Shown here: in pieces, positions 1 through 46,353 of the stretch
How positions within the stretch are numbered: the first letter of the stretch is position 1
Layout of the letters: the number at the start of each line of letters is the position of its first letter
NCBI GenBank assembly: GCA_017444895.1
Contig: JAFSVR010000025.1
Span: 1-46,353 of the forward strand
Reading direction: 5' to 3'
Length of the DNA: 46,353 nucleotides
DNA from: Clostridia bacterium
Lineage (GTDB): Bacteria > Bacillota > Clostridia > Christensenellales > UBA1242
Notes under the pieces: model-generated
What the model was told of the DNA's origin: nothing
Database searches by the model: none
What the model saw: the letters and a program-made list of their open reading frames with translations, nothing else
Made by a program: the position numbers and the translations under genes

Positions 1-494
1 GAAGAACCTGTTCCAAAACCATAATAAAAATCTTTGTCTTTTGAACCGCTTTTCTTTTCTTCATCGTCTTGTTCAAAGCGGTCTTTCATCTCTGCGATAC
101 GTCTTTCAATTTCTTCCTCTGTTGGAAGAGGAGCCTTCGTGGAATCAGCAAATGAAGAATCTATATTATCTTCAGCACCATTCTCTTCAACATATTTCCT
201 ATATAATGCATCTTTATCTTGTTCAACTGAATCTTTTTGTTCGTTATTGGCAGATTCTTCATCTTCAAAAACACGAACAACAGATGCCCCTTCAGCATTT
301 TTTGACGTTTTGATTTTTTTGATTTTCACCCTTTTTGGCCTTATCTTTTCCTTGCTAACTTCAAAGGTTGGCTCATGCGGAGTTTCTTTTTTCTTCTCTT
401 CCTTTTTTTTGCCTTTGAAACTGTTAACACTGATTATTGCCCATATAGTGAAAACTGCAAATATAACAACAAGCCCAATGTAAAAATAAATCAT
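1..494 (-). CDS. Partial membrane-anchored charged protein downstream of floA (YqfB-like position); 3' end runs off the window
   Basis: Not in the ORF track. ATG at 494 after an AAGGAG RBS; reads MIYFYIGLVVIFAVFTIWAIISVNSFKGKKKEEKK... with one N-terminal TM helix then an E/K/D-rich region, open to the window edge. Confidence 0.75.
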   Translation of the reverse strand, partial: MIYFYIGLVVIFAVFTIWAIISVNSFKGKKKEEKKKETPHEPTFEVSKEKIRPKRVKIKKIKTSKNAEGASVVRVFEDEESANNEQKDSVEQDKDALYRKYVEENGAEDNIDSSFADSTKAPLPTEEEIERRIAEMKDRFEQDDEEKKSGSKDKDFYYGFGTGS

Positions 495-506
495 ACAAAC
501 TCCTTA

Positions 507-1529
507 TTATTGTGGTTTGTTAGTTTTCTTTGTGTCTTCCTCTTTGCCAAGTGCTTTGCGCATACTAGTATCAGCTTGCAAGTTTTGCAGTTCATAATAG
601 TCCATAACGCTCATCTTGCCTTCTTGAAGAGCCTTTGCCATTGCCTTTGGAACATCGGCCTCAGCCTTCAATAATTCTGCTTGCATTTCTTGAACTTTCG
701 CCTTCATTTCTTGCTCATGGGCAACTGCCATACTTCTTCTTTCTTCGGCCTTTGCCTCACTTATCTTCTTTTGAGCAATAGCCTTGTCTATTTCAAGCCT
801 TGCACCAATATTAACACCAACGTCAATATCCGCGATATCAATTGAAAGAATTTCATAAGCCGTGCCACTATCAAGGCCCTTGCTCAGAACTGTTGCACTA
901 ATAAGATCTGGGTTTTCAAGCACGATTTTATGCGAATCTGCCGAGCCAACCGTTGTAACGATACCCTCACCAACACGGGCAATAATAGTATCCTCGCCGG
1001 CTCCGCTTATTTGCCTATGAATATTAGACGTAACCGTAACTTTTGCCTTAACCATAAGCTCAACCCCATCTTTTGCAACTGCGCTGATGAGCGGTGTTTC
1101 TATAACCTTAGGAACAACACTTGTTCTAATTGCTTCATAAACATCACGGCCTGCAAGATCAATCGCCTTTGCAGTTTGAAGGCTGATATCAATGTTGGCT
1201 GAATGCGCACTGATCAACGCCTTAACAACCCTATCAACATTTCCGCCTGCCATATAGTGTGTTTCAAGATCGTCAATGGTAAGTTTAAGACCTGCCTTTT
1301 TTGCAGAAATATACGATAAAACAATATCGTTAACCTTAACCTTTCTAACCTTCATGCCGATCAATCGTTTCATTGAAACGTGAGATCCAGAAACAAGAGC
1401 CCTGAACCAAAGCTTCAAAGGAACAACTGCAAGCAAAACAATGAGCAAGAATAAAACAACAACCCCAAGAATGCTGAGGCCAACAATAAGTCCTGTGCTC
1501 ATCGCCAAATAATTAAGTGGATTAAACAT
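507..1529 (-). CDS. floA: Flotillin-like SPFH protein FloA (YqfA/UPF0365)
   Basis: [53 protein letters not shown] and AKAEERR motifs; GGAGG RBS. Confidence 0.93.
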
Positions 1530-1603
1530 ATTTCCCCTCCGTTTAACTTATATCATGTATATTATAACATACAAAATACAATATTGCAAGTGTAAGATGT
1601 TTT

Positions 1604-2443
1604 TTAGCGCAAAATATCATAAGAACGCGCGCCATAAAACAAATATTGTTGCGCAAAACCGGCATTGCAACCAAATCTTTCAACCAAATCTTTTGCCATT
1701 TGTGGGCGGGTTTTTGCCCCACAATCATAAAACTTTCTATATACCTTTTCTGACCATGTGTCAACTGGAAAAACATCTCCCCTATTAAATCCAAACAACA
1801 AAATACAATCTGCAACTTTTGGTCCAACGCCAGATAACTTAATCAACCAATTACGCAGTTCGTTTGTATCCATTTTTGAAATGGCCTCAAAATCTACATT
1901 TTCAAGTTGTCTTGAAAGTTTGAAAAGATATCCCGCCCTATATCCAGCACCCAAAGAATAAAACACCGCTTCATTTAGCTTGGCAAAATCTTTTCTGGTT
2001 GGAAAAGCATGGTAGTTGCCCATATTCTTCCCAGCAACCACGCAAAGTTGTTCAATAATCTTCTGAATGCGTTTAATGTTGTTATTGGCGCTTATAACAA
2101 ACGAAACAATAACTTCAAAAATATCTTGCCTTAATATCCTTATTCCGCTTCCAAATGGCAAAACTTTTGCTAAAACGCCGTCTTTTTTTAATTCATTTTT
2201 TATTACTGAATAATCCCTTCCCATGTCAAAATAATCTGCAAAATATTGAGGCGTTTTTGAAATTATCTCAATATTATTGCCATTTTCAACTATTTTTGCG
2301 CTTTTTTCACAACTATACACAATATAATTCCCATCGGCATCTTTTCTATATCTAAAGACTTGTCCACACTCTAAAATATGCTGCGCCGAAAAGTCTTCAC
2401 GCCCATAAACAACAATCCTATCATCTTTTATTTCGTATTTCAT
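1604..2443 (-). CDS. 8-oxoguanine DNA glycosylase (Ogg1-type, HhH-GPD)
   Basis: LECGQVFR N-domain, RILRQD..EVIVSFVISANNNIKRI, HhH LSGVGPKVADCILLF, FPVDTW, GFAQQYLF. Confidence 0.9.
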   Translation of the reverse strand: MKYEIKDDRIVVYGREDFSAQHILECGQVFRYRKDADGNYIVYSCEKSAKIVENGNNIEIISKTPQYFADYFDMGRDYSVIKNELKKDGVLAKVLPFGSGIRILRQDIFEVIVSFVISANNNIKRIQKIIEQLCVVAGKNMGNYHAFPTRKDFAKLNEAVFYSLGAGYRAGYLFKLSRQLENVDFEAISKMDTNELRNWLIKLSGVGPKVADCILLFGFNRGDVFPVDTWSEKVYRKFYDCGAKTRPQMAKDLVERFGCNAGFAQQYLFYGARSYDILR

Positions 2444-2508
2444 TCTAACACCTTTTTGCTTGAATTTTTTTCACAAATATTATATCATTATGCGAGAGGA
2501 TTTGTTAA

Positions 2509-3111
2509 GTGCTTTTTGTATATTCAAAGTTCAAAGGAAGTTATTGGGAAAACTACGAGCCAGAAAAACGGCTCGCAATTTTGCAAGCCGTTGAAAAAAA
2601 GATGGCAAGAAAGACTCACCGAGAAATTGTTCCCGTTATCGTCAACAACACATTCCCAGACACCTTACTGGGCGCTTTCCAAACCCGAGGAAGAACAAAA
2701 GCAATTTTTATTAACCCCATCCTCTTAACCGAACACTCTCTCCGATTTCATGCGCTTGAAACAATTATTCATGAGGGGCGCCACGCCTATCAATGTATGG
2801 TTATCAAAGGCAAGATAAGCCCCCTTAACTTCAAAGCAAAGGAATGGAAACGTAACTATTCAGGATATTTTTCTGCGAACGAAGACAAAACGCTTTATTC
2901 ATATCAATCTATTGAGCGAGATGCCCAGCGCTTCACAATAAAAATGCTCAAAAGGCTAGCCTTTAAGTATCGCAATGAAGAAGCTTTTGCCCAGACGCTT
3001 GAAAACAACATAGCCAGATATGAACAAGCCGAACTAGACGCAAGAAAAGAATTTGGCCTGTTCTATAAACACAAGATCAACAAACGAATAAAACAAAAAA
3101 GCGGAAGATAA
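2509..3111 (+). CDS. Putative zincin metallopeptidase (HExxH), basic, function unknown
   Basis: TIIHEGRHAYQ plus downstream YQSIERDA third-ligand-like motif; GAGGA RBS before GTG. Confidence 0.65.
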   Translation: MLFVYSKFKGSYWENYEPEKRLAILQAVEKKMARKTHREIVPVIVNNTFPDTLLGAFQTRGRTKAIFINPILLTEHSLRFHALETIIHEGRHAYQCMVIKGKISPLNFKAKEWKRNYSGYFSANEDKTLYSYQSIERDAQRFTIKMLKRLAFKYRNEEAFAQTLENNIARYEQAELDARKEFGLFYKHKINKRIKQKSGR

Positions 3112-3118
3112 AACGTTT

Positions 3119-3150
3119 AAAAAAAACAGGGGCCCACCCCCTGTTTTTTT
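3119..3150. terminator. Bidirectional intrinsic terminator
   Basis: A-tract-CAGGGG-CCCAC-CCCCTG-T-tract between convergent genes. Confidence 0.85.
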
Positions 3151-3784
3151 AGAAGTTCATTTCCCCGTCTGTTTCTTTTGTTATTTCAATCTTAGAAGAA
3201 TCAGGAACCAAACCTTCTTGTTTAAGTTTGGCCATTTCCTTCGCAATTTCATCCTCAAACGCCTCATCTTGTTGAACTGGCTCAGTGGTATCAAGAACTA
3301 AAGGCTCTGATTCAACAACTGGCTGTTCAGCCTCCTCAACTGAAACCGTTTGTGGCTGCAAATCTTCACTTTCTAAGCCCTGCTGCATATCACTAACCAC
3401 GGCATCAATCTCAGAATCCAAACCACTATCGTTAATTTGAACATCTTCTTGATCTTCACCATTTTCAGGCAGAACGCTTTCAGTTTCAGCAACTTCGGCC
3501 TCAACTGGAACCTGAACAGTTTCTTCATCTGGTTTCTCTTCGCCGCGCGCTTCCTCATTTGCAATCTCATCTAAAACACTAGACTCTTGTTTTATTACCA
3601 CTTCTTCAACTTCATTTGAAGCAACCTCATCAGCCGATATATCTCGACCTTTAATCATATTGCTAATTTTGTAATCCTCATAATCAATCTCTGCGCAAGA
3701 ACAAAACTCACCAACAAGCGAATTACAAACATCCTGCATTTTATTCAAATTACCGGTTACGGAAGCTAATTCTACGCTATTCAC
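3149..3784 (-). CDS. Highly acidic, probably disordered hypothetical protein
   Basis: 211-aa ORF rich in E/D/V/S; AAAGGGG RBS before GTG; perfect promoter upstream. Confidence 0.75.
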   Translation of the reverse strand: MNSVELASVTGNLNKMQDVCNSLVGEFCSCAEIDYEDYKISNMIKGRDISADEVASNEVEEVVIKQESSVLDEIANEEARGEEKPDEETVQVPVEAEVAETESVLPENGEDQEDVQINDSGLDSEIDAVVSDMQQGLESEDLQPQTVSVEEAEQPVVESEPLVLDTTEPVQQDEAFEDEIAKEMAKLKQEGLVPDSSKIEITKETDGEMNF

Positions 3785-3813
3785 AATCGTTCCCCTTTAA
3801 TTTTACTAAAATT

Positions 3814-3842
3814 ATTATAATTCTTAAGCATTTTTATGTCAA
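3814..3842 (-). promoter_or_regulatory. Consensus sigma-A promoter for the acidic protein gene
   Basis: TTGACA-17 nt-TATAAT on the minus strand. Confidence 0.8.
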
Positions 3843-3858
3843 TAAAATTTAGCCAATG

Positions 3859-3880
3859 AAAAAGGCGTTCAACGAACGCC
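3859..3880 (-). terminator. Terminator after rpmA
   Basis: GGCGTTC-GTT-GAACGCC-TTTTT on the minus strand. Confidence 0.75.
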
Positions 3881-3890
3881 CTAATTTTCA

Positions 3891-4166
3891 TTATTCAGCA
3901 TAAACTGAAACTTTTTGTCTGTCTTTATCATAAGCCTCAAACTTAACAACACCATCAATTGTTGCAAACAAAGTATCATCTTTTCCAATCATAACATTGT
4001 TGCCTGGATGGAATTTTGTTCCACGTTGACGAACCAAGATGTTTCCAGCAAGAACCTTCTCGCCAGCAAACTTCTTAACGCCAAGCCTTTGAGCATTACT
4101 ATCACGGCCGTTTTTTGTTGAACCGCCACCTTTCTTATGAGCAAACAGTTGTATATTAATAAACAT
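3891..4166 (-). CDS. rpmA: 50S ribosomal protein L27 with Prp-cleaved N-terminal extension
   Basis: [23 protein letters not shown]...RLGVK...RQRGTK. Confidence 0.98.
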
Positions 4167-4167
4167 A

Positions 4168-4497
4168 CTACCTTACCTCCAAATCAATAAAATCTGAAAA
4201 ACCTTCAACCAAATCGCTAATTCCACACATCATTGTATCCAGAATTGCATTGGTTTTGATCAGCTCTTCGCCATCAAGATCTTTCTGTACACTAAATTTC
4301 AGATAACCCTTTTCATCATCACGTTCAAGTTGAACATCAATTTTGGCAACAGCCAAAAGACCAAGGAGCGCGGTTTGAACCACACTAGACAGCGAAGCAC
4401 AAACGATATCTTCGCCATACACTCCATAGCCGGTGTGGCCATCACACTCAACCTCAACAATCCGATTATTCAGTTTTGTTATTCTAACTTTTGTCAT
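4168..4497 (-). CDS. prp: Ribosomal-processing cysteine protease Prp (YsxB)
   Basis: GHTGYG...DIVCASLS catalytic His/Cys motif; lies between rplU and rpmA. Confidence 0.95.
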
Positions 4498-4499
4498 AC

Positions 4500-4805
4500 C
4501 TATTCGATTGACACAACCATCAACTTAGTGTAAGGCTGACGGTGGCCTTGTTTTTTGCGTTCATTTTTCTTAGCTTTATATTTGAAAACAACAATCTTGT
4601 CTTCTTTGCCATGCTCAAGAACTTCGCAAACAACTTTAGCATTTTTAACAACTGGGCTTCCAACTGAAACCTTGCCATCTTTTTCTTTCAAAAGACATTT
4701 GAGTTCAACAGTTGAACCAACTTCAGCATCAAGTTTTTCTGTGTAAAAATATTTACCAGCTTCAACTTTATACTGTTTTCCGCCCACTTCAACAATTGCG
4801 TACAT
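4500..4805 (-). CDS. rplU: 50S ribosomal protein L21
   Basis: [14 protein letters not shown]...[10 protein letters not shown]. Confidence 0.98.
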
Positions 4806-4812
4806 ACTTTTT

Positions 4813-4884
4813 CCTCCTCTTCTCCAGTCTCACTGCCCTAGGTGTTGAAACATCAATCTTTGTTACCCTTCGCATGTGGCACGC
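4813..4884 (-). promoter_or_regulatory. L21 leader-like cis-regulatory RNA
   Basis: 5' UTR of rplU reads CCACA..AGGGT...ACACCT..GCAGTGAGACT..GGAGG, resembling the Firmicute L21 leader; promoter TTGACA-17-TATTAT at 4917-4889. Confidence 0.6.
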
Positions 4885-4913
4885 CAAAATAATAGCACAC
4901 ACAAAAAACTTTG

Positions 4914-5888
4914 TCAAGGGGATTTATATATATTATTTATATATCCAAGAACTTCTTTGACCCCATCAACCACGCCAACTGCCTCAACATAATCTAATAG
5001 CTGTTTCTCGGAAATTTGTCCCAACACATTAAACTCATCATCACAAACAAGAAAAATTGCATAATAATTTGAACAAACCAATCTCATCATTTTGGCTACG
5101 CTTTGAGCACAACTAATCATGAACGCTTTAACCACAAGACCATGGCTTGCTTTTTTAAGTTTACCCGCCCCAGCAAGACAACGATGATAAACCGTCTTTT
5201 TGTCCTCATCAAAAACACTTAACAAAAGCATAAAAGCAAAAACAGCAATTGAAAAGTTAAAACTTTTCCCAACCAAAAACACAAACAAAACAAAAAGCAT
5301 CAACGAAAAAATCACAGTTATTACTTTAACAATACTAACTGCTTTTCCTCGTGACAAATCCTTGCTTAAAACCGCCAATACAACACGTCCACCATCAAGA
5401 GGAAATACTGGCAACAAATTAATCAACCCAACCCCTAAATTTGCAAGCATAAAATACTGCGTGCTTTCATACATCGTTGGAGCCACCCACCACACGCACA
5501 CGCACAGCACACACATCAAAAGATTAAACAACGGTCCCGCCAAACTTATAACAAATTCGTCAACAGTTCCAAAAGCATCATCTTCTGCATACAAAACCGC
5601 ACCATACGGCATCAATTTTATTTTCTCGCAAACATAACCAAGTTTTTTTGCAACAAAAAAATGCGCCAACTCATGAAGAAGCAAAACAATTGAATAAACA
5701 ACAAGATACTTCCACACCCCAGCAACAAAAGAAACAACAAAAACAACAAGAAAAAGGGGATGAATTTGAAACTTCAAATTCTGCAAAAATTTTATTATGT
5801 TTTGAAAATTTTTGACTATTTTTTGTTTTTTGTTGTAGTTTTGCAGTTTTTTTGCAAAACTTGTTTTACAAACAGAGTCGGCCATCAA
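4914..5888 (-). CDS. spoIVFB: SpoIVFB-like site-2 (M50) intramembrane metalloprotease
   Basis: IHPLF, HELAH, AGPLFN, NLLPVFPLDGGR, CBS-like tail; canonical position upstream of rplU; true start probably downstream of 5888. Confidence 0.85.
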   Translation of the reverse strand: MMADSVCKTSFAKKLQNYNKKQKIVKNFQNIIKFLQNLKFQIHPLFLVVFVVSFVAGVWKYLVVYSIVLLLHELAHFFVAKKLGYVCEKIKLMPYGAVLYAEDDAFGTVDEFVISLAGPLFNLLMCVLCVCVWWVAPTMYESTQYFMLANLGVGLINLLPVFPLDGGRVVLAVLSKDLSRGKAVSIVKVITVIFSLMLFVLFVFLVGKSFNFSIAVFAFMLLLSVFDEDKKTVYHRCLAGAGKLKKASHGLVVKAFMISCAQSVAKMMRLVCSNYYAIFLVCDDEFNVLGQISEKQLLDYVEAVGVVDGVKEVLGYINNIYKSP

Positions 5889-6471
5889 CCACCTTTAGCC
5901 CCTCAACAGGCTTGTTTTTATGCGTAATTTTAAGTTCAATTATGCTTGCAAGTGCAATCCCAATTTCATCTCCTTTTTTAAGTTTGTTTGAAATTTTAAC
6001 ACCAACATTATCCAGCCCTATTAGGCTAACATTAATATTAAACCCACAATCTAAAACAACCGTGTGTTTTGTTCCATCAAGAATAATATCCGCAACACGG
6101 CTTGGATACGGACACCTCACAAGAACCTCACCATTGCCTTCAACAAAAATTTGTTTATTTTCATTCATGGAAACAACGCCATTTTCAAACGGCATATCAT
6201 AATCAATGCTAACCATACTCATAACCTCCAAGTAATTTTCTTCCTCAGTTGAAACAAACTTAATTTTCCCAACCTGCTCTTCACTTGAATAATATGAAAC
6301 GAGTCTTTTTGCATATGTCCCAACCAGTGAACTCTCAAGCGTTATTCCTAGCAAATTGAGTGAAACAACAAGCATTAAAAAAACAGACAAAACATTAATA
6401 CTCTTTTGCCTAGTATTTTTGTTTGGGTTTTGCCTGCTTTTGCACACTGCGTTTTTTACATTTCTATACAC
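5866..6471 (-). CDS. SpoIVFA-like protein (one TM plus degenerate LytM/M23 domain)
   Basis: Immediately upstream of spoIVFB; C-terminal V..PYPSRV...LKKGDEIG pattern of the M23 fold without HxxxD/HxH; probable GTG start at 6471 behind a sigma-E-like promoter. Confidence 0.55.
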   Translation of the reverse strand: MYRNVKNAVCKSRQNPNKNTRQKSINVLSVFLMLVVSLNLLGITLESSLVGTYAKRLVSYYSSEEQVGKIKFVSTEEENYLEVMSMVSIDYDMPFENGVVSMNENKQIFVEGNGEVLVRCPYPSRVADIILDGTKHTVVLDCGFNINVSLIGLDNVGVKISNKLKKGDEIGIALASIIELKITHKNKPVEGLKVVDGRLCL

Positions 6472-6476
6472 ATTAA

Positions 6477-6504
6477 AGTTTATGTTCAACGCTTTTGTTT
6501 ATGC
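6477..6504 (-). promoter_or_regulatory. Sigma-E-like promoter of the spoIVF operon
   Basis: GCATA-15 nt-CATAAACT; spoIVF is sigma-E-dependent in B. subtilis. Confidence 0.6.
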
Positions 6505-6735
6505 TCAATATTCCAGTCGCTTTATATCTGTTGCTTCGGCTTCAATTCTAACCTTATACTTCCCATTTTTGTTCATAAAAACATCAACCTGTGGATCACA
6601 AGCAATATCCATAAAATTGCTAAGAGTTGCCCCAACTTCCGCAGACAGTGCAACGGCAAGTTTAGTTGGATATAATGCCTTTGTCAGGCTTAACGCCGTT
6701 TTTATTCGGTTTTCGATTTGTTCATCTTGCCTCAT
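6505..6735 (-). CDS. minE: Divergent MinE-like topological specificity factor
   Basis: 76 aa directly after minD; ENRIKTAL...EVGATLSNFMDI aligns by eye to the MinE pattern KERLKLVL...EIIKVISNYMEI. Confidence 0.55.
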   Translation of the reverse strand: MRQDEQIENRIKTALSLTKALYPTKLAVALSAEVGATLSNFMDIACDPQVDVFMNKNGKYKVRIEAEATDIKRLEY

Positions 6736-6737
6736 AG

Positions 6738-7529
6738 TTATGCCCCCTTTTTTATTTTTGCCCTGATTTTGCCGATCAGCCCCCTATATTTTGAAAGATA
6801 ATCAAACACAAGGGTTTTTCCATACATAACATTTTGAGCAAAACTTTTTAACGCACATCTCATTGCTTCTGAACTCTCACAAACAGTTGTCAGGTTCCCA
6901 TTTGTTATGCAACCATCACTCTCTGGTATAACCCCAACAACATGCGTCTGCAATATATCTTCGATTTGCTTTTCATTAAGCATCTGTCCACACGCAACCA
7001 AATCTCCACGAATTCTATTTATAATCAATCCAATATCTTTCTGATTTTGTGAAATAAGATAGTTTTTTACAATGCTAGCGTCTTTTAAGCTAAAAATTGA
7101 TGGACAAACAACAATAAAAGCCTCACTTGCCAATTGAACACCAAGTTTGAATGCTGGTGACAACCCTGCCGAACAATCAAAAATCAAATAATCAAATATG
7201 GCACTGAGCTTCATTATAGTTTCTTTAATTTGGTCTTCATCATAGCAATCAAATGAAACCTTGTTTGTGGATAGAAAATAAAAGTTTCCCTTTTCTGAAA
7301 CTTGCGTTAGTGCCTGCCTCAACTTGCACCTTCCACTCAAATAATCATAAAGGTCATAAACTATTTTCCCTTCAACCCCAAGTGCCAAATCAAGATTATT
7401 AAGCGCAAAATCAAAATCAACAACACAAACGCTTGCTCCAAGCTCTGCAAGCATCTCCCCAAGCCCAGCACTTATCGTTGTTTTTCCAACACCACCTTTC
7501 CCGCTTGCAATCAAAATTCGCCTTGCCAT
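6738..7529 (-). CDS. minD: Septum site-determining ATPase MinD
   Basis: SGKGGVGKTT deviant Walker A, NLDLALG, IVYDL, DCSAG, C-terminal amphipathic GLIGKIRAKI; ATG 7529 after GGAGG. Confidence 0.9.
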   Translation of the reverse strand: MARRILIASGKGGVGKTTISAGLGEMLAELGASVCVVDFDFALNNLDLALGVEGKIVYDLYDYLSGRCKLRQALTQVSEKGNFYFLSTNKVSFDCYDEDQIKETIMKLSAIFDYLIFDCSAGLSPAFKLGVQLASEAFIVVCPSIFSLKDASIVKNYLISQNQKDIGLIINRIRGDLVACGQMLNEKQIEDILQTHVVGVIPESDGCITNGNLTTVCESSEAMRCALKSFAQNVMYGKTLVFDYLSKYRGLIGKIRAKIKKGA

Positions 7530-7580
7530 AATCTCCCTCCGCACGCCTATTCTAGGGCAAACCAGTCTCTTGAAACAACC

Positions 7581-7614
7581 AAAAAAATAAGACATATTGC
7601 CAGAATATGTCTTA
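7581..7614 (-). terminator. Terminator between the mreB-like gene and minD
   Basis: TAAGACATATT-CTGGC-AATATGTCTTA-TTTTTTT. Confidence 0.75.
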
Positions 7615-7634
7615 CCTTTTAACTTTATTAAACA

Positions 7635-8651
7635 TTAAATATTAATCAAAACTTTTTTAAGCAGGTCTGGGTTATCAAGCAATTCTGCACACCCAACAAT
7701 GTCTAAATCTTCAGCGTTATCTGTTCCCCTAACAGGAATGTTAAGTTTTGTTTTGAAATATTTTTCAAGCCCCGTGATTTTACTATCTCCACCAACAAAC
7801 GTGATTCCTCTTTTTGCAATTTCTGCGCACACTTCTGGCGAACACGTATTAAGCACACTAACAATGCTATCAGCAATTTTAGCATAATAATGCTCAACCG
7901 CTGGATAAATATCAGATGAAACAATAATTTGTTTTTTTGCTTCTCTTGTTATTGCATCTTGACCGCTAACTAACACTTCATTGCTGTCTGTGGCATATAG
8001 GCTTCCAATTTCTTTTTTGATTTTCTCTGCACTGCTATCACCAACAATAAAGTTGAATTTTGCAATGAGCTGTTGTTCAATTGCCTTATCAATATTTCCG
8101 CCACCCATTCCAACATTGATTCCATTGATTAGCATTGTTTGAGAAATAACAGCAATGTCCGTGCATCCACCACCAACCCCAACAAACATATTTGTTGCAT
8201 CAGATGAAATATCAGTTCCATAACCAATTGCTGAGCAAATGATAGACGGGATTAAAATAACGTCATTAATTCCGGCATGGTAACAAGTTTGCTCAAACAC
8301 CAACTTCTCAGCCAGGGTTATTCCAAGTGGAACACAAACAATTGCCCTTATATTTGGCTTAAATAATTTCCTTGGACAAATCTTTTCAATAAACATTTTA
8401 AGCATCTTTGTTGCAAGTTCAGAATCTGTTATAACCCCTTCATTAATCGGAGAAACAACAGTTGTTAAGCTCTCTTCACCAAGTTTGCCATATAGTTTTT
8501 TTGCTTCAAGACCAACGGCACAAACCTCTTTATCCCTTGATGCTCCATTAATTGCAACAAGGCTTGGCTCTTTAAGCAAAAAACCATCATTTTGTTTATA
8601 TATGGTTGTGGTTTTTGTTCCCATCTTAATTGCCAGCATAATTGTTCCCAT
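7635..8651 (-). CDS. Divergent MreB/Mbl-family actin homologue
   Basis: EPSLVAI, SPINEGVITD, VPLGIT..EK, AEKIKKEIGS, GITFVGG retained; phosphate motifs altered (see findings). Confidence 0.85.
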   Translation of the reverse strand: MGTIMLAIKMGTKTTTIYKQNDGFLLKEPSLVAINGASRDKEVCAVGLEAKKLYGKLGEESLTTVVSPINEGVITDSELATKMLKMFIEKICPRKLFKPNIRAIVCVPLGITLAEKLVFEQTCYHAGINDVILIPSIICSAIGYGTDISSDATNMFVGVGGGCTDIAVISQTMLINGINVGMGGGNIDKAIEQQLIAKFNFIVGDSSAEKIKKEIGSLYATDSNEVLVSGQDAITREAKKQIIVSSDIYPAVEHYYAKIADSIVSVLNTCSPEVCAEIAKRGITFVGGDSKITGLEKYFKTKLNIPVRGTDNAEDLDIVGCAELLDNPDLLKKVLINI

Positions 8652-8702
8652 AGTATATTACCTCAAGTTTATTATACACCATTAAATATTAAATTTGCAA
8701 AG

Positions 8703-8730
8703 AAAAAACTGGCACACTCGCCAGTTTTTT
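8703..8730 (-). terminator. Terminator after the ppx-like gene
   Basis: AAAAAACTGGC-N6-GCCAGTTTTTT inverted repeat. Confidence 0.8.
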
Positions 8731-8732
8731 GT

Positions 8733-10253
8733 TTATAAGATTTCAATTTTCTTACCAAAATTCTTTTCAAAATCTTTTGAACACTCGCTTGCCTTTTCAA
8801 TTTCATAGGCATTATCACCAACAGCAATCGTCTTCATTATAACTGAATCACCAAGAACATCACAGTTAATATCAACAATAACATTGTTTTTAACCCTGTC
8901 AAATGATTCTGCAAGCCTGATTATGATTCCAAGCTTTTTAACGGCATTAATATCTTCTTCAGTTATAAGATCTCTGTATTTTATAAACTCACTCATTGGT
9001 ATGCTATCGCCCGTGTGGAGCGCCAAAGCGAACCCCGCAAGCACAAGCTCTCTATGTGTTACGCCATAAATCTCAGATCCAAGCAAAACACTAAAACCAT
9101 TTTTTGCATGCCCAATGTGGCCAATGCGTTCTCCACAGTCATGCATATAAGCCGCAAGACGCAAAATGCGCGTGTAGCCCCTTGGAAGTTTATGCAAAAC
9201 TCTCAGTTGTTTGAACAACAATAACGAAAGATTATAAACCTGCTCATTATGTTTGTCATTTGGCGCATCAAAGAAATGTGATTGCCCGATAATGCTATAC
9301 CCAAGAACATCACTTATTGGCTTTTCTTGGCAAGCAGAAATTTCTTCCTTAAACAATATGCCATGCTCAACGCCCCTGTTAGAAATAACAAACTTATCTC
9401 CTGCAAACTTTTCACTTACGCACATTGCAATTATCATTGACGCAACAAAAACATCTGCACGCTTCTCACCAACGCCTTTAATCTTCTTAGTTTTGTCAAT
9501 GCTGGCGCTTTTGATTTGCTCATAAACGCTTGCAATATCAGCAACATCAAGATTATAGTTGTTAACCAAATCAAGAGGATATTTTCTATACCTTTTTGCC
9601 ATTGTTGCAATGTCTTCAAACAATGCACCACTACCAATCAAGCCATAATCTTCTTCCATTGGTTCAATCCAAACAACCTTTGCAAGCTCTTCTCTAACCT
9701 TGTTGGCCATTTCTTTCAAGTCTGCTTCTTTGTTTTGCTCATTAAGATCATAAGCATCAGCCAAAGTTAGCGGCCCAAAACCAAGTGTTGTTTGGTTCAA
9801 AATGGAACGCCTGTTATAAACAACAATCCTAGTGTTTTCTTGATCTATATGGCATATAACACCCTTTGGAACATCAAACGAATTGATGATGGCATTATAT
9901 ATATAATTATTTTTTTCTTCATCTGAAAGAATTTCAAATCTGAAACCACACAAATTGAACACTTCATCAAAGAAACTATGCATATTCTTTGGTTTCTGAT
10001 TTTCGTTGAAAGATGCAACAGCAATAACCTTGTCAACTTCATAAAGTTCACAAATCTTTCTTAGGTTTTTGAGAGCTTTGATTGTTGCATCAATTTGACT
10101 TTTCTTCCAAAACATATCTGAATCTGGCTCAAGCAACAACTTAAGTTCTTCTTTTTCACTATCAGTTATTGCAAAATAATTGCCATCTTCAACCTTAACG
10201 ATACTGAGCTTTGCACTAAAACTATCAACTGAAATAACTGCAACTTTTTCCAA
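8733..10253 (-). CDS. Ppx/GppA-family protein with C-terminal HD-like domain (catalytic motifs degenerate)
   Basis: Overall layout, GSG, GVGEKRADVFV, GVEHGIL, H..QVYNLSLLLF.QL, AAYMHDCG, GVTHRE. Confidence 0.8.
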   Translation of the reverse strand: MEKVAVISVDSFSAKLSIVKVEDGNYFAITDSEKEELKLLLEPDSDMFWKKSQIDATIKALKNLRKICELYEVDKVIAVASFNENQKPKNMHSFFDEVFNLCGFRFEILSDEEKNNYIYNAIINSFDVPKGVICHIDQENTRIVVYNRRSILNQTTLGFGPLTLADAYDLNEQNKEADLKEMANKVREELAKVVWIEPMEEDYGLIGSGALFEDIATMAKRYRKYPLDLVNNYNLDVADIASVYEQIKSASIDKTKKIKGVGEKRADVFVASMIIAMCVSEKFAGDKFVISNRGVEHGILFKEEISACQEKPISDVLGYSIIGQSHFFDAPNDKHNEQVYNLSLLLFKQLRVLHKLPRGYTRILRLAAYMHDCGERIGHIGHAKNGFSVLLGSEIYGVTHRELVLAGFALALHTGDSIPMSEFIKYRDLITEEDINAVKKLGIIIRLAESFDRVKNNVIVDINCDVLGDSVIMKTIAVGDNAYEIEKASECSKDFEKNFGKKIEIL

Positions 10254-10367
10254 AATGCCAATCTCCTTATGTTTTTGTTAACTCAATTATAACACATCAA
10301 TTTTTGTTTGCATAGTTTTAATTTTGAGAAATTTATAACCCAAATTTACACCCTTTGCAAACCCACA

Positions 10368-11165
10368 CTATATCCTTGTTATGCAATGATTTGGGCAAAC
10401 CTTAACACATTTATTGCAATGAATACACTTGTCTTCAATGACAACAGGAACACCATTTTCAATTTTAATTGCGCCTGCCGGGCACACTTCAACACAATGC
10501 ATACACTTAATGCATCCAACCTCACACCCAAAGCACTCACCAACAGTTTCTGTTTTGTTATTGCAAGCAACGGCAACTCTTTGAGTGTAAGGAATAAGTT
10601 TGATTAAGTTGTTTGGGCAAGCAAGAACACAGTTTCCGCACCCCATACAAACTTCTGGATCAATAATCGCAACACCCCTCTCTGTTATGCTGATTGCGCT
10701 GAAAGGACAAGCCTTTGCACAATCTCCACAACCAAGACAGGCGTATTCGCAAGATTTGCAACCGCTATGGAACTTATTAAGGCTTGCGCAAGATTGATCA
10801 CCGGTATATTCAAATGTCTTTGGGCATCTGCTTCCACCCTTACATTTAACAAAAGCAACCTGCTTCACATTTGCAATGGCATCGCCAACAAAAGAGCCAT
10901 CAATTTTAGCTCTGTTTGCAAAAGTGACAAATGGGCATTCTTCGGCCTTGCCCTTGTTTTCAACAATATCTTGAGCAAGTTTTTTGCAATACTCTCTTCC
11001 ACACGCCCCACAGTTTTCTCCTGGAAGCAAAGATGTAACCATGTCAATTGCGGAATTGCTTGGCTTTTGTCTTTTAATTAAAAATGAAACAAACAAAACA
11101 ACTAGCAAGGTAAAAACTGCAACACCCGCCAAAACGCCAACAACTATCCAAAAAGATTCTCCCAT
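10368..11165 (-). CDS. rnfB: RnfB-like membrane-anchored polyferredoxin
   Basis: N-terminal TM, LPGENCGACG...C...CP, four CxxCxxCxxxCP motifs. Confidence 0.9.
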   Translation of the reverse strand: MGESFWIVVGVLAGVAVFTLLVVLFVSFLIKRQKPSNSAIDMVTSLLPGENCGACGREYCKKLAQDIVENKGKAEECPFVTFANRAKIDGSFVGDAIANVKQVAFVKCKGGSRCPKTFEYTGDQSCASLNKFHSGCKSCEYACLGCGDCAKACPFSAISITERGVAIIDPEVCMGCGNCVLACPNNLIKLIPYTQRVAVACNNKTETVGECFGCEVGCIKCMHCVEVCPAGAIKIENGVPVVIEDKCIHCNKCVKVCPNHCITRI

Positions 11166-11176
11166 ATTTTTCTCCC

Positions 11177-11746
11177 TTAAATCAACACTTCAAAGCCGGC
11201 AAAAGCAAAACCTATGATTGCCATAAGAACCAAAAGCAAAGGCAAGCCCCTAAGGCTATTTGGAGCATATGGCCCATTGATTTTATAGTACGCCCCATAA
11301 ACAATAAAATTAACGATAACAAAGCCCAAGCTATAGAAAACAAGCGATAAAATATAATTAACAAAAACCTGGTTAACAATAGAATAAATCAGAACGCCAA
11401 CGCATGAAACAAACATAAACAAAAATGTATAACTTTTTTCATAGATATAAAACGCTTCTTTGTTGAGCGCCCTGAAAATGAAATATCCAAGAAAACTAAA
11501 CAACCCAACCAACGCAACAATTATCATGAGTTTTGCATATTGAACTGAATAATCTTCAAGAAGACTATAAATAAGATAGTAACCAACTCCTGAGCAAATA
11601 AGAATAAAACTAAACAAAAAGCCCATTAAAGCAGTGTATGGAAAACTTCTTTTATATGCTGAAAGCGTTGGAACTGCAAGCGCTGAAGACGTGCAAACAT
11701 TTGAAGTGAGCATACACGTCAATAAGAGAAACACAACATTACTCAC
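11177..11746 (-). CDS. rnfA: Divergent RnfA-like membrane subunit
   Basis: About six TM segments, PNSLRGLPLLLV..AIIGFAFAGF C-terminal signature, operon position; GTG start at 11746 after GGAGG. Confidence 0.7.
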   Translation of the reverse strand: MSNVVFLLLTCMLTSNVCTSSALAVPTLSAYKRSFPYTALMGFLFSFILICSGVGYYLIYSLLEDYSVQYAKLMIIVALVGLFSFLGYFIFRALNKEAFYIYEKSYTFLFMFVSCVGVLIYSIVNQVFVNYILSLVFYSLGFVIVNFIVYGAYYKINGPYAPNSLRGLPLLLVLMAIIGFAFAGFEVLI

Positions 11747-12473
11747 CTTTTGGCCCCTCCTCTTCTTCTTTCTTCTTTTCAATCAATTCATCTGCCCCAA
11801 AATTTTGCCTTTCACTTGCGTTAACCGCCTCTATTCTGCTTGCATTTCTTTCAATGTTAATTTTCATTTTATATTTTGAAACCAACATATCATATTGCAA
11901 CTTTTTATGCTTTCCCGCAAGATAGAAACTATTGCAGAATGCACAAATAACTGCAAGCAAAACGAGCGCACCAGGCGTGCTTCTCATAAATTCAAGGCCA
12001 CTAAAACCAAGGTCAATATTCCATAGCGTTCCGTGCGCCATAATTTCTCTCACACTTCCAAACAAGAGATAAATTCCAAGGAACAATGGAATTTGAATCA
12101 ATAGTCTATAGAAATAATGCGTGAGTTCGGTTTTAGGATTAACATATATAGTGTCAAGCGCCAAAATACCGGCAGTAACAAGGCAATAATCAATCTTTTC
12201 TCCGGCAGTTGAAAACAGCTTGTTTGGAAACAATGAATAGATATATTGAGCAATGCTTATGACTGCACAAGCAATAATCATAAACACAAAAAACCTCAAA
12301 TTTCTATCCGTCATCTTTTCAAGGATTGAAACAAATGAGATTGCAATTGCATATGCCAAACTGGCAACCAAACCCAAAAACACAATTTCGTTTAACGTTT
12401 GAGCCAGCGTTATAAGAGGCAAAACTGCAAGCGTTGAAATGAATACTGGATTAAGCCCTTCTTTATTGTTCAT
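11739..12473 (-). CDS. rnfE: Divergent RnfE-like membrane subunit with charged C-terminal extension
   Basis: NPVF, R...F.IIA, GSVREIMAHGTLW and PGALVLLA signatures; ATG 12473. Confidence 0.75.
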   Translation of the reverse strand: MNNKEGLNPVFISTLAVLPLITLAQTLNEIVFLGLVASLAYAIAISFVSILEKMTDRNLRFFVFMIIACAVISIAQYIYSLFPNKLFSTAGEKIDYCLVTAGILALDTIYVNPKTELTHYFYRLLIQIPLFLGIYLLFGSVREIMAHGTLWNIDLGFSGLEFMRSTPGALVLLAVICAFCNSFYLAGKHKKLQYDMLVSKYKMKINIERNASRIEAVNASERQNFGADELIEKKKEEEEGPKGE

Positions 12474-13404
12474 CTTGCACCCCCTTGCCAAAATACTTTG
12501 GATATATAACCCTATCTAGAAGAGGCGTGAACAAATTGGCAATAACAAGCGCATAAACAGCGCTCAAATCACCCATCAAATTCATCTTAACAAACACGCC
12601 ACACAAAACCCCAAAAATCAAGGAATATATAATATCCCCTAGCAAGCAGTTCGGGCTGGTTGTGAAATCAACCAACATAAAACAAGCAACAAATATAACA
12701 ATGTTGTTCATCAAAAATGGTGGAACTGCAACAATGTCAAAGCCTGTTAAACAAAAGGCTGTTAAAACATAAAAGCCAATTGCCATAATAGGAACACGAA
12801 TTTTAACAACTCCAAAAATCACAAGCAATACAAAGCCAACCAAAACAGCAACAAGCAGCACTGCTCCAACTGGTGCGGAAACTCTTTTAAGCAAAAGTTC
12901 AAGAGGATTGAAACCAACATAGTTTCCAGACTCCAATCTAACGCCAACTTCTGAAGCATATCCGCTTCCAATGGCCGTTTGCCAAGCACTGCTTCCTGCG
13001 CCAAAAATTGCACTGACTATTATTGCACTTGCCCCAGCTGGATTAACGATATTGTTGGCGTATCCACCAAACATCATTTTAACAACAACTATGGCAAAGA
13101 ACATTGCAATAATAGGAACATATAGCGGTGTTTTTGCCCCACATAAGCAAACAAACATAAGCGCCGTAACAACTGAAGACGCATTTTCTATTTTTAGTTT
13201 TTCATTAACAACAAAGCTATAAAACAATTCAAAGAAAAGCGCACTTGCAACAGAAATTAATGCAAGCAGAAAAATGTTTGTTCCAAGATAAATTGCCCCA
13301 ACTGTTATAAGGCCAATCAAAACAATAACCATCATATACAGCATGAAGCCCGCAGAGTTGTTTTTCTTTATAAAAGGCAAGGGGCCGGCTTTAAGCATCC
13401 TCAT
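12463..13404 (-). CDS. rnfD: Divergent RnfD-like membrane subunit
   Basis: SSVVTALM, FAIVVVKMMFGG..NNIVNPA, FMLVDFTTSP, NLFTPLLDR..PKYFG. Confidence 0.85.
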   Translation of the reverse strand: MRMLKAGPLPFIKKNNSAGFMLYMMVIVLIGLITVGAIYLGTNIFLLALISVASALFFELFYSFVVNEKLKIENASSVVTALMFVCLCGAKTPLYVPIIAMFFAIVVVKMMFGGYANNIVNPAGASAIIVSAIFGAGSSAWQTAIGSGYASEVGVRLESGNYVGFNPLELLLKRVSAPVGAVLLVAVLVGFVLLVIFGVVKIRVPIMAIGFYVLTAFCLTGFDIVAVPPFLMNNIVIFVACFMLVDFTTSPNCLLGDIIYSLIFGVLCGVFVKMNLMGDLSAVYALVIANLFTPLLDRVIYPKYFGKGVQDEQ

Positions 13405-14717
13405 TATAACGTTTCCCCCCTTTTGATTTTATCTTTCATATCACTAATTCGCTGAGCAAGATTACGTTTTGATGGGCAAACATAACTGCAAACCCCACAA
13501 TTAATGCAGGCTTCTGCCCCATATTTTTTACCCCTGCCATAGTCATGCTCAAGAGCATAAGTGTCAAGAGCCATTGGCTCCAATCTTGTTGGACAAACCG
13601 CTGAACATCTTCCACAGTTAATGCAGTCAATTTCATGGTCATCATATTTCTCACCAAATGCAACAATAGCATTTTTAGAAATCGGCAAATTTGTTTCAAG
13701 TTTTATCTGTGCAACACCACTCATTGCCCCGCCGATGGCAAAAGAGGCAAACTTTTCTTTATCCTTAATTCCAAACTGATCAAAAATGACGTTTGCATTA
13801 AGGCCATTTTTAACCCAGGCAAGCCCATTTTCCACAAAGTTATCTCCGCTGATTGTGTAAACCGTTGCAGTTGTTGGGGTGTTATTATAAACGGCGTTAT
13901 AGAAGTTATAACAAGCTTGCGCATTTTCAACAATCATACCCTTGCTTGCAATATCATCATCAATTTTAACCATTGTTTTTGTTAGCTTATAAGCTAATAA
14001 ATGTTCTTCATCAAAAGGATACTTTTTGCTTCCATGAACAAACGTGAACTTTTGAATATCCCCATCAAATCCAAGGAGGTGTTCCTTTATTGCGTTTGAT
14101 ATCACACCTAATTGATCAACGCCAACAAAAACAACCTTCTTGAAGTCAAGAAGTTTAGAAAACAAAACCGCACCGCCAGCAACTTCTCTGGCATAATTCC
14201 TTGCAATAGCGGAGTTTGAACAAACATAACCATCGCTATCATAAAGATTGATTATAAGTGTTTGAGGGTTGGCAACCCCTCTATTAATATACTTTGAATA
14301 TGTTGGATAATTCTTTCCAAAAGTGTCAATAGATCCACTCTCAACAAGCCTTCCAAACAAACTAACCCTTGTTTGTTTTTCAAGGGCCTTAAATTTGATA
14401 TAAACATCTTTTGCGCTTGGAACAATTGTTATTATCTTTGAATGTTGCCCAAGAGAATTCAGTTTATCTTCAATTTTAGAAATATTCCCGCTAACCGGGC
14501 TATAAATGAACGCCGAGGTTTTATCAACAGGTTTAGCAAGAACGCTTCCCGTCTTAACATTTTGACCAACGCTAACAATTGGCTCACTTTCACTCCCCAT
14601 TCCGGGTTTCAAAGCAATGCAAAATTCTTCTGAATTTCGCAATTCCAAAATGTCAGCATTTTTAAGGGCCTTTCGGCACCCCTTAATATAAACCCCGCGA
14701 CAACTCGCTAAAGCCAT
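13404..14717 (-). CDS. rnfC: Divergent RnfC-like subunit
   Basis: N-terminal barrel-sandwich (PIVSVGQNV..G..LA...SPVSG), SLBB region, CINCGRCSAVCP and CINCGVCSYVCPS. Confidence 0.85.
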   Translation of the reverse strand: MALASCRGVYIKGCRKALKNADILELRNSEEFCIALKPGMGSESEPIVSVGQNVKTGSVLAKPVDKTSAFIYSPVSGNISKIEDKLNSLGQHSKIITIVPSAKDVYIKFKALEKQTRVSLFGRLVESGSIDTFGKNYPTYSKYINRGVANPQTLIINLYDSDGYVCSNSAIARNYAREVAGGAVLFSKLLDFKKVVFVGVDQLGVISNAIKEHLLGFDGDIQKFTFVHGSKKYPFDEEHLLAYKLTKTMVKIDDDIASKGMIVENAQACYNFYNAVYNNTPTTATVYTISGDNFVENGLAWVKNGLNANVIFDQFGIKDKEKFASFAIGGAMSGVAQIKLETNLPISKNAIVAFGEKYDDHEIDCINCGRCSAVCPTRLEPMALDTYALEHDYGRGKKYGAEACINCGVCSYVCPSKRNLAQRISDMKDKIKRGETL

Positions 14718-14796
14718 ATTCTTTCCCCCACTCTAACAACTCATATTTTAGCAAAAATGGAAAAGATTGGCAACTAATTAAACCCTTATTATAATA

Positions 14797-15183
14797 TTAT
14801 TTATTTTTATTCTTCTTGGCTTGAGCAATAATAGTAGACAAAATAAGAAAACAACCAAAGCCAACAAGAAAGATCCCAAAGATGATTTGCAGGGTTTTTG
14901 GCTTGGCACGATCTGCAAAAAAAGCACCAAAACCACTAACAACAATCGCAGAAACATAAAGTGGCCAAATGCCAGAAAGTTTCAAAAGCTTCTTTTTTGC
15001 ATACACAATAACACACACCACCCCAATAACAACAAAAACAGCAAGATTAACTCCTTGCGCAACCTTTTGACCAACCCCCATCAAAATGGTAAGCAAAGGT
15101 ATCAAAAAAGTTCCGCCACCCATCCCCATTCCGGCGAGAACTCCACTAAGCAACCCAACCAACACAAAAAACATCCAATCCAT
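14797..15183 (-). CDS. Half-size TSUP (TauE/SafE) family membrane protein
   Basis: GVLAGMGMGGGTFLIPLL...QKVAQGVNL; four TM segments. Confidence 0.85.
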   Translation of the reverse strand: MDWMFFVLVGLLSGVLAGMGMGGGTFLIPLLTILMGVGQKVAQGVNLAVFVVIGVVCVIVYAKKKLLKLSGIWPLYVSAIVVSGFGAFFADRAKPKTLQIIFGIFLVGFGCFLILSTIIAQAKKNKNK

Positions 15184-15545
15184 TAAAATATAAGTTTAAC
15201 CCCCGAAAGAATGATAACAACGCCAAATATATAAACAATTATGTTGTTTTTGAGTTTGGATAATATAACTGTTCCCAAAACTGCGCCAACCAAAGACCCA
15301 ATCAACACAAACAATGAGATGCTAAGGCTGAAATGGCCCAATATAACATATATTATGCCAGACACAGCACAAAGCGGAAGAATAACAAAAATAGCGGTTG
15401 CGTGGGCTTCTTTGGGTTCCAATTTCAAAACATAGCGCAAAACAATAACGGTTAAGATTCCTCCACCTGCCCCCAGAAAGCCATTAACCGCCCCAATCAA
15501 AATCCCGCTCATAATAAGCACAATATAACGGCCTATCTTGTTCAT
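15183..15545 (-). CDS. Half-size TSUP (TauE/SafE) family membrane protein
   Basis: GAVNGFLGAGGG...AHATAIFVILPL; TAATG-coupled to its partner. Confidence 0.85.
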   Translation of the reverse strand: MNKIGRYIVLIMSGILIGAVNGFLGAGGGILTVIVLRYVLKLEPKEAHATAIFVILPLCAVSGIIYVILGHFSLSISLFVLIGSLVGAVLGTVILSKLKNNIIVYIFGVVIILSGVKLIF

Positions 15546-15677
15546 ATGTATATTTTGCGCCACAAGCCAAAAATCTATTAAATTTCTAACTAAAAACTTG
15601 ATTTTTATTTGATTTCCAAGTTATAATTATATATAATATTAAAAGTCAAAAATATCATATTAAAAGGAATGCGATAA

Positions 15678-18600
15678 ATGAAACACAAATCTCAAACACT
15701 AAAACAAAAAATTCTTTCAGTTATTTTAACTCTTGCCGTGGCTTTTGGCGCTTTTTTCAGTTTTTCATATGCCCTGGCAATGAACAAAACTTACGCTTTA
15801 TGGAACGCAACAACAAATTCAAGCGTTTTATCTCTATATGAGAAAGAAGCCCTTAATTTCCAAGGCACAAGTTCTTCTTGGATTCAATCAACAAACTCAA
15901 CAACGCCAAATGATTCGTTTGGGTTTAGTTCTCAGAACATTGTTTTAACAGATCCAACCATTCAATCATTAACAGGCGTAACAACAAGCAGTTCAGGCAA
16001 TCTTCTTGCTGATGAAACCGAAGAAATGAGCGTTCTTGCAATAATTGCACAGAATGCTTTAACAAAAGAAACAATAAGTGAAACATTAACTGATATCTAC
16101 TTCTATTATAGTTTGCCATCTGCAATTTCACTTAATAGCAATAGGTATTATGCTCTTTCTTATTATGTTCTGACTTCCGCAACAGGAACTGTTGATGCAA
16201 GCGTAAGACTTGGGGGATCTCTTGATTTCAACTCAACCCCACTCAACACCAACAACACATGGGAGTTGCACTATATCTTTTTTGCAACAGCAACAACCGG
16301 TTCCCCATCAATGAACATTTCCCTTCAACTTGGCAACAAAACAACAATTGATCCAAACAATTATGCCGATATGGAAAATAAGATTAATGGTTATATCCTT
16401 TTTGATAACCTTTCAGTTTATGAACTTTCTGAATATGAATTTTGCGCTCATAAAATTGGCGATACAACCGTTAACTCTAACTATGAGATATATGATGATC
16501 GTGAGATGATTGCCCTTCCAAATTCAAACGCAACAAACTTCAACGAAATGAATGTTTATGAGCATTTTGAAGAAGAAAAAGGTGTTGACGGCGGAACATT
16601 TGATAAAACTTCTGCTGAATATCTCAGCGCTTATTGGTATTACTACACCGCCGAAAACCTTAAAACCGCCATCGCTAAAAACTACCTTAACGCATATAAC
16701 GCAACCGATGACGGATCTGGCGACAAGACTTATTTTGATTATAGCATTGAAACCGAAAACACCATCACCGCTCTTGGTGGTGGCAACAACTTCACAGAAA
16801 ACAACAAGGTTTTGAAGGTTGTTAACAACAGTGCCATCTATAACCTTGGGTTTATCAGCAAAAACACTTTCACCATTGAACAACACAAACTCTATCGTGT
16901 TTCTGTTTGGGTAAGATCAACAAACCGCAATGCAAATGCAACGTTGATTGTTTTGGGCAAAATCCCAACAGGAAATGATGAAGACGGAACAACCTATTCA
17001 AGAACATATAACAACTCAGCATTCAGTGAGGGCATTTCTTCATATGATAATTGGGTTGAACTTGCAATCTATGTTCGAGGCAACGCTTTCAGAAATCTCA
17101 ACGCTCAAATTGGCTTGCTTGCTGGCCCATCTTCAACAATATATTATGATAACATTAAAGTTCAAGAGGTTGTTTCTAGCGACTATAATAGTTCTGCCTA
17201 TAACCTCGATCTTTCTCCATCAGCAACGCTTCAATCAACGTCAATATCCAATGGATTCTTCAACTATGTAACTATTTCTAAAACAAGTGAAGACACTTAT
17301 CCCCTTGTTCCACAAAGTTGGAAAATTTCAAACACTAATTATGATGAAACAAAAGTTAAATCCGGCGTCGTTGCAACCTCAGCAACCGGCTACACAGATG
17401 CAGTAAAAACATTGCTCGGAAATGTAAACAACCCTATTCCATCTGGGCAAAAGGTTAACGTTCTTGCAATTCATATTCCAAGCAATGCAAAAGTTGATGC
17501 GCTTGAAGATGGCAGTTTCTATTATGAAACTGAAAACTCATTTAGCGTTCCAACATCTGGAGTTGTTAAGGTTTCATTTGATGTGTTCACGGCAAAAACC
17601 GAATCAACACCAGCAAATTTTGTTGGGGACTTAGTTGCAAGCCTAACCACTGGCAACAAGGTTGTTTCTGATTTTATAAGAACATACACAATTCAAGGAA
17701 CTGGAAATTGGCAAACATACACCTTCTATGTTCGTCTTGGAGAAACAAGCCGTTCATTCAAACTTCGTCTTGGCGTTGAAAATGCGCAAGGAACAGTTTT
17801 CTTCAGAAACGTTAAGTACACTTCTGTTAACTCAACGACACAAGCCGGCAAAACAATAACCGCAAACGAACAATTTGAAAAACTTATTGAAGAGAAAAAC
17901 TCTTTTGCCCTTCAAGATGCTAACAATATTCGTCTGGTTGATTATGTTACCGATGCCGGATTCTACCATACAACCAATGCCCTAACTTCTGGCGCATACA
18001 CCAGCAATAACTACACAATAACTGAGGTTAAAGAAGAAAACGCAGTTGTTACGGGTTCTGTTTATATTGCCCCAACAGACACAACCATAACCCTTAAAAA
18101 CGCTGAAGATCAAGACGTTGTTATAGACGCCGCAACCCTAGCAAGGCCTAACGCAAGAACCGGGTATGCACTTGTTATCTTTAATGCTGGTGAATATTAT
18201 TCAACAGCAAAATCTAGTTCAAGTTATGCCCTTCTTGCAAACACATATTATCGTGTTTCTGTTTGGGTTAAAACCGACGCCTCAGCAGCCGGAAAGCTCA
18301 ATATCAAACTTAATGGACTAGACACCGAATTCACCGCCGTTGACACCTCTTCTGAAACCGAAAACAACGGATATGTTGAATACTTTGCACTTGTTAAAAC
18401 TGGAACTTCTAACCTAACCGGTGTTAACCTTGAATTCACTCTTGGAACAACTGATGCAAGAACTTCTGGCTATGCAATTGTGAGTGATATCAATTTTGAA
18501 GTTGTTGAAGAAAGCGCTTATACAACAGAGGTTGAAGCCGTTAAATCTTCAAACAACACCAAGGCCGCAGTTAAGGACTACACCCCAGCTGAAAGCACTA

Positions 18601-18848
18601 GCGAAAGCACAACAGCAGACTCAGATGAAGAAAATAACGAGAACAAAAACGCTGAACAAAATCAAACATTGATGATCTTCTTCCTAGTGTTCTCTTCACT
18701 TCTCCTTGTTGGAGCAACAGTGTTTGCAATTGTTGCAGTTGCTGTTAAGAAAATGCCAAAGAACAAAACCGTTGTTGGAACGAACAATGCTCAAGTTGCA
18801 CCAAGAACAACCACGTCAAAAAAAGATAAAAAAGATGGATTTGTTTAA
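15678..18848 (+). CDS. Large cell-surface protein with repeated CBM/galactose-binding-like beta-sandwich modules
   Basis: Signal peptide; repeated Y(R/A)(V/L)S.(W/Y)V...W..(Y/H)..(F/Y)...(F/Y)DN(I/L).V units; S/T/E linker; C-terminal TM plus basic tail. Confidence 0.7.
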   Translation: MKHKSQTLKQKILSVILTLAVAFGAFFSFSYALAMNKTYALWNATTNSSVLSLYEKEALNFQGTSSSWIQSTNSTTPNDSFGFSSQNIVLTDPTIQSLTGVTTSSSGNLLADETEEMSVLAIIAQNALTKETISETLTDIYFYYSLPSAISLNSNRYYALSYYVLTSATGTVDASVRLGGSLDFNSTPLNTNNTWELHYIFFATATTGSPSMNISLQLGNKTTIDPNNYADMENKINGYILFDNLSVYELSEYEFCAHKIGDTTVNSNYEIYDDREMIALPNSNATNFNEMNVYEHFEEEKGVDGGTFDKTSAEYLSAYWYYYTAENLKTAIAKNYLNAYNATDDGSGDKTYFDYSIETENTITALGGGNNFTENNKVLKVVNNSAIYNLGFISKNTFTIEQHKLYRVSVWVRSTNRNANATLIVLGKIPTGNDEDGTTYSRTYNNSAFSEGISSYDNWVELAIYVRGNAFRNLNAQIGLLAGPSSTIYYDNIKVQEVVSSDYNSSAYNLDLSPSATLQSTSISNGFFNYVTISKTSEDTYPLVPQSWKISNTNYDETKVKSGVVATSATGYTDAVKTLLGNVNNPIPSGQKVNVLAIHIPSNAKVDALEDGSFYYETENSFSVPTSGVVKVSFDVFTAKTESTPANFVGDLVASLTTGNKVVSDFIRTYTIQGTGNWQTYTFYVRLGETSRSFKLRLGVENAQGTVFFRNVKYTSVNSTTQAGKTITANEQFEKLIEEKNSFALQDANNIRLVDYVTDAGFYHTTNALTSGAYTSNNYTITEVKEENAVVTGSVYIAPTDTTITLKNAEDQDVVIDAATLARPNARTGYALVIFNAGEYYSTAKSSSSYALLANTYYRVSVWVKTDASAAGKLNIKLNGLDTEFTAVDTSSETENNGYVEYFALVKTGTSNLTGVNLEFTLGTTDARTSGYAIVSDINFEVVEESAYTTEVEAVKSSNNTKAAVKDYTPAESTSESTTADSDEENNENKNAEQNQTLMIFFLVFSSLLLVGATVFAIVAVAVKKMPKNKTVVGTNNAQVAPRTTTSKKDKKDGFV

Positions 18849-18859
18849 TAAATAGCAAT

Positions 18860-18893
18860 AAAAAACCACACCATTTTGGTGTGGTATTTTTTT
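18860..18893. terminator. Bidirectional terminator
   Basis: A-tract-ACCACACCA-TTT-TGGTGTGGT-A-T-tract between convergent genes. Confidence 0.85.
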
Positions 18894-18896
18894 GTT

Positions 18897-19376
18897 TTAT
18901 TTAGATCGCTCTTCTTGCTCAGCATTTTCAAAATATTGCTGAACCCCCATTGCATAAACAACTTCTTGTTGATCATTAACTGTTATAACAAAATTTTTGC
19001 CCAAATAGTTCTTATAATTGATGATATTGTCATCATTATCACTCATTCCAAGTGCTTTGTTTTTCTTCATTCTGTGCAAAATTAAGTTTTCTTTTTCCTC
19101 ATTATCTGCTGCAATAAATAGAATTGCTTTTTTATATAGTTCTTCAATTTCAGAATTCTTTCCAACAAAGTTTACATTGTATATAGTCCTATCATGATCC
19201 CCAATTTCTTTGCCATCTACAACTCTAAAATTAACATAAAAGCACGTTCTATCGCCTTCCAAACCAACAGCATTAAAATTTATAAGCTTCGCAAGAATTT
19301 CGCCTTCAAGTTGATATTGTTTGAATTTTTCAACCAATTCTTGTTCTTCTTTTAAGATTGTTGCATAATCATCCAT
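18897..19376 (-). CDS. Hypothetical protein
   Basis: 159-aa ORF with AGGAG RBS; no recognised motif. Confidence 0.7.
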   Translation of the reverse strand: MDDYATILKEEQELVEKFKQYQLEGEILAKLINFNAVGLEGDRTCFYVNFRVVDGKEIGDHDRTIYNVNFVGKNSEIEELYKKAILFIAADNEEKENLILHRMKKNKALGMSDNDDNIINYKNYLGKNFVITVNDQQEVVYAMGVQQYFENAEQEERSK

Positions 19377-19440
19377 ATTTTTTCTCCTATATAGTCATTA
19401 TATATCCCAACAACCTTTTTAGCAAGTTTTAATTTACAAA

Positions 19441-22257
19441 TTACGACAAATTTAGCAATGGTTTCAAAAACTCTCCAGTGACGCTATGCGGATTATTAGC
19501 AATTTCCTCAGGCGTTCCTGTTGCAACAATCTTTCCTCCCTTATCTCCGCCATCTGGGCCAAGGTCAATAATATAATCTGCAACTTTAATCATATCAAGG
19601 TTATGTTCAATAACCAAAACACTATTCCCGCCTGCAACAATGCGCTTTAAGATGTCAATAAGTTTATCAACATCATAAGTATGAAGCCCTGTTGTTGGCT
19701 CATCCAAGATATACATTGTTCTGCCAGTTGCTCTTTTGCTGAGTTCGGTTGCAAGTTTAACCCTTTGCGCCTCTCCCCCAGAAAGAGTTGTTGCTGGTTG
19801 GCCAAGTTTTATATACCCAAGCCCAACATCATATAATGTTTGAATTTTGTTCAAAATATTTGGAATGTTTTCAAAATATGTTAACGCCTCTTCAACTGTC
19901 ATTTCCAAAACATCACTAATATTTTTGCCTTTATATTCAACTTCCAAAGTTTCACGGTTATATCTCTTTCCGTGGCATTCATCACAGGTTACATAAACAT
20001 CTGGCAAGAAATGCATTTCAATCTTTGAAACACCATCTCCACCACACGTTTCACACCTTCCACCCTTAACATTAAAGCTGAATCTTCCGCTTGTGTATCC
20101 CTTTGCTTTGGCATCTGGAGTTTTTGCAAAAAGCTCTCTAATTGCCGTAAAAACGCCTGTGTATGTTGCAGGATTGCTTCTTGGAGTTCTCCCAATTGGC
20201 GATTGGTCAATAACAACAACCTTGTCCAGGTTTTCTGCACCTAAAATCTCTTTGTAATCGCCCTCTGCAATCTTTGCATGATTAAGCCTATTAGCAAGCG
20301 CTGGATACAAGATGTCATTAACAAGGCTCGATTTTCCAGAGCCTGAAACACCCGTTACAGCCGTAAATACACCTAGCGGTATTTTAACGTCAACATTTTT
20401 AAGGTTGTGTTGTTTCGCACCCAAAATCTCAACAAACTTGCCCGTTAAGGCCCTTCTTGATTTTGGAACGGCAATCTTGCGCTTACCACTTAAATATTGC
20501 CCTGTAAGAGATTTTTCGCAATTAATTACATCTTTAAGCGTTCCAGCGCAAACAATTTGCCCGCCGTGTTGTCCAGCCTTTGGCCCAACGTCAACAATAA
20601 AATCGGCCTTTCGTATAGTGTCTTCATCATGTTCAACAACAATAACCGTGTTGCCTAAATCACGAAGATTTGTTAGGGTTTTTATAAGTTTTTGTGTGTC
20701 TCTTGGATGAAGCCCAATGCTAGGCTCATCAAGGATATATGCAACTCCAACAAGACCACTTCCAATCTGGGTTGCGAGCCTAATTCTTTGTGCCTCTCCC
20801 CCAGAAAGAGTGCTGGCTGTTCTTGAAAGTGTCAAGTAATCCAGACCCACATCAATTAGGAATTTGCATCTTGCCTTAATTTCTTTCAAAATATCATGAG
20901 CAATCTTTTCTTCACGGCTAGTAAGATTTAAGTTCTCTGCCCATTTAAGCACTTCCTTAACACTCTTTGCACAAACCTCATTTATATTAAGCCCATTAAT
21001 TTTCACACTAAGGGCCTGTTTGTTAAGCCTCTCCCCATGGCAAACCTTGCAAGGGACAAGTCTCATATATTTTTCAAGTTCAGTTTTAACATAATCACTA
21101 TCTGTTTGTTGATAACGTCTATAAAGGTTGTTGATCATCCCTTCAAAACTGCCCTTATATTCACCCTTAAAACTGCCCATTTCAAACGAAATGTCCATTT
21201 GCTCGCCATTGTTGCCATAGAGAATTATATTCCAAATATCTTCTGGAAGTTCACAAATTGGAGTGTCTAGGCTGAACTTATATTTTTTTGAAAGTGCGGC
21301 AAAATACTTGTAATAATAATCCCCATTAAAGTAGTTGATGTTGGCAAACCCGCTTTCGTTGATACTCTTTGTTTTATCTTTGAAAACAAGATCTTCATCT
21401 ATAACCATCTTATAGCCAATTCCGCTACACTCTGGGCATGCTCCAAGCGGAGTATTAAACGAAAACAATCTTGGGCTAATCTCCGTGAAACTGAACCCAC
21501 ATTCTGGACAACTATGTTTCCCACTATATAATTCTTCATGATCTTCATAATCAATAACAACTAGTTCATCAGCAACCCTAAAAGAAGTTTCAATAGATTC
21601 TGTTAGCCTGCTCTCAATTCCAGGTTTAACAACCAATCTATCAATAACAACTGAAATGGTGTGCTTCTTTTGCTTATCCAATTTTATGTCTTCATCAAGA
21701 GTGTGAACTTCGCCATCAACCTTAACCCTAACATATCCGTCTTTCTTAAAGCCATCAAACATTTTTGCAAACTCGCCCTTGCGATTACGAATCACCGGAG
21801 CCACAACCAAAAACCTTGTTCCCTCAGGCTTTGCAAGAACCTTTTGAACAATACTATCCACACTTGAAGATTTTATCTGAGTGCCACAATTAACGCAATA
21901 CGGCGTTCCAATATGCGCATAAAGAAGCCTAAAATAATCATAAATTTCAGTTACTGTTCCAACGGTTGAACGAGGGTTTGCAGACGTGGTTTTCTGGTCA
22001 ATTGCAATTGCCGGACTAAGCCCCTCAATCTTTTCCACATTTGGCTTTTGCATTTGCCCTAAAAATTGTCTTGCATAAGAAGAGAGGCTTTCCATATATC
22101 TTCTTTGACCCTCAGCAAAAATTGTGTCAAAAGCAAGGCTCGATTTTCCCGAACCTGAAAGCCCCGTGAAAACAACCAACTTATCCCTTGGAATAGTTAG
22201 ATTTACGTTTTTAAGGTTGTTCTCTTTTGCCCCAATAATTTCAATAACGTCTTTCAT
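19441..22257 (-). CDS. uvrA: Excinuclease ABC subunit A
   Basis: Two Walker A motifs ([16 protein letters not shown]), two LSGGEAQR, zinc fingers; ATG 22257 after GGAG. Confidence 0.98.
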
Positions 22258-22366
22258 TTTTAATCTCCATTTGGTATATTGTCTGGCATAATACCCGAAT
22301 TTTTCTATCCGTACAGCCCACAAGCGTTTTGCAAAAACCTGCAATTTTAACAACTGTTTTGCAAAA

Positions 22367-24340
22367 TTACTTACTATTTTTTAATTTTGCCCCCAATTTT
22401 GCAATTTCGTCTCGCAATGCAATAGCTTCTTCAAAGTCTAACCTACTAGATGCAATCTTCATCATAGCCGTAAGTTCTTCAATGCGCTTAGGGATGTTTT
22501 CTTGTTTAATTTTTTGCCCCTTGTCTTCAACCTTGCTTGAAATCTGCAATGTATTCTTAATTTCTTTTATTATCGTTTTTGGTGTTATATTATGCTCTCT
22601 ATTATATTGCATTTGAATAGATCTTCTTCGGTTTGTTTCACTGATTGCTCTATTCATAGAATCAGTCATAGTATCAGCATACATAACAACCCTACCTTCA
22701 CTATTTCTTGCAGCTCGCCCAATTGTTTGAATCAAACTGCCTTCGCTTCTTAAGAACCCTTCTTTGTCTGCATCAAGGATGGCAACAAGTTTAACCTCTG
22801 GCAAGTCAAGCCCTTCTCTAAGCAAATTAATTCCAACAACAACATCAACCTCTCCACTTCTTAGGCTGTTGATAATTTCAATCCTCTCCATAGTTTTAAT
22901 TTCGCTATGAAGATAAGTTGATTTTATCCCGTTTTTTGTTAGATATTCACCCAAACTTTCCGCCATCTTTTTTGTTAACGTTGTAACCAACGCCCGTCCG
23001 CCAGATTTGATCGTCTTATTAAGCTCACTGATAAGATCATCAATCTGCCCCTTTGTTGGCCTAACTTCAACTTCAGGATCCAAAAGCCCCGTTGGACGGA
23101 TAATCTGCTCTGCAATGTTATCTTGCCTTTCCATTTCATATGGCCCAGGAGTTGCAGAAACACATATCATTTGGTTAATCTTTCTTTCAAACTCATTAAA
23201 CTTTAATGGCCTATTATCATAAGCTGACTTCATCCTAAAGCCATACCCAACAAGACTGTCTTTCCTTGCCCTATCACCATTATACATTGCTCGAACCTGT
23301 GGAATTGTCATATGACTTTCATCAACCAATAGCAACCAATCATCAGGGAAATAATCTAGAAGAGTGTATGGCTCCTCACCCGGTTTCCTGCCATCAAAAT
23401 ATCTTGAATAGTTCTCAATGCCGTTGCAATATCCAATTTCACGGAGCATCTCAATGTCGTAACTAACACGCTGTTTTAGTCTCTGCGCCTCAATCAGTTT
23501 GCCTTGCGACTCAAAATCTGCAACCTCTTTAACCATGTCTTCTTCAATATTCTTAAGGCAATTTTCGAGTTTCTCGCTTCCAACAACATAGTGGCTAGCA
23601 GGATAAATCGCAACATGGCTGAGAGTGCTGACAGTCTTGCCACTAACCGCCTCTACCTCGCAAATGCGATCGATTTCATCCCCAAAAAATTCTATTCTTA
23701 TTGAATGCTCGCTTTGGCTTGCAGGAAAAACATCCAAAACATCACCATTAACCCTGAACGTTCCCCTCACAAACTCAACATCATTTCTTCTATATTGGTT
23801 ATCCACAAGCCGAGAAACAACTTCTTCCCTTGAAATTTTCATATTAGGCCGAAGAGAGATTGCCATTTTTTCATATTCACTTGGCTCTCCAAGCCCATAT
23901 ATGCAAGAGACAGACGCAACAATGATAACGTCTTTTCTTTCAAACAATGAACAAGTTGCTGAATGCCTAAGTTTATCTATTTCATCATTAACCTGCGTTT
24001 CTTTTTCAATGTAGGTGTCACTACTTGCAATATACGCCTCTGGCTGATAAAAATCATAATAACTGACAAAATAATTAACACTATTGTTTGGAAAATATTC
24101 CCTAAACTCATTGCAAAGCTGGGCAGCCAAAGTTTTATTATGTGCCAAAACAAGCGTTGGCCTACCCACTTCTTTTATAATATTGGCCATTGTGAAGGTT
24201 TTCCCGCTTCCCGTAACGCCAAGCAAAACTTGAGTGCGCAACCCATCTCGCACTCCTTGAACCAAACTTTTAATGGCCTGGGGCTGATCCCCCGTTGGCT
24301 TGTGTTTGGAAATAAGCTCAAAAACTTCTTCTTTTGCCAT
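22367..24340 (-). CDS. uvrB: Excinuclease ABC subunit B
   Basis: [38 protein letters not shown]-terminal UVR domain. Confidence 0.98.
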
Positions 24341-24448
24341 ACTATTGTTTATTATAAACATTTCAAGATGTTTTATCAATAGTTTAATGTAATTTATGGT
24401 ACACTTCTCACCTTAGCAACAATATTTTAACAAACCTTAACACAGCGC

Positions 24449-24477
24449 TTGACAACCGCATCGCATTGTGGTAAATT
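24449..24477 (+). promoter_or_regulatory. Sigma-A promoter of the T-box-glyQS transcript
   Basis: TTGACA-17 nt-TAAATT with extended TG. Confidence 0.7.
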
Positions 24478-24492
24478 ATTGATAGTTTAATA

Positions 24493-24618
24493 GTTGTGTA
24501 GATTTTGGGTGGCGCCAAAGGAACAACAAAACCTTAAAAGAGGCCAAACACTGTTTGGCAATAAGGGTGGAACCGCGGTTAAATAATCGTCCCTGTGCAA
24601 CATGCATGGGGATTTTTT
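24493..24618 (+). ncRNA. Glycine-specific transcriptional T-box riboswitch (miniature)
   Basis: T-box AAGGGTGGAACCGCG (bulge 24568-24574), antiterminator partner CGTCCCT, terminator 24590-24618, Stem III GCCAAAC/GTTTGGC, K-turn Stem I with GGC at 24511-24513; lies upstream of glyQS. Confidence 0.9.
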
Positions 24619-24637
24619 ATTTTAAGGAGGATAAAAG

Positions 24638-26011
24638 ATGGAAAATAAAGCAACAATGGAAAAAATCGTTAACCTTTGCAAAGGGCGTGGATTCGTTTAT
24701 CCAGGAAGCGACATCTATGGCGGGTTTGCAAACACATGGGATTATGGTCCACTTGGAGTTGAACTTGAAAACAACGTTAAAAAAGTTTGGTGGAAAAGAT
24801 TTGTTCAAGAAGGCGAGAATGCTTATGGCGTTGATGCTGGAATCTTGATGAATCCACTTGTTTGGACGGCATCTGGCCACACAACAAGTTTCTCAGATCC
24901 AAAAATGGATTGCAAAAACTGCAAAAACCGTTTCAGAGCAGATAACATTATTGAGGAGCACTCAAAAGGCAAAGTTGCAGCAGAGGCAATGACTAACGAG
25001 CAAATGGAAAAATATATTGAAGACAACAACATCCACTGCCCTGTTTGCGGAAAGAAAGATTGGACACCAATTCGCCAATTCAAGCTCATGTTTGAAACAA
25101 GCCGAGGCACGGTTGAGGGCGACAAAGACGTTGTATATCTTCGCCCAGAAACCGCACAAGGCGAATATGTTAATTTCGTTAATGTTGCAAGAACAACTCG
25201 CGCAAAATTGCCATTTTCAATTGCTCAAATTGGAAAGGCCTTCAGAAATGAAATAACCCCTGGCAATTTCTTGTTCAGAACCATTGAGTTTGAACAAATG
25301 GAGCATCAAACATTTTGCAAAGCCGAGGATGCACAAAGAATATATAACGAAAGAAAAGAACAAGCATTGAAGTTTGCAAAAGACGTTGGATTGCCAGAAA
25401 ATAAACTCAGATTCCACGACCACGACAAGCTTGCACACTACGCAAAAAGCGCCTGCGACATTCAATACCTATTTCCAATTGGCTGGGAAGAACTCAACGG
25501 CATCCATCATCGCGGAACATGGGATCTTTCTCAACATGAAAAAACCAGCGGAAAGAGCATGCAATACACTGATCCAATAACTAACGAAAAACTAACACCA
25601 ACCGTAATTGAATATTCAATCGGTGTTGGAAGATTAACCCTCGCTCTTCTATGCGAAGCATATGACGAAGAGGTTCTAGAAAACAACGAAACAAGAGTTG
25701 TCATGCATTTCAACCCTGCTCTTGCACCATATAAAGTGGCCGTTCTTCCACTTCAAAAGAATTTAAGCGATAAGGCAAAAGAAGTTCTAAGTAAACTCAA
25801 CAAACACTTTATGTGCACATATGACGAAGCTGGTTCAATTGGCAAGCGCTATCGCCGTCAAGATGAAATTGGAACGCCTTTCTGCGTGACAATAGACTTT
25901 GACACCCTTGAAAACAATACAGTAACAATTCGCGACAGAGATTCAATGAAACAAATCACCCTTAAAATTGATGAAGTTGCAAAATACATTGAAGATAAAA
26001 TTGCATTCTAA
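24638..26011 (+). CDS. glyQS: Glycine--tRNA ligase, alpha2 type
   Basis: IYGG..NTWDYGPLG, YLRPETAQG, GKAFRNEITPGNF.FRT.EFEQME, GSIGKRYRRQDEIGTP. Confidence 0.97.
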   Translation: MENKATMEKIVNLCKGRGFVYPGSDIYGGFANTWDYGPLGVELENNVKKVWWKRFVQEGENAYGVDAGILMNPLVWTASGHTTSFSDPKMDCKNCKNRFRADNIIEEHSKGKVAAEAMTNEQMEKYIEDNNIHCPVCGKKDWTPIRQFKLMFETSRGTVEGDKDVVYLRPETAQGEYVNFVNVARTTRAKLPFSIAQIGKAFRNEITPGNFLFRTIEFEQMEHQTFCKAEDAQRIYNERKEQALKFAKDVGLPENKLRFHDHDKLAHYAKSACDIQYLFPIGWEELNGIHHRGTWDLSQHEKTSGKSMQYTDPITNEKLTPTVIEYSIGVGRLTLALLCEAYDEEVLENNETRVVMHFNPALAPYKVAVLPLQKNLSDKAKEVLSKLNKHFMCTYDEAGSIGKRYRRQDEIGTPFCVTIDFDTLENNTVTIRDRDSMKQITLKIDEVAKYIEDKIAF

Positions 26012-26021
26012 AAAACACAAC

Positions 26022-26057
26022 AAAAAAACACCCCCATTAAGTTGGAGGTGTTTTTTT
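26022..26057. terminator. Bidirectional terminator
   Basis: AAAAAAACACCCCCA...TGGAGGTGTTTTTTT between convergent genes. Confidence 0.8.
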
Positions 26058-26877
26058 ATAAACTCATTAAAGTTGATGCATACATATCTTGCAAGTTTGT
26101 TATGTCTGATACCATCCCATCAAGGCTTGCTTGATCAAAATCACTTGCCACTGCTAAAATATAGTATGTGCGCTTAATAATAATCATTTGATGCAAACAC
26201 CTCAGCTTTTCATATCCCTCCAACGTGTTTGGATCATCAAGCATGATAAGGTTGTTGTTAATCAAATCTTCAACAGCAAGGGTGTTTATCTCTTTAATCA
26301 AAAGATCCTTTAATTGCGATTTTTTCACGGTTTCAGAAAGTGTTTTGTCAGACATAACACAATCAACGTAAGCCCCAAATTCCCAAGCATAAATGTTTGC
26401 GTTATTAGACAATGCGTCAATCGCAAACTCCTCTGCCTTATCTTTATCGCCCTTCAAATAAAGCGCAATTGTGTATTGATGATTCAGGTATGCAGAATAA
26501 TCACACACATACACATATTGCCTATTTTCTGCATTTTTTATATTTCTTTCATTAATTATATCGCAAAAATCATCAAAACCCGCCCTTTTCTGCATAACCT
26601 TGATGTATTTTACTGTTTCAGAATAGTTTTCAGCATTAATTCCACTTTCAATCAAATTATATAAATCTTCATTACTTCCAGAATGATTATACACTCTCTT
26701 ATACATATATGCTTCAGCCTTCTTCATATTAAGGTTAGCATAAAACCCAGTCATATTTTGCGGGAACAACAAACTAAAACTAATTATAACAAAAATGCCA
26801 CCAAAAACAATAACAGCCAATGTTTTAAGAACCGTTATGACAATTTCTCTTGTTAAGTTGTCTTTTGTTTCTTGCAT
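26056..26877 (-). CDS. Membrane-anchored helical hypothetical protein
   Basis: One N-terminal TM then a helical soluble domain; ATG 26877 after GGGGGA; follows rpiB. Confidence 0.7.
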   Translation of the reverse strand: MQETKDNLTREIVITVLKTLAVIVFGGIFVIISFSLLFPQNMTGFYANLNMKKAEAYMYKRVYNHSGSNEDLYNLIESGINAENYSETVKYIKVMQKRAGFDDFCDIINERNIKNAENRQYVYVCDYSAYLNHQYTIALYLKGDKDKAEEFAIDALSNNANIYAWEFGAYVDCVMSDKTLSETVKKSQLKDLLIKEINTLAVEDLINNNLIMLDDPNTLEGYEKLRCLHQMIIIKRTYYILAVASDFDQASLDGMVSDITNLQDMYASTLMSL

Positions 26878-26878
26878 T

Positions 26879-27346
26879 CTATTCCCCCACACTGCTCAAG
26901 CTGTCAACACGAGCCTTATGCCTTTCGCCCTCAAAAGGCGTTTGAGCAAAGGCTTTAATTATCTCTTCTATATTATTGGTTGGTTCCACTTTAACCTTGC
27001 CATCATCATATCCACCAGCAAAAACCAAGCAATTGGCATTTTCATGACGTCTTGCATAATAGGCTCTTTGCTTAGAATCTGCCAATACCGCCCTAACAAA
27101 GCCATATCTATTTGCAAGCATCAAAGCCCCAACCCCTGTTCCACAAATTAAAATCAAACCATCTGCAAGAGAATCTTCTTCAAACATCTTTGTTGCTCTG
27201 TTAGTTATTGCAACATAATCAACGGAAGAATCCCCAGAATTCTCAACAACAACAGCTTTTATTTTCATTTTTTTCAAAATTGCCATTAGCTCTTTGGCAA
27301 CATCTACGCCATGAACATCATAGCCAACTATCATTTTCTTAAACAT
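26879..27346 (-). CDS. rpiB: RpiB/LacA/LacB-family sugar-phosphate isomerase
   Basis: SVDY, GLILICGTGVG, AR.HENANCL, FEGERH..RV; ywlE-ywlF synteny. Confidence 0.85.
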   Translation of the reverse strand: MFKKMIVGYDVHGVDVAKELMAILKKMKIKAVVVENSGDSSVDYVAITNRATKMFEEDSLADGLILICGTGVGALMLANRYGFVRAVLADSKQRAYYARRHENANCLVFAGGYDDGKVKVEPTNNIEEIIKAFAQTPFEGERHKARVDSLSSVGE

Positions 27347-27794
27347 AAACTTTCCCCTCTTTCAAAAACAATCTCATGAGCAACACACAATTTTTATATA
27401 TGCTGTTTGCTGTTTTTTGATATTCTTCAAGGCCTTTCCCATACGGATCTTCAACATTTGAGCCAACAAGTTCGTCAAAGGTTACAATCTTGTTTGCAAC
27501 GTCATATTCAAGAGAAAAAGCAACCTTGTTTTGCAAAGTCATGCAGATAACTATATCTGCCCAAGAGGCAAGGCTTTTGTCCATTTGTTTTGGCTTAAAA
27601 TGAGTTTTTATCCCTATCTCACTCAAAACTTTTTTGGCATTGTCTGAAAGTTTTGAGCCACCAACAACGTTTGTCCCACAGCTTTTAATTCCAAGCCCCT
27701 TAGCCCCACATTCTTTTGCAAGCCGTTTCAAAATATACTCAGCCATTGGGCTTCGGCAAGTATTTCCCGTGCAAACAAAAAGAACATTAAACAT
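27339..27794 (-). CDS. Low-molecular-weight protein Tyr/Arg phosphatase (YwlE-like)
   Basis: VLFVCTGNTCRSPMAE P-loop and VEDPYG. Confidence 0.92.
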   Translation of the reverse strand: MFNVLFVCTGNTCRSPMAEYILKRLAKECGAKGLGIKSCGTNVVGGSKLSDNAKKVLSEIGIKTHFKPKQMDKSLASWADIVICMTLQNKVAFSLEYDVANKIVTFDELVGSNVEDPYGKGLEEYQKTANSIYKNCVLLMRLFLKEGKVYV

Positions 27795-27858
27795 CGCTTA
27801 TCCCTCTTAGTTTAATGTTATCATAAAAACACGAATAAAGTCAAACAAGAATTGAATA

Positions 27859-28014
27859 CTATCTCGTGCGTTCCTCTTGGGATTTGTTCTGCATCAGCTC
27901 ATCAATTCTATGCTTAAGCATTGTATTTTGGCGCCTAAGATAATCTATATCTTTTTGCTGAGTTGTAACCTTCCAATTAATATACTCTGCGCTTGCTTTT
28001 TTCTTTCCTTCCAT
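27859..28014 (-). CDS. Small 51-aa leucine-zipper-like protein (below the ORF-track cutoff)
   Basis: MEGKKKASAEYINWKVTTQQKDIDYLRRQNTMLKHRIDELMQNKSQEERTR*; fills the sepF-ywlE gap; promoter-like element directly upstream. Confidence 0.6.
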   Translation of the reverse strand: MEGKKKASAEYINWKVTTQQKDIDYLRRQNTMLKHRIDELMQNKSQEERTR

Positions 28015-28019
28015 ACCTA

Positions 28020-28048
28020 TAATATTTGCCTAAACCATTGATTTATGC
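28020..28048 (-). promoter_or_regulatory. Sigma-G/F-like promoter
   Basis: GCATA-17 nt-AATATTA, 5 nt before the ATG of the small ORF. Confidence 0.5.
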
Positions 28049-28070
28049 AAAAAAATAAAGGCCTAGGCCT

Positions 28071-28583
28071 CTATTTATTATCTTCCTCAGGAACCATAAT
28101 ATTAAGCCCCTCAGGCGTCAGCAAAAAGATATTACCACTAACACGCTGAGTGCTTCCATTAAGCGCATAAACTGCCCCACTAACAAAATCTAGCATTCTT
28201 TGGGCTTCATCATCAGAAATTCCATCCAGGTTCAATATTGCAGACTCGCCCTGCTTCAAATAATCAACCAATCGCTGAACTTCCTGATAGTTCTTTGGGT
28301 AAAAGAACACAACATTTTTTGTTCCATATCCCCCCATATTCTGTTGCCCCATATATGAACTAGAACTAAATTTTTCAGCGGTATTGAATTGGTCAGGGTC
28401 AGACGCAAAAGAAGTTGGCGTTCCAACAGTTTCGCCATCTGCATAGTCTGGGCTAGCGTATTCGGCATTTTCTTTATTTTTGCCTCTGCGCTTTTTTTCT
28501 TTTCGCCCAGCACCAGAAGCAGAGGAAGCATCTTCTTCCCCCTCAAAACCCATTCCTTTCATTAGCCAGTTAAAAAGCCCCAT
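28071..28583 (-). CDS. sepF: Cell division protein SepF
   Basis: Amphipathic N-terminus; PKNYQEV...LKQGESAILNL...AQRMLDFVSGAVYALNG...IFLLTP. Confidence 0.95.
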   Translation of the reverse strand: MGLFNWLMKGMGFEGEEDASSASGAGRKEKKRRGKNKENAEYASPDYADGETVGTPTSFASDPDQFNTAEKFSSSSYMGQQNMGGYGTKNVVFFYPKNYQEVQRLVDYLKQGESAILNLDGISDDEAQRMLDFVSGAVYALNGSTQRVSGNIFLLTPEGLNIMVPEEDNK

Positions 28584-28658
28584 TAGCCCTCACCTCAATA
28601 ATATAATAACATAATTTTATTTTTTAACAAATTATTTTTAACAAATTGTCAAATATTG

Positions 28659-29393
28659 TTAGTTAATTGTTCCCTCTAAACAACTCACTGAAAGATTATA
28701 TAATTCTATCATCTTAAAGCATAAACCTTTTAATCCTGAGGATCTCTGAGGTATTGTGTCAGATGAAGCAATAAAGTTTTTAAGGTCAAATATCAGCAAA
28801 TCGCATATTTCGTTCATAACATCATCAGTTTTGCTAAACTTATAAGACAAGTCATTAGCCTTTTCAAGCCAAACAAAAATCCTGCTAAAAACCTCTGCAT
28901 CACTTAGGTTTTCCAAATCTGAATCAATCGCAACTTGTCTTAGTGCATTAAACCCATCTTCAATTAAATGAATCATGTTTAGCCAATTTTCGTTGTTTTT
29001 GACCATTTTTTGCAGTTTTTGAGGCATAATTTGCGTTTTTATTTCAACAATTCCACCGCCAGCATTCTTTCTACAAACGCTTTCTGCATCTTCTCTGTTA
29101 GTATAAATAAACGCACAAACATAATAACCCTGTTGCGAATATACATAGCCAGCCCCGCCAAGATCTTTTTGATTAGCGCTTTCAGCTTCTGCCACTGCAC
29201 TACTGTCACAAAAAGCCGTATAGTATGCATACAATGTCTGGCCACTGGCAAACAAATATTTTTTTGTCTTCAAACTGATTCCAATAATCGTTCCAAACAA
29301 AACAACGCTTATGAAAATTGCTGAAAGAACAATCAGCATTGAGTTTTTATAAAACGTTTTTGCACCCCTATGTTTTGTCATACTTTCTTGCAA
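28659..29393 (-). CDS. Membrane-anchored hypothetical protein, likely sporulation-related
   Basis: One TM, GGAGYV...Y..REDAESV SPOR-like repeat pattern; sigma-E-like promoter upstream. Confidence 0.6.
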   Translation of the reverse strand: MQESMTKHRGAKTFYKNSMLIVLSAIFISVVLFGTIIGISLKTKKYLFASGQTLYAYYTAFCDSSAVAEAESANQKDLGGAGYVYSQQGYYVCAFIYTNREDAESVCRKNAGGGIVEIKTQIMPQKLQKMVKNNENWLNMIHLIEDGFNALRQVAIDSDLENLSDAEVFSRIFVWLEKANDLSYKFSKTDDVMNEICDLLIFDLKNFIASSDTIPQRSSGLKGLCFKMIELYNLSVSCLEGTIN

Positions 29394-29432
29394 TTTGAAT
29401 CATCCCCCACTTAAAATGGATTCGCTTGGTAA

Positions 29433-29460
29433 AGTCTATGCCAAAATGAGTGTGGTATGC
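29433..29460 (-). promoter_or_regulatory. Sigma-E-like promoter
   Basis: GCATA-15 nt-CATAGACT; a second weaker copy CAATA-15-CATATGAT at 29489-29462. Confidence 0.65.
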
Positions 29461-29551
29461 CATCATATGACAAACCCCTTCATATATTGGCAATATTCTT
29501 CTTTTGGCATAAGACAATACCAAGTAAAATTAAAAGAAAGGAGAACTATAT

Positions 29552-29842
29552 ATGAAAATTCAACCATTATTTGATCGCGTTTTGCTCAAGCCCATTGAAA
29601 GCAAAGAGAATCGGGCGAGTGGTCTAATCCTTCCAGAGTCAACAAGTGAACGGCCAAGACTTGGCGTTGTTGTTGCTCTTGGTGACGGCGGAGAAACCGA
29701 TGGAAAACCAACTAAAATGTATGTTAAAGAAAATGATATTGCCCTATTTTCACGCTATGGCGGAATAGATGTTAAAATTGACGAGGAGGACTATGTTATA
29801 GTTCGTCAAACTGACATTTTAGCAATTATGGAGGAAAACTAG
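29552..29842 (+). CDS. groES: Co-chaperonin GroES
   Basis: IQPLFDRVL...SGLILP...GVVVALGDG...DILA. Confidence 0.95.
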   Translation: MKIQPLFDRVLLKPIESKENRASGLILPESTSERPRLGVVVALGDGGETDGKPTKMYVKENDIALFSRYGGIDVKIDEEDYVIVRQTDILAIMEEN

Positions 29843-29843
29843 A

Positions 29844-31427
29844 ATGCCAAAGGCAATTATTTTTGGAAGAGAATCAAGAGAAGCGCTTAAAAAAGGGGTC
29901 GAAACGCTTTCTAGTTCAGTCAAAATCACATTAGGGCCAAGAGGACGAAACGCCGTTCTTGCAAAACCATATAGCTCTCCCCTAATAACCAATGATGGCG
30001 TTACAATTGCTAAAGAAATTGAGCTTAAAAACCCTTTTGAAAACGTTGGGGCAAACCTTGTTAAGGAGGTTAGCATCAAAACTAACGACACCGCAGGAGA
30101 TGGAACAACAACAGCAGTAGTTCTCGCGGAATCTATTTTTGCTGATGGTCTTGAAGCCATAAATCAAGGAGCAAGCCCAGTATTTCTTAAAAGTGGCATT
30201 GAAAAAGCAACTTCTGAAATAATAAAAAACATAAAGGCAATGAGCAAGCCAATCAACAGCAAAGAAGAAATTAAGCAAGTTGCAACCATTTCTTCTGCAA
30301 GCCAAGAAGTTGGAGAACTCATTGCCGAAGCAGTTAGCATTATTGGCGAAGATGGAGTCATAACAACAAGCGAATCTAACACCGAAAAAACCGAGCTTTC
30401 TGTTGTTGAAGGAATGCAGATAGATAGAGGATATATCAGCCCATATATGAACGAAAATGGCGACCAGCAAATTATTCTTCAAAGCCCTAAAATTCTTATA
30501 ACAGACAAAAAGCTCACAACGGCTAGCGATGTTTTGCCAATAATGGAAAAAGTTGCCTCGTCTTCATCCCCATTGCTTATTATTGCCGAAGACGTTGAAG
30601 GCGAAGCCCTGGCAACAATAATCTTAAATAAAGTTAGGGGCATATTCAACTGCGTTGCCATAAAAGCCCCATCTTTTGGGCAAAAACGCCTTTCTATTAT
30701 GTCTGACATAGCTGTTTTAACAGGTGCCAAATTCATATCAAAAGACTATGGTGAAGATATAAAAAACATAAGCATTGAAAAACTGGGTTCTGCAAAGACG
30801 GTTAAAATTTCAAAAGACTCAACAACCATCATTGATGGGGCTGGAAATGCTGACGAAATTGAAGCCAGAAAAACGCAAATTCGCTCGCAAATTGCAGAAA
30901 ATCCTGACGATTTTGACAAAACAACCCTTGAAGAGCGTTTAAGCAAACTAGGAAAAGGTGTTGCCGTAATTAAAGTTGGCGCTTTCAGCGAAGTTGAACT
31001 CAAAGAAAAGAAATTGCGAATTGAAGATGCCTTATCTGCAACAAAATCAGCAAGAGAAATGGGCATAATCATAGGTGGAGGTTCTGCCCTATTAAAAATA
31101 CAAAGCCAATTAAAAGAGTTCCCCGCCACGCTTTCTAATGATGAAAAGTTGGGGGCGCAAATTGTAATCAACGCCCTTTCTGCCCCAATTAAACAAATTT
31201 GTGCAAATGCTGGTGTTTCTGCCGAAGAAGTTATCAAAACCATATCCGAAAACAAAAACAGAAACCATGGATTTGATGCCAAAAACCTTTCATATTGCGA
31301 TATGTTTGAATCAGGCATTATTGACCCTGCATATGTTACAATATCTGCTCTATCCAATGCATCAAGCGTTTGTGCAACAATGCTTACAACTGAGGTCGTC
31401 ATAACTGATGAACAAAAGTCAGATTAA
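29844..31427 (+). CDS. groEL: Chaperonin GroEL (divergent, no GGM tail)
   Basis: TLGPRGRN, ITNDGVTIAKEI, AGDGTTTA, DRGYISPY, KKLRIEDAL. Confidence 0.95.
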   Translation: MPKAIIFGRESREALKKGVETLSSSVKITLGPRGRNAVLAKPYSSPLITNDGVTIAKEIELKNPFENVGANLVKEVSIKTNDTAGDGTTTAVVLAESIFADGLEAINQGASPVFLKSGIEKATSEIIKNIKAMSKPINSKEEIKQVATISSASQEVGELIAEAVSIIGEDGVITTSESNTEKTELSVVEGMQIDRGYISPYMNENGDQQIILQSPKILITDKKLTTASDVLPIMEKVASSSSPLLIIAEDVEGEALATIILNKVRGIFNCVAIKAPSFGQKRLSIMSDIAVLTGAKFISKDYGEDIKNISIEKLGSAKTVKISKDSTTIIDGAGNADEIEARKTQIRSQIAENPDDFDKTTLEERLSKLGKGVAVIKVGAFSEVELKEKKLRIEDALSATKSAREMGIIIGGGSALLKIQSQLKEFPATLSNDEKLGAQIVINALSAPIKQICANAGVSAEEVIKTISENKNRNHGFDAKNLSYCDMFESGIIDPAYVTISALSNASSVCATMLTTEVVITDEQKSD

Positions 31428-31435
31428 ACCTCATC

Positions 31436-31463
31436 AAAAAAGCCCCTATCGGGGCTCTTTTTT
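31436..31463. terminator. Bidirectional terminator
   Basis: A-tract-GCCCC-TATC-GGGGC-TC-T-tract. Confidence 0.85.
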
Positions 31464-31473
31464 ATGTTTCAAA

Positions 31474-32130
31474 TTAATTATCCTTTAAGAGGTCTTTCAT
31501 TATTTTTTCCAAACTATCAGTTGGATTAAGTGCTTCTTCAAAATCAAAAAGCGCTTCTTTTTTCTCTTTTTCCTTTTGTTCTTTCTTATGCTTCAAGAAT
31601 GTTTCAATTGTATCTTCTTCTTTCCTTGGCCTTCCTCGTTTTCTTTCTCCCAAACTGACTTTTGTATATTCATATAAAGAAAGCAACTTTAAGTATCTCT
31701 CTTCAAGCTTCTTTTCGTCATTTGATATATCCTCTGCCTTCTCTTGCGCATCGAGATCTGGCGTCTGCGTCACATCTTGTGAAAAAGACTTAATGGATTC
31801 AATTATATCTTCCAACTTAACAAGGTCTTCATCTTCAAGCTCTTCTTTACCTTTAATGCTTTCAAAGAAATCTTCAAGGTTTTCAATCTCAAGTGCCAAT
31901 CGAACATTAACGATATTCTCAAGATATTTGTTGCGTTTTTGATATTTTTCAATTGCAGTTGCAACATCAACCTCGTGCTTATCAGTTTCATCAAGTTGCT
32001 TTTGAAGCCTTATTATTTCCCCTTTAAGTTCAGAAATCTTATCTCGCTGTTTTGCAATTTTAATTTCACTTTCAGCAAGCATTTCCTTAACTTTATCATC
32101 AAACTCTCTTTGCGTATATAACTCTTCCAT
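31474..32130 (-). CDS. Coiled-coil protein with AT-hook motif
   Basis: E/K-rich heptads; RKRGRPRK near the C-terminus; starts 1 nt after the lgt stop. Confidence 0.75.
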   Translation of the reverse strand: MEELYTQREFDDKVKEMLAESEIKIAKQRDKISELKGEIIRLQKQLDETDKHEVDVATAIEKYQKRNKYLENIVNVRLALEIENLEDFFESIKGKEELEDEDLVKLEDIIESIKSFSQDVTQTPDLDAQEKAEDISNDEKKLEERYLKLLSLYEYTKVSLGERKRGRPRKEEDTIETFLKHKKEQKEKEKKEALFDFEEALNPTDSLEKIMKDLLKDN

Positions 32131-32131
32131 A

Positions 32132-32914
32132 TTATGCTTTCTCCACTTGTGTTTTTGCTTTCTTTTGCGATATAACCATCCAAATCACAATTGAAATACC
32201 TGCTAGTATAAACAAAACTGAAATCAATTGAGAAATTGGAACATTGCCCCATTTAAGAACATACTGCTTATCCCTGAAACTTTCAAGAATACTGCGTATA
32301 ACTCCGTAATAGATTAAATATGTTGCCGTGCAGATGCCTGTTTTTTTGGTTTTGAAATATAGAATCATTAAAATTGTAAAACCTATCAAATTCAAAACAA
32401 ACTCATAGAAAAACAATGCCATGTGCCACTGCCCATCAACTAAAACACTAACAGGGAAAAACTGCCAACTTGCATCACTGATAATTTTGCCATAAACCTC
32501 TTGATTAGCAAAATTTCCCCATCGTCCAATCGCCTGCGCAAGAATCAGAACAGGAACAATAAGGTCGCCAATTTTAAGAAAGTTATATTTCTTTACAGCA
32601 CACAAAATGGTGATGCCAATAACTCCACCTAAAATGGCGCCAATAATGCTCATTCCACCTTCCCTAAACTTAAAGAAATCTGCAATTGTTGTTCCAGGAT
32701 CAAAAATAACAGAAAACAACCTCGCACAGATTATACCCAAAGGAATTATTGCCAAAAAAATATCAATTGGCAAGTCTTTTGGAAGCCCCTTAACTTTAAG
32801 CAAGGCAAACGACAAAGCAAAGGCAATCAAAATGCTTGTTGCAATTATAATCCCATACCAATATATATCAACCGTCCCTATCGTGAACGCAACTCGGCCT
32901 AATATTTCATTCAT
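32132..32914 (-). CDS. lgt: Prolipoprotein diacylglyceryl transferase
   Basis: IYWYGII, ARL, GGMSIIGAILGG, QAIGRWGNFANQEVYG, R...E.FR. Confidence 0.95.
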   Translation of the reverse strand: MNEILGRVAFTIGTVDIYWYGIIIATSILIAFALSFALLKVKGLPKDLPIDIFLAIIPLGIICARLFSVIFDPGTTIADFFKFREGGMSIIGAILGGVIGITILCAVKKYNFLKIGDLIVPVLILAQAIGRWGNFANQEVYGKIISDASWQFFPVSVLVDGQWHMALFFYEFVLNLIGFTILMILYFKTKKTGICTATYLIYYGVIRSILESFRDKQYVLKWGNVPISQLISVLFILAGISIVIWMVISQKKAKTQVEKA

Positions 32915-32951
32915 AATATAATTATATATCACGACCAAAAATTTAGTCAAT

Positions 32952-32977
32952 AAAAAAGCACCCTTCTGGGTGCTTTT
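32952..32977 (-). terminator. Terminator
   Basis: AAAAGCACCC-N4-GGGTGCTTTT inverted repeat. Confidence 0.8.
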
Positions 32978-32988
32978 AATATGCTATT

Positions 32989-34104
32989 TTATCTTCTTGG
33001 AGCAGCATCATCATCGTGCGTATGAGTAGATTCTGAAAGGCCAGGAGTATGCCCCATGTCTTCACCTTGATAAGAAGTGTCTTCTTCTTGATTATCAGAA
33101 ACGCCAGTTGCGCCATTTCCTGATTGTTCAGTTGAAATCTGAGTTTGTGAAGAAGTGTTCTGCAATGCTTGGAGTTGAAGTTTAAGTTGATCATTTTCTT
33201 CTTTATAATGAACAAGGTCTTCGTTTAACCCCTCAATTGCTTCTTGTGCTGCTGCTAGGTCTTGTTGTGCTTGATCTCTTTCTGCACCAGCAGTTGCAAT
33301 TTTTTCTTCAAGAACCGCAACAAGTTCGGCAGGTGTTTGAACCCCATATTGATCCATCTTGTCTGCAATTTCGTTATAATAGTTCTCAAATTGAACTAAT
33401 CTATCAACTTCATTTGCAAGGTTCGTAAGCTCGTTTCTATAACCATCAACAAGAGCGCCCCACTGTTTTGCTTGAGCAATCTTTGTATCATCTGATTTTG
33501 CAATAGATGCAATATCATTCTTAAGACCTGTAAATGCTTCTTTAGACATTTCAAGAGCGGCCTTAAGCCCATCTTGAGCACTAACAGCACTTAGGTTATT
33601 GATAAGGGCATCAAGAGATGTTGTTAATCCTTCATTTTCTGCAAGAGCATCTTTCAAAGCTTCCTCATTAGCAGCGGCTGTAATTACATATGCTTTAACA
33701 ACAGTTTCAACATTTTGAAGCCACTCAACTTGATCATTAGTTCCCTCTTCTAGTTCGTCCATGTTTGGAACAACATTCTTAATTGTTGAGAAAAGTATTG
33801 GAAGAATTGAATCGTTCAAATTTTGATATTTTGTCTGCAATTCATCGTACATGCTTTTAACAACATAATTAGCATTAAGGTCTTCCTTGCTGATGTAATC
33901 AACATATTTGCTTCTTTCATCTTCTCTTGCAAGTCTTGCGGCTTCATCAGCCTTGCCATTCATGATGCTGCTTGTTGCAACATTAGCCCCAACAACGCCA
34001 CCAAAAAGAATTCCAGCAGCAACACCAAGCGTTATCCCAATTTTAGCCCCTTTGGAATTATCGCTCCAACGCTTGCCACCGTTATTTGCTTTATAAACTG
34101 CCAT
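32989..34104 (-). CDS. Membrane-anchored long coiled-coil protein
   Basis: Gly-rich N-terminal TM, A/E/L-rich heptads, acidic tail; ATG 34104 after GGAGG; TTGACA-17-TATTAT upstream. Confidence 0.75.
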   Translation of the reverse strand: MAVYKANNGGKRWSDNSKGAKIGITLGVAAGILFGGVVGANVATSSIMNGKADEAARLAREDERSKYVDYISKEDLNANYVVKSMYDELQTKYQNLNDSILPILFSTIKNVVPNMDELEEGTNDQVEWLQNVETVVKAYVITAAANEEALKDALAENEGLTTSLDALINNLSAVSAQDGLKAALEMSKEAFTGLKNDIASIAKSDDTKIAQAKQWGALVDGYRNELTNLANEVDRLVQFENYYNEIADKMDQYGVQTPAELVAVLEEKIATAGAERDQAQQDLAAAQEAIEGLNEDLVHYKEENDQLKLQLQALQNTSSQTQISTEQSGNGATGVSDNQEEDTSYQGEDMGHTPGLSESTHTHDDDAAPRR

Positions 34105-34235
34105 TATTTTTTCCTCCCCATCCAAAAACTTCAAGGTATCCTTTTTTAAGTTCGATTAATAATAACACAAAAAACAGCAAATGTCAATACACATGGCATA
34201 TTTTTTGCGGTTTTTAATTCATTTCAACATAAATA

Positions 34236-34637
34236 TTAAGAAATTATGCAAATTGCGTGAGCATAATCACCATCATGAGTGATATTTATGATAATTTCAG
34301 TCATTTTTAACTTTTCAAACCAAGCCTTTGCCTTGCCATACAAAACGATAAAAGGCGCACCTTGATCATCATGCAAAACCTCAACATCCTTAAAACCAAT
34401 ACCGTTGTTAACCCCAACACCAATTGCCTTCAAAACGGCCTCTTTTGAAGCATACAGCCCCGCCATGGTATTAAGTTCTGGCGGGTTCTTTTTTATGCTT
34501 ATAGGATTCATTCCCTTTTTGCTTTCAATATAAGCAATCTCTTGATCAGTGAATATCCTGCTAAGTTTATTTTTATTATCAATAAAACTCTTAAATCTTT
34601 CAATCACAATCAAGTCAGTCCCAACTTTCATCATCAT
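34236..34637 (-). CDS. acpS: Holo-ACP synthase
   Basis: VGTDLI.IERF, IFT.QE, AG.YASKEAVLKAIG.G, GAP, ITHD. Confidence 0.93.
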   Translation of the reverse strand: MMMKVGTDLIVIERFKSFIDNKNKLSRIFTDQEIAYIESKKGMNPISIKKNPPELNTMAGLYASKEAVLKAIGVGVNNGIGFKDVEVLHDDQGAPFIVLYGKAKAWFEKLKMTEIIINITHDGDYAHAICIIS

Positions 34638-35231
34638 ATCCTCCCAAATATTGGTTTATATCATCAAATTTGAAGCCCTTCCCCGCCAAATACCTTGTCA
34701 ACTTCTGCATATTTTCTGGCGTTTTATCTTTGTTTTTGAGATATTTTGCAGAAATTTGGCTAATCTTTTCCAATTCACCGCTATCTTTTTGCTCATTTAG
34801 TGCAAATTGTATAAAATCATCACTGATGCCCTTTTGGTGGAGTTTTTGCTTAATCTGTAAACGGCTTTTTAACCCGGCATTTCAACATAAGTTTTTGCAT
34901 ATGCTTCATCATCAATATAACCATATTCTTCAAGTTTGCACGTTGCACAACCAGCAACTTCTTCATCATATCCTTTACTTTTAAGTTTTGTTAATAGTTC
35001 GCTTTTTGAATATATCCGCCCACTAATAAGTTTCAAAAGATATTCAGTTGCTCGTTTAGTTTCACTTTCAACAATAATGCGTTTTAGTTCATCCTCATCA
35101 ACATTTTGGCCAACTTTAAGTCTGTTTGCAACAACAGTTTCAACCATTAGCCCACAAAAAAAGGCGTTATCAATGAAAACGCTTGCTCTTTTTTTGTTTC
35201 GTTGAACCTCAATTTTTGTTATAACGCCCAT
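34615..35231 (-). pseudogene. recX: Regulatory protein RecX, split by a 1-nt frameshift near 34880
   Basis: N-half ends LEEYGYIDDEAYAKTYVE; the -1 frame continues KSRLQIKQKLHQKGIS...KLTRYLAGKGFKFDDI...WD* to 34615. Confidence 0.8.
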
Positions 35232-35867
35232 TTAATCCACTTTGAAAAAAGCCGAATCAACCTTAGAACACAAAAATTCATCTTGCATTTTAAGTTTAAG
35301 TTCGCTAATATGCTTATCTGCAGATTGAGAAGGAATAGCAATTCTCAATTTAACACACTCCCCATATTCTGCAGAAATAATCGTGATTTTATTATCTCTT
35401 AGGTATGTTCCAATTGGAACGAAGTCCGGATACTTAACCGTCAAGGCATAAACAGCGCAGTCAACCATGTGTGCAACTTTCGCACCGGCAAGCGCTTCTT
35501 TTGCGGCCGTGTGGTAGGCTCTTAGGAGCCTGCTTGCCCCCAGTTTTATTCCTCCAAAATATCTAACAACTGCAACCAACGTATCAGTGAGCCCACTTTG
35601 CGCAAGCGCTTGGCTTATTGGAACACCTGCAGTTCCAGCCGGCTCGCCATCATCATTGTTTTTTGTTATTGACTTATCTATGCCCAAGCAATAGCCATAG
35701 CAAATATGCTTTGCATCCTTATTTGCTTTTTTGAGGCTCGCCAAAAAACTATCAATTTGCTCTTGATTTTCAACATGGGTTACAACGCCAATAAAACGAG
35801 ATTTTTTCTCATCATATTCAATTGCGCTGGTTTGTTCAATTGTTCTGTATTCTTTTATCCCTGCCAC
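35232..35867 (-). CDS. YigZ/IMPACT family protein
   Basis: EKKSRFIG, DAKHICYGY, DDGEPAGTAG.P, VVRYFGGIKLGA. Confidence 0.93.
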   Translation of the reverse strand: MAGIKEYRTIEQTSAIEYDEKKSRFIGVVTHVENQEQIDSFLASLKKANKDAKHICYGYCLGIDKSITKNNDDGEPAGTAGVPISQALAQSGLTDTLVAVVRYFGGIKLGASRLLRAYHTAAKEALAGAKVAHMVDCAVYALTVKYPDFVPIGTYLRDNKITIISAEYGECVKLRIAIPSQSADKHISELKLKMQDEFLCSKVDSAFFKVD

Positions 35868-35988
35868 TATCCTATCCTCTCCTTATAATATACCATAATC
35901 AGCAAAATTATCAAAACAATTTTATCGCGCTTATTTATTTGTTGTTTTGTTCATAATTTGCTATAATCTAGGCGTAAAGGAGAAAACT

Positions 35989-36681
35989 ATGAATTATTCA
36001 AAACATATTCAAACTATGTGTCCACTTTCTTCAGGTGGGATTCATCAAAATGCACCCATCCCAGAAGAAGGATTATGGATCCACGCAAAAGAAATCAAAG
36101 ATATTTCTGGATTAACACATGGCGTTGGAACCTGTGCCCCACAACAAGGCGCCTGCAAACTCACGCTTAACATCAAAAACGGAATCATTGAAGAAGCGCT
36201 TGTTGAAACGGTTGGTTGCAGTGGAATGACACATAGCGCTGCAATGGCCGGAGAAATTTTGCCGGGAAAAACCATTTTGGAAGCTCTTAACACAGACCTT
36301 GTTTGTGATGCCATCAATGTTGCAATGAGGGAACTTTTTTTGCAAATAGTTTATGGTCGCTCTCAATCTGCATTTTCCCTTAATGGTCTTGAAATTGGTG
36401 CTGGGCTAGAAGATCTTGGCAAAGGGCTGTCAAGCCAAGTGGGAACAATTTATTCAACTCGCGCAAAAGGGCCAAGATACCTTAATGTTGCTGAGGGATA
36501 TATAACAAAACTCGCATTGGATCAGAATAAAGAAATAATTGGATATGAGTATGTTGCAATTGGGAAAATGATGGCCGATATTAAAAAAGGTATTAACCCT
36601 GCTGATGCAATTGCTCAAAACACTAAAAAATATGGGAGATTTGATGACGCTGTCAGCGTGATCGATCCAAGAAAGGAGTAA
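35989..36681 (+). CDS. NifU/IscU-N-like protein partnered with the GGGtGRT protein
   Basis: CAPQQGACKLTLN...GCSGMTHS...LVCDAIN; ATG 35989 after AAGGAG. Confidence 0.8.
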   Translation: MNYSKHIQTMCPLSSGGIHQNAPIPEEGLWIHAKEIKDISGLTHGVGTCAPQQGACKLTLNIKNGIIEEALVETVGCSGMTHSAAMAGEILPGKTILEALNTDLVCDAINVAMRELFLQIVYGRSQSAFSLNGLEIGAGLEDLGKGLSSQVGTIYSTRAKGPRYLNVAEGYITKLALDQNKEIIGYEYVAIGKMMADIKKGINPADAIAQNTKKYGRFDDAVSVIDPRKE

Positions 36682-36686
36682 GATTT

Positions 36687-37682
36687 ATGGTTGAATTTGA
36701 AGGAAAAGAAAAACGAATCACAAACATAAATAAGTTCCTTGCACAAAACGGCATCAAAAACCTTGAAGAGGCTCAAAAGATTTGTCTTGACGCCGGTCTT
36801 GATGTTAATGCAATAGTAAAAGGCATCCAACCTATTTGTTTTGATAACGCCGTTTGGGCCTACACCATTGGGTGTGCAGTTGCAATTATAAAAGGCATTA
36901 GAAAGGCTGGTCAAGTTGCAAAAGTGCTTGGCGAAGGTTTGCAAGCATTCTGCGTTAATGGTTCAGTTGCAGACATAAGAAAAGTTGGGCTTGGACATGG
37001 AAACCTTGCAAGCATGCTTCTTAATGAAAGCACAAAATGCTTCTGCTTCCTTGCAGGACACGAAAGTTTTGCCGCTGCCGAGGGCGCAATTGGTATTGCC
37101 AACACCGCAAACAAAGTAAGAAAAACCCCACTTAACATAATTCTTAACGGGCTTGGCAAAGATGCTGCATATATCATTTCAAGGATAAATGGTTTCACCT
37201 ATGTTCAAACCGAATTTGATTATGCAAAAAATGCACTTAAAGTCACAGGCTCAAAAAAATTCAGCAATGGAGATAGAAGCAAGGTTAGAGTTTACGGTGC
37301 AGACAGCGTTAGTGAGGGCGTTGCAATAATGAAATACGAACAAGTTGACGTTTCAATAACCGGGAACAGCACTAACCCAACCCGCTTTCAACATCCAGTT
37401 GCGGGAACATATAAGAAATGGGCCTTTGAAAACGGAAAAAATTATTTCAGCGTTGCAAGTGGTGGCGGCACAGGCAGAACACTTCATCCAGACAATGTTG
37501 GAGCTGGTCCTGCAAGTTATGGTCTTACAGACACAATGGGAAGAATGCATGGTGATGCACAGTTCGCTGGTTCATCAAGTGTACCCGCTCATGTTGATAT
37601 GATGGGCTTTATTGGAATGGGAAACAACCCAATTGTTGGAGCAACCGTTGCCCTTAGTGTTGCCATAAGTCAATTGAAATAA
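36687..37682 (+). CDS. GGGtGRT family protein
   Basis: VASGGGTGRTLHPDN, GHESFAAAEGAI, TGNSTNPTRFQHP. Confidence 0.92.
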   Translation: MVEFEGKEKRITNINKFLAQNGIKNLEEAQKICLDAGLDVNAIVKGIQPICFDNAVWAYTIGCAVAIIKGIRKAGQVAKVLGEGLQAFCVNGSVADIRKVGLGHGNLASMLLNESTKCFCFLAGHESFAAAEGAIGIANTANKVRKTPLNIILNGLGKDAAYIISRINGFTYVQTEFDYAKNALKVTGSKKFSNGDRSKVRVYGADSVSEGVAIMKYEQVDVSITGNSTNPTRFQHPVAGTYKKWAFENGKNYFSVASGGGTGRTLHPDNVGAGPASYGLTDTMGRMHGDAQFAGSSSVPAHVDMMGFIGMGNNPIVGATVALSVAISQLK

Positions 37683-37697
37683 AAACACAAAAACAAT

Positions 37698-37735
37698 AAA
37701 AAACCCGTAAAATTTATTAGTTTTACGGGCTTTTT
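37698..37735. terminator. Bidirectional terminator
   Basis: A-tract-CCCGTAAAA...TTTTACGGG-C-T-tract. Confidence 0.8.
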
Positions 37736-37750
37736 ATTGCAAATTTTACA

Positions 37751-38458
37751 TTAGTTGTTAATATTGATGGTTAAATATTTTTCTAAATTAAACTTGTTCC
37801 AGGCATCAAGATTTTCTGGTGGATAGCACCTAAATGTCATCCTCTCCTTCTTGGTTGGATGAACCAATTTAAGTTCACATGCGAAAAGATTAAGATTAAC
37901 TTTTGGCATATCTTTGCCACCATATTTTTGATCACCATAAACGGGGCATTTTATATTTGAGAACTGAACTCTAATCTGGTGCCCTCTCCCAGTTTTTAGT
38001 TTTATTTGAACGAGCGACAATTCCCCCTTTGTTTCAAGAACATTGTATTCAAGTTCCGCCCTCTTTGCTCCTGTTTGACTTTGAGGAACAATGCTCACCT
38101 TATTAGACTTCTCATCTTTGAGCAAATAATTAACTAAAACACCATGACTGGCCGGAAGTTTACCTTTCAAAACAGCAAAATAAGTTTTATCCAGTTCGCC
38201 ATTTCTAATTTGTTCACCCAGCCTCTCAGCAGCCTTAGACGTTCTAGCAAAAACCATGATCCCACCAGTTGGCCTATCCAGTCTATGCACCAAGCCAATA
38301 AAAGCCTCACCCGGCTTATTATATTTTTCTTTAACATAACTTTTCACCATTGAAAGCATGTCAAGATCGCCAGTTTCATCCTCCTGGCTTGGGACATTCT
38401 GCGGTTTTTTAACCACAACTATTTGGTTGTCTTCATAAAAAACTTCCATCTTTTCCAT
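37751..38458 (-). CDS. RluA-family pseudouridine synthase
   Basis: VHRLDRPTGG catalytic Asp motif; LKTGRGHQIRVQ; GDQKYG. Confidence 0.95.
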   Translation of the reverse strand: MEKMEVFYEDNQIVVVKKPQNVPSQEDETGDLDMLSMVKSYVKEKYNKPGEAFIGLVHRLDRPTGGIMVFARTSKAAERLGEQIRNGELDKTYFAVLKGKLPASHGVLVNYLLKDEKSNKVSIVPQSQTGAKRAELEYNVLETKGELSLVQIKLKTGRGHQIRVQFSNIKCPVYGDQKYGGKDMPKVNLNLFACELKLVHPTKKERMTFRCYPPENLDAWNKFNLEKYLTININN

Positions 38459-38469
38459 ATCTAACCCTT

Positions 38470-39345
38470 CTATTTTTTGCTTTTTGTTTTTCCAAAAGTT
38501 AGCAATGCGCTATTCCCACATGGCAAAAACGTTCCATCACTAACTGGCAAGCAAAGTTCATAACTTTCCTTTACCCCTTTCTTAGCGATGGCAAACTCTA
38601 AAACATTTTCCATTACGGTGCAACCCAGCCCTGTTGTGTAGCTATTAATCAAAACAAATAATGGATTGTCGCTCAAAAGTTCCCCACAAAGTTTAACAAA
38701 CTCGAACAGGTTATCTTCAAGTTTCCAAACCTCACCATTTGTTCCTCTGCCATAAGATGGCGGATCCATGATGATTGCATCATATTTTTTACCACGCTTA
38801 ATTTCACGCAAAACGAACTTACGGCAATCGTCAACTATATATCTAACTTGGGCATCTTTAAGCCCGGAAAGTTCAATATTCTCTTTACATCTTTCAACCA
38901 TCGCTTTTGCACTATCAACATGGCATACAGACGCCCCAGCACTTGCACATGCAACCGTTGCTCCTCCTGTATATCCAAACAGATTAAGAACACTGATTGG
39001 CCTGTTGGCGTTTTCAATAAGTTCAATCAGCTTAGCCCAGTTAACTGCCTGTTCTGGAAAAAGACCGGTGTGCTTAAAACCCATTGGCTTCACCTTAAAT
39101 GTTAAATTTCTCCAGGAAATTTGCCACTCGTCTGGCATAGGTCTTAAAATTTTCCAGCCACCACCACCTTCGTTAGAGCGGTGATAATGTGCATTAAGTT
39201 GCTTAAATTTTGACAGATCCTCACTAGCCGGCCAAATAACCTGAGGATCTGGCCTCAGCAAAAAAACCCTGCCCCAACGTTCAAGTTTTTCCCCATTTCC
39301 GGTTTTCAAAACCTCAAAATCTTTCCATTCGCTATTGTATTCCAT
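38470..39345 (-). CDS. Class I SAM-dependent methyltransferase (RlmI/K-like)
   Basis: FKHTGLFPEQ, VLNLFGYTGGA, HVDS, IIMDPPSYG. Confidence 0.9.
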   Translation of the reverse strand: MEYNSEWKDFEVLKTGNGEKLERWGRVFLLRPDPQVIWPASEDLSKFKQLNAHYHRSNEGGGGWKILRPMPDEWQISWRNLTFKVKPMGFKHTGLFPEQAVNWAKLIELIENANRPISVLNLFGYTGGATVACASAGASVCHVDSAKAMVERCKENIELSGLKDAQVRYIVDDCRKFVLREIKRGKKYDAIIMDPPSYGRGTNGEVWKLEDNLFEFVKLCGELLSDNPLFVLINSYTTGLGCTVMENVLEFAIAKKGVKESYELCLPVSDGTFLPCGNSALLTFGKTKSKK

Positions 39346-39428
39346 ATATCCTCATTGTTGGCTGTTTACAGCAAAAAAGTGCAAAATTAAGAAAATTATA
39401 TTGAAAAATTAATAAATTTTTGCTAATT

Positions 39429-40154
39429 TTAGTAATTGTCCAGAATTGTTTGCATATCAATCGTGTCTGCCGTTACAACAATTCCAAGTGGTTGTTCGGT
39501 ATAATTTCCACTTTTTGTTATTATTACTGTTGAAAGTTTGCGATTTTGTTGGAACATATATAGCAAACTATCAATTGTTATATTTGAAGGCACAACTTCA
39601 TAGTGGTCTGAGAATGATTCAAGACTAAGCGCTTCAATAACGGGCTTGTCAAGAAACTCTTCAAGTGATTTTTTGTTAAATTCAACCTGCCCTATTGCCT
39701 CAACAAGCATCTTCCTACTTATAACACCAAGAAGAGTGTTAGACCTATATACAGGAATGTTGGAATAGCCAGACTTAAACATTTCAACAAAAATGTTTCT
39801 CATTTTTTCATTTCCGTCAATTGTGAAAACCTTGCGGTTAACAACTTTATAATCAAGCGCACGAGGTGGCGTTGCAATGAGCCTTGCAATAGATTCCAGT
39901 TTCAAAACAACATCATCATGCGGTTCAGCGATAACTGCCCCACTAATGTTTCTATGAACAATGGCATTTCTAAGCCTGCCATAGTCAACCAAATCATCTT
40001 CATATTTCTTTATAACTGAATTAACAGAGGCAACCTTTCTTATAACATCACTGAATGTTAGATTTGGCTTAAGGTTATAAATATCCCTAAGCGTTTTATC
40101 TATTATGTTATAGCTACTTATAAATCTGCTTGCATTTGTTTCCATATTCTTCAT
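39429..40154 (-). CDS. CBS-domain protein with an N-terminal helical domain carrying RNAIVH
   Basis: FISSYN.ID..LR, LRNAIVH, tandem CBS (YSNIPVY; LGIVVTAD). Confidence 0.8.
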   Translation of the reverse strand: MKNMETNASRFISSYNIIDKTLRDIYNLKPNLTFSDVIRKVASVNSVIKKYEDDLVDYGRLRNAIVHRNISGAVIAEPHDDVVLKLESIARLIATPPRALDYKVVNRKVFTIDGNEKMRNIFVEMFKSGYSNIPVYRSNTLLGVISRKMLVEAIGQVEFNKKSLEEFLDKPVIEALSLESFSDHYEVVPSNITIDSLLYMFQQNRKLSTVIITKSGNYTEQPLGIVVTADTIDMQTILDNY

Positions 40155-40258
40155 TCTCCACTAGATAAAGTATAACACAGCGCTTAAGATTTGCAAATCA
40201 ATTAGCGATAAACATTGTTTTTATTGCAAAATTTTGCCCTTAATATCAACCTTAAGGC

Positions 40259-40287
40259 TTGCAATATAGCAAAAACTATGCTATTAT
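40259..40287 (+). promoter_or_regulatory. Sigma-A promoter of the SRP RNA
   Basis: TTGCAA-17 nt-TATTAT with extended TG. Confidence 0.7.
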
Positions 40288-40293
40288 ATTACT

Positions 40294-40563
40294 ACCGCAA
40301 TAGGTGGGGAGCTAGCAGTGCCCTATTACCCTGAAATCTGCTTTAGCAGGGGCCGAACGCCTTTTTAGGCTTTTAATATGGAAGGCTGAGAAGAGCAAGC
40401 AGTGTTGATTCCAAGGTCTTGTGCAATAAAATTCTTATGAACCGTGTCAGAGTCTGACGACAGCAGCACTAAGTTTGAAGATTATGTGCCACAAGGTAGC
40501 TTTGGTGGAGCTGGCTACTATTCTACCGCTTCGGTATTAAAAGTCGAAATTGGAATTTGCGGT
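40294..40563 (+). ncRNA. ffs: Large (Alu-containing) bacterial SRP RNA / scRNA
   Basis: ACCGCAA...TTGCGGT closing helix; Alu-like GGGGAGCTAGCAGTGCCCT...TAGCAGGGGCCGAA; S-domain ATGAACCGTGTCAG...AGCAGCACTAAG; colinear with Bacillus scRNA as recalled. Confidence 0.92.
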
Positions 40564-40575
40564 TTTTTTATAAAC

Positions 40576-40607
40576 AAAAAACCACCCTTTTCAGGGTGGA
40601 TATTTTT
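40576..40607. terminator. Bidirectional terminator (SRP RNA / acpP)
   Basis: A-tract-CCACCCT-TTTC-AGGGTGG-ATA-T-tract. Confidence 0.8.
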
Positions 40608-40613
40608 TACAAT

Positions 40614-40841
40614 CTATTTTGCGTTGTCAATGAAATTAACAAGATCCTTAACAGTTTTGATTCCTGGGATTGCCTCATCAGGAATTGAAATTGAGAATTC
40701 ATCCTCAAGGCTCATAAGAATTTCAACCAAATCAAGGCTGTCTGCACCCAAATCTGTTGCAATGTTGGTTTCCATGCTAATCTTACCAACATCAACGCCA
40801 AGTTGCTTTGCCAAAATCTCTTTAACTTTTTTCTCAGTCAT
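40614..40841 (-). CDS. acpP: Acyl carrier protein
   Basis: DLGADSLDLVEI..LEDEF.I.IPDE. Confidence 0.95.
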   Translation of the reverse strand: MTEKKVKEILAKQLGVDVGKISMETNIATDLGADSLDLVEILMSLEDEFSISIPDEAIPGIKTVKDLVNFIDNAK

Positions 40842-40915
40842 AATTAACCCTCCACAAATGTCAATTTCATTATAGCAAATTAATTTGCATTATGCAAGCA
40901 AATTATACAAAATTT

Positions 40916-42229
40916 TTAACTTACACTGATTGCCGTTGCCGTCAATTGGAAAGTCTTTGGAATATTATTTTGAAGAACGCTGAATGTAACAATAGACCCA
41001 TCTTCAATGTTGAACTTATGATCATCAAAATCATACGCAGAAGTAACATTAACAACAACCGTTTGTCCACCAAAAACATACGAAAAGTTAATAACAACGT
41101 CGTTATCTTTACAGCCGGCATTAACCGCTGACTGGGTTTTTGTTACATAGGTTACAACCGAAACCAAACGCCCTGATTCAGCGTCAAGAGAATCCTGGCT
41201 AGTTCCAACATTAAAAGCAAGCCCAATTGTAACGGCAATCGGATTACCATCATTCCTAACGATGTTCCTAGAAAGCCCCACCGCGATATTGCTTGGGATT
41301 GCAAAACTTGTTCCCTCTTTTGAATCTATACTATATGAACCATTGCTATAAACCAACCTGTCCATACTCTTTGCATTAACTATTCCAACAAGTTCACCAC
41401 GGCGATTAAACAATCCGCCACCACTATTACCGGGGTTAATTGCGGCATCTAGTTGCATAACCCGCATTTCATTTGGGTTGTCTTCAACATAAATATTCTT
41501 AACAGGCGCACTAATTATTCCACTTGTAACACTGAAACCGTTTGCAAGAGGATTTCCAATTGCAATCACGGAATCACCCTCACATACCTCTGCACTATTA
41601 GCAATGTCGGCTTTCATACACACACTGCCACGAACTTCATTATTATTTGTAATTTTCAAAACGGCAATATCATACTCACTGCTATACCCAACCAACGTTG
41701 CTTTAATTGGTGTGTATGAACCATAAAGCAAAACATATATCTTTGTTGTGTCTATTGAAACAACGTGATAACACGTGGTTATTGTAACGTTGCCCCCTTC
41801 TTTGTCTAAGTCAATGATAACGCCAGCCCCACTAGATTTCATTTCAAAAAAGTTTGAATATGTAACTTCACCTGAGGTTTTTGGCTTTGCCCCAACACAC
41901 ACAGCCGAAAGTTTTGCTTTTGTTGCTGCCGCCCAACTTTCCCCAGAGCCGTCAGTTGAAATGCTTATATTTGAATTGCTTACCACTTTTGGAGTGTTGG
42001 CAATAACAAACAACCTAATTAAAAGCCCGCCAAAAACAATTTGAACAACAAGCAAAATAGCAACGATGACAGTTAATGTTTTCCCAGCTCTTCCGCTCGC
42101 TTTTGCCTGCTCTGAAACCCTTTTTCGCCTTCTGGCATATGTTCCAGGATCATCGCGAACAATTGGCTTATCATCATATGGGATTTTGCTATATGAATAC
42201 TCGCTATCTTCAAAACCAAACTCATTCAT
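40916..42229 (-). CDS. HtrA/DegP-like membrane-anchored serine protease
   Basis: TM; triad TCYHVV, YDIAVLKI, AINPGNSGG; C-terminal PDZ-like region. Confidence 0.9.
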   Translation of the reverse strand: MNEFGFEDSEYSYSKIPYDDKPIVRDDPGTYARRRKRVSEQAKASGRAGKTLTVIVAILLVVQIVFGGLLIRLFVIANTPKVVSNSNISISTDGSGESWAAATKAKLSAVCVGAKPKTSGEVTYSNFFEMKSSGAGVIIDLDKEGGNVTITTCYHVVSIDTTKIYVLLYGSYTPIKATLVGYSSEYDIAVLKITNNNEVRGSVCMKADIANSAEVCEGDSVIAIGNPLANGFSVTSGIISAPVKNIYVEDNPNEMRVMQLDAAINPGNSGGGLFNRRGELVGIVNAKSMDRLVYSNGSYSIDSKEGTSFAIPSNIAVGLSRNIVRNDGNPIAVTIGLAFNVGTSQDSLDAESGRLVSVVTYVTKTQSAVNAGCKDNDVVINFSYVFGGQTVVVNVTSAYDFDDHKFNIEDGSIVTFSVLQNNIPKTFQLTATAISVS

Positions 42230-42236
42230 ACCTTCA

Positions 42237-43634
42237 TCACCTTACTTTATATTTATTAGCTTTTATGATTGCTTTTATGCCAACAACAGTTCCGCCACCA
42301 ACAACAATCCCAAGCATAATCCACATTGCTATTTTGAGCCCTGCATGATTGTCTTTTGGAGCAACAATCTTGAATTGTTTAGAATCTTCCAAAACCATAT
42401 CTGCCTTATATTTTCTATTGCCGTTTGTTGAAACAGAAAGCGTGAAAGTACCCTCTTTAACCATTTCCACAACAACATATCGGCTTTCAAGATTCATTGA
42501 AACTATTTTAGCACAATCGTTTGAAACCTCAAAACTTAAATCACCACATGATGTTAACTTTTTGTTGAGGCTATAATATATTCTTTGAGAAACGCCCTTT
42601 TCAAACTTGTTTAAGTTTTGATTGATTGAAACCCCCTTGAATTCTGCTATATTGCAATGATAAGTTGTTCCGAGCAATGTTTCATGAGCGCTGTTTTTAA
42701 CAACAAATTCAATAACCGTGTTTCCTTCTGAACTAAAAACATAATCCCCGCCATATTCCCATGGTTCAGTTGTTCCATTGGCCGTAACACTAACTTCAAA
42801 ATAATGCGTGCTCGATTCGGCAACAATGTCTTTAGTTCCAACCCACGCATAAACCACAACACTGCTTCTTGCTGGCAAAGTTGCCTTGTCACCCAAGAAC
42901 AAATCATCAAAAGTTATTTGAGGATTAACCTTAAACAGTCTATATGGTTGTTTATTTTCTTCTTCAACATAAACATTGATAAGTGTCTTTTCAACAATTT
43001 TTGCGTCATAGAACTGCAATGCATCAGATGTTGTTGTCTCGTCATATTTTGTATACTTAATGTCTAATGAAGAAAAAGAAATATAATTATCTCCTTCATA
43101 CGCATTGGTTTTGATAAATGCACTAAATGGGATTTCAAGATAGTTCCAAGAATACCCATCAGCACCATTAACACTATCCTGCTCTGAAACATTTGTTTTT
43201 GTTAAAAGCGTTGCAAGATCTGTATGAGAAATTGTGGCACTCACATTTCCATCTTCAAGAGAAGAAGTTGTGCCCGACAGGCCAATTGTTAAATCAAGCA
43301 AGTTCCTATTTGGGAAATATACCCATATACCTAAAACATAATTGGTTGTTTTTGCTAGATTCTCAGAAATTGTTATAGGAATTTGAACATCAAACTCTCC
43401 ATATTCGTTAACACTTGGTTTATATGAATTGCCAGACATCCTCGTTTCAAGCGAGAAATCGAAAGGTGTAAATGAATCAGCGTTTGCTCCGCTATAGGTG
43501 GCGGGTAAAACACTTATTGCATTGCTAGAAATGGCATAAGTAGTAGCGTTAACTTTAACAGCAAAAAGCATTGGCACACACAGTGTCATTAGCGCAAAAC
43601 CAACTGAAAAAACAAACGCGAGAACTTTCTTCAT
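42237..43634 (-). CDS. Exported beta-rich protein with C-terminal membrane anchor
   Basis: MKKVLAF signal peptide (TAATG overlap with the ung stop), C-terminal TM plus basic tail. Confidence 0.7.
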   Translation of the reverse strand: MKKVLAFVFSVGFALMTLCVPMLFAVKVNATTYAISSNAISVLPATYSGANADSFTPFDFSLETRMSGNSYKPSVNEYGEFDVQIPITISENLAKTTNYVLGIWVYFPNRNLLDLTIGLSGTTSSLEDGNVSATISHTDLATLLTKTNVSEQDSVNGADGYSWNYLEIPFSAFIKTNAYEGDNYISFSSLDIKYTKYDETTTSDALQFYDAKIVEKTLINVYVEEENKQPYRLFKVNPQITFDDLFLGDKATLPARSSVVVYAWVGTKDIVAESSTHYFEVSVTANGTTEPWEYGGDYVFSSEGNTVIEFVVKNSAHETLLGTTYHCNIAEFKGVSINQNLNKFEKGVSQRIYYSLNKKLTSCGDLSFEVSNDCAKIVSMNLESRYVVVEMVKEGTFTLSVSTNGNRKYKADMVLEDSKQFKIVAPKDNHAGLKIAMWIMLGIVVGGGTVVGIKAIIKANKYKVR

Positions 43635-44314
43635 TAAATATTTGGAATTTGCCAATCTATCGCTTCTTTCCCTTCCCCTTTTAATATTTCATTGCACTTG
43701 CTAAAATGCTTACATCCAAAAAAACCATTATATGCAGAAAGAGGGCTTGGATGTGGTGCTGTTAATATGTGATGCTTTTTTTCATCAATAAGAACCTTTT
43801 TGTCTATTGCATTTCTGCCCCAAAGCAAAAACACAAGCCCATCTTTTTCGTCACTCAATTTTTTTATAACCGCATCAGTAAATGTCAGCCAGCCAATGTT
43901 TTTATGGCTTTGTGGCTGCCCTTCCCTCACTGTCAAAACAGTGTTAAGAAGCAACACCCCCTGCTTTGCCCAAGGAATCAAGCAGCCATTGTTTGGAATA
44001 AAGCCACCAACATCTTTTGAAATTTCTCCAAAGATGTTTTTTAGAGATGGTGGAATATCAACACCAGGTAAAACCGAAAAGCAAAGCCCATGCGCCTGGC
44101 CATATCCGTGATATGGATCCTGCCCAAGAATAACAACCTTAACATCATCAAAATCGGTAAGTTTAAGCGCAGAAAAAACTCTGCTTTGAGGAGGATAAAC
44201 TTTATGCCCCTCATATTCTTTGTTTACCCTTTTTAAGGTTTCCAAAAAATATGGCTTTGCATACTCTTCACCCAAAACTTCATCCCATTTGTTTCCTATC
44301 ACTTTCATATACAC
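43634..44314 (-). CDS. ung: Uracil-DNA glycosylase (family 1)
   Basis: KVVILGQDPYHG, PPSLKNI, QGVLLLN, HPSPLSA. Confidence 0.97.
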   Translation of the reverse strand: MYMKVIGNKWDEVLGEEYAKPYFLETLKRVNKEYEGHKVYPPQSRVFSALKLTDFDDVKVVILGQDPYHGYGQAHGLCFSVLPGVDIPPSLKNIFGEISKDVGGFIPNNGCLIPWAKQGVLLLNTVLTVREGQPQSHKNIGWLTFTDAVIKKLSDEKDGLVFLLWGRNAIDKKVLIDEKKHHILTAPHPSPLSAYNGFFGCKHFSKCNEILKGEGKEAIDWQIPNI

Positions 44315-45229
44315 CTATCTTTTGCTTAAATATAGAACTGCAAGTGCTGAACAAACGGCTCCATCACTTGTTGCAGTAACAATCTGCCTAAGAGGCTTTG
44401 TTCTTATATCTCCACACGCATAAACGCCTTCAATATTGGTTTTGCAGTCTGCACTTTCAATAAAGCCATTTTCATCAAGAGGTAGTTTGCCTGCAACCAG
44501 TTCAGTGTTTGGAACTCTGCCAGCAGAAATAAACAATCCATTAACCTTAACCTTTGTTTGCTTGCCGGTTTGAGTGTTTGTTAAAACAACCTCCTCAACA
44601 ATCTTATCCCCAACTATATCTGACAAAACATTATATGTTATAATCTTAACACCCAGTTTTTCAGTTTCCTTAACAACGTTATCTCCAACCCTGAACCTAT
44701 CTGTGCGATGAACAAGATAAACATTTCTTGCAATACCAGATAGATATTTAGCATCAATAAAGGCACTATTCCCGCCACCAATAACCATAACGTCTTTGTG
44801 TTTATATAGTGCACCATCGCAGGTTGCGCAATAACTAACACCCCTGCCCCTAAACTTGTTTTCAAGGTCCTCATTAATCTGCCTTGGTCTGACACCCATC
44901 GCAAGAATAACGGTTTTTGCTATAAGCCTATAACTTTTGGTTTCAACAACCTTATCTTCCTTAGAAAAATCCACGGCATCAGCATTCTCATTAATAACAT
45001 GCACGTTGGTCCTTTTTAGGTCTTCAAGCATTCTAAGCGATAATTCTGAGCCCTCGATTGCTCCCGTCCCAGGATAGTTTTCAACAAGAGATGTTGTTGC
45101 AACCTGCCCGCCAAACATTCCGCCTTCAACAAGAGCCGCTTTTTTCCCCGCCCTTGCAAGATAAATCCCAGCTGTTATTCCAGCTGGCCCGCCACCAATT
45201 ATAACTGCGTCAAAATTCATACTTTCCAT
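44315..45229 (-). CDS. trxB: Thioredoxin reductase
   Basis: GGGPAG, VENYPG, GVSYCATCDG, GGGNSA, ACGD...RQIVTA.SDG. Confidence 0.93.
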   Translation of the reverse strand: MESMNFDAVIIGGGPAGITAGIYLARAGKKAALVEGGMFGGQVATTSLVENYPGTGAIEGSELSLRMLEDLKRTNVHVINENADAVDFSKEDKVVETKSYRLIAKTVILAMGVRPRQINEDLENKFRGRGVSYCATCDGALYKHKDVMVIGGGNSAFIDAKYLSGIARNVYLVHRTDRFRVGDNVVKETEKLGVKIITYNVLSDIVGDKIVEEVVLTNTQTGKQTKVKVNGLFISAGRVPNTELVAGKLPLDENGFIESADCKTNIEGVYACGDIRTKPLRQIVTATSDGAVCSALAVLYLSKR

Positions 45230-45340
45230 AATATAATTATATAACTTAATTATAATATTTACTAACAATTTTAACAGGTTTGTGAACATTTTGCTCAAAG
45301 AAAAACCACGACCAAAAGCCGTGGCAACCTTTTATTAAAA

Positions 45341-45874
45341 TTACTTTTTAATTAATGATTGCATAATCCAAAGCTTAACAGCAGAAATAACAACCATTGG
45401 AACCATTGCGAGCAGTGCAAAATAGCTTCCAAAGCCTACGATTGCAAGAATTGCAACTATCAATTCACAAATCAACTCGCTGGCAATATACAAGTTTGCT
45501 TTTTGAACATCAAAATTCCTTTTAAGTTGGCAATAGCACAGCCAAGCAACCAACCCAACCAAAACGATTGCAAGAACTTGCAAAATAACATTAATTGTTG
45601 CTGGTGAATTTGAAACAATCATAACAAGCATAACAGCAGTAAATGCCAAAAGACTAATAACGCCAATTGCAACGCCGGCAATATTGAGACCAAGCGCCCC
45701 ATTTGCCCCCGTCAAAACCGCTCTCTCTTTATTTTGTTTAGGCTGCTCCCTAACAATTGTCTCTTGTTTTGCTGGCTCAACCTCTTTCTTTGCAACAGGT
45801 TTCTTAGGTGCCTGTGCTTTTGTTGCTGGCTTTCTTGCCCCCGCCTGAGTTCTTGTCTTTCTTTCTTCAGCCAT
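45341..45874 (-). CDS. Hypothetical membrane protein with basic N-terminal tail
   Basis: K/A/P-rich N-terminus followed by about four TM segments; ATG 45874 after AAGGGGGA. Confidence 0.7.
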   Translation of the reverse strand: MAEERKTRTQAGARKPATKAQAPKKPVAKKEVEPAKQETIVREQPKQNKERAVLTGANGALGLNIAGVAIGVISLLAFTAVMLVMIVSNSPATINVILQVLAIVLVGLVAWLCYCQLKRNFDVQKANLYIASELICELIVAILAIVGFGSYFALLAMVPMVVISAVKLWIMQSLIKK

Positions 45875-45949
45875 ATTTTCCCCCTTATCCACACTTATTA
45901 ATTACATAATAGCATCAGCTCTATTTTATGTCAAATGTTTTAAGCGAAT

Positions 45950-45980
45950 AAAAAACCCAAGCCATAAGCTTGGGTAAAAA
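45950..45980 (-). terminator. Terminator after rpsI
   Basis: ACCCAAGC-N5-GCTTGGGT followed by a T-tract on the minus strand. Confidence 0.8.
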
Positions 45981-45982
45981 TT

Positions 45983-46353
45983 TTATCTCTTGCTGAATTG
46001 TGGTGCTTTTCTTGCTTTCTTAAGGCCGTATTTCTTACGCTCTTTCATTCTTGGATCTCTTGTTAAGAATCCTGCGCCTTTAAGTTCTGCTTTATATCCT
46101 TCGTTTGCAAGAACAAGTGCACGAGCAATTCCATGTCTAATTGCGCCTGCTTGGCCAGCAAGTCCACCGCCATAAACATTAACAAAAACATCATATTTGT
46201 TTTCAGCATCAACCAAAACAAGGGCTTGTTTTGCAATAATCTTTAAGGCGTCCATGCCAGCAAAATATTTATCAAACTCAGTTTTGTTGATAACAAAGTT
46301 TGCCTTGCTTGATGGAATAAGGCGAACTCGTGCAATTGCTTTTTTTCTTCTTC
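45983..46353 (-). CDS. rpsI: 30S ribosomal protein S9 (5' end outside the window)
   Basis: [11 protein letters not shown] at the window edge; [19 protein letters not shown]...[19 protein letters not shown]. Confidence 0.98.

Follow-up and report, generated by a model that had tools for sequence, protein, structure and literature searches.

A five-subunit Rnf-derived operon without RnfG or FMN sites in a tiny-genome lineage of uncultured Clostridia

Five intact open reading frames in the order rnfC-D-E-A-B were found on the minus strand at positions 10368-14717 of the window, the 46,353-nucleotide stretch of DNA analysed here (Table 1). An earlier note on this DNA had described them as tightly packed, and the coordinates and Pfam assignments bear this out. 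Base 13404 is shared by rnfC and rnfD, rnfD overlaps rnfE by 29 nt, rnfE overlaps rnfA by 44 nt, and 11 nt separate rnfA from rnfB. Because rnfD overlaps rnfE, there is no space for rnfG between them, as the note had also stated. The note's TTGCCA-17-TAAAAT promoter does lie ahead of rnfC, inside the 79-bp gap preceding the gene, with a GGGGGAAAG ribosome-binding site between it and the rnfC ATG. However, promoter-like matches across the whole region are not over chance (22 versus 17.4 +/- 5.3 expected from shuffled sequence). The TauE/SafE (TSUP) pair is syntenic with rnf in variant and canonical relatives alike. The Ppx/GppA-family gene is syntenic with rnf in 12 of the 14 variant loci, as well as in some canonical relatives.

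Table 1. Features at and next to the rnf-like operon, with positions in the window
Feature	Position	Strand	Size	Basis or remark
Ppx/GppA-family gene	8733..10253	-	506 aa	Adjoins rnf downstream
RnfB-like membrane-anchored polyferredoxin	10368..11165	-	265 aa	Pfam, NCBIfam, alignment
RnfA-like membrane subunit	11177..11782	-	201 aa (by TTG start)	Pfam, alignment
RnfE-like membrane subunit	11739..12491	-	250 aa	Pfam, alignment
RnfD-like membrane subunit	12463..13404	-	313 aa	Pfam, solved-chain alignment
RnfC-like subunit	13404..14717	-	437 aa	Pfam, NCBIfam, PDB alignments, AF2 model
Promoter-like site TTGCCA, 17 nt, TG-TAAAAT	14745..14773	-		Consensus match only
Two half-size TauE/SafE (TSUP) genes	14797..15563	-		Adjoin rnf upstream

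Each of the five subunits is a full-length homologue of its counterpart in canonical Rnf, for which the RnfABCDGE complexes of A. woodii (9eri), C. tetanomorphum (7zc6) and A. vinelandii (8ahx) were used as references, and the gene order matches C-D-(G)-E-A-B. RnfB carries the Pfam domains FeS and Fer4 and a single anchoring helix. It scores 75.2 bits against NCBIfam TIGR01944, above the 68.7 cut-off. Unlike in canonical Rnf, subunits C, D, E and A fall under the NCBIfam curated cut-offs (220 bits for RnfC against TIGR01945, with a cut-off of 246). As in canonical Rnf, there are six [4Fe-4S] sites in RnfB and two in RnfC. Across 15 FMN-less and 6 canonical sequences, none of the 24 cysteines of RnfB or the 8 of RnfC varies, in agreement with the earlier view that these clusters are intact.

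RnfC has the Pfam domains RnfC_N, Complex1_51K and Fer4, and keeps the barrel-sandwich N-domain, the Nuo51-like domain and both [4Fe-4S] motifs. Its Gly-rich and ECEP motifs are lost. When aligned to solved chains, GMGGATFPT reads DTFGKNYPT and NAAECEPY reads NLYDSDGY, which upholds the changes first noticed in the sequence. We take these motifs to be the FMN/NADH loops, going by the Pfam domain name and by analogy with Nuo51-type proteins. The AF2 model of RnfC (pLDDT 91.7) gave TM scores of 0.86-0.90 against RnfC chains, ~0.70 against full-length NqrA and 0.55 against NqrA crystal fragments. D131, Y143, D162 and C269 are invariant in the FMN-less clade only and occupy the former pocket.

RnfD matches Pfam NQR2_RnfD_RnfE with 146 bits. 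Compared with the solved chains, TTATPL has become GYASEV, the Glu of GE(T/V)S is Ala and YPEG reads MGDL; the loss of the covalent-FMN Thr motif and the altered GETS and YPEG had been correctly recognised before. The core VK..FGG..NPA and MxxD.xTSP is retained, including the NPA Asn and the MxxD Asp, as are the residues at NqrB gate positions F338, F342 and D346. According to an account of the A. woodii complex, RnfD riboflavin is held by N123 and D249, and T156 was also taken from that account (PMC11889175). N123 and D249 align with N121 and D246 here, both kept, and across variants the Asn is kept in 13 of 15 sequences and the Asp in 14 of 15. Since these ligands are kept, the earlier label of "flavin-less" is justified for FMN, whose sites are lost, but goes too far for riboflavin, which may have been retained. 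Riboflavin needs neither a kinase nor ApbE.

The two remaining membrane subunits both match Pfam Rnf-Nqr, RnfE with 40.5 bits and RnfA with 22.2 bits, slightly below the 23.8 cut-off. RnfA aligns full-length to A. woodii and C. tetanomorphum RnfA (E 5e-6). The ligands of the [2Fe-2S] cluster AE1 were taken from the description of A. woodii Rnf in PMC11889175. Both cluster cysteines of RnfE are gone, as claimed earlier (GMCP to AVLP, VVNC to LVTA), and the TM1 cysteine is still present in 7 of 16 variant sequences. For RnfA, the earlier reading was right about the TM1 cysteine, which is lost (GICP to AVPT), but the second cysteine, in TM4, survives here (TTNC to FVSC) and in no other of the 15 aligned RnfA sequences. 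Three of the four cysteines are therefore lost in the present genome, and three to four among the variants. RnfE also has a charged C-terminal extension of ~60 aa (KYKMKI...) that is specific to the clade and marks a further difference from canonical Rnf. RnfE R67 is R or K in most variants. The A. woodii Na+-path residues RnfE E115 and RnfA N112 showed no conservation in the variant alignment.

A search of the present genome (G000; 836 kb, 53 contigs) found neither FMN_bind (RnfG) nor ApbE, nor a further rnf or nqr operon, but all genomes compared are MAGs and this one is 96.8% complete, so the absence of a gene is never fully proven. It holds one RnfD, and its only Rnf-Nqr genes are the two in the operon. 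A tblastn search with nine ORFs that lie between D and E in relatives (RnfG and its neighbours) gave no match below E 0.1. FMN_bind was found in none of the 8 genus genomes, nor in G018 or 5 further variant genomes; ApbE was found in none of those 5, and riboflavin kinase in none of the genomes searched. The fragmented assembly could suggest that this is a canonical Rnf and that its rnfG and apbE escaped detection, as could an ApbE-like stretch of 93 residues in one genus genome, G002. That stretch sits at one end of a 3.3-kb contig, has a GC content of 27% compared to ~37% in the window, and follows in frame an N-terminal part that by eye resembles a FeoB-type GTPase; a chimera or contaminant is the probable explanation. 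The D/E overlap, the absence of flavinylation, FMN and cluster residues from the genes at hand, and the same picture in 8/8 genus genomes, G018 and 5/5 further genomes make missed genes barely credible.

The hosts belong to a tiny-genome gut lineage. Every one of the 8 genus genomes, as well as G018, has the order C-D-E-A-B without a gap for rnfG; in one genus genome the locus is spread over two contigs. The same FMN-less architecture was found in seven further full loci (L082-L085 and L087-L089; the A gene of L084 was found in a separate pass), and L086 is a cut locus that ends after D. In a 42-row tree, 19 FMN-less RnfC sequences form one clade (SH-aLRT 99), within which RnfC identity falls to ~32%, indicating a deep clade. 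When 400 other genomes of the order were searched for RnfC, the 29 best matches all kept GxGGxxFP (29/29). The cofactor sites were thus lost together, as had been proposed, and throughout the clade.

Selection was estimated from two unsaturated species pairs, G006/G002 and G004/G001. The dN/dS values, in that order, were 0.09 and 0.05 for rnfC, 0.07 and 0.05 for rnfD, 0.08 and 0.05 for rnfE, 0.17 and 0.06 for rnfA, and 0.04 and 0.03 for rnfB, so all five genes are under purifying selection. PFOR, the comparison gene, gave 0.04 (G004/G001). Complete loci (7 genus, G018 and 7 further) contained no stops or frameshifts. A decaying relic on its way to loss, a fate that Rnf has met in most of the family, might be expected from the many lost catalytic motifs and from the lack of an RnfD match in 14/24 other genomes of the family. 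It is contradicted by the PFOR-like dN/dS, the intact loci, the deep monophyletic clade and the newly evolved invariant residues, and we regard it as highly improbable. The earlier argument against random decay therefore holds.

The order of constraint is inverted. Among canonical relatives, identity averages A 0.67, E 0.60, D 0.52, C 0.45 and B 0.45, whereas the averages for deep branches of the variant are B 0.42, C 0.35, D 0.34, E 0.27 and A 0.24; conservation now peaks in RnfB and is lowest in RnfA/E. This order, the 32 invariant cluster cysteines, the membrane subunits relaxed relative to their canonical counterparts, and the presence of PFOR (8/8 genus genomes) and [FeFe] hydrogenase (6/8) would suit an Fe-S electron hub that is tethered to the membrane and has no role in ion movement. 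RnfB/RnfC would carry electrons back and forth between ferredoxin and soluble proteins, for example PFOR or the hydrogenase, and RnfD/E/A would only be an anchor. We think this quite unlikely: ~760 residues of polytopic membrane protein are intact with dN/dS of 0.05-0.17 despite extreme genome reduction, RnfB already has its own anchoring helix, the RnfD core motifs are retained, and G004 and G001 keep the operon without a hydrogenase match.

A rotary ATPase (ATP-synt_ab above the family cut-off) was found in 0/8 genus genomes, not in G018 and in 0/5 further variant genomes, compared to 16/16 genomes from other families of the order, and no H+-PPase was found in G000. Both Rnf and ATPase are missing from ten genera of the same family, where the two are therefore dispensable. 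Kept riboflavin ligands and NqrB gate residues, together with the missing ATPase and H+-PPase, would fit a membrane-energising complex.

As described for A. woodii, electrons follow a U-shaped path from ferredoxin through RnfB, AE1, FMN-G, FMN-D, riboflavin and RnfC to NAD+, and the RnfB and RnfC clusters lie >30 Å apart (PMC11889175). Set against that structure, the path is broken in at least three places in the variant. Given the breaks and the distance, it would have no ferredoxin:NAD+ oxidoreductase activity and would not pump by the accepted mechanism. That the complex is a five-subunit Rnf descendant that has lost the canonical reaction is very likely. Since these genomes have no rotary ATPase, there is room for a residual role as a primary, ferredoxin-driven ion pump, using an Fe-S/riboflavin-only route or a partner that replaces RnfG and the flavins. 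The retained riboflavin and gate residues, R67 and the strong selection on all five genes agree with such a pump. We nevertheless consider it unlikely, because the variant has lost RnfG, the FMN-D site and three to four of the four AE1 ligands, the RnfB and RnfC clusters are >30 Å apart in A. woodii, the Na+-path residues are not conserved, RnfA/E are the least constrained subunits, RnfC without FMN has no evident acceptor, and ten genera of the family do without both Rnf and ATPase.

Compared with known systems, the variant keeps the RnfC fold, RnfD core and riboflavin-ligand residues of canonical Rnf and lacks its RnfG, ApbE and flavinylation motif. Na+-NQR offers a precedent for losing cofactors but not function, since NqrA is described as an RnfC homologue without any redox cofactor that is still an essential subunit (PMC12174285). 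Unlike NqrA, the variant RnfC keeps both [4Fe-4S] sites and is structurally closer to RnfC; the input subunit is RnfB rather than NqrF, and the NqrC, covalent FMNs and NqrD/E cluster retained by NQR are all absent. Partial "NQR/RNF-like" flavinylation clusters, as presented by Meheust et al. 2021 (PMC8238504), are likewise reduced Rnf/Nqr-core derivatives thought to do something other than the full U-shaped loop. Being defined by ApbE, FMN-binding proteins and an RnfD-NqrF fusion, they keep the flavin half, whereas the present variant retains the Fe-S half and drops the flavinylated one.

RnfD is Amt/urea-channel-like in its fold, and the dimer of RnfA and RnfE is similar to alternating-access transporters, according to PMC12174285. 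In the most likely mechanism, PFOR-reduced ferredoxin would still charge RnfB, whose redox state would act on these transporter-like modules, and the redox state of RnfC, possibly with riboflavin, would act on them separately. The complex would then be a ferredoxin-linked, redox-gated ion conduit or transporter and not a redox-driven pump. We offer this mechanism tentatively, as a possibility drawn from analogy. The earlier note had already put forward a redox-gated transporter and a non-pumping Fe-S hub as possible functions. The computed data fit gating, pumping and a pure electron hub equally.

The best explanation overall, to which we would give about an even chance, is a selected Rnf-derived complex with a ferredoxin-linked, redox-gated conduit or transporter as its likeliest mechanism. 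The variant appears to be an undescribed Rnf-derived Fe-S-only complex that may have retained riboflavin, with its function inferred from sequence. Since it has suffered these losses yet is under strong selection, it probably has a role different from the textbook Rnf reaction in these uncultured Clostridia.

The five open reading frames of the operon are intact and follow the order C-D-E-A-B. No rnfG lies at the D-E junction, where the two genes overlap, just as the earlier note had described; the overlap is 29 nt. At the other junctions, rnfC and rnfD share 1 base, rnfE and rnfA overlap by 44 nt, and rnfA and rnfB are separated by a gap of 11 nt. Pfam, phmmer searches against the PDB and the operon layout identify the products as co-encoded homologues of RnfC, RnfD, RnfE, RnfA and RnfB. 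The RnfA-like protein, which scored marginally with Pfam, aligned over its full length with 9eri_A and 7zc6_A, the RnfA chains of Acetobacterium woodii and Clostridium tetanomorphum. The curated NCBIfam models recognised all five subunits, with only RnfB above its cut-off (TIGR01944, 75.2 versus 68.7); the scores and cut-offs were 220 versus 246 for C, 86 versus 207 for D, 36 versus 213 for E, and 20 versus 229 for A. These are, therefore, divergent proteins. A promoter-like site noticed earlier, TTGCCA-17-TAAAAT, is present in the 79-bp gap upstream of rnfC, where it is extended by a TG and accompanied by a strong ribosome-binding site. Promoter-like matches as a class are not enriched in the region. 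The sequencing runs found to contain part of the stretch were DNA runs, with no RNA run among them.

Features of the operon and its surroundings in the window
Feature	Position	Strand	Remarks
Ppx/GppA-family gene	8733-10253	-	506 aa; directly downstream of rnfB
RnfB-like ORF	10368-11165	-	Intact; Pfam, expected Rnf family
RnfA-like ORF	11177-11782	-	Intact; Pfam marginal (22.2 versus cut-off 23.8)
RnfE-like ORF	11739-12491	-	Intact; Pfam, expected Rnf family
RnfD-like ORF	12463-13404	-	Intact; Pfam, expected Rnf family
RnfC-like ORF	13404-14717	-	Intact; Pfam, expected Rnf family
TauE/SafE (TSUP) permease, split in two half-size genes	14797-15563	-	128 and 126 aa; directly upstream of rnfC
Surface-protein-like ORF	15678-18848	+	1056 aa; hydrophobic N and C termini, Ser/Thr/Asn-rich body; no Pfam match

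The pair of TauE halves accompanies 14 of 14 loci of the variant, as we call the five-gene operon without rnfG, and the Ppx/GppA gene 12 of 14. Matching synteny was found beside canonical rnf operons of relatives in the order (L033-L035, L091, L092 and L095), and Ppx lies downstream of rnfB in two more (L093 and L097). The arrangement is therefore ancestral and not specific to the variant, and the neighbourhood was rejected as a clue to function.

The cofactor motifs were read from alignments to the solved chains 7zc6, 9eri and 8ahx (Azotobacter vinelandii) and to NqrB of Vibrio cholerae. The GxGGxxFP and ECEP loops belong to the Nuo51-type domain of RnfC, and from the Pfam domain name and the background on such domains we take them to form its FMN/NADH site.

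Cofactor motifs of canonical Rnf and the aligned residues in the window
Subunit	Canonical	Window
RnfC	GMGGATFPT	DTFGKNYPT
RnfC	NAAECEPY	NLYDSDGY
RnfD	TTATPL (flavinylated Thr)	GYASEV
RnfE	GMCP	AVLP
RnfE	VVNC	LVTA
RnfA	GICP	AVPT

In A. woodii, the covalent FMN is carried by RnfD T156, riboflavin is bound by RnfD N123 and D249, and the membrane [2Fe-2S] cluster, AE1, is held by two cysteines of RnfA (C25 and C113) and two of RnfE (C25 and C108), according to the cofactor descriptions in PMC11889175. Cut loci were left out of the alignments concerned, namely L086 from subunit alignments and G001, whose rnfD is truncated at a contig end, from those of the RnfB and RnfC cysteines and the RnfD columns. 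At the RnfD threonine column, 15 variants have S, L, E, R, Y, V, G, Q or A, while 6 of 6 canonical sequences have x-T-P-L. In RnfC, the glycine and glutamate of the two loops are replaced by D131 and D162, both invariant in 15 of 15 variants. Across the variant, none of 16 sequences keeps the AE1 cysteine E-C108 and none of 15 has A-C25 at the aligned column; A-C113 is retained by 1 of 15 and E-C25 by 7 of 16. The window's own genome, G000, is the single case with A-C113 (FVSC), the one AE1 cysteine that it keeps. The motif losses recorded in the earlier note for RnfC, RnfD, RnfE and RnfA were thus borne out by alignment, except that this equivalent of RnfA C113 remains. The name "flavin-less" given to the complex there holds for the FMN motifs, but the riboflavin ligands of RnfD are retained. 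They correspond to N121 and D246 in the window. At the sequence level, 13 of 15 variants have the N and 14 of 15 the D, and all 6 canonical sequences have both; riboflavin is possibly still bound. The window's RnfD also keeps, by alignment, the residues that match F338, F342 and D346 of the NqrB gate, which is described in section 18 of PMC12174285.

The iron-sulfur motifs of RnfB and RnfC are intact, as had been claimed: all 24 RnfB cysteines and all 8 RnfC cysteines of two [4Fe-4S] clusters are shared without exception by the 15 variant and 6 canonical sequences. A further RnfB cysteine, C146, occurs in 15 of 15 variants and 0 of 6 canonical sequences; with it, an otherwise atypical cluster motif becomes a standard CxxCxxCxxxCP. 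One explanation for a complex of this composition is an Fe-S hub without any ion function, which we consider distinctly unlikely.

The missing cofactor proteins were sought elsewhere in the genomes. The G000 assembly consists of 53 contigs with a total of 836 kb, and its completeness is 96.8%. The FMN_bind family of RnfG (PF04205) gave no match in G000, in the 7 other genomes of the genus, in G018 (another genus of the same family) or in 5 further variant genomes. A tblastn search of G000 with nine ORFs from the D-E gap of canonical relatives found nothing below an E value of 0.1. ApbE, which installs the covalent FMN of RnfD, was absent from G000 and from the 5 further variant genomes, and it was matched in 1 of 8 genomes of the genus, G002. 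This single match covers 93 residues and lies at the very end of a contig of 3.3 kb (L162; G002:C96:1-3340), where it follows, in one open frame, an N-terminal stretch that resembles a FeoB-type GTPase by eye. The first kb of the contig has a GC content of 27%, the second kb one of 49%. Because of the contig end, the 27% GC and the in-frame FeoB-like start, the match was not accepted as a genuine ApbE; it is most likely a chimera or contaminant fragment. G000 has one RnfD-family gene, and its only Rnf-Nqr genes are the two in the operon. The genome check called for earlier therefore found no rnfG, no apbE and no second rnf in G000. In one canonical relative (G032:C1:21047-22681 and L036), rnfD abuts rnfE, and five FMN_bind domains are encoded by a 634-aa ORF located upstream of rnfC. 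This ORF matches the multi-flavinylated RnfG that the text of PMC8238504 reports for Christensenellales.

The variant is shared by related genomes. The C-D-E-A-B order, with rnfD abutting rnfE and the same motif losses, was found in all 7 other genomes of the genus (in one of them over two contigs) and in G018. When species-representative genomes were searched with an FMN-less RnfC profile, eight more loci (L082-L089) came to light in MAGs labelled Clostridia or Lachnospiraceae bacterium; five of these genomes are the further variant genomes in which FMN_bind and ApbE were sought. The seven complete ones have the same gene order without a gap for rnfG, lack the RnfC Gly motif and, by alignment, lack the RnfE TM4 cysteine and both RnfA cysteines. 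That rnfG and apbE were simply missed through an artefact of metagenome assembly is scarcely credible. In an RnfC tree of 42 rows (17 from relatives' loci, 14 from the related-locus search and 11 of 120 listed proteins), 19 FMN-less sequences form one clade with an SH-aLRT support of 99. A long-branch metagenomic protein, P0023, falls outside it, and the near-canonical RnfC of G016 (GLSGSGFP) groups with that of the canonical G024. The variant is atypical of the order: RnfC was found at E ≤ 1e-30 in 221 of 401 genomes, G000 counted, and GxGGxxFP is kept in 29 of the 29 best-scoring RnfC loci after the window's own. When the RnfE-like protein was searched against 1.84 billion cluster representatives (50% identity), only 54 matched at E ≤ 1e-3. 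A regular expression sorted these into 32 with neither cluster-cysteine motif, 17 canonical-like sequences and 5 partial ones.

Two unusual gene structures were seen among the relatives. In G016, whose Rnf is near-canonical, a 308-aa ORF (L035:931-1857) encodes an in-frame fusion of RnfA with the N-terminal Fe-S domain of RnfB. In L091, L092, L093 and L095, from MAGs labelled Borkfalkia or Christensenellaceae, the rnfD ORFs have 508-841 aa, which suggests that RnfD is fused to an extra C-terminal part.

Selection was estimated as dN/dS by the Nei-Gojobori method in the two pairs of genomes with unsaturated dS; distant pairs (dS > 1 or saturated) were set aside. PFOR, the enzyme that supplies ferredoxin, served as the control. 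For canonical RnfA, G026 was left out of the identities due to its truncated ORF call.

Selection and conservation of the five subunits
Subunit	dN/dS, G006/G002	dN/dS, G004/G001	Mean pairwise identity, six canonical relatives	Mean pairwise identity, five deep variant branches	Mean pairwise identity, within genus
C	0.09	0.05	0.45	0.35	0.53
D	0.07	0.05	0.52	0.34	0.48
E	0.08	0.05	0.60	0.27	0.56
A	0.17	0.06	0.67	0.24	0.55
B	0.04	0.03	0.45	0.42	0.68
PFOR (control)		0.04			

All five genes gave values of 0.03-0.17 in both pairs, which agrees with the earlier view that the losses are not random decay. That the operon is a decaying relic is very improbable. Four RnfC residues at or near the former flavin loops, D131 (for Gly), D162 (for Glu), Y143 and C269, are invariant in the variant only, and a charged C-terminal tail of RnfE was gained in 16 of 16 variant sequences. 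The AF2 model of the RnfC-like protein has a pLDDT of 91.7 and a TM score of 0.86-0.90 to RnfC chains, and of about 0.70 to full-length NqrA. The shifted subunit identities, the invariant cysteines, the new RnfC residues, the RnfE tail and the confident RnfC fold show that the variant is remodelling, not erosion. Cysteines that might hold a replacement cluster (NVC in RnfA and YC in RnfE) were seen in 8 of 8 genomes of the genus, but this candidate was rejected since they occur in 0 of 7 (RnfA) and 0 of 8 (RnfE) variants outside it.

The genomes that carry the variant are also unusual in their flavin and energy metabolism. None of the 25 genomes of the family, G000 counted, has a match to riboflavin kinase (PF01687); all 16 genomes from other families of the order have one. 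FAD synthetase and flavodoxin were not found in G000. It does encode FAD-type enzymes (six Pyr_redox_2 matches and MurB), so the cells must obtain preformed flavin nucleotides, which implies uptake of FMN or FAD. Flavin scarcity as the sole cause of the variant was weakened as an explanation by G016 and G024, two genomes of the same family in which ApbE and a near-canonical Rnf persist; loss of the kinase alone is insufficient. All 8 genomes of the genus have PFOR, and 6 of the 8 have [FeFe] hydrogenase. The catalytic subunit of a rotary (F/V) ATPase did not exceed the family cut-off in any of the 8 genomes of the genus, in G016, G018 or G024, or in the 5 further variant genomes (G423-G427). 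It was present in four Rnf-less genomes of the family and in all 16 genomes from other families. H+-PPase was not found in G000, and a search for the TLC ATP/ADP translocase was uninformative, as it matched none of the control genomes. By genus, the family has Rnf only in 4, ATPase only in 4, neither in 10 and both in 0, but mutual exclusion was not significant (hypergeometric P ~0.33, calculated by hand).

Rnf and Nqr are ancient redox-driven Na+/H+ pumps of anaerobes. To our knowledge, all current mechanisms tie ion movement to electrons that cross the membrane via the RnfA/E [2Fe-2S] cluster, RnfG-FMN and RnfD-FMN. The variant contradicts these models, in that a diverse and strongly selected clade has dropped exactly that relay and kept the rest. 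The breadth of the variant is at least 19 RnfC sequences in the clade and, by regular expression, the 32 of 54 RnfE-like representatives without the cysteine pair. As set out in the structural account of A. woodii in PMC11889175, the electron path there is a U through the membrane, and the nearest clusters of RnfB and RnfC are more than 30 Å apart; direct transfer from B to C is therefore not expected. Since AE1, RnfG-FMN, RnfD-FMN and RnfC-FMN are all gone, the U path and coupling to NAD(H) are unavailable to the variant.

What would remain is a ferredoxin-facing chain of six clusters (RnfB) on RnfA/E, a two-cluster RnfC on RnfD, possibly with riboflavin, and two transporter-like membrane modules. 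Section 18 of PMC12174285 describes such an architecture for the RnfD and RnfA/E modules. We tentatively favour the possibility that the variant is a ferredoxin-linked, redox-gated ion conduit or transporter. Alternatively, a residual ion pump may persist with some other electron route, as the absent rotary ATPase and the retained riboflavin-ligand and gate residues could indicate, but the membrane cluster is lost, RnfA/E are relaxed and the Na+-path residues are not conserved, and we regard such a pump as unlikely. The gated conduit, our preferred reading, should be kept apart from the claims that the complex descends from Rnf and has lost the canonical ferredoxin:NAD+ oxidoreductase reaction, which taken together are very probably correct. 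An overall explanation that blends the mechanism with these claims is one on which we are evenly divided.

The variant lacks four defining features of canonical Rnf, namely RnfG, the covalent FMN of RnfD, the flavin site of RnfC and the AE1 ligands. It is therefore an Rnf derivative and, as regards function, not an Rnf. It differs from Na+-NQR in its input subunit, which is RnfB-like and not NqrF-type by Pfam, NCBIfam and PDB alignment. NqrA is free of cofactors, whereas the C subunit of the variant keeps two Fe-S sites and, in its predicted structure, is nearer to RnfC than to NqrA. NqrA is, in the portion of PMC12174285 that treats it, a precedent within the superfamily for cofactor loss. 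In the partial NQR/RNF-like clusters described by Meheust et al. (PMC8238504), it is the other half, the flavinylated one, that is kept. The literature searched gave no account of an Rnf that lacks RnfG and FMN; the supplementary gene-cluster tables of PMC8238504 might list such clusters. In the published passages that use it, "rnfCDEAB" is a plain operon name.

A broader proposal is more doubtful still: this FMN-free, RnfG-less descendant of Rnf may be the only recognisable primary ion-motive machine of gut Clostridia without ATP synthase and riboflavin kinase. Either ions would be moved by an unknown coupling that uses only Fe-S clusters and riboflavin, or the two transporter-like modules of the pump would have been converted into a ferredoxin-gated ion pathway. 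Either way, if true, the variant would be a natural "deconstructed Rnf," in which the membrane ion path is split from the transmembrane electron loop. Such a natural dissection of the complex is useful for the debate over the ion path and could settle whether RnfD or RnfA/E carries the ion. Genome-based metabolic reconstructions that annotate "Rnf present" in these gut and rumen MAGs probably misjudge how the cells conserve energy. Taken with the lack of riboflavin kinase and of a rotary ATPase, the variant points to an unusual, probably dependent, bioenergetic lifestyle in this family of sub-1.3-Mb Clostridia.

Follow-up and report, generated by a model that had tools for sequence, protein, structure and literature searches.

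Transcriptional T-boxes 'generally require' a long Stem I with an elbow platform, for fast tRNA capture, according to the portions of PMC7583486 available to us; in the same portions, a truncated Stem I has hardly any affinity for tRNA unless Stem II is present, and short Stem I's function only if a Stem II domain accompanies them and only in switches that act on translation. That glycyl T-boxes can dispense with Stem II is attributed to the strong, purine-sandwiched GGC:GCC duplex (PMC7583486 and PMC11404447, available portions). For the glyQS system, the available sections of PMC6197855 describe a K-turn hinge that couples anticodon reading to NCCA-end capture, and a platform point mutation that lowers first-step affinity ~40-50-fold and leaves the second step unaffected.

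Here we analyse the glyQS leader in a 46,353-nt stretch of DNA (hereafter the window; positions 1-46,353 of contig JAFSVR010000025.1, assembly GCA_017444895.1) from a Clostridia bacterium (UBA1242, Christensenellales), whose genome assembly (G000) comprises 836 kb in 53 contigs and is 96.8% complete. We put the probability that this leader is a working transcriptional T-box attenuator, sensing uncharged tRNA-Gly(GCC) through two contacts only, at roughly 0.8. From its anatomy, the matching tRNA, its conservation and its covariation we infer binding of that tRNA and regulation of the downstream gene; a glycine tRNA would then probably be read by a much smaller RNA than textbook accounts of T-boxes call for.

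Promoter and anatomy of the glyQS leader

The leader (24493-24618) precedes the gene for a glycyl-tRNA synthetase (GlyRS), orthologues of which were found in 58 of 60 other genomes searched at 52-82% identity, and the upstream neighbour gene is divergent (Table 1). The promoter has 10 of 12 hexamer matches with a TG ahead of the -10 element, and transcription would start near 24484. Relatives carry TTGACA-16/18-TAnAAT promoters that are equally strong and equally placed relative to the leader. In the window, 15 nt separate the near-consensus promoter from the hairpin, too few for a long Stem I, and a start site far upstream of the hairpin, an eventuality raised by the first-pass annotation of this DNA, is unlikely.

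Table 1. Elements of the glyQS leader and its surroundings, in window coordinates.
Feature	Position	Strand	Description
Sigma-70-type promoter	24449-24477	+	-35 TTGACA 24449-24454; 17-nt spacer; extended -10 TGgTAAATT 24469-24477
Ultrashort Stem I	24493-24527	+	35 nt; GUUGU-[GUA]-GA-UUUUGG-(GUGGCG)-CCAAAG-GA-ACAAC
Stem I C-stem	24493-24497/24523-24527	+	5 bp
Stem I bulge GUA	24498-24500	+	3 nt; sequence reading
Tandem GA, K-turn pattern	24501-24502 and 24521-24522	+	sequence reading
Stem I distal stem	24503-24508/24515-24520	+	6 bp; sequence reading
Apical loop GUGGCG	24509-24514	+	6 nt; carries specifier
Specifier GGC (Gly)	24511-24513	+	U24510 before, purine G24514 after
Linker AAAACCUUAAAAGAG	24528-24542	+	15 nt, A-rich; no Stem II, no IIA/B pseudoknot
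Stem III	24543-24559	+	7 bp, 3-nt loop; then AA 24560-24561
Antiterminator	24564-24594	+	helix A1 24564-24567/24591-24594; helix A2 24575-24580/24585-24590
T-box bulge UGGAACC	24568-24574	+	7 nt, within antiterminator
Intrinsic terminator	24589-24623	+	11-pair hairpin 24589-24613; U tract 24614-24623
Shine-Dalgarno AAGGAGG	24624-24630	+	sequence reading
glyQS-type GlyRS ORF	24638-26011	+	457 aa, alpha2-type; ATG at 24638

The first-pass annotation, made from the letters alone, had described a short Stem I whose 6-nt loop holds GGC and a purine, 15 nt between it and Stem III, an antiterminator with a UGGAACC bulge whose variable A would face U73 of tRNA-Gly, and an intrinsic terminator; all of these parts are present where it placed them. 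Stem I in isolation folds at -8.7 kcal/mol. What had been called a clean K-turn holds as a sequence pattern, a 3-nt bulge with tandem GA/GA, and is confirmed no further than that pattern. The 3' end of the linker, AAGAG, is compatible with the purine motif RRRNG that precedes Stem III in T-boxes (PMC7778990, available portions).

Downstream of Stem III, 24560-24594 reads AAUA-AGGG-UGGAACC-GCGGUU-AAAU-AAUCGU-CCCU, and the sequence UUUUUAUUUU follows the terminator hairpin. That hairpin (-14.8 kcal/mol) overlaps the antiterminator and reuses its 3' strand, so the two structures are mutually exclusive. With Stem III kept, the terminator fold reaches -24.2 kcal/mol against -16.4 kcal/mol for the antiterminator fold (7.8 kcal/mol apart), and since the terminator fold is the more stable, termination (off) would be the default state, as in T-boxes. 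The Shine-Dalgarno sequence lies outside the switch: the U tract ends at 24623 and there is no Shine-Dalgarno sequestrator. For the complete leader the folding energy is -47.5 kcal/mol (z = -4.1), a stability that none of 200 shuffles matched.

Recognition as a glycyl T-box and the cognate tRNA

An Rfam scan of the whole window at gathering thresholds did not report the T-box model RF00230, which the first-pass annotation had named for a search, and returned only an SRP RNA. A sensitive search of 24300-24700 (401 nt) gives an RF00230 match at 24470-24597 with 46.3 bits (E 3.1e-9), half of the gathering score of 93 because 86 Stem I positions of the model are replaced by 5 nt. Posterior probabilities are high in the discriminator half, where the segment AGGGUGGAACCGCG...CGUCCCU meets model positions 183-219; the leader has no counterpart to a long Stem I that carries AG bulge and distal loop (the interdigitated T-loop platform). 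An IIA-like pairing AGG/CCU suggested by the RF00230 alignment in the window was dropped, as it has no consistent support in relatives. The SRP RNA, of the large bacterial type (RF01854), scores 143 bits at 40295-40562.

ARAGORN finds 35 tRNA genes in the window genome. Among them is tRNA-Gly(GCC) (G000 C16:10253-10327), whose anticodon loop is UUGCCAA and which carries U73 and an encoded CCA, so that within one genome the GGC specifier is complementary to the GCC anticodon and the A of UGGA to U73. The identification of the leader as a glycyl T-box is thus supported by the GlyRS gene downstream, the GGC specifier and the match of UGGA to U73. The same set of 35 genes includes tRNA-Gly(CCC); no tRNA-Gly(UCC) was found in this 96.8%-complete assembly, where it may be unassembled.

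The thrS (87.4 bits) and pheS (85.9 bits) T-boxes of the window genome keep a full-length Stem I, which indicates that the shortening is specific to the glycine leader. The thrS T-box (L001:1501-1686; G000 C11:3971-4156) combines a full Stem I and an ACC specifier with an Rfam alignment in which hardly anything remains of the Stem II and IIA/B columns (7 positions in place of 27, IIA/B gapped); a thrS T-box without Stem II and IIA/B would be unusual for a non-glycine T-box.

A reductive series of leaders within one family

GlyRS loci were drawn from related genomes, 80 genome records, 80 metagenome contigs and model hits, the nearest belonging to uncultured Clostridia/Christensenellales gut MAGs such as Candidatus Borkfalkiaceae, Onthoplasma and Gallimonas. 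The window's family consists of gut Clostridia with reduced genomes of ~0.8-1.3 Mb (about 1 Mb). Leaders were sorted automatically by how many nucleotides separate the T-box motif from the 3' end of the specifier hairpin, a distance that is trimodal (36-48, 53-62 and 64-80 nt). By this sorting, which called L201 wrongly minimal (corrected by hand), listed L067 as 'none' despite its T-box and placed L056, L082 and L115 in group B although they resemble group A, the 184 distinct GlyRS rows divide into 107 with no T-box within 450 nt, 28 in group B (ultrashort Stem I, small Stem II hairpin and IIA/B), 23 in group A (ultrashort Stem I and IIA/B only), 17 in group C (ultrashort Stem I with neither Stem II nor IIA/B, the window's type) and 9 with a long Stem I or other arrangement.

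A GC-rich 3-bp hairpin whose loop can pair just downstream occurs in 24 of 24 distinct group A linkers, 26 of 28 group B linkers and 0 of 15 short linkers, as scored by a crude hairpin-plus-pseudoknot script that also reports some spurious hairpins. Inspection by eye shows CGC-loop-GCG-UAA with a covarying complement (for example GUC/GAC, GCC/GGC, GCCUU/AAGGC, GCUC/GAGC) as the recurrent pattern of groups A and B. The window's leader shares with these sister leaders the promoter position, the ultrashort Stem I with U-GGC/GGA-R, Stem III, discriminator, terminator and the glyQS gene downstream; group A keeps a covarying IIA/B and group B a small Stem II hairpin as well as IIA/B, whereas the window's type has lost both. 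Together with the RF00230 alignment, the linker survey bears out the annotated absence of both auxiliary tRNA contacts, the distal Stem I platform and Stem II or IIA/B. Because most relatives keep IIA/B, with or without the small Stem II, we read the window's leader type as the end of a reductive series within this bacterial family. The first-pass view lacked this context: across the family, ultrashort-Stem-I transcriptional glycyl T-boxes form a series, and the window's leader stands at its extreme.

Several other loci surround this series. The two closest relatives, L005 and L006 (G004 and G001; GlyRS 82% identical), have no T-box before glyQS, and such control is therefore dispensable in this lineage; in both, glyQS lies ~45 nt after another ORF. 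L014 and L015 (G003 and G005) look intermediate: they combine a K-turn with UUGGCAC as internal specifier loop and with a distal hairpin that is only short, AU-rich and free of a platform, and they have neither Stem II nor IIA/B. A motif (A/C)CUU(A/U)(A/G) occurs in 6 of 15 minimal linkers, namely at 24534-24539 of the window and in L008, L017, L195, L163 and L167, and may be a remnant of the 3' strand of F-box/IIA-B (GCGUAA in groups A and B).

Conservation and covariation of the minimal leaders

Seventeen distinct leaders have the window's architecture, spread over several lineages of the same family, metagenome contigs and, once, another Clostridia family. They are the window's own leader, L008, L017 (= L018 = L158), L079, L163, L165, L167, L166 (= L199), L171, L173, L175, L176, L180, L195, L196, L200 (downstream gene unconfirmed) and L224. 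The last lies in a 2.8-Mb genome of a family outside the window's order, before glyQ (alpha subunit, the other GlyRS type), and is the sole model match in 43 genomes of its family (E <= 1e-8). A sample of 145 genomes from 41 other families of the window's order gave no model match at the strict threshold of E <= 1e-9.

The loop codon is glycine in 17 of 17 minimal leaders, as U-GGC-R in 11 and U-GGA-A in 6. It switches between close relatives: L163 has GGC and L165 and L167 have GGA, in a Stem I that is otherwise near-identical. The K-turn parser required GG[CA] in the loop and is left out as codon evidence. Of six glycyl leaders in this data set that have a long Stem I, four carry A and two carry U directly ahead of GGC. 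Anticodon loops follow the pattern U33-NNN-R37, which the Stem I loop would share through the invariant U ahead of its codon and the purine behind; that U24510 pairs with A37 of the tRNA is speculation.

Covariation was counted in alignment A5, which holds 13 minimal leaders, related in sequence, and is fitted to the model and leans towards it; in plain MAFFT alignments of the leaders, Stem I and Stem III do not stay in register, and all counts use model-based alignments. Paired cells amount to 92.5% against 69.8% in shuffled alignments, 20 of 26 pairs are changed on both sides (11.8 when shuffled), and the covariation score is 0.538 (0.175 when shuffled), values that 0 of 500 shuffles reached; sliding the partners by 1-3 columns leaves 36-50% of cells paired. 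Both-side changes occur in all 11 Stem I pairs (5 + 6) and all 7 Stem III pairs, with 84-87% of Stem I cells paired. The four held-out leaders, L195, L196, L200 and L224, fit model R2 at 58-79 bits with Stem I kept, and the K-turn of L008 is non-canonical. Conservation and covariation in relatives, which the first-pass annotation had left as points to check, thus lend support to its suggestion of a distinct minimal T-box class.

The minimal form persists in several lineages. On a FastTree GlyRS tree, the minimal state requires at least 9 changes, which would mean either many gains and losses or movement of the leader-gene unit between lineages. Within one genus (the window genome, G002/G006, G007 and G003/G005), GlyRS genes fall in three well-separated, starred clades of the tree, a split that may reflect transfer of glyQS together with its leader inside the family. 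A contig from a near-identical strain shows no difference across 24444-24636 against 3 differences in 6 nt just upstream (one low-depth contig; 4 DNA runs). In the metagenome-contig leaders L163, L165, L171, L173 and L176, the stretch directly ahead of the U tract is complementary to the Stem III region, and the predicted terminator is a long hairpin enclosing the whole T-box bulge helix. This suggests that L163-type leaders may use a Stem III-versus-terminator switch instead of the usual strand swap.

Proposed mechanism and alternatives

What the leader retains are the elements behind both sequence-specific contacts of a T-box, together with the K-turn hinge. Transcription would begin near 24484, and the 35-nt K-turn hairpin would then offer U-GGC-G in an apical loop resembling an anticodon loop, for pairing with the GCC anticodon. 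The K-turn and the 15-nt linker would direct Stem III and the UGGA bulge at the free U73-CCA end. If the tRNA is uncharged, the antiterminator would be held and RNA polymerase would read into glyQS; otherwise, the more stable terminator and its U tract would form. Three G-C codon-anticodon pairs would make the loss of elbow platform, Stem II and IIA/B tolerable: the published strength of the GGC:GCC duplex, invoked to explain why glycyl T-boxes have no Stem II, plausibly allows the further loss seen here. As a platform mutation affects only first-step affinity in the available sections of PMC6197855, a platform-free leader should bind more weakly and still lock an uncharged 3' end.

Those same affinity data, by which a Stem I without platform and without Stem II binds poorly (available portions of PMC7583486 and PMC6197855), would also suit a tRNA-Gly sensor that works only with a helper, either a protein or another RNA contact, gripping the elbow or clamping the codon-anticodon helix. 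K-turns are known protein-binding sites, and a protein fraction restored function to the thrS T-box of B. subtilis in vitro (PMC7583486, available portions). However, a search of the 96.8%-complete window genome for an L7Ae-type K-turn protein (PF01248) found none, the 14-26-nt linkers hold no conserved extra RNA element, and the recurrence of the architecture in the distant 2.8-Mb Clostridia genome makes a lineage-specific helper less likely. We consider dependence on a helper unlikely.

The reduced genomes of the family (about 0.8-1.3 Mb) and the frequent loss of the glyQS T-box, absent within 450 nt in the 107 rows given above and from the two closest relatives, would favour a decaying T-box, in which discriminator and terminator survive, Stem I no longer selects a tRNA, and the attenuator is constitutive or leaky. 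Yet Stem I covaries, with 11 of 11 pairs changed on both sides and most cells paired, every minimal leader keeps its glycine codon with U before and a purine after, and the near-identical contig, single and low in depth, is unchanged across the leader next to the upstream differences; such a relic is quite improbable. Most improbable of all is that the hairpin is a leftover Stem II plus IIA/B, with the true Stem I absent or upstream: cmscan does place 24493-24537 in the Stem II and IIA/B columns of RF00230, and the linker's CCUUA resembles the F-box CCGUUA of the model consensus, but posterior probabilities are low across that stretch, the hairpin's GA/K-turn pattern is that of a Stem I base and its loop holds a glycine codon, in relatives the same hairpin is followed downstream by a separate IIA/B pseudoknot, and the promoter excludes an upstream Stem I.

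Our preferred reading, a functional attenuator that contacts tRNA-Gly twice, was weighed against the published requirement for a long Stem I, the cost of platform mutations, the closest relatives that have no such leader, the K-turn of L008 and the missing PF01248 protein. A wider proposition, which we hold tentatively and at somewhat less than even odds, is that a leader of ~105-125 nt with two tRNA contacts, to the anticodon and the NCCA end, suffices for co-transcriptional control. Stem I would act as an anticodon-arm mimic, pairing its U-GGN-R loop with the anticodon loop of tRNA-Gly in a loop-loop helix that U24510-A37 might lengthen. The minimal form would have emerged repeatedly, one family deleting Stem II and IIA/B and another Clostridia lineage reaching it independently.

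If functional, a conserved class that has neither platform nor Stem II but still ends in a terminator would greatly lower the minimum needed to sense a tRNA. If the wider proposition is true, this would be the smallest natural tRNA-sensing riboswitch, overturning the view that transcriptional T-boxes need the elbow platform. The natural deletion series, from Stem II plus IIA/B through IIA/B only to neither, lets the contribution of each module be measured, and engineers could use the leader as a compact tRNA-responsive part. Such leaders escape annotation pipelines that apply the Rfam cut-off, given 46.3 bits against 93.

Comparison with known T-boxes

In the literature covered, which includes the available portions of PMC7583486, PMC7778990, PMC11404447, PMC9177973 and PMC6197855, we found no description of a transcriptional T-box with an apical-loop specifier, nor of a glycyl T-box with neither platform nor Stem II. 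Some minimal members may already be listed in the 'truncated Stem I' set of the TBDB supplement (PMC7778990, Supplementary Fig. S3).

Among described systems, the ultrashort-Stem-I translational ileS T-boxes of Actinobacteria (TBDB class II; N. farcinica) resemble the window's leader in the short K-turn hairpin, the apical-loop specifier and the lack of an elbow platform. Unlike the window's leader, which has neither module, they carry a Stem II S-turn and IIA/B, essential for binding, and they sequester the Shine-Dalgarno sequence, whereas the window's leader ends in an intrinsic terminator (both points from the available portions of PMC7583486). With the glycyl (glyQS/glyS) transcriptional T-boxes of Bacilli and Clostridia (RF00230; structures from B. 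subtilis, G. kaustophilus and O. iheyensis), the leader shares the gene class, GGC followed by a purine, the K-turn at the base of Stem I, the absence of Stem II, a short single-stranded linker, Stem III, the UGGA bulge for U73 and the competition of terminator and antiterminator. It differs from them in lacking ~70 nt of Stem I, comprising the distal helix, the AG bulge and the elbow-docking distal loop, and because the distal Stem I is missing, the specifier sits in the apical loop and not in an internal loop. On these comparisons of sequence and predicted structure, we regard the leader as a new architectural variant of a known riboswitch class, conserved in several lineages.
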